From NCBI GenBank assembly GCA_020891255.1, contig BQFW01000001.1:1860001-1924000 (forward strand): a DNA stretch of 64,000 bases, written 5' to 3'. Under the pieces are notes generated by a model. The model was not told the origin of the DNA. It searched no databases and saw only the letters and a program-made list of their open reading frames with translations. This document shows positions 1 to 64,000 of this stretch, piece after piece (position 1 is the stretch's first letter; every line of letters begins with the position of its first letter). The translations under genes were made by a program, and so were the position numbers. Source of the stretch: Entomortierella parvispora E1425 (lineage: Eukaryota > Fungi > Mortierellomycota).

Positions 1-108
1 GCCTTGACCAAGGATTCTGCAGGCGCGAATGTTGTTCTCCGACTCGCTGCAGATATTCCCTCAGACGAACAGTTGTGGAAGATTACGCCTGATCCCCTCC
101 AGGAGTAA
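1..108 (+). CDS. 3' end of a probable beta-trefoil-like small protein, homologous to the array at 31-38 kb (truncated by window edge)
   Basis: Frame 1 reads ALTKDSAGANVVLRLAADIPSDEQLWKITPDPLQE-TAA(106-108). This aligns with array C-termini such as VTLRVSDFPTEDQLWMITPVVN (copy 2). Not in the ORF track because it has no start codon. Confidence 0.6.
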   Translation, partial: ALTKDSAGANVVLRLAADIPSDEQLWKITPDPLQE

Positions 109-320
109 AATCCATAGTGTCCAGCGAAATGCAAATCTCCTGTTGACAGATCACTCAGCCACTCAGGCACATGGGCGCACTGCCACCGCAACGGTCGGCG
201 GTGATTGGCGCTGCCCTGAATCTTTTTCACTTAAGGGTGCATCCGTCTTTCTCGGTATCTTGTCCTCGCCTTTCTTCTCGGAGCTTGGACCATCTTCTCA
301 TCTCGCTCCTCATCCCACCC

Positions 321-2879
321 ATGGCATCCTACCAGCTCCTACCGTTGACTGCGGGTGAGGAACAAGGAGGTGTCCAGAGCTCACACGGAAAACCCGTAGG
401 CAAGCCTGCTCGGTACCTGGCCTCGGTCTTGCCTGCTACCAGGACGAGGCGTCGAATTGTCCTCATTGGTCTCATTCTCTCCACAGGACTCCTCCTCCTC
501 ATTAGTCTTGGGCAGTCTGTGGACTTGACTCTTGGGCGAGGAGAGTCTGACTCAAAAGGCAATACCAACGTTCCCCCAGAGGCCCAGTGGACAGCAAAGA
601 CTTTTGTACAGGATTTTGAACTTCCCGAGGCTACCTGGACTTGTACGGACGATGGTCTCAGCAAGAATGAGCAAGAGTCAAAGTCCAACAAACGATCCCG
701 TCAATGTATAGTCGAAAATTTCTGTGTTGACCGGAAAGGTAAACATAGGACAACGTACTTGTCTGGCCTTGCATTGTCGGCTCGTGATAGTTATGCATGT
801 TGGCAACGCGATATGGATCAAGGATCCACTTCTCATTTTTTTCTCTCGCAAACTGTTGGATCTAGGCGGATTCATTCGAAAGGATGGAATCTTTAGGAAA
901 AACGTACCAAAAGTCAACCTTATGTCGTCAGATGAAGAGTCTGATCAAATCTGGCAACCAAGGATGGAGCGGTCGTCATGGTTCGGGAGCAAAACTATCA
1001 GGGCTCACTATGTCAACGATACCGTCTTTGTTCATTCGTTCTACTCGCCCTATCACTTTTCTCACTGGTTATTCAACGGCATGACCCCTCTGTACAGGTA
1101 TAGATGGTTTTTAGTATCAATATGAAGGCGGTGAATTGGGACGACCATTCTAACCCACCCTGATCTGGTAAACACCACAGCACCATGAAACGATTTGGCC
1201 ACACGAAGGATTCATGGACATTCCGCGCAGGTCGGTTTTGGGCCGACCCTATCGAGCGTCAAGGAACTTGGGAGATGGATCATTTCTTTCAAACAGGTAG
1301 AGAGCTTGTTCTTCATGAGGAAGAGATCTCAACACCGTTTCAAACCTTGCCGCCGAAGGAGGCGCCGATCTGTTTCCGAAGGGCCGTGATCGGCCTTGGT
1401 TCGCAATGTGCTCTAAGCTACTGCGAGAAAAATATTCCAACAGAGCTCTACAAGTCTTTCAGGAAGGAGATCGCTGATTATTACTGGAAGACACCATTAA
1501 CATGGCAGAGGCATCTGGAAAATGCTCAGTACGCGATCGACCATGGACTGGATCATCAGGAGCACGAAAACGGCGGACATAAGATGAAGAAGCGGTGGAT
1601 CCACGATAGTGAGGACTTTGAGGAAACCCAAGAACCAGGCAATAGGTCGAGTATTGCCAGCATGCCAGAGAAAAGGCAGGAAAAGGGTTCAGACGATGCT
1701 ACCACCCAGCTCAAATGCCTGGAAATCGCCCGCTATTACAATTTTGAGCGAGCTGTCCCAGGACATGGTCAGGAGCAGGGCGAGGTCTCCAGTCGTGTGG
1801 GTCAGAGTTACCCAGATCTCGTTGACTTGGAAGCAACCTATGAAAATACAGTCACGCCTGGAGGCAAGCGCCAGCTGGTTGTCGGCATCCTTCAACGCGA
1901 GTCTTCCCGACGACTTTTGAATGCCGACGAGATGGCCGAAAAGTTGGCCGAGGCAGGGTTCCGTGTTAAGTGGATGAGTTTCGATCATGGCTGCGGAATT
2001 GCAGAGACTGCGTACCTGCTCCGAGATGTCAACGTTCTGATTTCGCCACATGGCAATGGTCTTGGGGCATCTATCTTCATGCCAAGTCACGATCCCGTGC
2101 CCAGTGTCATCAGCGTCGATACTTCGCGGTATTGGGAAAACTGGTTCAAGTTCACGGCTACGGCGCTTGGTCAGCGGTTTGTTCAAACTTGGTGCGGACC
2201 CTCCCAATATGCGGACGAGGAGACAAAGGATCGTTGCCCTTATTACAAAGACCCAGTGGGTGCAGCCAAGTTGCTCGAATCCAAACCAGAGGTTATTTTG
2301 GGACTACCCAAGGACATGATCAAGTCTTATAACGAACTTCAAAAAATGTCTGGGGATCAAAAGCGAAAGTTGTTCAAGAAGCAACGGGATTACGTCAACA
2401 GTCATCCAGAGGCTCAAAAACTGGCCAAGGAAGAACTTGATATTCTGATCGGACCCGAGCACCCAGGCGATCTTCTTGAGAAATATAATACCTGGGATTC
2501 ATGGGTCTTTCAGAGCGAGTACTGGAAGGCGTCGCCGCGCTGGATCGATGTACCCAGGACAGTGGAGTTCATCCAAAAGTTGCAAACTGAAAAGGAGGAA
2601 GAGATGGTTGCAGAGGATACTATGAAGCACAACGTTACCCTCGGAACGAGCCAGCGGTCGTATGGTCTGTACATCGAGTACGTTCGCAAGGGCAAGGCCT
2701 GTGGACCGTCTGCATGCAAGGATATCTTGGAGAGAAATGTAGCGAATACAACGAGTGCATTTGGAACCCATTCGCTTGATGATACAGGCCTTTGGGGTCA
2801 GCCCACTAGTGAAAGCGAGGCTCTGCGAAGTGGAATCACGACAGAGATGATGGAGCAAGGATGGACGATCAATGGATAA
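321..2879 (+). CDS. Glycosyltransferase family 61 (DUF563)-like type II membrane protein
   Basis: Exons 321-738, 866-1097, 1181-2879 join in frame with GT-AG introns. N-terminal TM after RRR (IVLIGLILSTGLLLLISL). GT61-like motifs HFSHWLFN and VNVLISPHGNGLGASIFMP. Confidence 0.75.
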
Positions 2880-5800
2880 TGGGTATAGAAGTCTGGAATG
2901 GACGCCCTTCATTCAAAATATAATAGAAGTAATCTTGTAAATTAAAACGTCGAACCGTTGAAAGCAGACGATGAGGTGCACGCGCGCGACGAACATGTTT
3001 TCGCTGAGGTTCCTGTTGCCAAGGATTTCATCCGCACTGCTCCAAACCCGATCCACTCTTTTTTTTTCTATGTCTCCCCAAGATGAACGTTTGGCTCACA
3101 ATTTTTTTTCATCCTCCTCTTTTCTGGTCATCACGTTTGAGTTTTGGGAGCGGTGGCCGTTTGTGTCATTATTGCGAGCCAGCAAGCCTAAACTCAATTG
3201 TCCGCGTCCGTGAGCCGAAAGCAAAATTAGAAAATCAACTTTGCAGTTTTTTTTTTGACTTGGCGTGATCGTTCTCTGAGCAAGACGAGAACCAGATCCA
3301 GATTGATAAAGGGCACGCTGCAGACGAAGATGAGGACAGCAGAGGGCGGTTTTAGCTGGGTATATTCAAAAGTATCACCGTAGTGGTGTTGTGTTCCCCT
3401 TTCTCGTTTACTTTATTGTTGTTGCGTTTTTTGAGAGTTATCGATGACTTGTTAGAGAGCATATATTATACAAGTTCCTCCTATCGAGACTGACTCATTT
3501 AGGATGACAAAAGCCAGCGGTGAGAATCGGCAATGTGTATCGCCGAGAGTAAAAAGGAGGAAACGGAGAGGGACTTGATGACAGACGGGAAGTAGAGACG
3601 TGAGCCTGCAGCGAGTGTTATGCCCGGACCCACCGCAAAAAACGGCGACGAGGACCCTGATAGCTTTCTGAACGATCCTTTTCTCTATTTGTCATCTCAA
3701 CTGTCAAATCTCGGTGGCCTCTATCCTCACCTCCGATCAGTTCGGGGGATGGTGACGCGACAAAGGACGATTCTGATCCCAGTCCAAAGCGTAGAGCAGC
3801 GATCACGAAGATGTCGCAGTGCCAACTTCAAGGATTCTACATCTGTTCTACAAACGTGCTCAACAGCACTAGTTCCGCAAGTCCCTTGAGGTTTGATATT
3901 GCTTCGATCTTCTCCTTAGAATGGAAACTTGATCCATGATCTTGCCGAAAGAGGTCATGAACTCTTTTTTTTTGAGGAGAAAACTAGCAATAACAAGTGC
4001 ACAGCTCCATCATACCTGAACCAGGCAAGAAGAGAGCAAAGAACGTTTATATTCCTACGTGTGACCCATATCTCTTTCTTTTTGACGGCATAGGATGCGT
4101 AGAGTATTTCCTCAAGGTTCTTGAAAGAGAAATTCTAAAAAAAGGTCCGTTTTTCAGTACTAAATCCTTCAGTTTAAAGTGTTCTCAAGGGCCAAGACCG
4201 CCTTCTTAATTAAACCGGACCAAGCTTTCCCTCTCCACAAAAAACTTAACGTCTCCACGTCTTTCCGATACAAGAGAGTTGTTTGTCTTGCAATTTAGAG
4301 TGAACATGTGCCAGGCAGGATCCATCGCAGTAATTTACACAAAAAAATATCGTCACAGTCTCATGCAGGGGTACGACTGTTGACAAGATGGACTCGACAG
4401 ACGCCAAGCAGGATTCAAAACAAACAAGCGATTCAAGAGGGTAATCGATTGGTTCCTCTTTCATTTATACACGGGATAAGGTACTGTAGCCTGTTGCCGC
4501 TTTACATCGACACAGCACATGCACTCTGCTCATCTACAAAAAAGTGAATGACTAAAGGGAGACCAGTGTGCTCTAGATGGTCAATTGAGGGGAATCGTGG
4601 TCATACCTTTTGTTTAACCTGTGCAGGTAGAAGGGTGGCAGGATGGGTTTTTATCTACCAGCAATATCCTTTAATACTTGTACATGGTATAGACATTGAC
4701 ACTCCACTCTTCGTGTTTAGCCATTTCCCCCCAAAAGGCGAATCCATCAAAGGCAACATGTGAAAAGCCAAGGGGCTTTCCCACCTGGGGGGCTGCGTTC
4801 AAAGTTGTTGCTTTGGACCTCCAGCATCTCCCTACAGAGTACACGTACACCTATTGTGGTCGTGCGCCCATTTTTTTCATCCACTTTTATGATGCTCCCC
4901 AACAAACAGGCGCCTTGTTTGTCTTGCCGCTGAGATGACTAGCAGCCACGCCAAAAAAAAAAAAAAAAAAAGTTTCCGTATTTTCTGTGTGCGACCTTGG
5001 GTTCCCTCACTAGCTCCCTCGCCTGGTCTGTGGGACTCAAAGCAACTACCCGATCTAAGCGCCGGATGGGTCCCACCCCCCAACCCTTCCAAATGCCAAG
5101 ATGTCGTTACGGCAAAAACAACAAAAGAGCTCAACGTGACAGGCACCAATTGCACGCACAAGGACAACATGCATATGACAGTTGACCCTGCCTTTTTTTC
5201 TCCGAGTGAATGCAATGGTTGGTTGGGAGGACCACATTCTCCCCTCCTCCTTGTCTTTCCACTCCACATATCATTGATTCTCTCTCTGTCAATTCGGCAA
5301 CCCACTCAAGGCATTTCTGCCTGAAGGTTGTAATGCTCTCAGCAACAAAGAGGAGGCGATCTACTCCTGACGAACAAAGACAGGGTAGTGAGTATTCGAA
5401 CACAGCCTCGTCCCTGGACTCTTTGCCATCCTGAGAGTGTTTCCTCTAAATTGAATGCCCCCAGCAAAGAAAGAAAAAGAACGACTGGGCGTAATGCAAC
5501 ATGCTCACTGTCTCCACAAACCGCTTGTGCTCAAAACTGCAGAGTGGACTAGTCGTCGTTTCTTAAGCTCATGCACACTCTGGATGGGAGAAGAGGGGAG
5601 GAGAGGGGAAAAGGAAGAGGGTGAATTAACGCTGGCCGAAATAAACTCTCGGCTCGCGAGGGCAGCATCAACGCGTCCTTGGACGGATGGATGAAATCTA
5701 TTGGCTGGATCAGGACGCGAGCCGAATGAATGGGAAGGGCGCGTCGATTTATTATTTTCTTTTTGAGGCTCTCTTTCTCTTTGTTCTGCTCTGCTGGCTC

Positions 5801-5901
5801 TTGCTGGCGACACATGCACATCGCCTTTGACACAGAGAGCGGAGCAGAGAAGTGCAGGGCAATGGAAAGAGAGGGAGGGGGCAGGGGTGTGGGGGGGACG
5901 A

Positions 5902-5907
5902 TATAAA
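5902..5907 (+). promoter_or_regulatory. Candidate TATA box of the Zn2Cys6 gene
   Basis: TATAAA followed by a pyrimidine-rich leader, about 370 nt upstream of ATG 6271. Confidence 0.35.
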
Positions 5908-6270
5908 TGTGCTCCTCCCTTCCTTGACATGGATCTTTTTCTCTCTCTCCAAAGAAAAAAAGGAGACACCGTCGAATACGTTTGCTCATCCACTCTCAGC
6001 TCCTTCCTCCCTCTCCTCAGTCGCTACCGCCAACTGCCCTATCTGCTACTCTTCACTCGCACCAGCAATTGCAAGATCACTTCCGTCTCTGCTCTTCCGT
6101 CACGATTATTTATTTTTTGACTCTCCACATCCTGATCTTTTCCACCAGTTCGCCTTCTTTGCCCCTCTTACTCGATCCTCTCCACAACCCATTGATCTGG
6201 TAGATCAGTCCCTCCTCTCCTCTCCTCTCCATATCTTTTTGCACTTTTTTGATATCCTCTTCTCATTATC

Positions 6271-9200
6271 ATGGACGCCGCCAGTAGCCATGCAATTCGC
6301 CAAAAGAGACTGAAAGCAGGCACTGCCTGCACCAACTGTCGCCGAAAGAAACTGCGTTGCACTGGTACTCCTAATTGCACTCGATGCGTCAACCACAAGC
6401 TAGAGTGCATTGTCGACGAGGCACTGTTCTTGAAGACCAATAGTGCCCAAAGTCTCTATGCCAAACTCAACGGAGCCTCTTCCAACTCTTCCAACGCTTC
6501 CGACTCGCGTCGCGTGCAGAACCCTCATGATCCTCATCGCCCCAAACTTCCACTGGCCCCCCGAACCAGTCCTCACTCTACTTTCAACTACAGCGATAGC
6601 AACAACAGCAGCAGCAGCTACAATTATCAGCATCACAATACTCAACAACATATTGACGGTGGTGCACTATCATCCTCGTCCTCCTGCTCCGGAGACGACA
6701 TGCCGCACTCTAGAAAGCCCTACAACTATGACCCTTCAGAACGTCGCCTCTCTGCTGGAAGCTTGAATAGCTTCTCGAGCCAAAGCCCCGGTCCCTCCTC
6801 TCCCTACTCGTACAACTTTAATCCCTTCCACGATTCACCCTCTTCTTCATCGTCGTCCCACACTCTTCCCATCACCCTTTCAGATCCTCCAGTATCGAGA
6901 AAGATGCCTAAAAAGGATTCTTCGACCAGTGTGGGTCCATTGGATCCAGCCCCCTCTCCCCCCTCTTCCCCCTCTTCGACAACACCTTCACAGAGCAAGG
7001 GGTCTGGTGCATCCTCCTCCCCCCCTGTGCCGTCATCGTCGTCGACGCAGGCTTCAACCACAAAGAAGAGAGCCTCGAAGGATCAAGGTTCTACATCGAC
7101 CAAACCTAAACAGAAGCGTCAAAACTCGCGGCAAGGTGGGGTTGGCCCAGAGTCGGACCAGGGTACTTCTGGTTCCCGTGGTTCTACCTCCAAGGATCCT
7201 CAGTCATCTTCGTCGACCACCTCCAAACAAAAGTCGGCAGATCTGAGGTCCATTGTTAGCACCATGAGTCTAGACGGCCACGGTCAGCAGTAAGTCGCAA
7301 TCTTCCTTCTCCCCCCCCTTCTCCCTTTGAAATTTTCGTCTTGTCCCACGGACCCTTCATTTGCACATGCTTTCCACCTTTGTCCCCCCCAAACCCCAAC
7401 CAACCAAACAACTAGCGTACACGCACACGATCGTTGGTCTAACGCGAATTTTATTCTTTTTGCCCCACTCCTTTGTTGTGCCTGTAGTTTCCATGGCAGC
7501 AGCTCGGGATTCTACGTTTGCCAGCTGAGCTCTCGGTATCGTCAAGGCGTGTGTAAGTTCCATGCACCTCTCCATCTACACAAAAACGCCCACAAGCACA
7601 CACAGCTTAGAATCACCCACGTTATTTTCCTTTACTCTAGATCCCCTTCCAATGGCCCACCTGAACGATAGCGATCTCTGGTCGCATTCGCTTCAGATGA
7701 CAAGTGAGCGCGAACTTCCCCCAAAGGAGGAGATGGACAGTTTACTTGACCTGTACTTCCAGTACATGTACCCCTTTGCACCCATGTTCATCCGCAAGTC
7801 CTTTATGGAGCAACACCACCAAAGCCGGCCTGATCTTTCTCAGATCTTGATCCTGAATGCCATTTTCAGCAATGCCTGTTGGTACTCGGATGATCCCATC
7901 GTCAAGCAAGATTCAACAAAGTATTTCAACCGGGCCAAGATCATCCTTGACGAGACGTATCACGTCTCTAGGATAAGTACAGTCCAGGCTTTGCTGTTGA
8001 TGTCCCATCACCAGTTCGCCGTCGGAAACTACTCAGGAGGCTGGCTCTACACCGGGATGGCAAACCGCATTGGTCATGTAAGTCTCATATAGTCCGTTGT
8101 CTCTTCATCTTCAGGGGATCTTGTATTCAATCAAGCTGACCTTTTTTTTTTCTCTATCTGCCGTCCTAGGATATCGGTCTTCATCGACAGGACATAGAAG
8201 TAGGGGAACCTGAGGAGGCAGAGATTCGCAAGCGCGTCTGGTGGGCTTTGTATATATCCGATCGACTTGGTAGTGGTGTCCTTGGGCGCCCCATGACCAT
8301 TCGTGATAAGGCCTTCAACGTTCAGATGCCCTCGACGGACTGGCTCGAAGATCTTGGGGAGGAAGACGTGGTCAGTTACCCCTTTGAGCCAGAGACTGTC
8401 ATATCTTGCCGTCTTCTGTGGTCGATCAAGCTCTTCATGCAGATGGGCAATGTCCTGAACACGATGCACTGTATCGAGGCCGAGATCAATGGCGCCTTCC
8501 TCGCCGACATTTCTAGAACCCAGTTGCCCCAGCTCCACAACAGTCTCACGTCCTGGTTCCTGTCCCTGCCGAACGAGCTCATGTACACACCTTATACCAT
8601 GTCGCCTAATTCGAACCACCCACCGTCACCCCCAACAGCGCTGATGCACATGTTTTATTATACGTGCCTGACCATGCTGCATCGGCCATACCTGCGACCG
8701 GTCAACTCCGAATCGATCGATGCCAATTTCTTGGTTTCATCCCGAAACATTTGCACTGCCGCCGCCACCAACGTCTGTCATATCGCGGACTCGTTGATGT
8801 TGCATGGCCAACTCAAGGATACCTGCTACTACGGTATGGCTTGTCTTGTGGCCGCCGGAACCGTCCATGTACATAACGCCATCACACCTACGCCCAGTAA
8901 TCGCGAGACCACCCGGGCGGGTCTCTCAAAGACGGTCAAGGCGGCCCATGAGTTGGTCAAGACTTTTCCCGTAGCCGAGTCCCTGATCGCGGTCGCGCTC
9001 GATGTCTTTGCCAGTCAGACCAGCAATGTCCCGACAGAGATGGCGGCTTCCTTTATCGACATTTCTACTTTTGTAGCCCCGTTCATGGACATGACCCATT
9101 TGCAGTCCACCTCGATCGGCAACATTTATGAGGCAGCGCGGTTGGCCAAATTGGCGAAAGACGGCCCAGGACCGGCACCTTCGATCCAGCTGCGTCATCC

Positions 9201-10527
9201 TTATGGTAACTTTTCGATGCCCCTCCCAGATCTAGAAGAGGAGCCAGAGAACTCACAAGAGGGCGGTTCAGGTAATACAAAGGGCGGTCGCGGTCGCAGT
9301 GGCAGCGGAGCCGGCAGCGGTCGGTCGATCAAGAATTTGAGTACCATTTGGCAAACACAGATTGCGACAGCGGTGGCCATGGCTGCGATTGCTTTTGGAG
9401 GAACAGACCCAGCGCAGGAGCAACAGTTTTTTGCCAGTCCGATGGATTTACCGGAGGCTCTTCGTTTGGCCCACATTGATTCCATGATGATTGCCGATCC
9501 TTTGGGCAGTGGCGTCGGAAGCAGTACCACAGCAATGGGCGGTGGCAACATGGGAGGGTTTGTGGGCGCTGATCTTTCCACGGGCTTTGAAATGTCCCCG
9601 ACTCTTGCCCAGAATCCACAACAGCAGCAGTCAACGCTGCTTCAATATCAGGAACAGCAACCGCCATCTCAACCCCTTCATCAAAGTGTCTTGTTTCAAC
9701 CGTCTGTAATGCAGCAACAACAGCAGCAGCAACAACTACAGCAGCAGCAGCAGCCATATTCACTCTCTACTGGCGACAACAGTTCTTCGAATCCATTCCT
9801 CCCAGCCCATTCTCAGCCCCAGCCCCAGCAAGGCATAATGCAAGAGCTTTCCTCAACACTGAACTCTTCTCTCCATATGAAGGGTGCAGCTTCAACAGTC
9901 CCGACCTTGCCTTCACAATCGGCTGAGCTTCGGTTCCAAGAGCAGATGCAGATGTTTCAGCGTCAGTTCCAAGTTCAACAGCAGCTTCAACAACAGCAAC
10001 AGCAACAGCAACATCAACATCAGCAGCAGCAGCAGCAGCAACAACAACAGGGTCAAAAGCAGCATCATGCCACGATGGAGGACGATGCTGCCGATCCTCC
10101 ATCCCCACCTGCTGTGTCGTCGGACGATATGGACATGGAGTCATCGTCCCTGTCGGATGATCCTGACCGATCTTCACCCACTTCTTCGGCCCCGGCCCCT
10201 CGTCAGGATGCCCAAACCCAGTTTAATTCGTCGGTCACAACCGATGCCGCCACGGAATCGATGAACATCAATCCCTCGGATTCTCTGGTGTCACACGCGT
10301 CGTTTCTTTCCTCGTTGACAACGACGTCTAATCTGTACGGCGAACACCAACGGCAACAGCAGCAGAATCAACAACAGCAGAATCAACAACAACAGCAGCA
10401 ACAGCACCAGCAGCAACAACAGGACGCACAGCAAGGGTCGGCGACCAAGGACGGACAGTTTGGGTGCCATAAAGATGTGGACAGGGTCAATAACCTGTTG
10501 TTTGATGAGCAGGCTATGGAGTGCTGA
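6271..10527 (+). CDS. Zn(II)2Cys6 fungal transcription factor with fungal-specific TF middle domain and polyQ C-terminus
   Basis: Exons 6271-7289, 7488-7552, 7641-8077, 8170-10527, phases checked. Zinc cluster CTNCRRKKLRCTGTPNCTRCVNHKLEC. Middle-homology motifs LLDLYFQYMYP, STVQALLLM, DIGLHR, RKRVWWALYISDR. Several polyQ tracts. Confidence 0.92.
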
Positions 10528-10763
10528 GTCGGCAGTGCCATTCCCACAGTTACAGCATTATAATAATTACTAACAATAATAAAGGCTTCCAACTTCCTGC
10601 ATCAAAACAAAAAAGGACAATTGCTCAAAAGTTCTTGTAGAGAAGAAGAAGCTCGATGAAAAGAACAATGGGATAACAGCTGTGTATGCTTAGGAGCGCA
10701 TCTCCACCCTTTTGGTATGTCTGACATTGTCGATTGAGAAGATGACAAGTTTATGGTATATAT

Positions 10764-13700
10764 TCAGCTCAATTCTCTGTACATGGGCCCACAGTTCTGT
10801 TGGGCATATCGCATCTGCTCCTCTTGAAAAGTTAAAACATCTGGGTTGGATCGCGTCTCTCCATAAGGGCCTACGGCCTCATCAGTTCCATAGCCATACC
10901 CATGACCATTGTGTTGTTGATGCTGATGCTGATGCTGATGCTGCTGCTGCTGGTACTGCTGTTGGTGGGCGACATAGCTAGTCTGGCCCAAGGGGGAATG
11001 CCTGCGGACGCCATTCGTATGTTGCTGCTGCTGGTGGTGATAGTACTGATGATGTTGTTGCTGTTGGTGGTGGTTAGACAGCGTGGGGTCCATTTCCTCA
11101 TCGGGCGAGTACTGTGGGCGTCCTCCTTGTTGTTGATAGTACGAGTCATAGCGACCACCATTTCCTCGACCTCCAACGCCACCTCCAGCATGAGGTCCCA
11201 AACTGGAATAGCCATGAGGGGGCCGGTACCCATTTTTGGCGCCAATGGAGCCATAGTACTTTGCGATCGAAGTGCATCGAGGGACAGGTTTCAAAAGCTC
11301 GCGCTCGCATCCAACACAGATTCGGGCGAGACATACCTCGCCCACACCTCCAGAACTCATCCTCCGAGACATGGCGATGGGTGGTGCTAACAGTCCTCCT
11401 CCCTCGCCCGAGCCATTGGCTGCATTGGTCATCAACAGATGATGAGACCCGCCATTGATACTGCCTGTCCTCAAAATAGACGACGAGCTCGAACGTCGAC
11501 CTGCCGCCGCAAATGACACCGCCAAGGGGTTGGAGGAGTGTGGGGGATGCAGGAGGAAGCCGCCGTGGTGGTGAGGCATTCCGTTCTCAGTTCCAGAAGT
11601 ATCCATACTTCCCCGCCTCGAGTCTGAACCAGCAAAAGGAGGGTTGTTTCCTGCTCCTGGTGCGCCACCAGCTACTCCACCAAACAGCCCAAAAATGCTC
11701 ACGCGCGATTTTTTGGTGGCGCCAGGCGCCATTTGCCAAGATCCACGTCGACCATTGCCACTGCCACTTCCACTGCCACTCCGATGGCCCATACTGACGC
11801 CTCCGAGGTAGCCATTGGTGCCGCCGGCCCCATTCAACCCAGCCTGACCGGCCAAGGAGTCCGGACCTCCCGCCCCCATGGGTGCAGCCACTAGTCCAGT
11901 TTCGACCGCAGTTCGGACGGGGTGGAGTTGTGGAAGGGTATCGATCCAGAGGCTGTGACGCTGGATATCCACCCGACGCGACCATCGCGGCAGCTGGGAT
12001 TGCTGAACATAGACACAGTTTTTAGCGTCCATCAAAATTTCAGCGCTCGCACATTTGCCACAAAAGATGTCGCCACACTTTCTGCAATGGTGGCGGGGGT
12101 TGGTGATCCGGTGAAACGGAGCAAAACAAAAGGCGCACGACTCTCGAGAGTCGTCGGGCTAAAATATTTGCAAAAACACGATCGGGACAAAGTTAAAAGA
12201 TCAGATCGGTATACAATTAAGGCACATTTTTTTCCTTTTCTTTTTTTTTACCTTCCAGTGACGCTTGTCAATGGTGACACTTGCTTTGAACCATCGGGAT
12301 GGACTCCACCAGGGTATGGAGTCATTGACAGACTTTGAGATGGGTACAGGGGAGCTCAATTGCTGTCGTCCTTGCTGCTTATAGCTCATCTTTGTGATTT
12401 CGTCCCTGGACAAGGTCCTCAAACTTCGGATCGACTGATGGAAGCTCTGGACATTATCCCTCGCCATGACTGGGATCGTCGGAAGCTTGGACAACTCTGC
12501 TGCCGCCGACGTAGCAGCCACATCCGAAAGACTGGGCAAGCTCGGTTTGATTTTCAATACTGGCTCCGTCGGGAAGAGTGAATAGTGCCACGAGACATGC
12601 TTGCGTCCATTGCGCTTGCCTGAAGCCCGAGGGAAGGTTTGGCAGCTGATGGAGGAGCGGAGTGGGTATTTCACAGCCGGCACCGCGTTGGATCCACCGC
12701 TCTCCAAACAGGATCCCAAGTTGGAGGAGGAAGGGGAGCCTCCGGCGGCGGCAGTTGATCCGACAGGCAAGGATCCTTCACCAGGCATGTCACCATCAGA
12801 CTTGACACGGGTTCGCCGGACTGAGACAGCGCCCAGGGTCGATAAAGTAGCCGGACTGGCCTCGTTCGCTGGTGAAAAATCAGAAGGCAACTGGATCGTA
12901 ATTTCTCCAAATCGCCTCCGCCGACGCGGGTCCGTGGTGCTGTCGCTGTTTGTGGAAGAGTCGCGGTCTGTATGGGGTGAATGCTTGACCTCGACACCAG
13001 AATCTGTGCGTCGAGGGCGATTGGGTTCTTGAGTACTGGTAATTTTTGGCGTCGTGGGGCCCTGTAGTCCCAATGGTGATCGTCTCAAAACATCTGTCGA
13101 TGTGCTTTGGGTTGATCTGGCATCGTCCTCTGTTGTTGTTCGGTTATCAAAAGGCCCAGTGGCCGAGGGTGGCCGCGAGTCTGTCGCGTTTGCATCGGGC
13201 CAGACGTTGATCAATGCTGGGCGACGAACGGCGCCACTGGTATATCCTTGTTGTCCAAACGCAGGTCCTACGGTATGGAAGCCAGCATGGCTTATTTGCT
13301 GATTCGGTTGCGAGGTGTCACCTAATAAAGCTGTCAGACTTGAGCGCCGGACCACCTGCTTGGTGATTGCTCGTTTTTGTAGGAAATGCTCATCCAGCCT
13401 TGGACGATAGTAGGTGGAGCGGTGGTATTGGCCATGACGGCCTGGTGCCCTGGATCCCTTGAGTCGAGGATCCTGTTTGGCGCCGTAATGGTACTCATTC
13501 AATGATTCATCGTCATCATTGTCCTCCTCCTCCTCCTCTTCGTCGTCCTCCGAATATGAGTAATCGTCCTCTCCGTCCTGTGTGTCTTCCTCTTCATCAT
13601 CCATCGATCCTTCGTCATACTCCTCGTCCTCGTCCTCATCCTCGTCCTCTTCCTCTTCCTCCACGTAGGGTACCATCCTCGCTTTTGCGACATGTGGCGC

Positions 13701-14637
13701 GAGCGGCGGAAGTCCATTCAAAGTCGATGACGCATATTGCCGTTCCGTCAATTGATCCTGTACCTGTCCTCCCAACGTCCTTGTGCCATGTGTAGTAGCT
13801 GGGTGTGTAGCGGATTGACTTCTAGGACGCGCCATGACTCCTGCACCTGGTTCCTCTTTCCCGTTATCGTCTTTGTCAGATTCGCTTTGATCTTCTTCCT
13901 CTTCCAGTATCAGCAGGGGGCCGCGTGATGTCGCGTCCCGGTTACCAGAACAGGAGGAAGAAGAGGATTTGGCCACGATGGCCACGAGTCCTTCTTCGCG
14001 GGCATCCACGCTGATGGTGCAGGTGCCGTTGTCGTTGTCGTTGTCGTTGCTGTTGCTGATGCTGCCGCTACTGCTCTCAACGCCAGAATGAATCGAGATG
14101 AACGACGCGACATGATTACTGCCATCTTTGTCCCATCCATTCGCGGCAATGGTCAGCTGCATCACCAATTCCTGTTGAGCCTTCTGTGCACTGTTTCTTC
14201 TTTCCGCCTGTTGGAGTGAACTGGCGTTTGAGTCTTGGTAGAAAAGAGCCGATGGTTGCTGTTGTATTGGTGGTTGTTCTTGTTCTTGAAAGTACTGTGA
14301 GGGCGCATGCCGCTGTGACCGTTGGTGTCTTTGTTGTGGGGGGAGAGGTGGGGGAGGAGGAAGGAGGTGGTGGTGGTGTTGAAGCTGGGGGTGGTGCCGT
14401 GGTCTATGTTGTTGTTGTTCTTGTTGCACGGCAAGACTGTCCTTCTTATTGTTGTTGTTGTTGTCGCTGCCAGAGTGGCCATGGTGAGCCTGGGCGGACG
14501 ACTGTCGCACGGGCATGGCCCGCTGCAAGGATGGTGCAGACTCTGTGTGGTCACGACCATGGTCATCGTCGATATCGTAATCACTGTCCGTGACATCGAG
14601 CTCACTGTCCTCCTCAGAGCCGATCCCCTCCTCCCCT

Positions 14638-14672
<35 letters not shown>

Positions 14673-14987
14673 ACCCTCATAGCCGTCTTTGCCCTCATCC
14701 GAGTCGTCGACAAAGTCACTGTCTGTCTCGATCCCTTCAACGGCATCGCGATGAAGGACAGTCGTTATGAGAACCTGCGACGGTCGGTCTGAGAGTGCAG
14801 AGGATGATACAGAGGATGATGTGGATGCGACCGATGGATCCCGTGTTTGATCCCTTGGTGCCTGTGTCGACACGATCCTTGTTCCTGTCCGGGCAGACAA
14901 TGCGTTGATTTGAGGAACCAAGGAGGGATCCTTCTCGACCAGCACTTGGACTTGACGGAGAGCATGCAAGTGCTGAGCAACCATCAT
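10764..14987 (-). CDS. Large low-complexity protein with C-terminal FYVE zinc finger (possibly Pib2-like)
   Basis: The 928-aa and 423-aa ORFs join through a phase-0 intron 12251-12159 (GTAAAA...TAG). The join gives RHWK|PDDSRESCAFCFAPFHRITNPRHHCRKCGDIFCGKC ... ARICVGC, i.e. the WxxD, HHCR and RxC FYVE motifs. Exons 14987-12252 and 12158-10764. Confidence 0.85.
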
Positions 14988-16738
14988 TGTCTGGAGGAAA
15001 AAAAAACAAAGGTGGAGAAGAAAAAAGTGAAGAAAACAAAAAAGAGCGGACGAGAGAAGAGGTGAGTTAAGTGAATGAGTGGATATGTGACGATGGTGAA
15101 GGAGGAAGGGTGGGAGCGAGGCGTGTGGTGCAAAAGAAAAAAAAATATCCAGGTCTGGCGGTTGGGAGTCTTCTTTCCAGTCTGGGTTGGCGTGGGATGC
15201 AATGAAAAAAGGATATGGAGAGCAGGCAAGCAGGCAACAATGAAAAAAAGGGTGTTATCGAGACGAACCCGGTCGTTATATTTGGGTCCTGGATTCCTCT
15301 GTCGCAGAAATGAACAAGAGCGCTTTGAGTCAGTCGTCGTTTGTTCCAGAGCGAGCGAGCAGTGTGGTTCAGAGTGGAAGGAGTCAAGGCTGAGTGAGGC
15401 GTGAAAGAGAGAGTTTGCGGGTTGGGATGGGCGGTGGTGAGAGACTTGGGTCAGGGTCAAAGGGTCGGTTGGTCGGCTGTTCCGTCAGGACGTCAGGCAG
15501 ACAAGCAGGTCTGAACAAAAGGGGGCGTCTGCCGATAAAAAAAAAAGAGGTCCAATGCAGGCGATGGCTGGGATGGGAAGCGCAAGGCGAGGGAAGAGAG
15601 GAAACAAACAAAGCGATGAGAAAGAAACAAAGAAAAAGAGAACAGCAAAGCACGGAAAAAAGGAATTCAATGGGTGGCACAAGGTCAAGAGAAAGAAAGA
15701 AAGCAAAAGGAGAAAAAAGAAAGAGCAAGGAGATAAGGAACGAGACCAGCGGACTGCATTCAGGGCCCCTGCCAGAAACAGAAACGAGAGGAGATCACGG
15801 TGGGTCAACCTTGGTTCTGACAATGGTGATGATGTGAAGATGCCTCTGTTGCTTTACGTGTTGAAGTCTGGGCAACAGGACAACAACAAAGAGCACAACA
15901 AGATGACAGAAAAAAAAAAGAGGGGAGGGGGAAGGATGTGTCCATATAGTCGCTCTATCTTTCTTTTTGCCCCCCCCCCTCTCTCCCCATCGACCGACCA
16001 CGCGGACGCTGCATCGCATTGCATCTAATCCTGCAAGGAACTTTGACAACATGAACACCCATTGAGCCTACGGGCGCGAAGGATGACCATGGATCCATTG
16101 GGAGGGGCTTCCAAGCAGTAGCGGGATTGTGCTCGAGGCAGGCAGGCGCGTCTCAGTCACCCCGAGTCCTCCTGCTCGTTTCTTGTTTCTTATCCTCTCC
16201 ATCTGTATCTACCTTTCTCGGCCGTTTCAACTCCGCAGGAAACTCGAAGTAGTCACTTGCTCTGTCGTCTTTTGTGCACTTTTTGTTTGCCTGATACTCT
16301 CTTACCAATGTTCTTGTTCTCATGAATGAACGTTCATCGTTTCTGTCCTTAGAGTGCAATCAATCCAATACGATTTGCGCCATGAGCAATTCGCTTCGCC
16401 GCTCCCACGGCAACAAGATGGATGTTGAATGACCAAACCCCGCATGGTTGCGTGGCCAAAAAAAGGGGGAAGGGGAGTGGGATCCCAGCCCAGCCTACCC
16501 ACCCACCCCCCTTCGTTTCAGATCCTCTTTTGTAATTTCGGGAAAGAACACGAATGAAAGCGGCATGTGTCCAAAATTTGTTGCTTAGGGTTGGGCTCCA
16601 GTTCTGTCAAAAACAAAGTGAGCAAAGAAAAATCTTGCAAATATTCAAGGGTCGCGGTCGCACAAAACCGAGAACGGGAACATTAGGCAAAGGCGCTTGT
16701 TGAAAAGGGGATTGTTCAAAGGTTCCACTTTTTTTCCC

Positions 16739-17809
16739 CTACCGACGACGAACTTCATTTATTTTTCCAGTAGATTCTTCAGAAACAGTCTCTAGGCGCT
16801 CATCGTCCTCCTGGACTTGTTTCTCAAGGGCTGTCCATAGGTTGTTCATGTCTGCCTGCAGATCACTTTGTCGCTTGAGTTGAAAGATCAGCCGTGAAGA
16901 TGTTGACGTACGAGCGTGGCGGGCCAGCATGGCCTTGAAGGCTGCCGCGTGCGTAGAAACAGCATCAGTAATCTCGTCCTAAATATCAACCAGTTTTCCA
17001 TTTGTTACTTCTTGCGTTTTTTTTTTCTGTTTCCACTTTTGGGATTGTGTCAGTTCAATTGCAGTAATGGCAAAGGCAAGATAAGGCGTAGACCTACCGC
17101 CGTGACGCGTCCAGTTGGTTTAGGCCGATACCAAAGCTGGAATGTCTTTCTGTCTTGTAGAAGCTTGATCTCTGTGACTTCAAAGTAGTCCCGGTGAAAG
17201 TATGGATGAGGGAGAACATCGCGAGCATAAACTTGTTCCAAAGCCCTCGAAGCGACGTTTTCAAATCCAGTCTTTTTGCTCAACGATCCTCTGGACTTTG
17301 CTCCCGTGATTGCACTTTGCTCTGTGGATTCTTCTGCTGTTGTAGCCAGATCATTTATATCCTGATACTCCTCCTGAGCATTCCGCCATTTGGTTGCTGC
17401 AATCTTTTTAGGAGATCTTGACCTGTCCACGCCTAATTTGTTTTCCTGTTGGCAGGGTCCATATAATCTGAAGATTAGTATGCGATCCAACGATGAGATG
17501 GGGCTTCTCAAGTCCAAATCAATTCGGGAACCTTACAGACTTCCGCAGAGTTCTTTTATCAGGGTTGAAGAAGATCCTGTATTTCCCTGGAATCGCCACT
17601 TCCTCTAGTATAGTCTTCCGGAGTGCGTTAACAGAGTTTGGGTCGCTGTTTCCTTGTGGATCTCGAGACTTGACCGACCGTCGAGCATCTGCACATTCAC
17701 AGGTTCGAGTAAATGTCCTGCATGCCGTTCTTTGTACTGGTATCCTGATTCCTGTTACGTTCGATAAAACTGGGCGTGCCGCGGCGACGGATCTTGTTAC
17801 GAAATACAT
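16739..17809 (-). CDS. Putative mitochondrial ribosome-binding factor A (RbfA)-like protein
   Basis: Exons 17809-17537, ~17445-17098 (acceptor uncertain), 16978-16739. R/S/T-rich acid-poor N-terminus resembles a mitochondrial presequence. Core FEVTEIKLLQDRKTFQLWYRP...DEITDAVSTHAAAFKAMLARH...RLIFQ follows the RbfA pattern. Confidence 0.5.
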
Positions 17810-18100
17810 TTGAAATGGGTGAATGAGCAAAGGGTGGTTGGTGTATGCCTGCATGATCCCATATGCTCCCATATGTTAAAAAACGTGACTGCTCACTCTT
17901 TGCCACCAACTTCTCTGAACCGCGTTCTATGTATCTCGGTACTTGGCAAAAACCAACCATCCTCATGAAGCCTTGCACAAGATATTTGTTATCGTGTTTG
18001 CAGAAGATGGCCTTTATTTGGGCAAGGAGAAAAAAAATGTACAAAGTTCTTTAAAAGGTACGAAAGCCAACGCATTCCCATCAAATAAAGAATGTATGAC

Positions 18101-20942
<2,842 letters not shown>

Positions 20943-21270
20943 GAGGGTATAAGTAGCAGTTGGAAGTAGGGTGGAGAAGAAAGAGAGGAAGGGATAAAGA
21001 GAATAAAGAAAATAGAGAGAGAGAGAGAGAGAGAGAGAAAAGAAAAAGAGGAGAGGAATGAAGAGAGAATGAAGAGATGAATGGAAGCAAGATGAATGAG
21101 AGAAAACAGAAGGAAAGAAAAGAAAAGACGCGAATGAAGGAGAACCAAGCTTCTTTTTTTGGCCGGGTCTTGTTTGGTCTCGCTTGGCTTGCGCGTTGCT
21201 CTGCCCAGATGGATGGACAAGGACAAGGACGGGCGCCTCCCTCCCATGCTGTCCTTGTTCGTCCCAACCA

Positions 21271-21402
21271 GGACAGGACAGGACAGGACAGGACAGGACA
21301 GGACAGGACAGGACGGGCAAGACAAGGCAGGGCCGGCGAGGGAGGCGATGTGCAGACAAGGAAGCAGGGACAGGGACAGGGACAGGGACAGGAACAGGGA
21401 CA
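21271..21402. repeat. (GGACA)8 and (GGGACA)n microsatellites in the GFA1/ATG1 divergent intergenic region
   Basis: Directly visible tandem pentamer 21271-21314 and hexamer 21367-21402. Confidence 0.95.
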
Positions 21403-22279
21403 AGGCAAGGAGGGGAGACACACATCAGTGCGGGTGCACTGGTGCACGGGTGTTGACCCATGTTGACCAATGGCACCACTGTCGGCAGCACGCAGACAGA
21501 CAGACAGACAGACAAGACAGACATGACAGACAGACAAGGTCGAGCAGGCAGGGGATCCATTGATGGACCTCTGGCCACTGTAGCAAAGAAAAAAGACGGC
21601 CGTGACCGTGGGTGCAGTGCTGTGCGCCAATTCGTCCCTTTTGCACGCGGTGCCTGGTTGGTGGCACTTTATATATGTGGTCTGTCAGTCTGTCTGTCAG
21701 TCAGTCCGTCAGTCACAGTATCTGGGTCACCGTAGTGGGTCACACTCACAGCCCTTGGAGTCAGTCACAAAGACATCACACTCACACTCTGTCATCATCA
21801 TCATATCATCCAGGCTATCATTCCTGGCATTCATCCATGTTATTGCATTCATTTCATTTGCTGCGTCTCCTGACCACACGTCTGGCGGATGTGACTCGAC
21901 CATGGCGTCTTATCTTCATTCTGCTTCGCTTTCTTGTTCTTTGTTCTCTTTGTTCTCTTTTCTCTCCCCATCCATCTCTCTATTCTTCTACTCTACTCTT
22001 CTCTTCACTCACTCTCTCCTTCCTTCTCTTTCTCTTTCTCTTTCTCTTTCGCTCTCTCTCTCTCTCTCCCCCACTGCGTTCTATCTATCGCCCGCGTCTC
22101 TTGCTTGACCCCTTTCCCGTCTCGTCTCATTACACCTTCACTTTGCTCCCTTCCTTCCTTTGTGTTTGTTGCACAGTCATCCATCTCCCCTCCGTCTCGT
22201 CGCTGTCCATCTTGATTCATCCCATACCGTCGTCCACACTCACATCCTCCAAGGACCCCCCTGCCCCTCTGGTCACCTA

Positions 22280-25200
22280 ATGTCGAGCAATGTAAAGACT
22301 GCCCCGCCAGAGACCACCCAGGTGGGCGACTACATTGTCGAGTACGAGATTGGTCGAGGCTCCTTTGCCACCGTCTACAAGGGCTTCCACAAGGTAACCC
22401 CATCGATAAACAACACATGCTTCGCCTTCACATATATGCTCTCGCTCTCGCTCTCACTGGGCTATTTTTTGTAATGACACCACACACCATGGCATTCCAT
22501 CTCATCTCTTGGCTCCGACTCGCTCGACGCGCTAATGTCCTCTGCTTGTTCATAGTCGACAAAGGAGCCCGTGGCGATCAAATCGGTTCTCCGCTCCAAA
22601 CTCACCAAAAAGCTGCTGGAGAACCTTGCGAGCGAGATCAACATCTTGAAGGGCATCCGGCATGACCACATTGTCGCCCTGGTCGACTGCATGGTAGGTA
22701 CACAACCCCGTTCCCGATGCGATAAGGGTGCGTGGACTTACTGACTAACAATCTCCCCCCTATTTGTTCTCCTCCTGCACCGCTTCACAGGAAACAGAGA
22801 CGCACATCCACCTTGTCATGGAGTACTGCTCACAAGGGGACCTCTCCCAGTACATCAAGAGGAAGGGCGATGGCCCGCCTTCGCTCCCCTCGCCACCGGG
22901 CGGTGGGCTGAACGAGGTCGTTGTCCGACACTTTCTGAAGCAGCTCGGTATGTCCAACGTTGCACTGCAGTCAGATCTCGTCCATCGTCTAAATTTATTA
23001 ATCCGCATTCATGGCTGCGGTCGTCCATGTCTCACACCCATGCAGCCTCTGCACTAGAGTTTCTTCGATCCAAGAATCTGATTCATCGCGATCTCAAGCC
23101 TCAGGTAAGGCTCCATTGCAAGCACATCCAGTCGCTGGTGCCGTTGCAAAGTGCTATGGCGCAACGTCTCGTTGGTCTGACGACATTTCCCCCCCCCTTG
23201 TTATTGTATTCTAGAATCTACTTCTTCATCCCGCCAGCAGTGTCAAGGAGGGAAGTGGCTATGGTTTGCCTGTGCTGAAGGTGGCCGACTTTGGATTTGC
23301 GCGATCTCTCCCCCACCTGAGTTTGGCAGAGACCCTCTGCGGCTCTCCTTTGTATATGGCGCCAGAGATTCTACGCTACGAAAAATATGACGCCAAGGCC
23401 GATCTCTGGAGTGTCGGGACTGTGCTCTACGAGATGTGCACAGGAAAGCCACCGTTCAGGGCCCAGAACCACGTAGAGCTTTTGAAAAGGATTGAAAAGG
23501 CTCAGGATGCGATATCTTTTCCTGGAGAACCCACCCCCGACGACCGATCGGGTACATCACCAGCACAAAAGACCAACCAAGTCATTGTTCCTATTAGCGA
23601 TGATATCAAAGAGCTCATTCGACAGCTCTTGAAACGGAACCCGGTAGAGAGGATCTCCTTTGAAGAGTTTTTCATGAATCCTACCGTATCGAATCTCCCT
23701 CCTCGTAGTCGATCACGATCATCCAACAATTCATCGACGCAGGACCCTGTTAGAGGCGATCAGCTCACCCTAGAGTCGTCAAAGTACCGCAATCAAACGG
23801 TCGATACTATCTTTCGGAATGAACGAAAGCTGACAACCATCCCTCCTGTTCCTCGGGACATCACCGACCCTCCTCTTGAATCGCCCCTTCGGTCAAAGCC
23901 TCGATCACTCCGAGGAGGCTCTCCCTCTTCAGCACCCGATAATAGACCGCCCTTGCAACTCCCAATATCCTCCCCAAAGACTGCTCATGTGTACGTGGGG
24001 CAAAAGCCACTTTCGTCAAACGAACTCTCGTCACAGCCTTCTTCTGCTCCAATCAACACGTCGGCTCGCAGAATGCGGACAATGGATGTCAATGCGGAAA
24101 CTGCACACAGGACTTTGACCCCCCAACCTTCATCGCAACCCAATCGTCGGAGCATGCCTGTTGGAATCACTGACGTGTCTCGACGATACAGTGTACCCGA
24201 GGATGACGCTCTCTTGGACAAGGATTATGTTGTTGTCGAGAAACGAGCAGTCGAGTTGAATGTTCTCGCTGATGGTAATATATGTCTGTTGTCTGTTGTT
24301 AACATGAATACCTTGCTTTACACTGTTCCTACAACTGACCCATTATTGACCATTGTAGAGGTGGCGGCTTCTCCAGCAACTACTTCGGGACGTTCCAAGA
24401 CCAGCCCGGGTCAAGGACAGAGCAATACTCTCTCGCCGCCTATCCCAACATCGCTAACACAGTATCGGACACCTCCCCCGCCATTTATACCCTACCCTTA
24501 CACAGCTACAGCACAAACAACCAACAACACCCTCTTTTTCTCAACCACTCCCCCTTTTGCACTCCCTGCGACCCCAGTCCCAGAAGAGCCAAAATCCACC
24601 GTTCCTTTGCATCGACCTGCCCTTGGACAAGTTCAGCCGACTTCATCACCAGTAACTGTTCGCTCTGGTAGCCCACGGGATGGGGGTGCAACCTCAGCCT
24701 TGGCCAAGGCCATATCCATGGCATCGATGAGACTCTTTGGCGCGTCGTCGTCTCCGCCTTCATGGAGGAATAACACGTCGTTGATTGGCTTTAACGACGG
24801 ATCTGCAAGCAGGACTGGAGGTTCCATGGACGCCAACCCAGAGGAAAATGGTGTCTTGCAAACAATTGAAGACACAGCCCACAAGGCATATGTGGTGTCC
24901 CAATTCGGAGACTCCAAGATGGATGGGATTCGGCCTCTGAACGGGCTTCATTATTCGCCCACGGAGGATCAGGAACCGACCAAGGATAGCATTTTGGCTG
25001 AAGAGGCGTTTTTCCTTTACTTGCGCGCATTGGCGCTCTTGCAGTCGGGTATGGATGTTGCCCGAAAGTATTGGGAGGAGCGTCGTCTTGAATCCAAGCC
25101 AGCCTCACAGAGACTCAACAATGGCGTGCAATGGATCCGGGATCGGTTCAATGAGTGCTTGGAAAAAGCAGAGTCTGCCAGACAACGTTCAGGGATAGAT

Positions 25201-25649
25201 CACCGAGACGAGAGTGGAGTTGTTATTGAAAAGCTTATTTATGAGCGCGCTCTGGAACTGGTAGGCATCTTTCTGGGTGTTGCGATGATGGTAGATTCCT
25301 CGTCAGCTCATCACTAACTTTGTTCTCTCCATTCTTACAGAGCAAAGCGGCGGCATTGAAGGAACTTGTCAGTGACGACTATGGAGAGAGTGAAAAGTCG
25401 TACCAGACTTCAATTTGGATGCTACATGCCATTTTGGACGGCGCTGGTGAGGATGGACGAAGTGAAGCTATTGAGGATGACGATCGTGAGATTCTGAACA
25501 AATGTAAGGCATTGAATATGGACAAAATGTACCGATATGTTTTTCTTTAGACTGACATTTCGTTCTCATTGGTTCAACTGCTAGTTATTCGATCCATTGA
25601 AAACCGGCTGAGCTTGCTTCGACGAAGGATTGCCGGCGCCAGGACCTGA
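22280..25649 (+). CDS. ATG1: Serine/threonine kinase Atg1 (autophagy)
   Basis: [47 protein letters not shown], the DYVVVEKR motif and a C-terminal tandem-MIT-type region. Exons 22280-22393, 22556-22693, 22791-22947, 23046-23104, 23215-24274, 24359-25260, 25341-25503, 25585-25649. Confidence 0.95.
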
Positions 25650-25847
25650 TACTGAATCTAGATACCATCAGAAGATCCAACCTCGCTGCTCTGTTCGCCT
25701 AGCAACCCCCTGTCGTTGACGATGGTCACCTCCGTTTTGGGAGTGGCTCTGCAACCGACCCAAGAACCCAAGAAAGAACTGAGCACACACACCCTAATTC
25801 AACTTGACAGTTGGCACTCGTTCACTTGGTACAATCCACAGCGGACA

Positions 25848-25883
<36 letters not shown>

Positions 25884-27039
25884 GAGGCGACAAATGCACT
25901 CATTTTTTACGTATGGGTCTAATATTTGTAAACAATAAAAAAAACCCCCCCTCATTCTCTTCCTTGTCAACACGGGGCGCAGAGAGAGAAAGAGAAAGAG
26001 AGAGAGAGAAAGAGTGAGAGGTCTTGCCCCAAGTTTATTCTCCGGATGGAACCCAACCGTGTTGAGGCAGCGGAACACATAGAGTGAGCGTGGATGGGTG
26101 ACACGAGACGGTCATCTGGTGTTTGCACCAAAGATATTTTTGCAGGCACCTCCTATCTTTGTAGTCGACAAGTCTTGTGAGGCAAGTTGCGCATGCGGAC
26201 AAGAGCAGGGGTCAGGTCTGCAATCGAGTCGAGGGTCACGCTTGTCCTGGGGCAGGCAAAGACAGGTCATGGCTGAGCGAATGTCGTCGTCCTGGTCGTG
26301 ATCAGCTATTCGGCGGTCTCCCCCCACCCCCTTTTTTGTGTCTGGACTGGGCACCTCACTTTGACCTGCATGCCCTGCTTTTCTGTCCTGTCCGTGCTGA
26401 CAATGGCGCACTCTTCTCCTTCTTCTTCTCCTTCCCGTCCATCCTCTTTCCTCTTTCCTCCTCCTCCCTCTGTCGACGACTCTTTCCACGCCTGTCCGGC
26501 AGTCTCGTCTCGAAACCCCCTCCAGCAACGGCTCTTGTTTTGATTTTTTTTTTCCTTCCCCTCCTGCAGGATCTTTTTTCTGCTCAATTTATTTCACAAC
26601 CGACCTAGTCTTTTTGTTTTGATCGTTCCTCCACGACTTTGTTTCCTTGCACTTTCTTTCTTGACCCCATCATACCTCTCCAGACCCTCACTCTTCCTCG
26701 ACTGTCTTTTTCTTCTCTTGACGACAAAAGAACTGCCCAGATCACCTAGCAGCACAGAGACGTAAACTCCACACGCTCACGACCACAACTGTACACTCCT
26801 ATCTTCTTCACTTCAACTGCAATCTCCCGATACACGGCCCCGTCTGCTCTTTCTTTTCCGTTTCCTGAAAACCCATTCCCCTACTTCACACTCGTCCACT
26901 TTTACGACAATAGACTTGAAGAAGGCCAATCCACAACCTTCTTCTCTTCACTACCCTCTCGACGCCATCCGGTTCCTCCCTCTCCCTCTCTTTCAATCAA
27001 ACACTTTTTGTCCCTATTTCAGATCCACATATATCAATC

Positions 27040-28228
27040 ATGGGAAGCCTTTTTTCAAAGTCGTCAAAGACTCCAAAGTCCAAGGACCCCAAGTGGCAGG
27101 GAATAGGTCCTAACACTCCCCTCCCAGGAGGGAACAGCAGCAGCAACAACAATAATTACCAGACAGGCGGAAGTAGCTACGGCAATCGTTATGGCATTGG
27201 GGCATCATCACAAGGCCAGGGCCGATCACCCACACTGGCGACCCTCGACAGCAGAAACAGCAACGCGACAAAAAAGAAGAGCAACAGTCAACAAGAAAAG
27301 TCTTCAAAGATCAACCTCATGCGCAAGATGGATCCCAAGGGCAAGGCAGGAGCGCACCGAAAGGTGATCATTACAAAGAACTTGATCGGCTTGCCTTCGG
27401 ATTTCCGAGTACGTTGTTCTCTCTCTCTCTCTCTCTCTCTTTCGCTCTCCTTTTCCCTCTCCTCTCCACAGTGTTGTGTTCTTACCCCCCCCCCCCCCTG
27501 CACGTTTTCTTTCCCCCCTCACCCTCTTCCCCTGTCCAACCTTCGGCGTGATGTCTTTGTCCTCCCCCTCCTCGTACCTCTTTCCCAAATGACGTTTCTT
27601 ACGCAACCATTCACACAACGCTCACCGTTCCAACAAATTCCCCTTTTTCGCTAACGTCTCTGTGTTTGCCTCATATCCTGTAGCATACTGGACACATTGG
27701 TGCAGGTGAGGTCCGCAGTGGCCAAATTGATGTAAGTCCTTTCAGATATTCCAACGTGATCCAATGTCATCGGTGATGACGAGGACCTTTATTTCTTGCC
27801 GCCACGAGTTCAAAAACAAGACCACAAATGCCCGGGCTGTGTGGTTGAAAATCTTTTTCTCCACACCGGGTGGGGACGATGATGCATTTTTCAAGACATG
27901 ACATGACCATCCTTCTAAATCGCATGACCACACGCGACTTCCCTATGTTTTTATAGCCGGAAAAGATCAAGAACCAGATGATGGAGGTGGCGGCTTGTTT
28001 GAAGCTGGACATCAATGCCCCGATCCCCATGCTCAAGACCATGCCCGTCCAGCCAGAAAACAGAGATCACCCTTCGAACAACCAGGTGTGCATTTTTTTT
28101 TCAATCATTTTGGTGCCTGAAAGGATATCATCATTCCATGATCTTTGACTTACAGTCTCTTTTTGCCTGATTAGCCCGATCCGCTGGGACGGTACGGAGT
28201 GCGCCCTGGGGCCGTTGCTGCACATTGA
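27040..28228 (+). CDS. Small (~199 aa) N-myristoylated CRIB/PBD protein, CDC42 small effector-like
   Basis: MGSLFSK myristoylation consensus. The spliced CRIB IGLPSDFR|HTGHIGAG spans an intron. Exons 27040-27408, 27684-27731, 27957-28085, 28175-28228 (last acceptor less certain). Confidence 0.75.
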
Positions 28229-28594
28229 ACGCGAGTGACAACAAAACAAGACCTAGTCCAATAACCAATAACCAATCACCAATATCCCAAAACCAGCCCA
28301 CCGTTTCCCTTTTCCTCATTTTGTGCTCCAATCCAAGTCAGGAGCTGGTGTCTGACCAGCTTGAAGCACACGAGTGTAGTTTTGCGTAGATGCCAGTTTC
28401 ACGTAATGATAAAATACGTACGCACCGCTGATCCCCTCGACTGGTTCCTGACAGGAACGCGTATTTTTGCGGTCGATCTGGCTGCGCGTTTCGCAGTCAC
28501 ATTTTTTCTTGCTTGCGTGTCTATTCCTTTTCGTCGTTGTTCTCATCTCTTCATCGCATTCCATTCTACCTCCCATCACCCTCACAAAGAAGCC

Positions 28595-30108
28595 ATGCCC
28601 GTCAAAACAATCACCAGCCAGTCCGACTACCAGAGCATCCTCTCGGATGGCGGTGCAACCAAACTTGTAATTAATCGTCTCTTTCATCAGGAGAGGCGCT
28701 TGCGTGCCATGGTCGCGTTATATATAGACAATACATCTTTGCAAAAACTGATTGGTCCCGTCTCTTCATACTCCAATCATAGGTCGTTGTTGACTTTACT
28801 GCTGTAAGATTACCCGTCGGACAATTACAGGATTGACACCAGGAATGGACGAACATTCTGGACTGACATCACCCAAAAAATCACTTTTCTTCTCCATGTA
28901 GGCATGGTGCGGACCTTGCCAAACGATCAAGCCCGTTTTTGAAAAGCTGTCGAACCAGTACCGCCATGTTACATTCGTCAAGGTGAGGCTTTCTCTGGAA
29001 TCTAGACTATGCAAAACAAGGCCTGTTCGTTCGTCCTTTCAGGTACTGATCCATGTTACTGAACGACTCTTCCTTCTCAATTTCACAGGTCGATGTTGAC
29101 GAGTTCCAGGAGGTTGCTGCCGTCGCTGGAGTCACTGCCATGTACGTTTGACTGGATTAAATGGCCACAAGACTGAAGGATGACTCGATGGAAATGGAAG
29201 AGAGAAATATGAAAGAGGCAATCCTAATGAGACGCACTCAATGTCATGGATTTTATTAGGCCTACGTTTCAGTTCTTCAAAGCCTCGAAAAAGATTGCCG
29301 AGATGAAAGGAGCAAACCCAACACAGCTCGAGGCTTTGATCAAGCAACATCAGGGACCCGTGGAAGATGCCGAAGGTGGATCTAGTAGCAGTTCAGCAGG
29401 ATTGGTTGCTGGCCATGGGGATGTCACCGAGATCATTACCTTGAACCAGGTCGACTGCTTGAACCAACAGACTGCCAACCATATCAGGAATGCCCTCAAG
29501 GCGGATGAGACATTTTTGGAGAGTGATGTGGATGAGCAGCTTATCGTCTCGGTTCCTTTCAACCAGGTAAGGCGCCTGTTGCATTGCAAACGAAAGGACT
29601 GACTTTGGGCTGTCGACTCTGAAGACAAGAATAGGCTATACTTGTGATCTTCAGGTTAGAGGTGTTTTAATGACGGAATCATTTCGATGTCTTTTAGGCC
29701 ATCAAACTGCACTCGATCAAGATTGTGCCCAAGGATATTGGTAAGAATCAAGTCAAGGGGATATAGAAACTTTTTCAAGGGGCCGAGTCTGACCAGCGCT
29801 TTCCTCCATTTTTAGCGCATGCGCCAAAGACGATCAAGCTGTATGTGAACAAGCTGACACTTGGATTCGACGAGACTGACAGCGTGGAAGAGACCCAGAC
29901 AATTGTGTTGAGCGAAAAGGAGTACGAGGCCAACGGAGTGATCCCCCTGCGCTTTGTCAAGTTCCAGAACGTCACCAGCGTGATTCTGTTTATCGAGGAT
30001 AACTTGGGAGAGGAAGAGACGACACAGATCAAGCAGCTGATCTTTATCGGAAGCCCTTTGGATAGTACCGACATGTCTGCACTGAAGAAGGTCGAGCACG
30101 ATCACTAA
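28595..30108 (+). CDS. TXNL1: Thioredoxin-like protein 1 (Trx + PITH domain, proteasome-associated Txl1/TXNL1)
   Basis: VVVDFTA|AWCGPC active site, TAMPTFQFFK, PITH motifs [10 protein letters not shown] and [13 protein letters not shown]. Exons 28595-28666, 28783-28803, 28902-28982, 29089-29141, 29260-29566, 29698-29740, 29816-30108. Confidence 0.93.
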
Positions 30109-30976
30109 AAAAGTGTTCATAGTGCATCCCTATTAAAGAATGTTGTCTTGCGCCTGCGTATCTGGTCCCACAGAATTCAGGTCCAACAATGATCACTACC
30201 TGTTGAGGTTCAATCTGATGGCTGGCTTACTGCAGTCGTTATCCTGCGACTGGGGATCTCACTTGTGGTCCACTATTCGCGGCGCCAGTATCACGGAATG
30301 GCAATAGTAACCACACGCCGAGGACGAGGATTGAAATCAAACGTAATTCGCAAGTAGACTGTGGAGAGGTGGTAGGCTCAATCTTTTCATATCATTCCTG
30401 ACTGTTGTTCTAGGACTTCAAAATCCGGTTCCCCTCCGTAAGAAGAAGGGGACAACTGTTACGCAAACTTTGAAATACCAGGAGGTTGATTCTGAGCAAA
30501 AGTTGTCGACCTTCCAGGGGAGTGTCCACCAAAGGCACGACGCAAGTGATACAAGATCGATAGGAGGTTGGCATGAAGCAGCGCAATAGAGTGTAGTTGG
30601 AGGAACCACTCCAGCGCATTTACGCCAATGCGTGCCTGTGCTGGGTGATCATGGGGTGTGTTCAGAAAATGATGTTCGAATAATGGCGCACACGCGCGAC
30701 GTTTCTGCTCAATTCAACAGCGCGGTGCAGTGAATGCCATCAAGTGCCTCTCGAGCAAAACAATGGCACATTTTCCCTACATTATATACGATGTCGGGAT
30801 CTACTCAGCCCACACGACCTGTGCATGTCGTAAACAGGTCAGAGGAAGCCACTATCACAAGTCACACATGCACTGGTCAAGTTAAGAAGACCACTCTGGG
30901 TGGGATACTTTCATTCATCGAAGACTCCTTTTATTGATCTGCTGGTAGTATCTGCGCCTGGGTGGGGACTAGATAT

Positions 30977-31447
30977 TTAGTTATCAGCAGAGTTCAAACT
31001 CCACGTCTGGCTCTCTGTGGGGATCTCTGCGACTTGGATAGTGACGGGGTCGTTCGGCCCGTTGCCCGCAGTCCAGTACCGACCGGGAAAAATCTGAGTT
31101 GTAGCAAGCCTGATGTGGAAAGTGTGCTCTTGTCTGCCGCGGACAATTTCCCATTCCCTCTCCTCAAATAATGACGCAGTCACCACATCATTGTGTCCCA
31201 CTCCGACTTTCGGGGGAGCGTCTTGGATGTGGAGGAGGTAGCGGTTGGTTCCAGTTTGTTCAAAAGTCCACCTGTTCAGAGGCCCGCCGGCGTGAACGGG
31301 CAACGACGGAATCCTGAACGGGTCAACACCAATTGGGCGAGAGCCCGCACGGATGTTTTGAATCTGGTACAGAGTTTGGGCAATTACGACTTGGAGGGAA
31401 ACCACAAGGGTGAACACGAGTGCAAGGAATCGAGTCAGACGCGCCAT
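30977..31447 (-). CDS. Secreted beta-trefoil-like small protein, array copy 1 (156 aa)
   Basis: Intact single coding exon from ATG 31447. Signal peptide MARLTRFLALVFTLVVSLQVVIA, no Cys, three internal repeats each ending in Trp (NRW, REW, QTW). TATA at ~31653-31659; AATAAA downstream. Confidence 0.85.
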   Translation of the reverse strand: MARLTRFLALVFTLVVSLQVVIAQTLYQIQNIRAGSRPIGVDPFRIPSLPVHAGGPLNRWTFEQTGTNRYLLHIQDAPPKVGVGHNDVVTASLFEEREWEIVRGRQEHTFHIRLATTQIFPGRYWTAGNGPNDPVTIQVAEIPTESQTWSLNSADN

Positions 31448-31704
31448 TTCTGACAAGGTTTGGAAAAAAGAATAAAAAATCCAGTTAGGGGATCGTCGTG
31501 AAACTAGAAGTCTGATAGGCGCTAAACACAGTTGTTCCATTACCTGCTTAGAGGGTTGGGTGGATGGGTTGGAGGGTGGTGGATAGGAAGATGTTGTTGT
31601 TGTTGTTGTTGTTGTTTTTTTTTTTTTTTTTTTTTGATGTTCGCCCCATCTCTTTTATACACAAACTCAATGGTAGGAATCAAAAACCAGGAAAAGGCAG
31701 GTAG

Positions 31705-31725
31705 CCTCGAGGTTTCTTTAGTCCC
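31705..31725. promoter_or_regulatory. Conserved promoter motif GCCTCGAGGTTTCTTT(A/G)GTCCC of array copies 1-3
   Basis: The same ~21-mer occurs at ~31704, ~33298 and ~34680, just upstream of each TATA box, while neighbouring bases differ between copies. Confidence 0.45.
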
Positions 31726-32582
31726 AATCCGAGAGCACAGCAGGAGGAAATAGCAGGGATGGAGATAATCCTCCTAGCAGGATCGAGGATAGGCCATGCA
31801 GCATTCCACAAAAAAAAAGGAGTCGAGCAAAGTAAAAAAGATGCTCGAGTTAGCCTTGAGCTGGATGGTTGGAGGAATCGCTCGCAAGCATTCATGCCGA
31901 CGCGTGCCTGAGCTGGGTGATCATGGGATGTGTCTAGAAAACGATGTTCGAATAATGGCGCACAGCAATGCTTCTGCTCAATTCAACAGCGCGGTGCAGT
32001 GAATGCACATCAGGTGCTCTTTGAGCACAACAACGGCACAATAACACCTTTTCCCCACATGAGATACGATGTTAGGATCTACTCGACCCCACACGGCCTG
32101 TGCATGTCGTGGGCATGTCAGAGAATTTTAAACCACTCTCACAAATCACGCATGTACTGGTCAAGTTATTCAAGAAGAGCAAGCTCCTGACAACTTTCAC
32201 GCAGAAGCTTCAGATCAGAGCAATGGCCTATAAGGCTACGCGACGCAATGACCAATAAAAAAAAATAGGTCCTTACTGACTAGCCCTTGCGGGAAATGTC
32301 CTAGACCCATATGTCAATTAGCTTCGGCCGCTCGTGAAAGAGCTGGTTTTCACCGTCATCGTTTTTACGCTTACTAGCGACTGGTTCGAGCTCTTTATTG
32401 TGGAGAGTGAGCGACCTTGGATTTTCCATCAAGACTGAACATCTCTCAATCATCTTGAAGTGCTAACTCCAAAGCCACACGTGCCGATTAAGGACTCTGG
32501 GCAGAATACTTTCATTCATCGAAGATTCCATTTATAGATCTGCCGGTATTATAGTGTCTGTGCCTGGGTGGGGACTAGATAC

Positions 32583-33053
32583 TTAGTTAACGACGGGGGT
32601 AATCATCCACAGCTGGTCCTCTGTGGGGAAGTCTGAGACTCTGAGAGTGACGGTATCGGTAGGCCCGTTTCCCGCAGTCCAGTACTGACCGGGCCACAGG
32701 CCAGTAGCAAGCTGGATGGTGAAAGCGTTCTTTTGACCGTCGCGGACAATTTCCCATACCCTCTTGTCGTCTAATGACGCAGTCACCACACCATTGCCTG
32801 CCACTCCGACATTCGGGGGAGCGTTTTGGATGTGGAGGAAGTAGCGGTTGCTTCCCTCAGTTTTTTCGATAGTCCACTTGTTCAGCTGCGCGCCTTCGCG
32901 AACGGGCAACGACAGAATCTTGAGCGGGTCAACACCAATTGGGTCAGAGCCCGCACGGATGTTTTGAATCTGGTGCAGAGTTTGGGCAATCACGACTTGG
33001 AGGGAAACCACCAGGGTGAATACGAGGACTATGAATTGAGCTAAATGCGTCAT
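32583..33053 (-). CDS. Secreted beta-trefoil-like small protein, array copy 2 (156 aa)
   Basis: Intact ORF MTHLAQFIVLVFTLVVSLQVVIA..., clearly paralogous to copy 1 (QIQNIRAGS.PIGVDP, VVTASL, YWTAGNGP). Confidence 0.88.
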   Translation of the reverse strand: MTHLAQFIVLVFTLVVSLQVVIAQTLHQIQNIRAGSDPIGVDPLKILSLPVREGAQLNKWTIEKTEGSNRYFLHIQNAPPNVGVAGNGVVTASLDDKRVWEIVRDGQKNAFTIQLATGLWPGQYWTAGNGPTDTVTLRVSDFPTEDQLWMITPVVN

Positions 33054-34009
33054 TTCTGATAAGTTGGAAAGAGGAAGAGCGGAAAATCCAGTTAGGGGAT
33101 CGTCATGAAACTAGAAGTCTGATAGGCGCTACACACTGTTATTCCATTACCTGTTTGGAGGGTTGGGTTGATGAGTTGGAGGGTGGTGGATAGGGGGATG
33201 TTTTTTTTTATTTTTTTTTTTTTTTATGTTCGCTCCCTCTCTTTTTATACGCAAGCTCAATGGTACTGTAGGAAACAAAACCAAGAAAAGGAAGGTGGCC
33301 TCGAGGTTTCTTTAGTCCCGTCATAGAGAACTGCAGCAGGAGCGGCCATGCAGGGTTGCACAAAACGGAGACAAAAAAAAAAAGGAGTCGGTATCAGAGA
33401 AGAGGCAGAGGAATGACAGCAAAAAGATCAAGAGAAAAAGAGATGCTCGATTCAGCCTTGAGCTGTGTGCCAGACCGATGGGAGGCCAGCACGAAGCAGC
33501 TCAATAGATTTTGGTTGGAGGAACCACTCGCAGGTATCCATGCCGACGCGTGCTGAGCTGGGTTATCATGGGATGTGTCCAGAAAACGATGTTTGAATAA
33601 TGGCGCACAACGTCCCTCCTCGTTTTTACAAAACAGGGCGCGGTTGCACGAAACGCTTCTGCTCAATTCAACAGTGAATGCCATCAAGTGCTCTTTGAGC
33701 CCGACAATGGCACAATGATACTTTTTCCCTAGATGAGATACGATGTCAGGATCTACTTGGCCCCACACGGCCTGTGCATGTCGTGAGCATGTCGAGCTCT
33801 TTATTGTGGAGAATGGGCGACCGTGAATTTTCCATCAAGACTAAACATCCTCCAATCGCCTTGAAGTTGTAATCCCAAAGCCATATGTGCCGATCAAGGG
33901 CTTGGCAATCCCTCTCTGGGCAGGGTACTTTCATTCGTCGAAACTCCATTTATTGATCTGCTGGAAGGATCTGCGCCTTTGCGGAGACTGGACGTTTGCT
34001 CTTAATGGC

Positions 34010-34478
34010 CTAAAGAAACCTCCACATCTGGTTCTCTGAAGGAGTATTTGTGGCTTGGAGAGTAACGCGGTCGGTAGGCCCGTTGCCCGCAGTCCAGTAC
34101 TGATCGCTACTAGGAAGCTTGATGTAGAAAGGACTCTTTGGCCCCCTATTCTTTTGATCGACTAGGACAATTTCCCATTCCCTCCTCTCGTTGAGAGACC
34201 TTGTTGCAACTACTTCGTCACTGTCCCCCACTCCGACATATGGGGCAGTGTCTAGGATGCGGAGCTTGAAGGTGTTGTCCTCTTCCCCATTTTCAAGTAT
34301 CCACTTTCTGAGAGGTGCGCCCGGCGCGAACGGGCAAGGACAGTCTCTTCAAAGGATCAACACCAATTGGGCTAGAGCCCGCACGGACATTTAGAATCTG
34401 GAGCGCGGCGGCCATCACGACTTGGAGGGAAACCATCAGGGTGAATACGAGGACTAGGAACTGAGCCAGATGCGCCAT
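34010..34478 (-). pseudogene. Array copy 3, frameshifted by a +1 base at ~34320-34322
   Basis: The N-terminus MAHLAQFLVLVFTLMVSLQVV...LSLPVRAG reads into a premature TGA. Removing one base restores APLRKWILENGEEDNTFKLRI...YWTAGNGPTDRVTLQ...QMWRFL. Could be a homopolymer sequencing error. Confidence 0.75.
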
Positions 34479-35959
34479 TTCTGACAAGTTGGAAAAAGGA
34501 AGAAGGAAAAATCCAGTTGAGGGATAGTTGGGAAACTAGAAGTCTGACAGGCGCCGAAGCACAGCTATTCTATTACCTGTATACAGGGTTGGGTGGATGG
34601 GTCAGAGGAATGATGGAAGATGATTTTTTTTTTATCATCGCCTCGTCTCTTCTTATACACAAGCCAAATGGCAGAAACAGCCTCGAGGTTTCTTTGGTCC
34701 CGGTCAGAGATGGCAAGGGGGAAAGAGTAGGGATAGAGTTGGTTACTCCTTGCAGAGCACAAGGGGAAGACAAAAAAAGGCGCTTGAGCTGATATGTCGA
34801 AAGGAGGGGACTGGCACAAAAGCTGCCAGACCTTCTGCCGCTAGTAGAGCCGCTCAAAGTTCAATGGCGTCCCGGAACCAATCGCCGGGGGGCACCATAA
34901 TCCCACTACTGGTCGTAAGCGGTACGGTGTCCAAATATTCTTGACATGACCTGGCCTGGCATGGCCAATCAGTTTGTGTAGAGGCAGTTGAACTACGGGG
35001 TAGGTACACGCTGCCCATTTTTTGATGTGCTCCAAGACCTCGTTCCCTCCTACCCCCAAGCTCATAGACTTGTGCGTAATGAAAAACAAGAACCTATCTT
35101 GCGCGGTTTGTGCAACACATCGCGGTATGGTCATCAGCACTGTGTCTGGATGATTACATACGGTGCCGTCCCTCTTTCTTCACCACCAGGTTGTTGATGC
35201 TCTCTCCTTCTCACCTTTCAGTGACGCGTTCGATGAGATGCCATGCCCCAATGGGGGTTCACTGACCTGTGATTGTTTGTCAATGGGCCAGTTAGACCCA
35301 TCACCATATTTAAAAAGTCCATTGCTCTTGCCCTTTCTTTCAATCCACGTTGTGTCTCTTGCCGAATAAACTCCCAAAGGATGAGTGTTACCTCTGAGTG
35401 GTCAATGGACATGCGTAGATAGCACAGGTCCCAAAATCGCGTGAGGCATGGTTGAAAGGCTATCTTCGGTCCAAATCCGTCACATCCATAGAGCGAGCAT
35501 ATACTCATAAAAGGAGTGCTTGGTTTTCTTCACAGGTGGAAGAGAGGTGTAAAGGATGGAGACGTTGCAGGCAGGTGGTCCCCAAACGAAGTCGAGACCA
35601 GACCCCCCCGTCCAAAAAAAAGACAGACAGAGCTGGCCAAGCAAAGGCCCAAGACATGACAAGCTCCAAAGCCCTGCTCTCATTCCCTCAACGGAACCAG
35701 GGAGTTGTTGTGAACTGTCCCCTGCCTCTGGCCACTCTAATTGCAAGTTAAAAACTGTACCGATCCAAATCCTCCTGTAAAAAGATTGTAGCGCCAATCA
35801 AAGGTCAAGGCATATGAAGAACAAGACTCTAAAAGACATGAGGGTCAACCGAGGAGCAAGAGACACACCACAGGGTATAGAGTCAAGCGAGGGTCTTTTG
35901 TTTTTATTGAGCTCTGGGCAAGACAGTGCTTTGCACAAGAGGGGAAAGAAACACGGCTT

Positions 35960-36436
35960 TTACTCGTCGACAGGGATAAGTTTCCAAAGGTGTTTGTTTG
36001 TAAGAGTGCGAGGGCGTTGAAGAGTGACAATGCTGTCGAGCTCGCCGTTATGCATTCCCCAGAGCGTAGCCGGACGTGCATTCGTTGGCAGTTCGATCGT
36101 GTAAGCATCACGTTCTTTGACATAATTCAATTTCCACTTTTTGTTGTCGGCTGCATTCTTGGTCGCCATCACCAGGTTGTCGTCTACACCAACATATGGG
36201 TAGCTTTCAATAAGACTAAAAAGGAATGTGTTGGGTTCCTTCGTAGGCTTGAGTGACCACTTGTTCACAGGCGAGTCGCCTGCAACCTGCGCCTGTTCTC
36301 CGTCAAAGGAATGGACACCAATTGGACGGGCTTCACGGGCAATATTTTGGATTTGGTACACACGGACCGCAATCGCAACTTGGAGGGAGACCATCGCAGA
36401 GAATGCGAGTACAATGAGTCGAGTCAGAGGCGCCAT
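35960..36436 (-). CDS. Secreted beta-trefoil-like small protein, divergent array copy 4 (158 aa)
   Basis: Real start at MAPLTRLIVLAFSAMVSLQVAIA (ATG 36436). YQIQNI..RPIGV, NKW, KKW, HLW pattern conserved; no Cys. The upstream part of the 337-aa ORF is intron/promoter sequence. Confidence 0.82.
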   Translation of the reverse strand: MAPLTRLIVLAFSAMVSLQVAIAVRVYQIQNIAREARPIGVHSFDGEQAQVAGDSPVNKWSLKPTKEPNTFLFSLIESYPYVGVDDNLVMATKNAADNKKWKLNYVKERDAYTIELPTNARPATLWGMHNGELDSIVTLQRPRTLTNKHLWKLIPVDE

Positions 36437-37355
36437 TGCTTCGACAATAAGATACGTTAGAGTCCAAAATAGAGAGAACATTTTAATGTGTATATCATCC
36501 TTTATGACAAGCGACTGTGGTAACAAATACCTGATTGTCTTGTTCTGGAGGGTGAGATGATGGTTGGATATGAAGAAAGATGATGACTTTCGGACCATTG
36601 CTGTTTCCTTTTTATTACCGAGCATGAGGACAAAAAAGAGCCAAACGAGAAAGATAGGGGCTTGGCGACGCCAGGCAAAAGCAGAATACGAAGAGTATGT
36701 CCTCGGGAAAAAAAACAAAAGGGGAGGGCTTGTACCAGGAAATGTGGGCTGGGGGAGAGGAAGACTGCAGGCAAGAGCAGAGTGAGGGAGAAGACCGAAA
36801 AGATCAAAGAACAAAAATAGGAGACGCAAAAACGGCAAAGACAAAAAAAGGTGAGAAGCGCCCAGCGGCAAAGAGGAGTTGACAGTGATGATAAAAAAAA
36901 AAAAAAAAAAAGGGCGCGGAGAACCATGCGCAGGAAGCTCGACACGACAGGATGGTTGCAGTCTTGGTGACATCTATTTATCTATTTAAATCGCTTCGGC
37001 GCAGCTAACATGGAGATCAACAGGGGTCACTGCGCCGGTTGCCAATCCTAAAATTGCGACCCCAGCGTGGATTGCAATCAAGTCTTTTTCTTGGGCAGCA
37101 TAGCCTTGGTTGCAGCTTCTTCCCGCCACTCTCTCCTCAACCATTCGTTGCACCGTTTCTCGGAGCGATTCCGGGGAAGAATTGGTCTCAATTTTTAGCC
37201 TATGTGGTCTTGAAGTTGATGGTACAAATGATCCATTGTGTCTAAAGGTCAGTAAACATTTGCTACGCCTTCCAAAGGTCATTCATGAGGCAAATAAGGA
37301 CACTTTATTTTGTGGGTCATTGACCGCAAGGGCTTGGTTGCAAAAGACCTTGGTT

Positions 37356-37806
37356 TTACAACTCGACAGGAATAAGCCTCGAAAGGTGATCGGGTCCAGG
37401 ATTGTCGGAGGGTCGAAGATTGACGGAGATCTCCTCTGCCTCGCCTTTAATAGACCAGTATTCACGAGTCCATGCACCCAGCCGGGGGACAACTTTGATC
37501 ATGTAAACACCATCATCTTTGGTTAGCAGAATTACCCATTCCTTGCTGCCATACGCTTCAAGGGATGCAGTCACCCTTGAGGCAGTATATGTGGTCTTTC
37601 CAAGTTTTTTTTTTTTTTATTTTTTTTTTTCAATTTCCCACTTGTTCGCAAGCGTAGCCAATGGGTTGTCATGGCTTCAGATCGTCGCTCCGAGTGGACT
37701 GCTTCCTTGGAGCGTGCCTACAGTCTGGCATTCCCAGAAATGTCTGGCAATCACGTATTGGAGTAAGAACACTGCCGAGAGTGCGATCACAAGTCGAATA
37801 CGCCAT
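37356..37806 (-). pseudogene. Array copy 5, decayed
   Basis: ATG 37806 is followed by a frameshift. The other frame reads RLVIALSAVFLLQYVIA...GSSPLGATI*SHDNPLATLANKWEIEKKK*KKKK...VTASLEAYGSKEW...EYWSIKG...LIPVEL, with two in-frame stops and a poly(A) expansion. Confidence 0.75.
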
Positions 37807-39578
37807 TACTGGGACAGTGAAATAAATCCGAGTCTGGGATATTATCGACAAGACGCGACACCGGGCTGGGACAGAAAAAGGAGCGGAGAGGGAGATGGCA
37901 GCCAAAAGAAACGAGGGAAGAGCCAAGTGCGCTGAAAGGAAGAGATCTCAGGGCAAGAACCACTTCGCGCAGGGTCCAAAAAAAAATGTCGCTAGTCTGG
38001 AAGACATGCGGATGCCTGTCCCAGAGATCAGGAGGGGTTTCATAGTGTAAACAATTCTTGTGGGGCTCGAGTAGAGTAGAGCCCCCTTTGTCCACCACAA
38101 AGTTGCTGCGGTCGCGCGTCCCTCCCTTCCTAGAGTGCATCATCTTGTTCGCAATTACTTTCTGAGGCGATCCAACTCAGTGATGTCTTGTGGGGCTTCT
38201 GTAGGCAGACCGACTCTCTGCTCAAATGATTTAGCCACCCTCCTAGACTTGATGGAGTGGATTTTCGGACTACCGATAGCTGTGATTGTTCGATCCAACT
38301 GTCTCCACAGGGGAAAGGCAAGAAAAAAGACTGAAGGAAATATGTATGTGGAAGGGGACAACCTTGAACAGAACCTAAATCAATTGGATAGTGGAGCGAC
38401 CAGGGGCAGATACAAAGCCTCATCAGCAAGGAGAATCAGATGCAGGTAGGACCAATAAAGTGTAGAGGAGAAAGAAGAACCAGACTTCAAGTGGCGAGTT
38501 AGGGTTGGCACATGCCTGCTTACTTCAAAACATCATCACGACTTGAGGAGCACATCGCTCGGTCTGGTGTTGGGCTCTGTTGAGTTGACCGCGTCTCCTT
38601 TGGAGGCAAGACTCCAGGCCGTGTTTGACGCGGTTTCAAATTTCAGAAATGGCTGCAGTCGGCCAAATGAGCATTTCGTGCCTGAAGTGCCTCAAGCCAC
38701 AAAATTTGTCCCAGTGCCTTTGCCTCTCTTCACACGTCTGAACGAGTCACGTCCCTCCTTGACTGTTGTGCCCAAATGAATACAGAAAGAGTTGAAAATC
38801 CGTCGCATCCAAAGGGGGGCAGTCGTCCAAACCATCTGGACAGAGCAAGTCAGACACGGTTCAAGTTTTGAGCCAACTATATGAATGTATGTCTGACCAA
38901 GCGCCGACGATGGGGATATTGGGAAGATATCATCGTTATCCTTCTCAGTAACTCTGAGGATTTCAGATCAATTCCAGCGTTCTCTGTTCTTTATAGAGCT
39001 CACTCAGACCCAGAGGTGAAGGTTGATCCATCTGTACCTAACAGGCTCACCTCCAAAGACAGTATCCTCCGTGTTTCTTATAGTGGGCTGCTGACATCGC
39101 GAATGGATTATGGTGAAGGGTGACCAGATCTCGAGAAATGCAAAAAACATGAATAGACCGTTGTGCCGACATGCCAGGAAAACAGTAAATGACGGGATGT
39201 TTGCCTTGCCATCAAGTCACGTTTGTTGTGCTGCCAGAAGCCACTGAGAAGGACTGTATCCCTGCTTCCCCTGTAAAGCAAAAAAAAAAAAGGGGGGGGG
39301 GGGGGGAGAAGGGAGTTCCAGAGCGTGCATCTTTTTTCCTTTCTTTGATATATCCTCGAGCGTGTCTTTCTTCTCACCTCCCCTCTCTTAACTCCCCTGT
39401 CAACAAGGCATTCCAATTTCCGCGGGGGTATGTCGTTGATGTTTATAATCTCTGAAGACTGGGTGGGGTTGACCGACCAAAAAAAAAAAAAAAAAGACGG
39501 TCAACTGTCTTTTCTTTCTTGCTCATTCATCGTTCCAATCACTTCTACTGGGTCGTTCTTTGCGTCCACTACCGTGCA

Positions 39579-42291
<2,713 letters not shown>

Positions 42292-42411
42292 ACAGAGGGC
42301 GTATGAGTTCCTCAATTGAGATGAGAATGCATATGACTTGTCAGGACACCTTTACACACACACTATAAAAATTCTTAGACACTTGAAATACACGAGGTTG
42401 CTAAATTTTCA

Positions 42412-45400
42412 TCATGCGTCTTTGAATGGTATCGGGTAGGACATCATATGACCCTCGGTCGTGAACAGAAACTCATCCAGAGACGCCAGATCTGGAGGGC
42501 TGAAGATCAAGTACAGATATTTGAGCGTTTGAGCCAGAAAGTGGCTGAGGTTGAAGAGAAAAGAGAGCATGCACAAGTTAGGTCCAGCCCTCTCTTAAGA
42601 AAAAAAGGAAAGAATAGCAGAATCACGAAGCTGAACATCAAGTGCTCCTCACCTGGGCATCCGATCTGTCATTCCTTCAGATATATCCATGACGTTGGCC
42701 AAAGTCGAGTACCCATACTTTGTCTTGCAGTTCTTTTCGATACTCTGTAGTAGGTGATGAAGTAAGCACACAGTTATTAACATCTGGTCATCCATCGGTA
42801 GATAAACACCCTGTCAACTGAGCCACTCACCTGTGCAATTGCCCAAGCGTAATCTCGGTACTTGGTCTCTCCTGTAACTCTGTACATGATAAACAAACTT
42901 TCGACGGTTTCTGATATATTGGCCAACAACAAGAGGGGAATGTGTTAGAAGGATAACGTCTTCTCAGCATTACCGATCACATCGCCAAAAAAAAAAAAAA
43001 AAAAAAAAAGGACAATCAGATTTACCTGGTCGAAGTTCATATTCAGAGTCGAGGACATAGAATCCCGTGGGTTGGGGCATCTCAAACTCTTTTCCTTTGT
43101 TCAAAATATCGGTCGTCCCTGTTCCAATCTTTTCATCGTGCCCTCCACCAGATACCAAGAACGCAATCTCATCAGCTCCTAGTCCCGTGGCAGAGTTCTT
43201 GTAACTCAAAACACAAGTCTCCATCAACCCTCGAGCTACAGCCAGATCTTTGGATCGATCTAATACTCTGGAGCCCAAAGCCAACAATCCTGGAGCGAAA
43301 CAGCTCTGTATGGTTAGGAGGATATGGGAAAAGAGGAGAGTAAGAGAGGCAGGGGGTTAGATCTCAAATGTCAACCTCCATTGATTATCGCACAGTATCC
43401 ATGTTTTGATCTTCAATTACAAGATGGTCCATCTTGGGAACGAGTGTCCGTGTAGCAGTATTGTACACGCCAAGGACCAAGTACGGCTCAGATTTCTTGC
43501 TCGGTCGACTGATCAAGTACTGGTGCATGGCATCCACCGCCACAATGTCTACAATAAAGGGAGTGCCAGTTAGCATCCGGCATTGTCTGGTCTATAGAGC
43601 ATGTCTCGCTTTTCCGTTACATTGATCCTTGAACTTGTCGTCATTTGTGAGCATGTAAGACTTCAAGAGGTACTAGAAGGAATGATGAGGGCAAGCTGGA
43701 ATTAGCGCGGTTATCGTTTTTTTATGGCGAGGACCATTTGTTCGAGTATTCCTTACCTCATAAAAGCTGTCACTGAGACTTCCAAATGATGCTACGTATT
43801 CCTCTAGGAAAGAAAAAATGTACGCGCAGATATGATGAGGTGAGTGGTATGAGCAAAACTCTGGTCAACAATGAGAAAGGGCCAAACTGTCATGAGGGGA
43901 CACTTTACGACCAACTCCAGCTTCTGGATCGAAATAAGCTGGGTAGAGTCCAGGTATCTTTGGCTTTAGGGATGAAAGGAAATCTGCATTCCTCTGAGCC
44001 TAGCGGTCGGAAGTAGGTGTCGAAGCGTCAGTACACTCATCCAAAACGGAGGGAGCTGGCATGCATCATGAAAAGCAAAATCTCGTAGATCCTTACCAAG
44101 GTGGAGTATTTCTCATCGTTGGCAAGCTGTGCGAGCTTTCGAAATTCGAGTTGAAAGGTCCCTACTTCGGCCAGCGAGGTTTTTCCAAAAAGGACTTCGT
44201 TCGAGCCCAGAGTCCCACTTTTCATTAGAAAAAAAGAAAGTCAGTCGACGAATGTACGACACAGAGGACTTCTCAAGCCGGTCTCCATACTCTGGTCAAT
44301 TACTTTGCAAAGATACGGCTCGCTGGGAGAGCTCCATTAACTCCCTGGAACGCCATGACCAGTCTGTTCGAGAGGTCAACAGCGCTTTGCAGAATCCTTG
44401 GGTCATCTTTCAAATTCTTGTCCTTGGATTCTAGTTCTCTGATCGAAAGAAGACCTCCCAGGTACCGAACCACGCTCTCAAAAAAGCCAATGTCCTGACC
44501 ACTAGCCTCAGCATCGATGCTGCCTTCCTTTCGATCTTGACTGTCACCGACTCCCCAGTTGTGAACAGGGACCTGTTTCAAGAACATCTCCTTTGCGGCC
44601 AAATACTCGCTCTCTAGGCCGACCAGCTTCAGTGTATCCAGACTCTCGAGCAAAGTCGTGCCCCATCCATGAAGCGGATCCATTTTGTCTCCAGTCACAG
44701 ACTTGAGTTCGTCGTGTGGCGCCGCGTGTTGAACGTAGCCCGCCCAAGCATGTTGGATCATCCCTTTGACAAACTGCTGTCGATCTCTTTCGAGTCCTCC
44801 TGAAAGGTTGATGATTCCTTCCTTGGATGGATCGGCATTGAACTGAATGGTGGGTCGCCTGCTAGGTCCAATGATTTGTTGTTTAGACTCGGAAGCGGGG
44901 TCCGGAAGGTCCATCATCCTTACTCTATCTTCCTCCAGTATCTCAAAGCCGTCCTCATCCACCCCGTCGACAGGCGCTGGCCCAACAGGGGGTCGTTCGC
45001 GGATATCCCCTAGATCCAATTTAGAGTAGTCGAGAGCCTCATCGCCGTTGGTGCCTGATCCACTTTTGCCCCTGCTTTTGAGGTCACCCCCTCTTCCTCC
45101 CATGCGGCCTCCAACACCGAACAGCGATGAAGATGGAGACGGCATCAGGAACTGATAGTGGATGTAGGCAATTACACCCATGCAGAGCAGGACCATGAGG
45201 ACGCCCTTGCGTCGGAGATAGTGAACAGGGATCGCATAGAACGGAGACGCCTTTAGGGTCGATGTTGAAAAGAACCGATGCGAGGGTAATAAAGGCGACG
45301 ATGATGACGATGTCAACGACGACGACGAGGACGAGAAGGAGGAGGAACTGCCTGCTCCTATTGCTGTTCTTGTGAGGACTCTTGCGTCTGCTGGAGATAA

Positions 45401-45421
45401 ACTGGTCTGTTCATGACCCAT
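42412..45421 (-). CDS. Second GH47 alpha-1,2-mannosidase paralog with divergent C-terminal motifs
   Basis: [79 protein letters not shown]. Exons 45421-44304, 44217-44097, 43999-43909, 43803-43757, 43672-43621, 43548-43421, 43305-43026, 42910-42831, 42744-42653, 42544-42412. Confidence 0.9.
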
Positions 45422-45764
45422 CTCTGAAGTGAGTATATCCCGTGAACAGAAAAAAAGACAGTAAAAAAAAAAGCGAGCAAGAAAGAGTGATCCAGACAGA
45501 CAGAAAGACAGACTCCAGTGATGATGAATGAGAGGCAGGAAAGGGATGAAAAAGACAAATGAGGATGGCAGGTGGGATGCATGCCATGGACGAGGTCTCC
45601 CTTTTGTTTTCTTTCCTGTCCCCTCACCCCTTTTCTCCTTTTGAGCGAGATCGCCTCCTTTCTGCGGAACGAGGCGATTGTTGTTGTGTGGAAGGAAGCA
45701 ATGCATTTTTTGTTATTTTTCAACTTTTTGTTCTATGGGTGCGATGTTGGAGTGGGGTATTCGC

Positions 45765-47045
45765 TTATTGCGTCTTCTTCTTGGCCTGGATCTCCTCCTG
45801 CTCAATGAAATGGGCCATTGTCCGCTGGATGCCCTCCTTGTAGCCGACCACGGGCTCATAGCCCAACAGGGTTCTGGCCTTGGTGATGTTGAAGTAGCGG
45901 TTGAACGAGATGTAGCGGACACGGACACGGGTGAATCCATCCTTGGACTCCTTGCCAAGCGCCTTCTTGATCAGACTGGCCATCTCGGACAAGAATCCAA
46001 TGATGAGCGCAATGTGGTAGTTGATGATGATCAGATAAGGCGCCACGACATTCTTCTGGGCCATGAGTGCACGAGGGTGGTTCCAGAAGGGTGTTGGTGT
46101 TCCGTTGGTGATGAAGAATGCCTACAGTCATCCATATTTGTTTGTGCAACAGCAGAGATAACGTTAGTAGAGAGTAGAGATCATCCAAACAACCAACAAA
46201 GATGAACCGTGGTAAAAACAAAAGAAAAAAAAAAGTGGCCTGATCAGACCGATCACCCTCCAGCTGTTCGCAACGGTTGGATATCCCATTGCAAAGCAGA
46301 TGAGGCTGAAAGGGAAAAGGAAAAGGAAAACTGCTTCAATGCATACCTGTCCAGCGACCTTGGAGCCAGGGGTGAGCTTCTCGGCGGCGAGGATGTGTGA
46401 GTAGGCAACGTTCTCGACATAGGTCCAGTCAAAGAGACCCGAGTTGTCGCCGATTTGGAGAACATGCTGGCCCTTCTTGAGCACATCCATGAATCCCGGA
46501 GTGCCCTGGGTATCACCGGGACCAAAGATGCCACTGGGGCGCAAGGAGCAGGTCAGGAGACGATCGCAGTTGGCCTTGAGGATCATGGCCTCAGCAATGG
46601 CCTTGGTCTCGGAGTAGGTTTCGATAAAGGTCTTTGGGATGGGTGCAGTCTCATCGGCATTGACGAGGGGCGAACCGTCCGAGAGGACACTGGCGGAGGA
46701 GGTGTAGATAAGACGACCGACGTTCTCGGCCAAGCAGGCATCAATGACGTTCTGGGTGCCGTCAATGTTGATCCGCTTGAACTTTTCGGCGGGGAAGTGG
46801 TGAGGGGGGGAGGCAACGTGCATGCAGATGTGGTGGCCCTTGAGCGCGGTTCTGACGGCGGCAGCGTCGGTGATATCTCCGGTGAGGTAGGTGATGCGGT
46901 CAGTGTTGATGGCGTTGGTGGGGATGAAGATGTCGAGGATGGTGATGTGGTAGTCTGTGCGCTTGATCAGTTCCTGCACGATCCATCTGCCGAGGAAACC
47001 GTTTCCTCCAGTGACCAAGCACTTTGTTTGTGATGATGAAGCCAT
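45765..47045 (-). CDS. ERG26: Sterol-4-alpha-carboxylate 3-dehydrogenase (3-beta-HSD family)
   Basis: TGGNGFLG NAD-binding motif, YTSSASV, YSETK catalytic YxxxK, LRPSGIFGPGD, FDWTYVENVAYSH, AGQ|AFFITN. Exons 47045-46347 and 46121-45765. Confidence 0.92.
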
Positions 47046-47448
47046 TGTGATGGAGAGGGAGAAAGATGAGGAGGGAGTGATGCGAAAAGAAAAGAAAAGA
47101 AAAGAAAAGAGAAATGAATAAAAAGGAAAGAGAGAAGGAGAACGTCCTTGCAAAAAAGAGCAAAGGCGGCAGGAACAGAAGCAGGAACAGAGAAGGGGGA
47201 AACAGGCCACTGCAGCGATTGGCCAATCAGGGCAGACAATTGCAGGGAGCAAAGAATTGGTGGCGTGTAGTTATGTGTGAGGTGTGGGCAGTGTGAAGTG
47301 TGAGGTGCGCGGTGTGAAGTGTGAAGTGTGAAGTGTGGAGGTGTGAGGTGGAAGTGTGGAGGTGTGTAGAGAGAGCAAAAGCCGCCCTTCGTGACTGACA
47401 GACAGACAGACAGAGAGACGGACCGGACAGAGATATATGCAGACAGAG

Positions 47449-47452
<4 letters not shown>

Positions 47453-47508
<56 letters not shown>

Positions 47509-47822
47509 CGTAGTGCAGTCCAAAATGAATGACAATCAAACAAAATGAATTTTAATCAGGCAGCAAGCCGTGCAGGGTCCGAGTGTCCAGTTTGCACTTC
47601 TGAGACGGGGCACCGGAGTGGTGTTCCCCCCCTTGTGGATGATGGGATGCGATGTAATGCGATATAGTAGAATGGGATATAATGCAACCAACAAGAGAGA
47701 GAGGGAGAGAGCTGGTCCAAGGGTCATCCTTGTTGCGGAGGAGAATGTCTGTCTTTGTTCTTGTCTTCTTGTCTTCTTCTTCTTCCTCTTCTTCTCTCTC
47801 TCTCTCTCTCTCTCCTCTTGTC

Positions 47823-47856
<34 letters not shown>
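47453..47856. repeat. Microsatellite cluster (CAGA)n at 47453-47508 and (CA)16 at 47825-47856 in the ERG26/membrane-protein divergent region
   Basis: Directly visible tandem repeats; (GTGTGAA)n and (TTCC)n lie nearby. Confidence 0.95.
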
Positions 47857-47859
<3 letters not shown>

Positions 47860-48110
47860 ACGACTGTCCAGCAACGGTCACCTTCTTGCTCTGCGCCCTT
47901 TTTCTTACTTCTTCTTACTTCCCCACTGCTACCTGCACGACTTGTCTCCTTTCTTCCCTTCCTCCCTCCCTTCCTTCCTTCCTTCCTTCCTTCCTTCCAT
48001 TCCTTCTGTCCATCCCAGCTCTTCCATCTCTTCCTCCTTCCTCCCTTCTTTCTTTCTCTCCCCACATCCCCCTCCTCATCGTCACAATCACATCCTCCTC
48101 CTCCCCGCAA

Positions 48111-50659
48111 ATGATCTCTAGGCTTGTACGTCCCCTGCTCTCTTTGTTCTTCCCTCCAGCACTTTCTGTCCTTTTGCTCAAGGCTCTCGACTGCTCCTCC
48201 TCATTACTCGCTCCCTCTCTATCCACTTGTTTCAATCCACGCTGGCGAAACATGTCCAAATGGACACTGCTACTCCTACCGGGATCCCTCTTTCAATGCT
48301 TTCCAGGAACAACCTGCACATTCAGGACAAAACACTCTCCTCTTGGAATCCCTTCCCCATGACCTCTTCCCCCCTCCTCCCCTCTCCTCTCCTTCTTCTT
48401 CCCATGACAGCCACTGCTACCATCGCTTCCATCCCCGGCCACTGTCTGGACAGACTGGACCCACAATGCAGACACGGACTAAAGACACTCGAGAAGCACT
48501 GGGAGGGCCCCGGTCTCGATATGTCCTAGTCGGTGTTATTTTTATCCCCTCCAGTTCCTTGTTTGTTACTTTTATATTTTCTCGAGAAAAATAATAACAA
48601 ACGTGGACAAAGGATACACCGATGACTCTCTCTCTTCCCCTTCCAGTTCCCGTTTATTTGCAGAAATCACACCAGCGACAAATGACCAGACTGGAATAGT
48701 TATTCTTGATGTATTGATCTTTGACTGTGTTGTCCCTTTTTCGTCTAGGCTGGCGACTCGACCTGGTCCCGATACTCACTAGTATGGTCTAGTATCCAGG
48801 CGGTCGTGATCGTAGCCCTCGAGGCGGTCATCTTTCGACTCCATCTCACCGAGGTTCAGAATATTCAAAAGGCGATTGGACCCGCTATGATCATCCTTGG
48901 ACAAAAAACGTTGGTTGGACCAGACGCCTCCTTGGTGGTCCAGACCGCACGAGTCTTGTCCGTGTACCATGTGTTGTTTATTGTCGCCCAAATCTTTCAA
49001 CTCATCCTCTTGTGTGACGCGGTAAAGTCAAACGATGGATTTGAACTAGGGAAAACACAGCAGAGGACGACAGCAGGACGACAGTTGGACCAGCAAGAGT
49101 TGGACAAAATGAAAAATGAAAATACGCCCAAGAAAAACTAATTTCAACTTTTGGACCTCTGGACTGGAGGGCTGTTGCCTGACCAATACAATCTGCGTTT
49201 GGCACTAGAAGAATTGGGCTGCTATTAATCTTTTTTATTTGTATCTTTTTTTTTTCTTTCATTTTACTAGATGTGGAACAAGAATACTATTCAAATCATC
49301 GCCATCGTCGTCTTCAACTGTGCGATGGTAGGATATGCAGGAGTACAAGTGAAGCAGGCGAGCGACATTCTTGTCAAAACAACAGGCGATTCTATACCGA
49401 ATACGATTTTGAATCTCTTTGAACTTCCCGCCAATCCAACGCCCTATCACGCGTCTAAACCCTACGAAATCGCAGTCATTGCCCTCATGGTCTTTTTCGC
49501 CTCTGGATTCGCCTTCATTGCCTACAAACTGTACAAGGAATTCGGATGGACTATTTACAAAAAAATCGGCGCGGACCTGGCCATGCGAGGTAAGGGAATG
49601 GAGCGTTGGTCGTACAGAAAACCACAGTCGAGATATTTTTATTTTATTTTATTTTTTTTATTTTAATAGTTCTAACCCCCTCGTTTGTGTCTCCCCTCCC
49701 TCTTCCCATAGACATGTACAAGGTGTATCAGATCTTCATCATGATCCTCAAATTCGACGTGTTCTTTCAACTGGGCTTTTCAGCACAATTTCTATACGTC
49801 GTCGTCCTCCAATCGGAACCGGAAAAACTAGGAAAATCAGACAGTTATAGTCCGTCGTTGACACCAGAGGAAGCCCGAAACATTTTGATCGTCCACCTCA
49901 TTCTCTCGACAGGAGCGTCCATTGTCCTGCCAATCTTGGCATGGTGGGGTGTATGTATTTTGACCATCAGCCATATGACAACTGCACTAAGGATGCATTC
50001 GAAAGACAAAAAAAAAAAAAAAAAAAAAAAAAGACGCAAAGTGATTAATTTTCTCCGCACCTTTTTTTATTCTTTCTAGTTGAAACGCGAGAGCAAGTGG
50101 TCGATCAGCTTTTTCATTGCAGGAGGGCTAGCGGCTATGGTGTACGACATTATGAAATTGACACAAGTGTACACGGATCCCACGCGATTCAGTGGAGCCA
50201 GCAAATTCTTGACATTTTTTTGTAAGTGGGCGTGGGCTTTGCGATCATGGACAGTGGCCCCAGAAACGCCATCGGTTGGATGAGAAAGATCATCCCAACA
50301 AAATTCTATCCGATGTACTAATTCCCTTGTTTTTTTCCTTTTCTTTTCATTTTTTTATCTCGTCCTGTTTTTGTAGTGATTGTCAATCTAATACTGGGGT
50401 TGGTAACGTTATACCTCGCATGGGTTTGCATGAGGAATTTCAACAATGGGCTAAGCGCGCACAGTAAGTTTCAATGTACAAGTCTAGCGCCAGCGGAAGG
50501 AATGAAGGGGAGGGAGGACAATCGATTCTGACCCATCTCCATCTCTCCCTGCTTTTTTTTTGAAACCTAGTCGGAAAAGTCTCTGGAACAAACATCTATC
50601 CAATGGAGTCTGTCAGCACTAGCAATGGGCCTAGTGCCAAACGATGGTCCATAGAATAA
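48111..50659 (+). CDS. Multi-pass membrane protein, UPF0658 (Golgi membrane protein)-like
   Basis: Exons 48111-48125 (tentative), 48749-49021, 49271-49589, 49712-49950, 50080-50221, 50377-50463, 50571-50659 join in frame. Motifs CDA|MWNKNTIQII, LYKEFGWTIYKKIGAD, ILKFDVFF, MRNFNNGL; about 6-7 hydrophobic helices. Confidence 0.75.
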
Positions 50660-51219
50660 GTGTATAGACGGAGGGATCTTCACCAATCTCCTCTCTTTTG
50701 CCTTTCTCATCCCTATAAGCTGTGCTTTTGTCTAATTCTGTTTGCTCTTTGTCCTTTGTAAGTCACATCTCCGCCTCTCCTCCCCCTCCTCCTATCATTC
50801 TCTTTTTCCTAGTGGACGGATCCTGTTATTCTTGGTGATGAAGGAAACGGAGATCTGCCGAAAACTAACCTCCTCAATTCTTTACCATCGCTTGTTACGT
50901 CTCTAGATTTATCATGTTTATCTATACCCTGGTTTTCCTTCCACCCTATTATGACTCGCCCTCATTTTGATACCATCCACCACCCGCCACATGACAGTTG
51001 CTTTTTTTTTGTTGATCAAAAAAAAAAAAAATATGAAAAAAAAAACCAAAAAAGTTGTTCCGGTTCCTACGATTCAAAATTATTTTTTTTATTGTACATT
51101 GGACATGAGATATCATTGTGGGTAAAGGAAGAGAGGAAGAAGGAAGAAAGACGTTGATCTCCAGTCCATTCTCCTGTGCGTCGGTGCGCGTCTTTGGCAT
51201 CCCTGGGGGGGGGGGGGTC

Positions 51220-52883
51220 TCAAGTGAGGTAATGAATAATAGCCCACAGCGCAAACAGAGTGACACAGACACCTGCGTAAAAGATCCACTTGTCTTCAGT
51301 GCTCCGACGCTCAATCAACTGAATGACATTTCTCGACAATCCCAGGGTATTGGCAGCATCCAGCATCTTGCGCTGCGTTGACTATAAAATAAAATGACAA
51401 TCATTGAGAAAAACTTTGGTTAACAAAAGTATCCTCCTGACAAAGAGTCCAACATTCCGGAACACAAAACTCGGGGCGGGGTTCCTTACTTTGAGCATTG
51501 TACGTTGTTGATAGAGGTTATCGAGCGCAGCTTTTCCTTGGTGCAGCATCTCATCCAAATGCAATCCAGTCTTTTGGGCAAAGTCGCGTTCTCTGAATGC
51601 ATGCGCCTGTTGCAAATAAGGTGATGAAGAGGTGGCCTGGTAAGGATGTTCTACTGGGACACTCATACGGGACTGTCGTCGTTCCAACAGCTGCGTGCGA
51701 TTCCTTCCGTGTGAAAGCTAGATGAGAGAAGTAAAGTGGTATTAGATCATCGCTACAATGTGTTGCTCAACGTCCAATCTTGGGGTAGAAGACATTTTGT
51801 TACCTGTTCCTCACGGCTCTTCAGTTGTGCAAAGTTTTTGTTAATCGAGTCATAGTCTTCTCTGAACTTGATGACACGACTAGTGAATAAAGAGGGACAT
51901 GGAGGCGAAAGGAGGAGCGTCAGCAGATGAACGTGATATTGTTGAGCTATCCTGTCATGACCGCAAAACGTTCTCCCGCATGCATTTGTCGTTCCATGTT
52001 TGCCACCTACGCAAAGGCCTTCTCTCGCTTGATATCAATCATCTCCTTCTTGGCCATCGCATCATAGTCGTCGATGGAGCGCTTCAAAGCATTGACTGTG
52101 GCTGTGATCTGACCTACAAGAGCAGTAGCAAGAAAGATGTCAGTAAATCAAGATCATAAAGAAACAACAGAAATAAGGAAGAGCTGCTCTTTTCATTTCC
52201 TGAAAAGACCCCCGCAAAAAGAGGTGAGGACACAGGTGAAAAGCAAGAAACAAGTTTTGATCTCCTGTCCGTTCGTTCGTCCGTCGTCCGTCCGTCCGTT
52301 CATTCGCCTGTCCATGCCGGCCTGCTTTATCCCCAAAGAACAAAAAAGAACCACTGCCCACTCCTCCTTGGGCGTACTGATTCCCGCAAGGTCCCCCTCT
52401 CCTCCATAGATTTTCGGTGGTCCAAAAATAAATCGGACGGTCGGGTTGGTTCATCGTCCCGTCTCGTCTCTCTGGTCAGGTCAGGTCTGGTCTGGTCAGG
52501 CAAATAGAAACGTGGCAGCACCGCGTCAACCTTGGTCCTTTGACCCTGTCGCCATCGCAAGCTCCTTATGAACAGCTCCAGAGCCAGTTGGAGAATGCTG
52601 CTGCCTCCATCCTTGCCTGTACCGGTACTCCCATGGACCTGGTCCCTCCATGCCACAAAAGACAGATCCTCTGGTTGGTTCCTGAAAAAAGCGAGTCGCC
52701 CGTTCGTCTTGTCCTGCAGGATGAGAAGTTGGAAAGGGGAACCATGGGCCACGAGGTGGTTGCTCCCATGGTGGATGCCGTACCTTGAAGGGCCACGCTA
52801 GTGTCTTCGCCCGTCTGAAACTTTCCGAGATCCCGCTCCAGAGCACTGAACTGCTTCAGCGCATGGTTGTATAACGAGTTCAT
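51220..52883 (-). CDS. BOS1: ER-Golgi Qb-SNARE Bos1/membrin (GOSR2)
   Basis: MNSLYNHALKQ, QGQITAT, TQRKMLDAANTLGLSRNVIQLIERRSTEDKWIFY and a C-terminal TM. Exons 52883-52784, 52113-52011, 51879-51804, 51717-51490, 51381-51220. Confidence 0.92.
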
Positions 52884-53210
52884 GTCTAGACAAAAGGTCG
52901 GGTACGAGTTGGCGTGTGTGTCGTGTGGGGTATCGGTCTCGAAAGAGAGGAGAGAAGAGAGGAGAGAGAAATGGAGAGAGAGAAGGAGAGAAGGGAGAAA
53001 GAAAAAGAAGCCAGCGACAAGATGAAGGGAGATGGATGAAGGCGAGCAAGACAAGACCCAAGAAGAACGAGCTGTGGTTGGTCCTCTTTTCTCTCCATCT
53101 GCTCTCTCTCTCTCTCTCTCTCTCTCCATGTGATGAGAGCGCAGAGCGAGACAGCCCAGACACAGCCTGTGCGCTTATTCTGTGTACTTGCACGTGACAT
53201 GAACGCCACT

Positions 53211-53244
<34 letters not shown>

Positions 53245-53427
53245 ATTCTTCTTGTTCTGTCTCTTGTTCTGTCGGTTGGTCTTCAGTCTGTTGTTGGACG
53301 CCAGCAATGGGGCGCTTTTTTTTTATGTATAAATATGTACTTGGAGGGGTAGTATGATGCTATGGAAAATTACATGGGTAGAGTCCCGACTAGAAAAACA
53401 AGAGGGTCTTTCGATCACTCCTGCAAT

Positions 53428-54933
53428 TTACCATCCACGGGAAGCGTAGAGCTGCTCCTTGGGGATGTCCGAGATGTTGATACCGACCATGGCCTCTCCG
53501 AGATCCTCAGAGACCTCAGCGAGGACCTTGGGGTCCTTGTAGTGGGTGACGGCCTGGACAATGGCACGGGCACGCTTGGCTGGGTCACCAGACTTGAAGA
53601 TGCCAGAGCCGACAAAGACACCATCGCATCCGAGCTGCATCATCAAGGCAGCATCAGCGGGGGTGGCAACACCACCGGCAGCAAAGTTGACAACGGGAAG
53701 ACGGCCCAACTTGGCAGTCTCCTTGAGCAAGTGGTAAGGAGCCTGGATCTCCTTGGCGTAGGTGAAGAGCTCGTTGTCATCCATCAATTGGGCCTTGCGG
53801 ATCTCAGACTTGACGGTGCGCATGTGGCGGACAGCCTCAACAACGTTACCGGTACCGGCCTCACCCTTGGTGCGGATCATGGCAGCACCCTCGTTGATGC
53901 GACGGAGAGCCTCGCCGAGGTTCTTGCAGCCGCAGACAAAGGGAACCCTGTAGTCGTGCTTGTTGATGTGGTTGGTGTCATCAGCAGGGGTCAAGACCTC
54001 AGACTCGTCAATGTAATCAACTCCGAGGGACTCGATGATCTATCATAACGCCGAAAAGTGCCATTAGGATACAATGTTATCTTTGGAGTTTGGAACGATC
54101 CAGCTCAATGACTCCGAGGAACTCCTTGATCTAACTGCCATCCAAAAGATCTTTTTCCACGATCGTCTTGTCGCGTCTGACGATAGATTCTCAATCCTCT
54201 GACATGATCCGGCGCCATCGTTTGCTGATTGTCCAAGGACAACTGGCTCCCATTGTTGAAACGTATTCGTCGCTCTTTACCTGGGCCTCGACCATGTGTC
54301 CAATGCGGACCTTGGCCATGACGGGGATAGAGACGGCGTTGATGATCTCACGGATCATGCGGGGGTCGGACATACGGGCGACACCACCTAATTGACGAGA
54401 GTAGGTTCCATTAGTGCCAGATCAGGCAACGAGCAAGGTTTCCGTGAATGAAAAAGTTTTTCCGGTAGGTCGTCCATAGGATCAGAAGTAGCTCTTTACC
54501 GTTCTTGCGGATATCAGCGGGGACACGCTCCAAGGCCATGACGGCGCAAGCACCAGCCTCCTCGGCAATGAGGGCCTGCTCGACGTTGATGACATCCATG
54601 ATGACACCTCCCTGTGATTAGACATGTCCAAGTGCGAATGGAAACAAGGAGAGAGGAAGCGTTAATGAGAGATCGAGATGCAAGAGAACAAGACGAGATC
54701 GTGCATGCAATGCGGGTGGGTGAGTCACTCTTTTTCTTTCTTTGCGCAAAAGCGAGGGTGAGACCGACGGGTTGCGAGGAAAGAAACGAGAAAAGAAAGA
54801 GAGTGGAGGTTACCTTGAGCATCTGGGCGAGACCGGCCTTGACGTTGAAGGAAGCGACCTCGGGGACCTCGGAGGCGTTGGAGAGGGCGGGCTGCTGGGC
54901 AGGGACCAGGTTGGTGGGGGTAGAGAAGGTCAT
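53428..54933 (-). CDS. SNZ1: Pyridoxal 5'-phosphate synthase, synthase subunit (PDX1/SNZ)
   Basis: GLAQMLK|[66 protein letters not shown]. Exons 54933-54814, 54611-54500, 54387-54281, 54039-53428. Confidence 0.97.
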
Positions 54934-55585
54934 TGTGGGTTGAATGGAGTGATGGAGAGAAGAGTGCGGGGGTGAAGAAGAGCAAAGAAGGAAAGAAGAC
55001 CGCGGAAGTTATGAGCGAATCCAATCAAAAAGAAAATAGAGGAAGAAAAAAAAAAAAAAAAAAAAGCGGTCCCAGCTGGTGATGATTGATGCGAGTGTAG
55101 TGTGAAAGAGAGGTGAGAGAAGTGTGCAGTGTGCAGTGTGCAGTGATCGAATCAGATCTGGGAGAGACAGAGCAAGGCACAAAGGCGGGGAGCAACGGTC
55201 GTCCTTTTCCCTTTCCTTTCCTTTCCTTTCCTTTCCTTCCTTGTTTCCTTCTTTTCTCCTTTCCTTCTTTCCTTCTTTCTACTCTGTCGTCTTTCTGTCT
55301 TGTTGCTCGTGTGTCCTCACCCTTGACTCCCCTTGACTCTACTCTCTTTCTTTCTATTCTTTCTTGTCAGTTTGAACTCTTTGACGACGTCCTCGCCTTT
55401 CTTTAACTTTACTCGCACCACTCTCCGCTCCACCGTTCTCCCCTCAGTCCCGTTGCTCATTCCTCTTTCCTCCACTTTTGGCTCCTCCATTGCTTGCATT
55501 TCTCGCCATCAACTTGCAGCTCTACCCGCTCCTTCTTCTTCCTCTCATATCCTAACCCGATTCTACAAAAGACCACACTCCAGTC

Positions 55586-57560
55586 ATGGGTATGTCCAAA
55601 CCTCCCCCTTGGCAGCAGCCTCTCGTAGACCCAATAGCCTCTTCAAAGTAAGCAAGAGTAGCATGGACTAATCGGTCATACTTTTCTACTTTATCTTCTC
55701 GATCATCACCTGCAGCAAGCAGTGTCAATGATTTTATTGCCGGTAAGCACGGGTTCCTTTTCTTTTCAAGCAGCGATCTGAGAGGCTCCCCTTTTCCCCT
55801 TTTCCACTGCGATTATCCTTTCCAACGGCCGGCCGTGCCCGCTTGGCCATGGTCGCTCTGTGTGTCGCCATGTGGAAATAGGGTTGCGGTGGGATGTGCA
55901 TCATTTTCTCAATGATGCTGCAGGAACAACTCCCACGTTGACGTACCTGTATTTGCTCAAGCTTGTGCTCGCCTGTGCTCTTGTGTCTCTGTGCATCAAA
56001 CGTTTTTTTTTTTTTTTTTTCCGTTCCTGGCACTAAAATGGCGATTTGTTCGACCCTCGTTCTTCACAGGCTACATCAGCGGTGTTGCTGGATTGATCAT
56101 TGGCAGCCCTCTGGATGTACTAAAGGTACGTCTCTTCATCCTCTTGGTGTACTTTATTCAGAGTTTCCCGACCTAATATGATCGGACATTTTTTCTCTAA
56201 CAAACCCCTCTATCCACTGTCTTTCTCAGGTCAGACTACAAGCACAAGGAAGCAGCCCTAGTGTCGGCAGGAGTATACCCCAGAACAAGAGCACACTGTC
56301 GACCATGGTCCAAAATGAAGGAGTAAGTAAAGACCGAGGAATGGCCGATCGAGTGATCGTCGACCCCGATCCCTCTTTTGGTCTCTGCCGTAGACTGACC
56401 GACTTGTCTCCTTTTTTAGATCCGATCATTGTTCAAGGGCATCGCCTCCCCAATTGTCGGCCTTGCAGGACTCAACTCGATCTTGTTTGCATCCTACTCT
56501 GCGACCATGCGAGCCTTTGACGTACTGTCACCCGTACCAGGAGGAGCAGCAAAGATGGCCGCTTTGGGCGGAGAAGCCCTCCAACCGCTGTCACATGTCT
56601 TTGCAGCTGGATTTGTAGCGGGAATCGCCTGTTTTTTGGTCAGCACGCCCACAGAGTTGGTCAAATGCAGGGCGCAGGTCATGGCGGCCAAACTTGACCC
56701 GAATGCCTCGGCTGCCGCATTGAGCGAATCCGGATCATGGAAAGTAGCCAAGGATGTTGTACAACGATTCGGTTTCCGAGGATTGTACCAAGGAGGCTGG
56801 GTCACTATTCTGCGAGACGCACCTGGTTATGGTGTTTACTTTTTGTAAGTTGCAAAAAAAAAAAAAAAAAAAAAAAAGCTCTCCCAAGGTGAACAAGAGA
56901 CTTGCTCTCAAAGGGCCACATCAATTGATCTGAGGTCTCCTAAAAATACTCTATCTTTTCAATCATAGATCTTATGAAGGACTGAAGCGCGTCCTTGAGG
57001 TACCACCTGGTGATACCAGTGGCATCAACACTTGGAAGTTACTTTTTGCAGGAGGAATGGCAGGAACCCTTTCTTGGGCTAGTATATACCCGTTGGGTAA
57101 GTCCTCGAAGCGTTCGCCTTTGTATTCCCATAGATCCTTTTCTCAGAACTAACCCTTTTTGTGTTTTTTTAAAAAATATATAATAGATGTGATCAAGACG
57201 AGACTTCAGACCCAACCTCACCTTGTTGAAACCGACGTTCACCGTGGAGGACGCCTTCCTATAACCTCCCCAACAGCACGTATTCCCGCAGCGACGACTG
57301 GACTGTTGTCAAAGAACCATGGCGAACAACGCGGTTTGTTGGTATACCAGGGCAGCAGTTCTAGACAGGGTCATTCACAGTCGCCATCGAGCACGCCGTA
57401 CAAGGGCATGGTCGACTGTGCCCTTCGGTCATACAGGAGCGAAGGAATGGGGGTGTTCATGCGTGGAGCCACGCCAGCACTCCTGAGGGCATTCCCTGTA
57501 AATGCAGTGACGTTTTTCGTGTACGAACTGGTGATGGGTGAACTTCAAAAGCTCGAGTAG
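55586..57560 (+). CDS. Mitochondrial carrier (SLC25; Ymc1/SLC25A29-45-like amino-acid/carnitine subgroup)
   Basis: Three signature motifs PLDVLKVRLQ, PTELVKCRAQ, PLDVIKTRLQ; LRDAPGYG; LLRAFPVNAVTFFVYE. Exons 55586-55589, 55716-55742, 56070-56125, 56230-56322, 56420-56844, 56969-57096, 57187-57560. Confidence 0.9.
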
Positions 57561-58225
57561 ATAATAGACATAGACTTGTACATCATGAACGTAGCAATAG
57601 AGCCTACCTTTATACACTCAACGGTATCGCGTAGGATGGGGACGTGAACGGACAGTGCTAGAAGGGGTGCGCAGCCATGGTTGCGTTGTTGAAGGAATGG
57701 GGCTGCGTATTCTTCTCAAAAAACAATACACGCTGCATCCTGACGTGAGTCCCAAGGCTGCAGCCGATCCGCTTTTTTTTCCTCTCAAGTTTCCCTGAAG
57801 GGTCTTTAGTTGACCCTCCCCACCCTCTCCTCCCATTTCTATTGGTTTCTTTTTCTTTCAGCCCTGTCATTTTTCCAGATTCTTTTCTAGACGCCCGATT
57901 TGCACTTCTAGATTCTTATTGTCTCCCTTCTTTTCTATTTTCCTTGTCATAGCAAATGGCACCTTTTGACTCGACTCCTTGTCATCGCGGCGCTCACTCT
58001 TCAAGTTCCGTTTGCCATTGACCAGTTCGAGATCCAAAGCGCGACGGAAGGCACTCCATTGATTGGTATCCATAGTGCCAATGCGGCTCGTCAGTCTGTT
58101 CGCACCAACGCACCTGGGAAGACGTGTGGCCCTCAGACGCGTCGACAAGGACTCTGGGAGATGTATTCTCACTGTTGAAAATCATGAATATGTCGGCGCG
58201 ATCGATTCAAGAGTGACTGCAAGTA

Positions 58226-60030
58226 GAGATCTTGCCACAAATATCCATACCTCACAAAACCTAAATTCTCACACCCCTCTGCCTTTTTTTTTTCTATTCT
58301 CTTCTGATTTTAAAAACTTCATTGACTCTAAACGATGTTCCATGATGGACTGGACTCACTGGGGTCATGTCTACTGAGAACAATGGTACTGAAAAAAAAT
58401 AGAAAATACTATGCCTCCTCGTCACTAGAAATTTCACTGTTGTCTGTGTCACTATCAAATTCGCGGTCATCATCGTCACTTTCACTGTAGTTTTCATTGT
58501 TTTCGAGTCGTCTTTCGTAGAGAATCCGATAGTCCCTCCCAACCTGGACAGTCTTTTTCCAAACAGCAATAAGCTGTGACTCCTGAATGCCAGCGAAGAG
58601 TCCCAAAAGGCGGTTTCGCAGTGACAGCTCAGTCTCGTCCAAGTTAGGATTGGCTGCAATTGGGTTCTTGACCATTCCCCAGACCATTTCAATCGGCTGT
58701 AGCTCGCAATGATACGGAGGTGTCTTGCAAATGGTGTGTCCGTATTCGTGTGCAATTCGGTATGAAGCAAAGGTCTTGGGGATGTTGAGACCTTTGATGT
58801 GCTCAAGAAGCTCGAGTCTAGACTTGATCTTGCCCCGGTCATTTGTTGGTAGCTCTATGCCATTCTTTTCGAACCACGAATGGATATCTCTCACACAGGA
58901 GCTTGCTTTCGGTACTGGATTCTCTTCGCGGACATGGTACTTGGCGCCATCCATGTGAATGTGACAAGGCCCATAGTCTTCATGGAGTGTTGTGCACAGA
59001 GCCTCAAACAATCGCTCAAACAGATCCGCATCAAAGTTACCGTGGTAGTCATGGTAGTCAGGGGCAATACCCGCCTCTCGGACAAAATCAGGAACAGTCT
59101 TCCATAGCTCGTTGTCTGCGGCACGTCCACCCTCTCGACCACGCAATTGACCCTTGACCGGCCAGATGAGGATGCTTTTCTTGACGAGCTCTGCCCTGAG
59201 CTTGTTGTCAACTCGGAATACCACGAATGCACCGAAAATGACAAGCATTGGCTTTCGTCCTCGCTCATTGACAGAGCCTCCAGAAGGCAACCATGTCCGA
59301 AGACTGTGATGGTCTAGATGACAATATGACTCATCAAGGAACACCTCAGGAACAATTGGAAGACCCTTGGGGTTCAGATTCGAGAGGCGACGCTCGATGT
59401 AAACATCACGATAGTCGATCACCGCTTGGGAGTCATGGAGGATATTCCTCCTGCTTCCTTTGCCGTAATGAAGACCTAGCCGTTTTAATCGACGGACCAA
59501 GGTTCGCTTCGCGAAAACGATACCGTGTTTTTCCCGCAGCTCCTTCAAAACTAGATTCGTTGTCACAGGCACTCCATCTTTGTTGCATGCCAACACAAAT
59601 TCTCGAATGGCTGCGCCCAAGTCAGTCTCAATGATGTGTTTTGGTCGACCAATGCGTTTCTCCGAAACCTCCCCCACGCCGTTATAAAACTGAATAGCTT
59701 TCCGCGCCGTATCTGAACCGATCCCAGTTATGAGGGCAAGACGCTTGCGGGCGGTGACTTTGCCACGGTGCTCGTGGAAGGCCCCAGTCCCATTCAAGTA
59801 GCTTTGGACGTTCGCCAGAATGCAGTATTCATTACGAGTCAGTCGTGCTGCATTCCGTTTAAATCGAGGATCCGACATGGTAGAGAGATGGGAGTTGCAT
59901 CTCCAGAGAGCTGAGTGGCGTCCCTTTCTCCCCTTGAGTGCGCGAAAAGTCATAACTTTTATTAAGGGGTGGAGATCCATATGAAACCGGACATTCAAAT
60001 CAGAGGTATGGATGTTTTTGGCATGGTCTC
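58226..60030 (-). mobile_element. Full-length IS630-Tc1-mariner DNA transposon (1805 bp), Sailor-like long DD-E spacing
   Basis: Left TIR 58226-58253 GAGATCTTGCCACAAATATCCATACCTC vs reverse complement of right TIR 60003-60030 GAGACCATGCCAAAAACATCCATACCTC (24/28 identical). TA flanks both ends (58224-58225, 60031-60032). Encloses a single transposase ORF. Confidence 0.9.
58409..59878 (-). CDS. DDE transposase (IS630/Tc1 type), intronless
   Basis: Likely start MSDP at 59878; in-frame ATGs also at 59953 and 59980. HTH-like ...KRTLVRRLKRLGLHYGK, VFLDESY, HMDGAKYH and TPPYHCELQPIEMVW. 86 residues counted between the second D and the E. Confidence 0.9.
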   Translation of the reverse strand: MSDPRFKRNAARLTRNEYCILANVQSYLNGTGAFHEHRGKVTARKRLALITGIGSDTARKAIQFYNGVGEVSEKRIGRPKHIIETDLGAAIREFVLACNKDGVPVTTNLVLKELREKHGIVFAKRTLVRRLKRLGLHYGKGSRRNILHDSQAVIDYRDVYIERRLSNLNPKGLPIVPEVFLDESYCHLDHHSLRTWLPSGGSVNERGRKPMLVIFGAFVVFRVDNKLRAELVKKSILIWPVKGQLRGREGGRAADNELWKTVPDFVREAGIAPDYHDYHGNFDADLFERLFEALCTTLHEDYGPCHIHMDGAKYHVREENPVPKASSCVRDIHSWFEKNGIELPTNDRGKIKSRLELLEHIKGLNIPKTFASYRIAHEYGHTICKTPPYHCELQPIEMVWGMVKNPIAANPNLDETELSLRNRLLGLFAGIQESQLIAVWKKTVQVGRDYRILYERRLENNENYSESDDDDREFDSDTDNSEISSDEEA

Positions 60031-60401
60031 TATATTCAAAGTAGACAACAAAGTCTTGGTCGTGAGTCCTGTTGAAGGGAGCGAAGGCTGTTATTTGATT
60101 GCCAAGGTCTTCCCTGTCCCCATATCAATTTTTTGTTGATCCTTTCGTTTCATTCTTTTTCTTACGTCTCCTTCGTGTTCCATCTGGGTTCGTTCTCAAG
60201 GATTGTGTCTATGTACAAAGAACAAAGAGCAAAGAACAAAAAATCACATTCTGCCATCTCTAATACAGTAAGGGTCCTTTGGGGTTTGCTTCGCGTCCAA
60301 AAAATAAAAATAAAAATAAAATAAAAAAATTGGTGGCAACATATACCAGTCACGTGATGTTGTTTATTGCTTGAATCAGTGGCAGCACCAAACATTGAAA
60401 A

Positions 60402-60407
60402 ACGCGT
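60402..60407. promoter_or_regulatory. MCB-like element ACGCGT in the MCM7 promoter
   Basis: Exact MluI box about 165 nt upstream of the MCM7 ATG. A related TCGCGT lies at ~60292 and TCACGTGA at 60350-60357. Confidence 0.4.
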
Positions 60408-60570
60408 CCCTTTTGCTTTCAGGGAGAGCGAGCGAGCGAGTCGAGTCGAGTCGAGTCGAGTCGAGAGCAAACAAGTCAGTAGTCACCTTTGCATTCATCG
60501 TCCATCCATCCATCCTTTCTTCCTTCCTTCCTCACCCCATCACAAGGAACAACTCCACCATCTCACAAGC

Positions 60571-63927
<3,357 letters not shown>

Positions 63928-64000
63928 AGAGCGAGAAACAAAAACAAAGAGGACGCGGTCACCAAGACAAAAAGACAGGGAGGATCAGTTTTTTGAATTA

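Follow-up and report, generated by a model that had tools for sequence, protein, structure and literature searches.

What does a cluster of small proteins with apparent secretion signals do for a soil mould? The window analysed here is a stretch of 64,000 nucleotides from contig BQFW01000001.1 of Entomortierella parvispora E1425, and its first-pass annotation described, at 30977-37806, five same-strand paralogs encoding secreted beta-trefoil-like proteins with a suspected role in defence. Defence proteins of the beta-trefoil type (cospin, cnispin, mycocypins, cocaprins, CNL, CCL2) are known in fungi almost only from mushroom fruiting bodies. Those of mushrooms are intracellular and act once the tissue is eaten. 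The relatives of the window proteins place this genome in the Mortierellaceae, an early-diverging family of soil fungi. We tentatively read the array as encoding predicted secreted serine-protease inhibitors of the I66 type, a reading that falls somewhat short of probable. The products are small beta-trefoils of about 15 kDa, predicted to be secreted, and they form a Mortierellaceae-specific sister subfamily of I66.

Gene copies and their neighbours

All five copies lie on the minus strand at the place described, and a profile search of the organism's own genome added a sixth, decayed copy at the start of the window. The features are:

1-108, plus strand: 3' end of the sixth, decayed copy (own-genome profile search, translation)
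29246-30108, plus strand: last exons of a flanking PITH-domain (TXNL1-like) gene (Pfam PITH, 68 and 46 bits)
30500-34700, strand not applicable: tandem segmental duplication of three units (direct repeats and unit alignment)
30977-31447, minus strand: c1, intact gene, 156 aa (ORF and translation); signal peptide 1-23, mature beta-trefoil 24-156, predicted P1 Arg45 (codon 31313-31315)
32583-33053, minus strand: c2, intact gene, 156 aa (ORF and translation); signal peptide 1-23, then mature beta-trefoil, predicted P1 Lys45 (codon 32919-32921)
34010-34478, minus strand: c3, broken copy (three-frame translation, DNA alignment)
35960-36436, minus strand: c4, intact gene, 158 aa (ORF and translation)
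37356-37806, minus strand: c5, decayed copy (three-frame translation, DNA alignment)
39519-42032, plus strand: exons of a flanking GH47 alpha-mannosidase gene (Pfam Glyco_hydro_47, 196 and 129 bits)

The flanking genes are those named earlier, with PITH/TXNL1-like matches at 29246-30108 and GH47 from about 40200 by Pfam. The length of 156-158 aa given for all copies applies to c1, c2 and c4, and not to c3, which is frameshifted, or c5, which is decayed. What shifts the frame in c3 is one inserted base near 34319-34326, within G/C-rich sequence, as located by three-frame translation and the local sequence; since the extra base falls within a G run, it may be an assembly error. Further lesions in c3 are one codon missing at the signal-peptide cleavage site, a 15-base insertion and an early stop. 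In c5, an 8-base deletion directly follows the ATG, in-frame stops occur at 37679-37677 and 37619-37617, and there is an A-rich tract. The sixth copy spans the start of the window (contig positions 1859663-1860108). The C-terminal two thirds can still be read, the N-terminal part is split over two frames, and no signal peptide was visible in its ORFs, frames or translation.

The N-terminus resembles a signal peptide: it has a basic region and a core of hydrophobic residues (mean Kyte-Doolittle 2.3-2.8), and V/A-x-A stands ahead of the cleavage point. The ending noted at first pass reads SLQV(V/A)IA in the intact copies c1, c2 and c4, with c3 departing from it. The signal peptide is conserved in the Mortierellaceae members of the family; the basidiomycete members sampled do without it and start at the first trefoil strand. 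On these N-terminal features, the window proteins are probably secreted.

Fold, family and a putative reactive-site loop

The predicted beta-trefoil fold was borne out by AlphaFold and Foldseek. The c2 model (pLDDT 89) is a 12-strand beta-trefoil following the 23-residue signal peptide, which itself appears as a low-confidence helix lying outside the domain. The intact proteins c1, c2 and c4 are indeed free of Cys, and Trp residues at 60, 99-101, 125-126 and 149-151 agree with the spacing of 37/+39/+50 reported earlier, counted on the mature chain. All structural matches of the model (Foldseek, VIA) are beta-trefoils, with Z scores of 16-17: cospin (3N0K) gives Z 16.3 with an rmsd of 2.0 over 124 residues, cocaprin (7ZNX) Z 16.9, and the lectin CNL a near-best Z of 17.0 together with the best TM-score (0.72/0.75). 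The Z scores of inhibitors and lectins tie, and structure therefore cannot tell the two apart.

At the sequence level, the nearest described family appears to be MEROPS/Pfam I66, which holds the mushroom trypsin inhibitors cospin and cnispin and is one of the likely relatives named at first pass. Against Pfam Inhibitor_I66 (PF16850; curated cut-off 27 bits, whole-protein match), c2 scores 30.9 bits, above the cut-off, and c1 (23.8) and c4 (19.6) fall below it; 20 of 25 aligned relatives match, the best at 1e-17. This is not a new kind of system: c2 already carries an I66 label from automated Pfam annotation, and the Nocardia relatives are listed at NCBI as "I66 family serine proteinase inhibitor". 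The family is rare, with 30 matches in a profile search of 1.84 billion representative proteins. In the PDB, cospin was reached by a family-wide profile (E 3e-7) and by a sister-clade profile (E 1.8e-12), although neither match aligned cospin residues 1-40 by sequence. With a profile of the window copies alone, cospin did not come up among PDB matches at E up to 1; ricin-B lectin-type domains of mosquitocidal toxin (7e-7) and HA33 (0.01) matched best. A PDB search with c1 alone gave no match at E up to 10. The tree groups the window clade with the cospin-like clade, and a 100/99-100 branch separates a third clade. The window copies form a subfamily restricted to Mortierellaceae. Its sister is the cospin-like clade, whose mark, a P-S-x-P-P-x-Y loop insertion near the C-terminus, the window copies lack.

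In c1-c3 the strand 2-3 loop reads G-V-D-P-x-[R/K]-[I/R]-x-S-L-P-V, and in the c2 model residue 45 of this loop lies between strands 38-41 and 50-53. Of 29 cospin-clade proteins, 16 have R/K and 11 have L/Y/F in the alignment column of this residue, which is residue 26-29 in proteins without a signal peptide; the flanks there, N-L-T before and P after, are conserved. The reactive residue of cospin is Arg27, in its strand 2-3 loop. Column 45 is putatively equated with it from the match in residue numbers. Arg45 of c1 and Lys45 of c2 and c3 are accordingly read as putative protease-binding P1 residues. The column holds Gln in the protein P0004 and Asp in c4, so that the target of c4, if any, would differ.

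The array would then work as follows. The 23-residue signal peptide would export the protein from the hypha, and the rigid, proline-framed strand 2-3 loop would occupy, as a substrate does, the active site of a trypsin-like serine protease, with Arg/Lys45 serving as P1 as Arg27 does in cospin. Targets could be foreign proteases, whether those of grazers, of bacteria or of mycoparasites, or extracellular ones made by the fungus itself. Secretion and protease inhibition we infer, along with the assignment of P1 and any ecological role; the array may serve in defence.

The main rival holds that these are secreted ricin-B-type lectins. They would bind a glycan, as the mushroom lectins CNL, MpL and CCL2 do, be it on nematodes, on arthropods, on bacteria or in the wall of the fungus itself, and the paralogs would diverge in sugar specificity. 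We consider this possible, if on the unlikely side. It accords with the window-only profile, in which RSA (0.7) follows the mosquitocidal toxin and HA33; with CNL, which adds a family-profile E of 1.5e-6 to its top TM-score; and with language-model neighbours, which are mostly "Ricin B lectin" clusters. QxW-like Trp motifs (NKW, RVW, QLW) are also present, but these Trp are core residues and hence uninformative on binding. In c1-c3, Asp42 follows strand 2 at the usual position of a sugar-anchoring Asp; HMMER, however, puts Asp20 of CNL on family Gly40 instead. The canonical set is incomplete in every repeat of c1 and c2: the alpha repeat has Leu rather than Asn at Trp-3, and in a comparison of sequence with CNL Asp20/Asn38/Asn46 no aromatic platform was seen, strand 3 having no aromatic residue. 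The c4 beta repeat does place Asp and Asn at the expected sugar-binding offsets, as judged from sequence by the same comparison with CNL. By Pfam, I66 is the closest family in sequence; against the ricin-B lectin models (PF14200/PF00652), c2 scores 14.6 bits with RicinB_lectin_2, below the cut-off of 25.6, and c1 and c4 gave no match.

Duplication, decay and selection

The local amplification proposed for the array is evident in c1-c3, which are tandem units of about 1.4-1.6 kb each, comprising the gene with upstream and downstream DNA, at 80-90% nucleotide identity. Direct-repeat families D1-D20 run through this region with spacings of 1606 and about 1425. Diversification, also proposed, is in keeping with intact reading frames and a dN/dS of about 2.0 between the mature chains of c1 and c2 (two-sided p about 0.1, not significant alone). 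We read c1-c3 as products of recent tandem duplication that are now diversifying, and c3, c5 and the sixth copy as decaying: a birth-and-death pattern. c4 is an older, conserved paralog under purifying selection; it is 78% identical to its Mortierella claussenii ortholog, with dN/dS 0.39 (p 0.001). As proposed, the array may form an accessory island. Homologs in other Mortierellaceae lie at other loci, and a M. claussenii contig carries the c4 ortholog but no gene of the c1-c3 type.

Alternatively, the array might be lineage-specific and decaying or functionless, with c1-c3 as drifting duplicates of c4, unexpressed or dispensable, and the high dN/dS reflecting relaxed constraint and not adaptation. 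Indeed, three of the six copies are already broken, dN/dS between c1 and c2 does not differ significantly from 1, the two have diverged equally in coding (82% identity) and upstream DNA (80%), and no c1-c3-type gene was found at the syntenic site of the M. claussenii contig with the c4 ortholog. Against this stands the pattern of indels. The upstream DNA of c1 and c2 has 13 in 559 bases, 12 of them not multiples of 3; at that rate about 10 frame-breaking indels would be expected in the 468-base coding region, and none is observed, the only two indels there being of 3 bases each. Moreover, the coding region contains no stop codon after 86 substitutions, whereas under a simple neutral simulation the frame stays open in 8% of trials. 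With dN/dS 0.26 between c1 and c2, the signal peptide is conserved, and c4 is clearly constrained. Decay of the whole array is, in our view, quite improbable, and we take the intact frames and the constraint on c4 to support retained function in the predicted inhibitor reading.

A mucoricin-like cell-damaging toxin, though of the same fold, similar size, early-diverging fungal source and secreted or shed location, and with Mortierella orthologs reported in the mucoricin paper, is highly improbable: none of the 20 source-checked single-domain representatives (of 30 found among 1.84 billion) comes from Mucorales, and mucoricin-type proteins are annotated as ricin-B lectins, which other RicinB_lectin_2 genes of this genome fit better.

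Wider reading and known systems

A mushroom trefoil family thus occurs also in an early-diverging soil mould, where it has a secretion signal and has been locally duplicated, diversified and discarded. If active, the predicted inhibitors would be extracellular and carry naturally varied specificity loops, of interest for fungus-grazer and fungus-bacterium conflicts and for the search for stable protease inhibitors. A broader reading, which we think unlikely, is that the Mortierellaceae have made an extracellular arsenal out of a trefoil family that acts inside the cells of mushrooms, with several deeply separated lineages that share one homologous, unusually conserved signal peptide and leave the mature chain and P1 free to vary. 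Each lineage may be closer to basidiomycete or Nocardia proteins than to the other lineages, and the layout would, by analogy, be that of venom and antimicrobial-peptide gene superfamilies. If true, genes would have passed repeatedly between soil fungi and actinomycetes and then captured a resident signal-peptide cassette, or else mushrooms would have lost secretion repeatedly.

Among known systems, the lectins CNL (Clitocybe nebularis; PDB 3NBC/3NBE), MpL, RSA and CCL2 have fold, size, absence of Cys and QxW-type Trp in common with the window proteins. These do not, however, match the sugar-binding Asp20, Asn38 and Asn46 of CNL as a set, and CNL is a cytoplasmic dimer without a signal peptide. 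Mucoricin (Rhizopus delemar RLT1), a ricin-B-like single-domain protein of about 17 kDa shed from Rhizopus hyphae, is likewise small, from an early-diverging fungus and shed or secreted, but it is reported to inactivate ribosomes and damage cells, not to inhibit proteases, and the profile search gave no sequence link. The cocaprins (Coprinopsis cinerea, I106; PDB 7ZNX) are beta-trefoil inhibitors that act through the strand 2-3 loop, and their three genes lie in tandem within 4 kb, resembling the window array. They lack a signal peptide, their targets are cysteine and aspartic rather than serine proteases, and no specific relation in sequence to the window proteins was found. Cospin (PIC1, Coprinopsis cinerea; PDB 3N0K/3VWC) and cnispin are, like the window proteins, single-domain, Cys-free beta-trefoils of about 15 kDa, and c1-c3 have a basic residue in the strand 2-3 loop, putatively at the position of cospin Arg27. 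Unlike cytoplasmic cospin, the window proteins have a signal peptide, and the P-S-x-P-P-x-Y insertion that precedes the last strand in the cospin clade is missing from them. Cospin comes from Agaricomycetes, whereas the window proteins come from Mortierellomycota, where they are encoded in a tandem birth-and-death array.

The gene array and the age of its copies

The first-pass annotation had placed five co-oriented paralogs of a small beta-trefoil protein (c1 to c5) between a TXNL1-like and a GH47 gene, and had described their intact chains as free of Cys. The minus-strand frames, the flank coordinates and the Cys counts of c1, c2 and c4 bear out both statements. Searching all 20 contigs of the assembly (38.9 Mb) with a profile adds one copy, and the locus therefore comprises six copies, three of them intact:

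29246-30108: PITH/TXNL1-like gene, flanking the array
30977-31447, minus strand: c1, intact, single exon, 156 aa, no Cys
32583-33053, minus strand: c2, intact, single exon, 156 aa, no Cys
34010-34478, minus strand: c3, frameshifted by a single added base near 34319-34326, where the sequence is G/C-rich
35960-36436, minus strand: c4, intact, single exon, 158 aa, no Cys
37356-37806, minus strand: c5, with an 8-base deletion directly after the ATG, two in-frame stops and an A-rich tract
from about 40200: GH47 mannosidase gene, flanking the array on the other side
1-108 plus 338 bases upstream of the window (L014:1324-1770), plus strand: sixth copy, from the whole-assembly search

Besides its frameshift, c3 lacks a codon at the signal-peptide cleavage site and carries a 15-base insertion and an early stop. 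The frameshift may be an assembly error, because the extra base lengthens a short G run. The sixth copy, 31 kb away from the array and on the opposite strand, extends to window position 108. Two thirds of it, at the C-terminal end, can be read through; the N-terminal part falls into two frames, and the translation shows no signal peptide.

Copies c1 to c3 are parts of tandem units of approximately 1.4 to 1.6 kb, flanking DNA included, with 80 to 90% identity, which substantiates the local amplification proposed earlier. c4 shares 34 to 35% amino-acid identity with c1 and c2, at dS >1; c4 and c5 are much older than c1 to c3. The closest ortholog found, from Mortierella claussenii, is 78% identical to c4, and the near relatives are all Mortierellaceae. 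Comparison of the M. claussenii contig (L015, 8269 bases) with window 30558-36737 aligns this ortholog (L015:3758-4234) and matching spacer DNA. In place of the c3 gene and its surroundings the contig has some 170 bases; its spacer runs straight into the element of which the window has one copy downstream of each of c1, c2 and c3, and a c1-c3-type gene was not found on these 8.3 kb. In Podila and Linnemannia each homolog is a solitary gene at an unrelated locus.

The duplicated unit also preserves a long plus-strand T run (an A run on the gene strand), at 31610-31673, 33199-33263 and 34624-34671, some 150 to 225 bases upstream of the c1, c2 and c3 ATG. It may act as a promoter element.

Between c4 and its M. 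claussenii ortholog, dN/dS is 0.39 and departs from neutrality (p 0.001); c4 is, by its coding sequence, a working gene. Between c1 and c2, the mature chain has dS 0.12 and dN 0.24, a ratio of about 2.0 whose excess is by itself not significant (p ~0.1), and the signal peptide has a dN/dS of 0.26. Identity is 82% in coding and 80% in upstream DNA. The coding sequences differ by two indels of three bases each, and the upstream DNA by 13 in 559 bases, of which only one has a length divisible by three. The 86 substitutions include no stop codon; a simple neutral simulation leaves the frame open in 8% of trials. The frames are thus kept while the amino acids change quickly, in line with the diversification first suggested. 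Differences between c1 and c2 are not enriched in loops relative to strands (Fisher p 0.72), and variability is highest in the third repeat.

Fold, signal peptide and relatives

c2 was modelled with AlphaFold from an alignment of 25 relatives. The model (mean pLDDT 89) has twelve strands in three similar groups, preceded at residues 5-16 by a low-confidence helix. Its Foldseek matches in the PDB are beta-trefoils without exception. VIA-align gives Z 16-17 and rmsd 2.0-2.3 over 121-127 residues for ThreeFoil, Clitocybe nebularis lectin (CNL), cocaprin 1, Rhizoctonia agglutinin, HA33 and cospin. The independent c2 model in the ESM Atlas has the same fold, and its best structural neighbour there is a basidiomycete cluster with Inhibitor_I66 in 36% of members. 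The fold is thus as the first-pass annotation had it. Structural ranking as a way to separate lectin from inhibitor was dropped, the trefoil families tying at Z 16-17; as modelled, the two are not separable from structure alone.

The predicted signal peptide also stands. Residues 1-23 open with a basic stretch, continue with a hydrophobic core of mean Kyte-Doolittle 2.3-2.8 and finish with V/A-x-A ahead of the predicted cut, and they fall outside the modelled domain of c2; the basidiomycete homologs sampled begin at the first strand, without a counterpart. For ten signal-bearing members, drawn from all three clades described below, mean identity is 48% in the signal peptide and 28% in the mature chain, and the signal peptide is the more conserved in 43 of 45 pairs. 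The Mortierellaceae consensus (alignment A4; P0004-P0029) is M-A-R-L-T-R-L-x-A-L-x-L-x-A-V-x-S-L-Q-A-V-x-A. That the peptide is widespread in this genome was rejected: a genome search with it, of limited sensitivity, finds c1 to c3 only.

Inhibitor_I66 (PF16850; cospin and cnispin, serine-protease inhibitors) is the best or sole Pfam match for c1 and c2; with c4 it scores level with Botulinum HA-17. Its scores are 30.9 bits for c2, 23.8 for c1 and 19.6 for c4 (cut-off 27). A PDB search with the single c1 sequence gave no match at E up to 10, NCBIfam assigns no family to any member, and a word-indexed search with c2 returned c2 and c1 only. Run exhaustively with HMMER against 1.84 billion representative proteins, the window-copy profile recovered just 30 proteins at E ≤0.001. 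Signal-bearing members come from Podila verticillata, P. horticola, P. humilis, Linnemannia elongata, Mortierella spp. and Haplosporangium, all Mortierellaceae; those of Basidiomycota (Boletus, Imleria, Gyrodon, Paxillus, Leucocoprinus) and one Mortierellaceae member, P0013 of Linnemannia zychae, are without the peptide. A few are from Nocardia, under the NCBI name "I66 family serine proteinase inhibitor". A literature search on Mortierella trefoil or I66 proteins and the homologs' locus tags found nothing relevant.

PF16850 matches 20 of the 25 aligned members, and the family profile reaches cospin (3e-7) and CNL (1.5e-6) in the PDB. Trees give three clades. The window copies fall within a Mortierellaceae-only clade, which groups with a cospin-like clade, and a 100/99-100 branch splits off the third. 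A P-S-x-P-P-x-Y insertion, absent from the window copies, is the mark of the cospin-like clade, whose profile finds cospin at 1.8e-12; the window-only profile did not reach cospin and favours lectin-type ricin-B domains of mosquitocidal toxin and HA33. On Pfam scores, trees and profile searches, we place the array beside I66, as a probable sister subfamily, and not among its plain members. I66 is the nearest described family, and it was among those named at first pass.

A single clade of signal-bearing Mortierellaceae members was rejected on mature-domain columns (AU p 3e-9, log-likelihood difference 108), for a group named post hoc, after the first tree, and including the signal-less P0013. 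In the cospin-like clade, the Nocardia proteins (P0009, P0016, P0044, P0055) are nested within fungal sequences; one has a bacterial-type signal peptide. They are candidates for inter-kingdom gene transfer in either direction. The split grouping, the shared signal peptide and the nested Nocardia could reflect gene transfer in which one signal-peptide cassette was used again, or mushrooms having lost secretion more than once.

A putative reactive loop

Alignment of 35 proteins from the two related clades (29 of them cospin-like) places G-V-N-L-T-x-P in the loop after strand 2 of the cospin-like clade. Its x column holds R/K in 16 of 29 and L/Y/F in 11, and often differs among close Boletus or Tylopilus paralogs. 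R/K and L/Y/F are P1 residues of canonical serine-protease inhibitors. The column is residue 26-29 in proteins without a signal peptide, and the cospin reactive residue is reportedly Arg27, in the strand 2-3 loop. Cospin residues 1-40 were never aligned by sequence with the family and sister-clade profiles, so Arg27 was not located that way; the homolog search returned 28 cospin-clade proteins, cospin not among them. Cospin is described in a published paper as a trypsin-specific trefoil inhibitor with its reactive site in an unusual place.

In c1, c2 and c3 the column (c2 residue 45) is Arg, Lys and Lys, in a loop framed by prolines that connects modelled strands 38-41 and 50-53; the 10-residue blocks there have mean pLDDT of 91 and 97. 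It is Asp in c4 and its ortholog. We favour, tentatively and at somewhat under even odds, the reading that the array encodes secreted canonical-loop inhibitors of trypsin-like proteases, because of this P1-like column in c1 to c3 and the weaker support for a lectin. A lectin, the domain type that the window-only profile favours, is the less likely reading; its specific support is weaker, the QxW-like Trp being core residues and the CNL sugar-binding set (Asp20, Asn38, Asn46) being unmatched as a set in all c1 and c2 repeats. A drifting, non-functional array, to be weighed with the lesions of c3, c5 and the sixth copy on one side and the c4 dN/dS and kept c1 and c2 frames on the other, is doubtful. 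A mucoricin-like toxin is very improbable.

Boletales carry many cospin-clade paralogs, about ten in Boletus edulis; four of Tylopilus felleus (P0050-P0052, P0064) have locus tags 010274-010286, some neighbouring. Across Boletales paralogs the putative P1 column toggles between R/K and L/Y with constant flanks.

Other trefoil genes and known systems

Further clusters of ricin-B-type trefoil genes lie on contigs 4, 7, 8 and 15, and RicinB_lectin_2 matches also on contigs 5 and 12:

G000:C7:2163621-2170996 (L001, L002, L004): second tandem cluster, three intact trefoil genes, 184-185 aa
G000:C15:932110-937183; C4:972398-974270; C8:2803083-2806377, 2914676: RicinB_lectin_2 matches
G000:C12:319059; C5:1752901: RicinB_lectin_2 matches

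The contig 7 genes all have a signal peptide (3/3 inspected) and a common C-terminal tail, G-G-M-Y-G-K-S-R-F-N-x-Q-C-x-L. RicinB_lectin_2 is above cut-off in two of the three, I66 just below, and their relation to the window copies is remote (BLASTP E 0.013). Several matches on the other five contigs are in tandem, and some have internal stops. Across its genome, this fungus seems prone to forming clusters of trefoil genes.

The candidate defence or effector array of the first-pass annotation is thus a real observation, largely rightly read as to genes, fold and relation to I66. It is not a new system; from sequence, it is a divergent, predicted-secreted and locally expanding branch of a known kind of protein.
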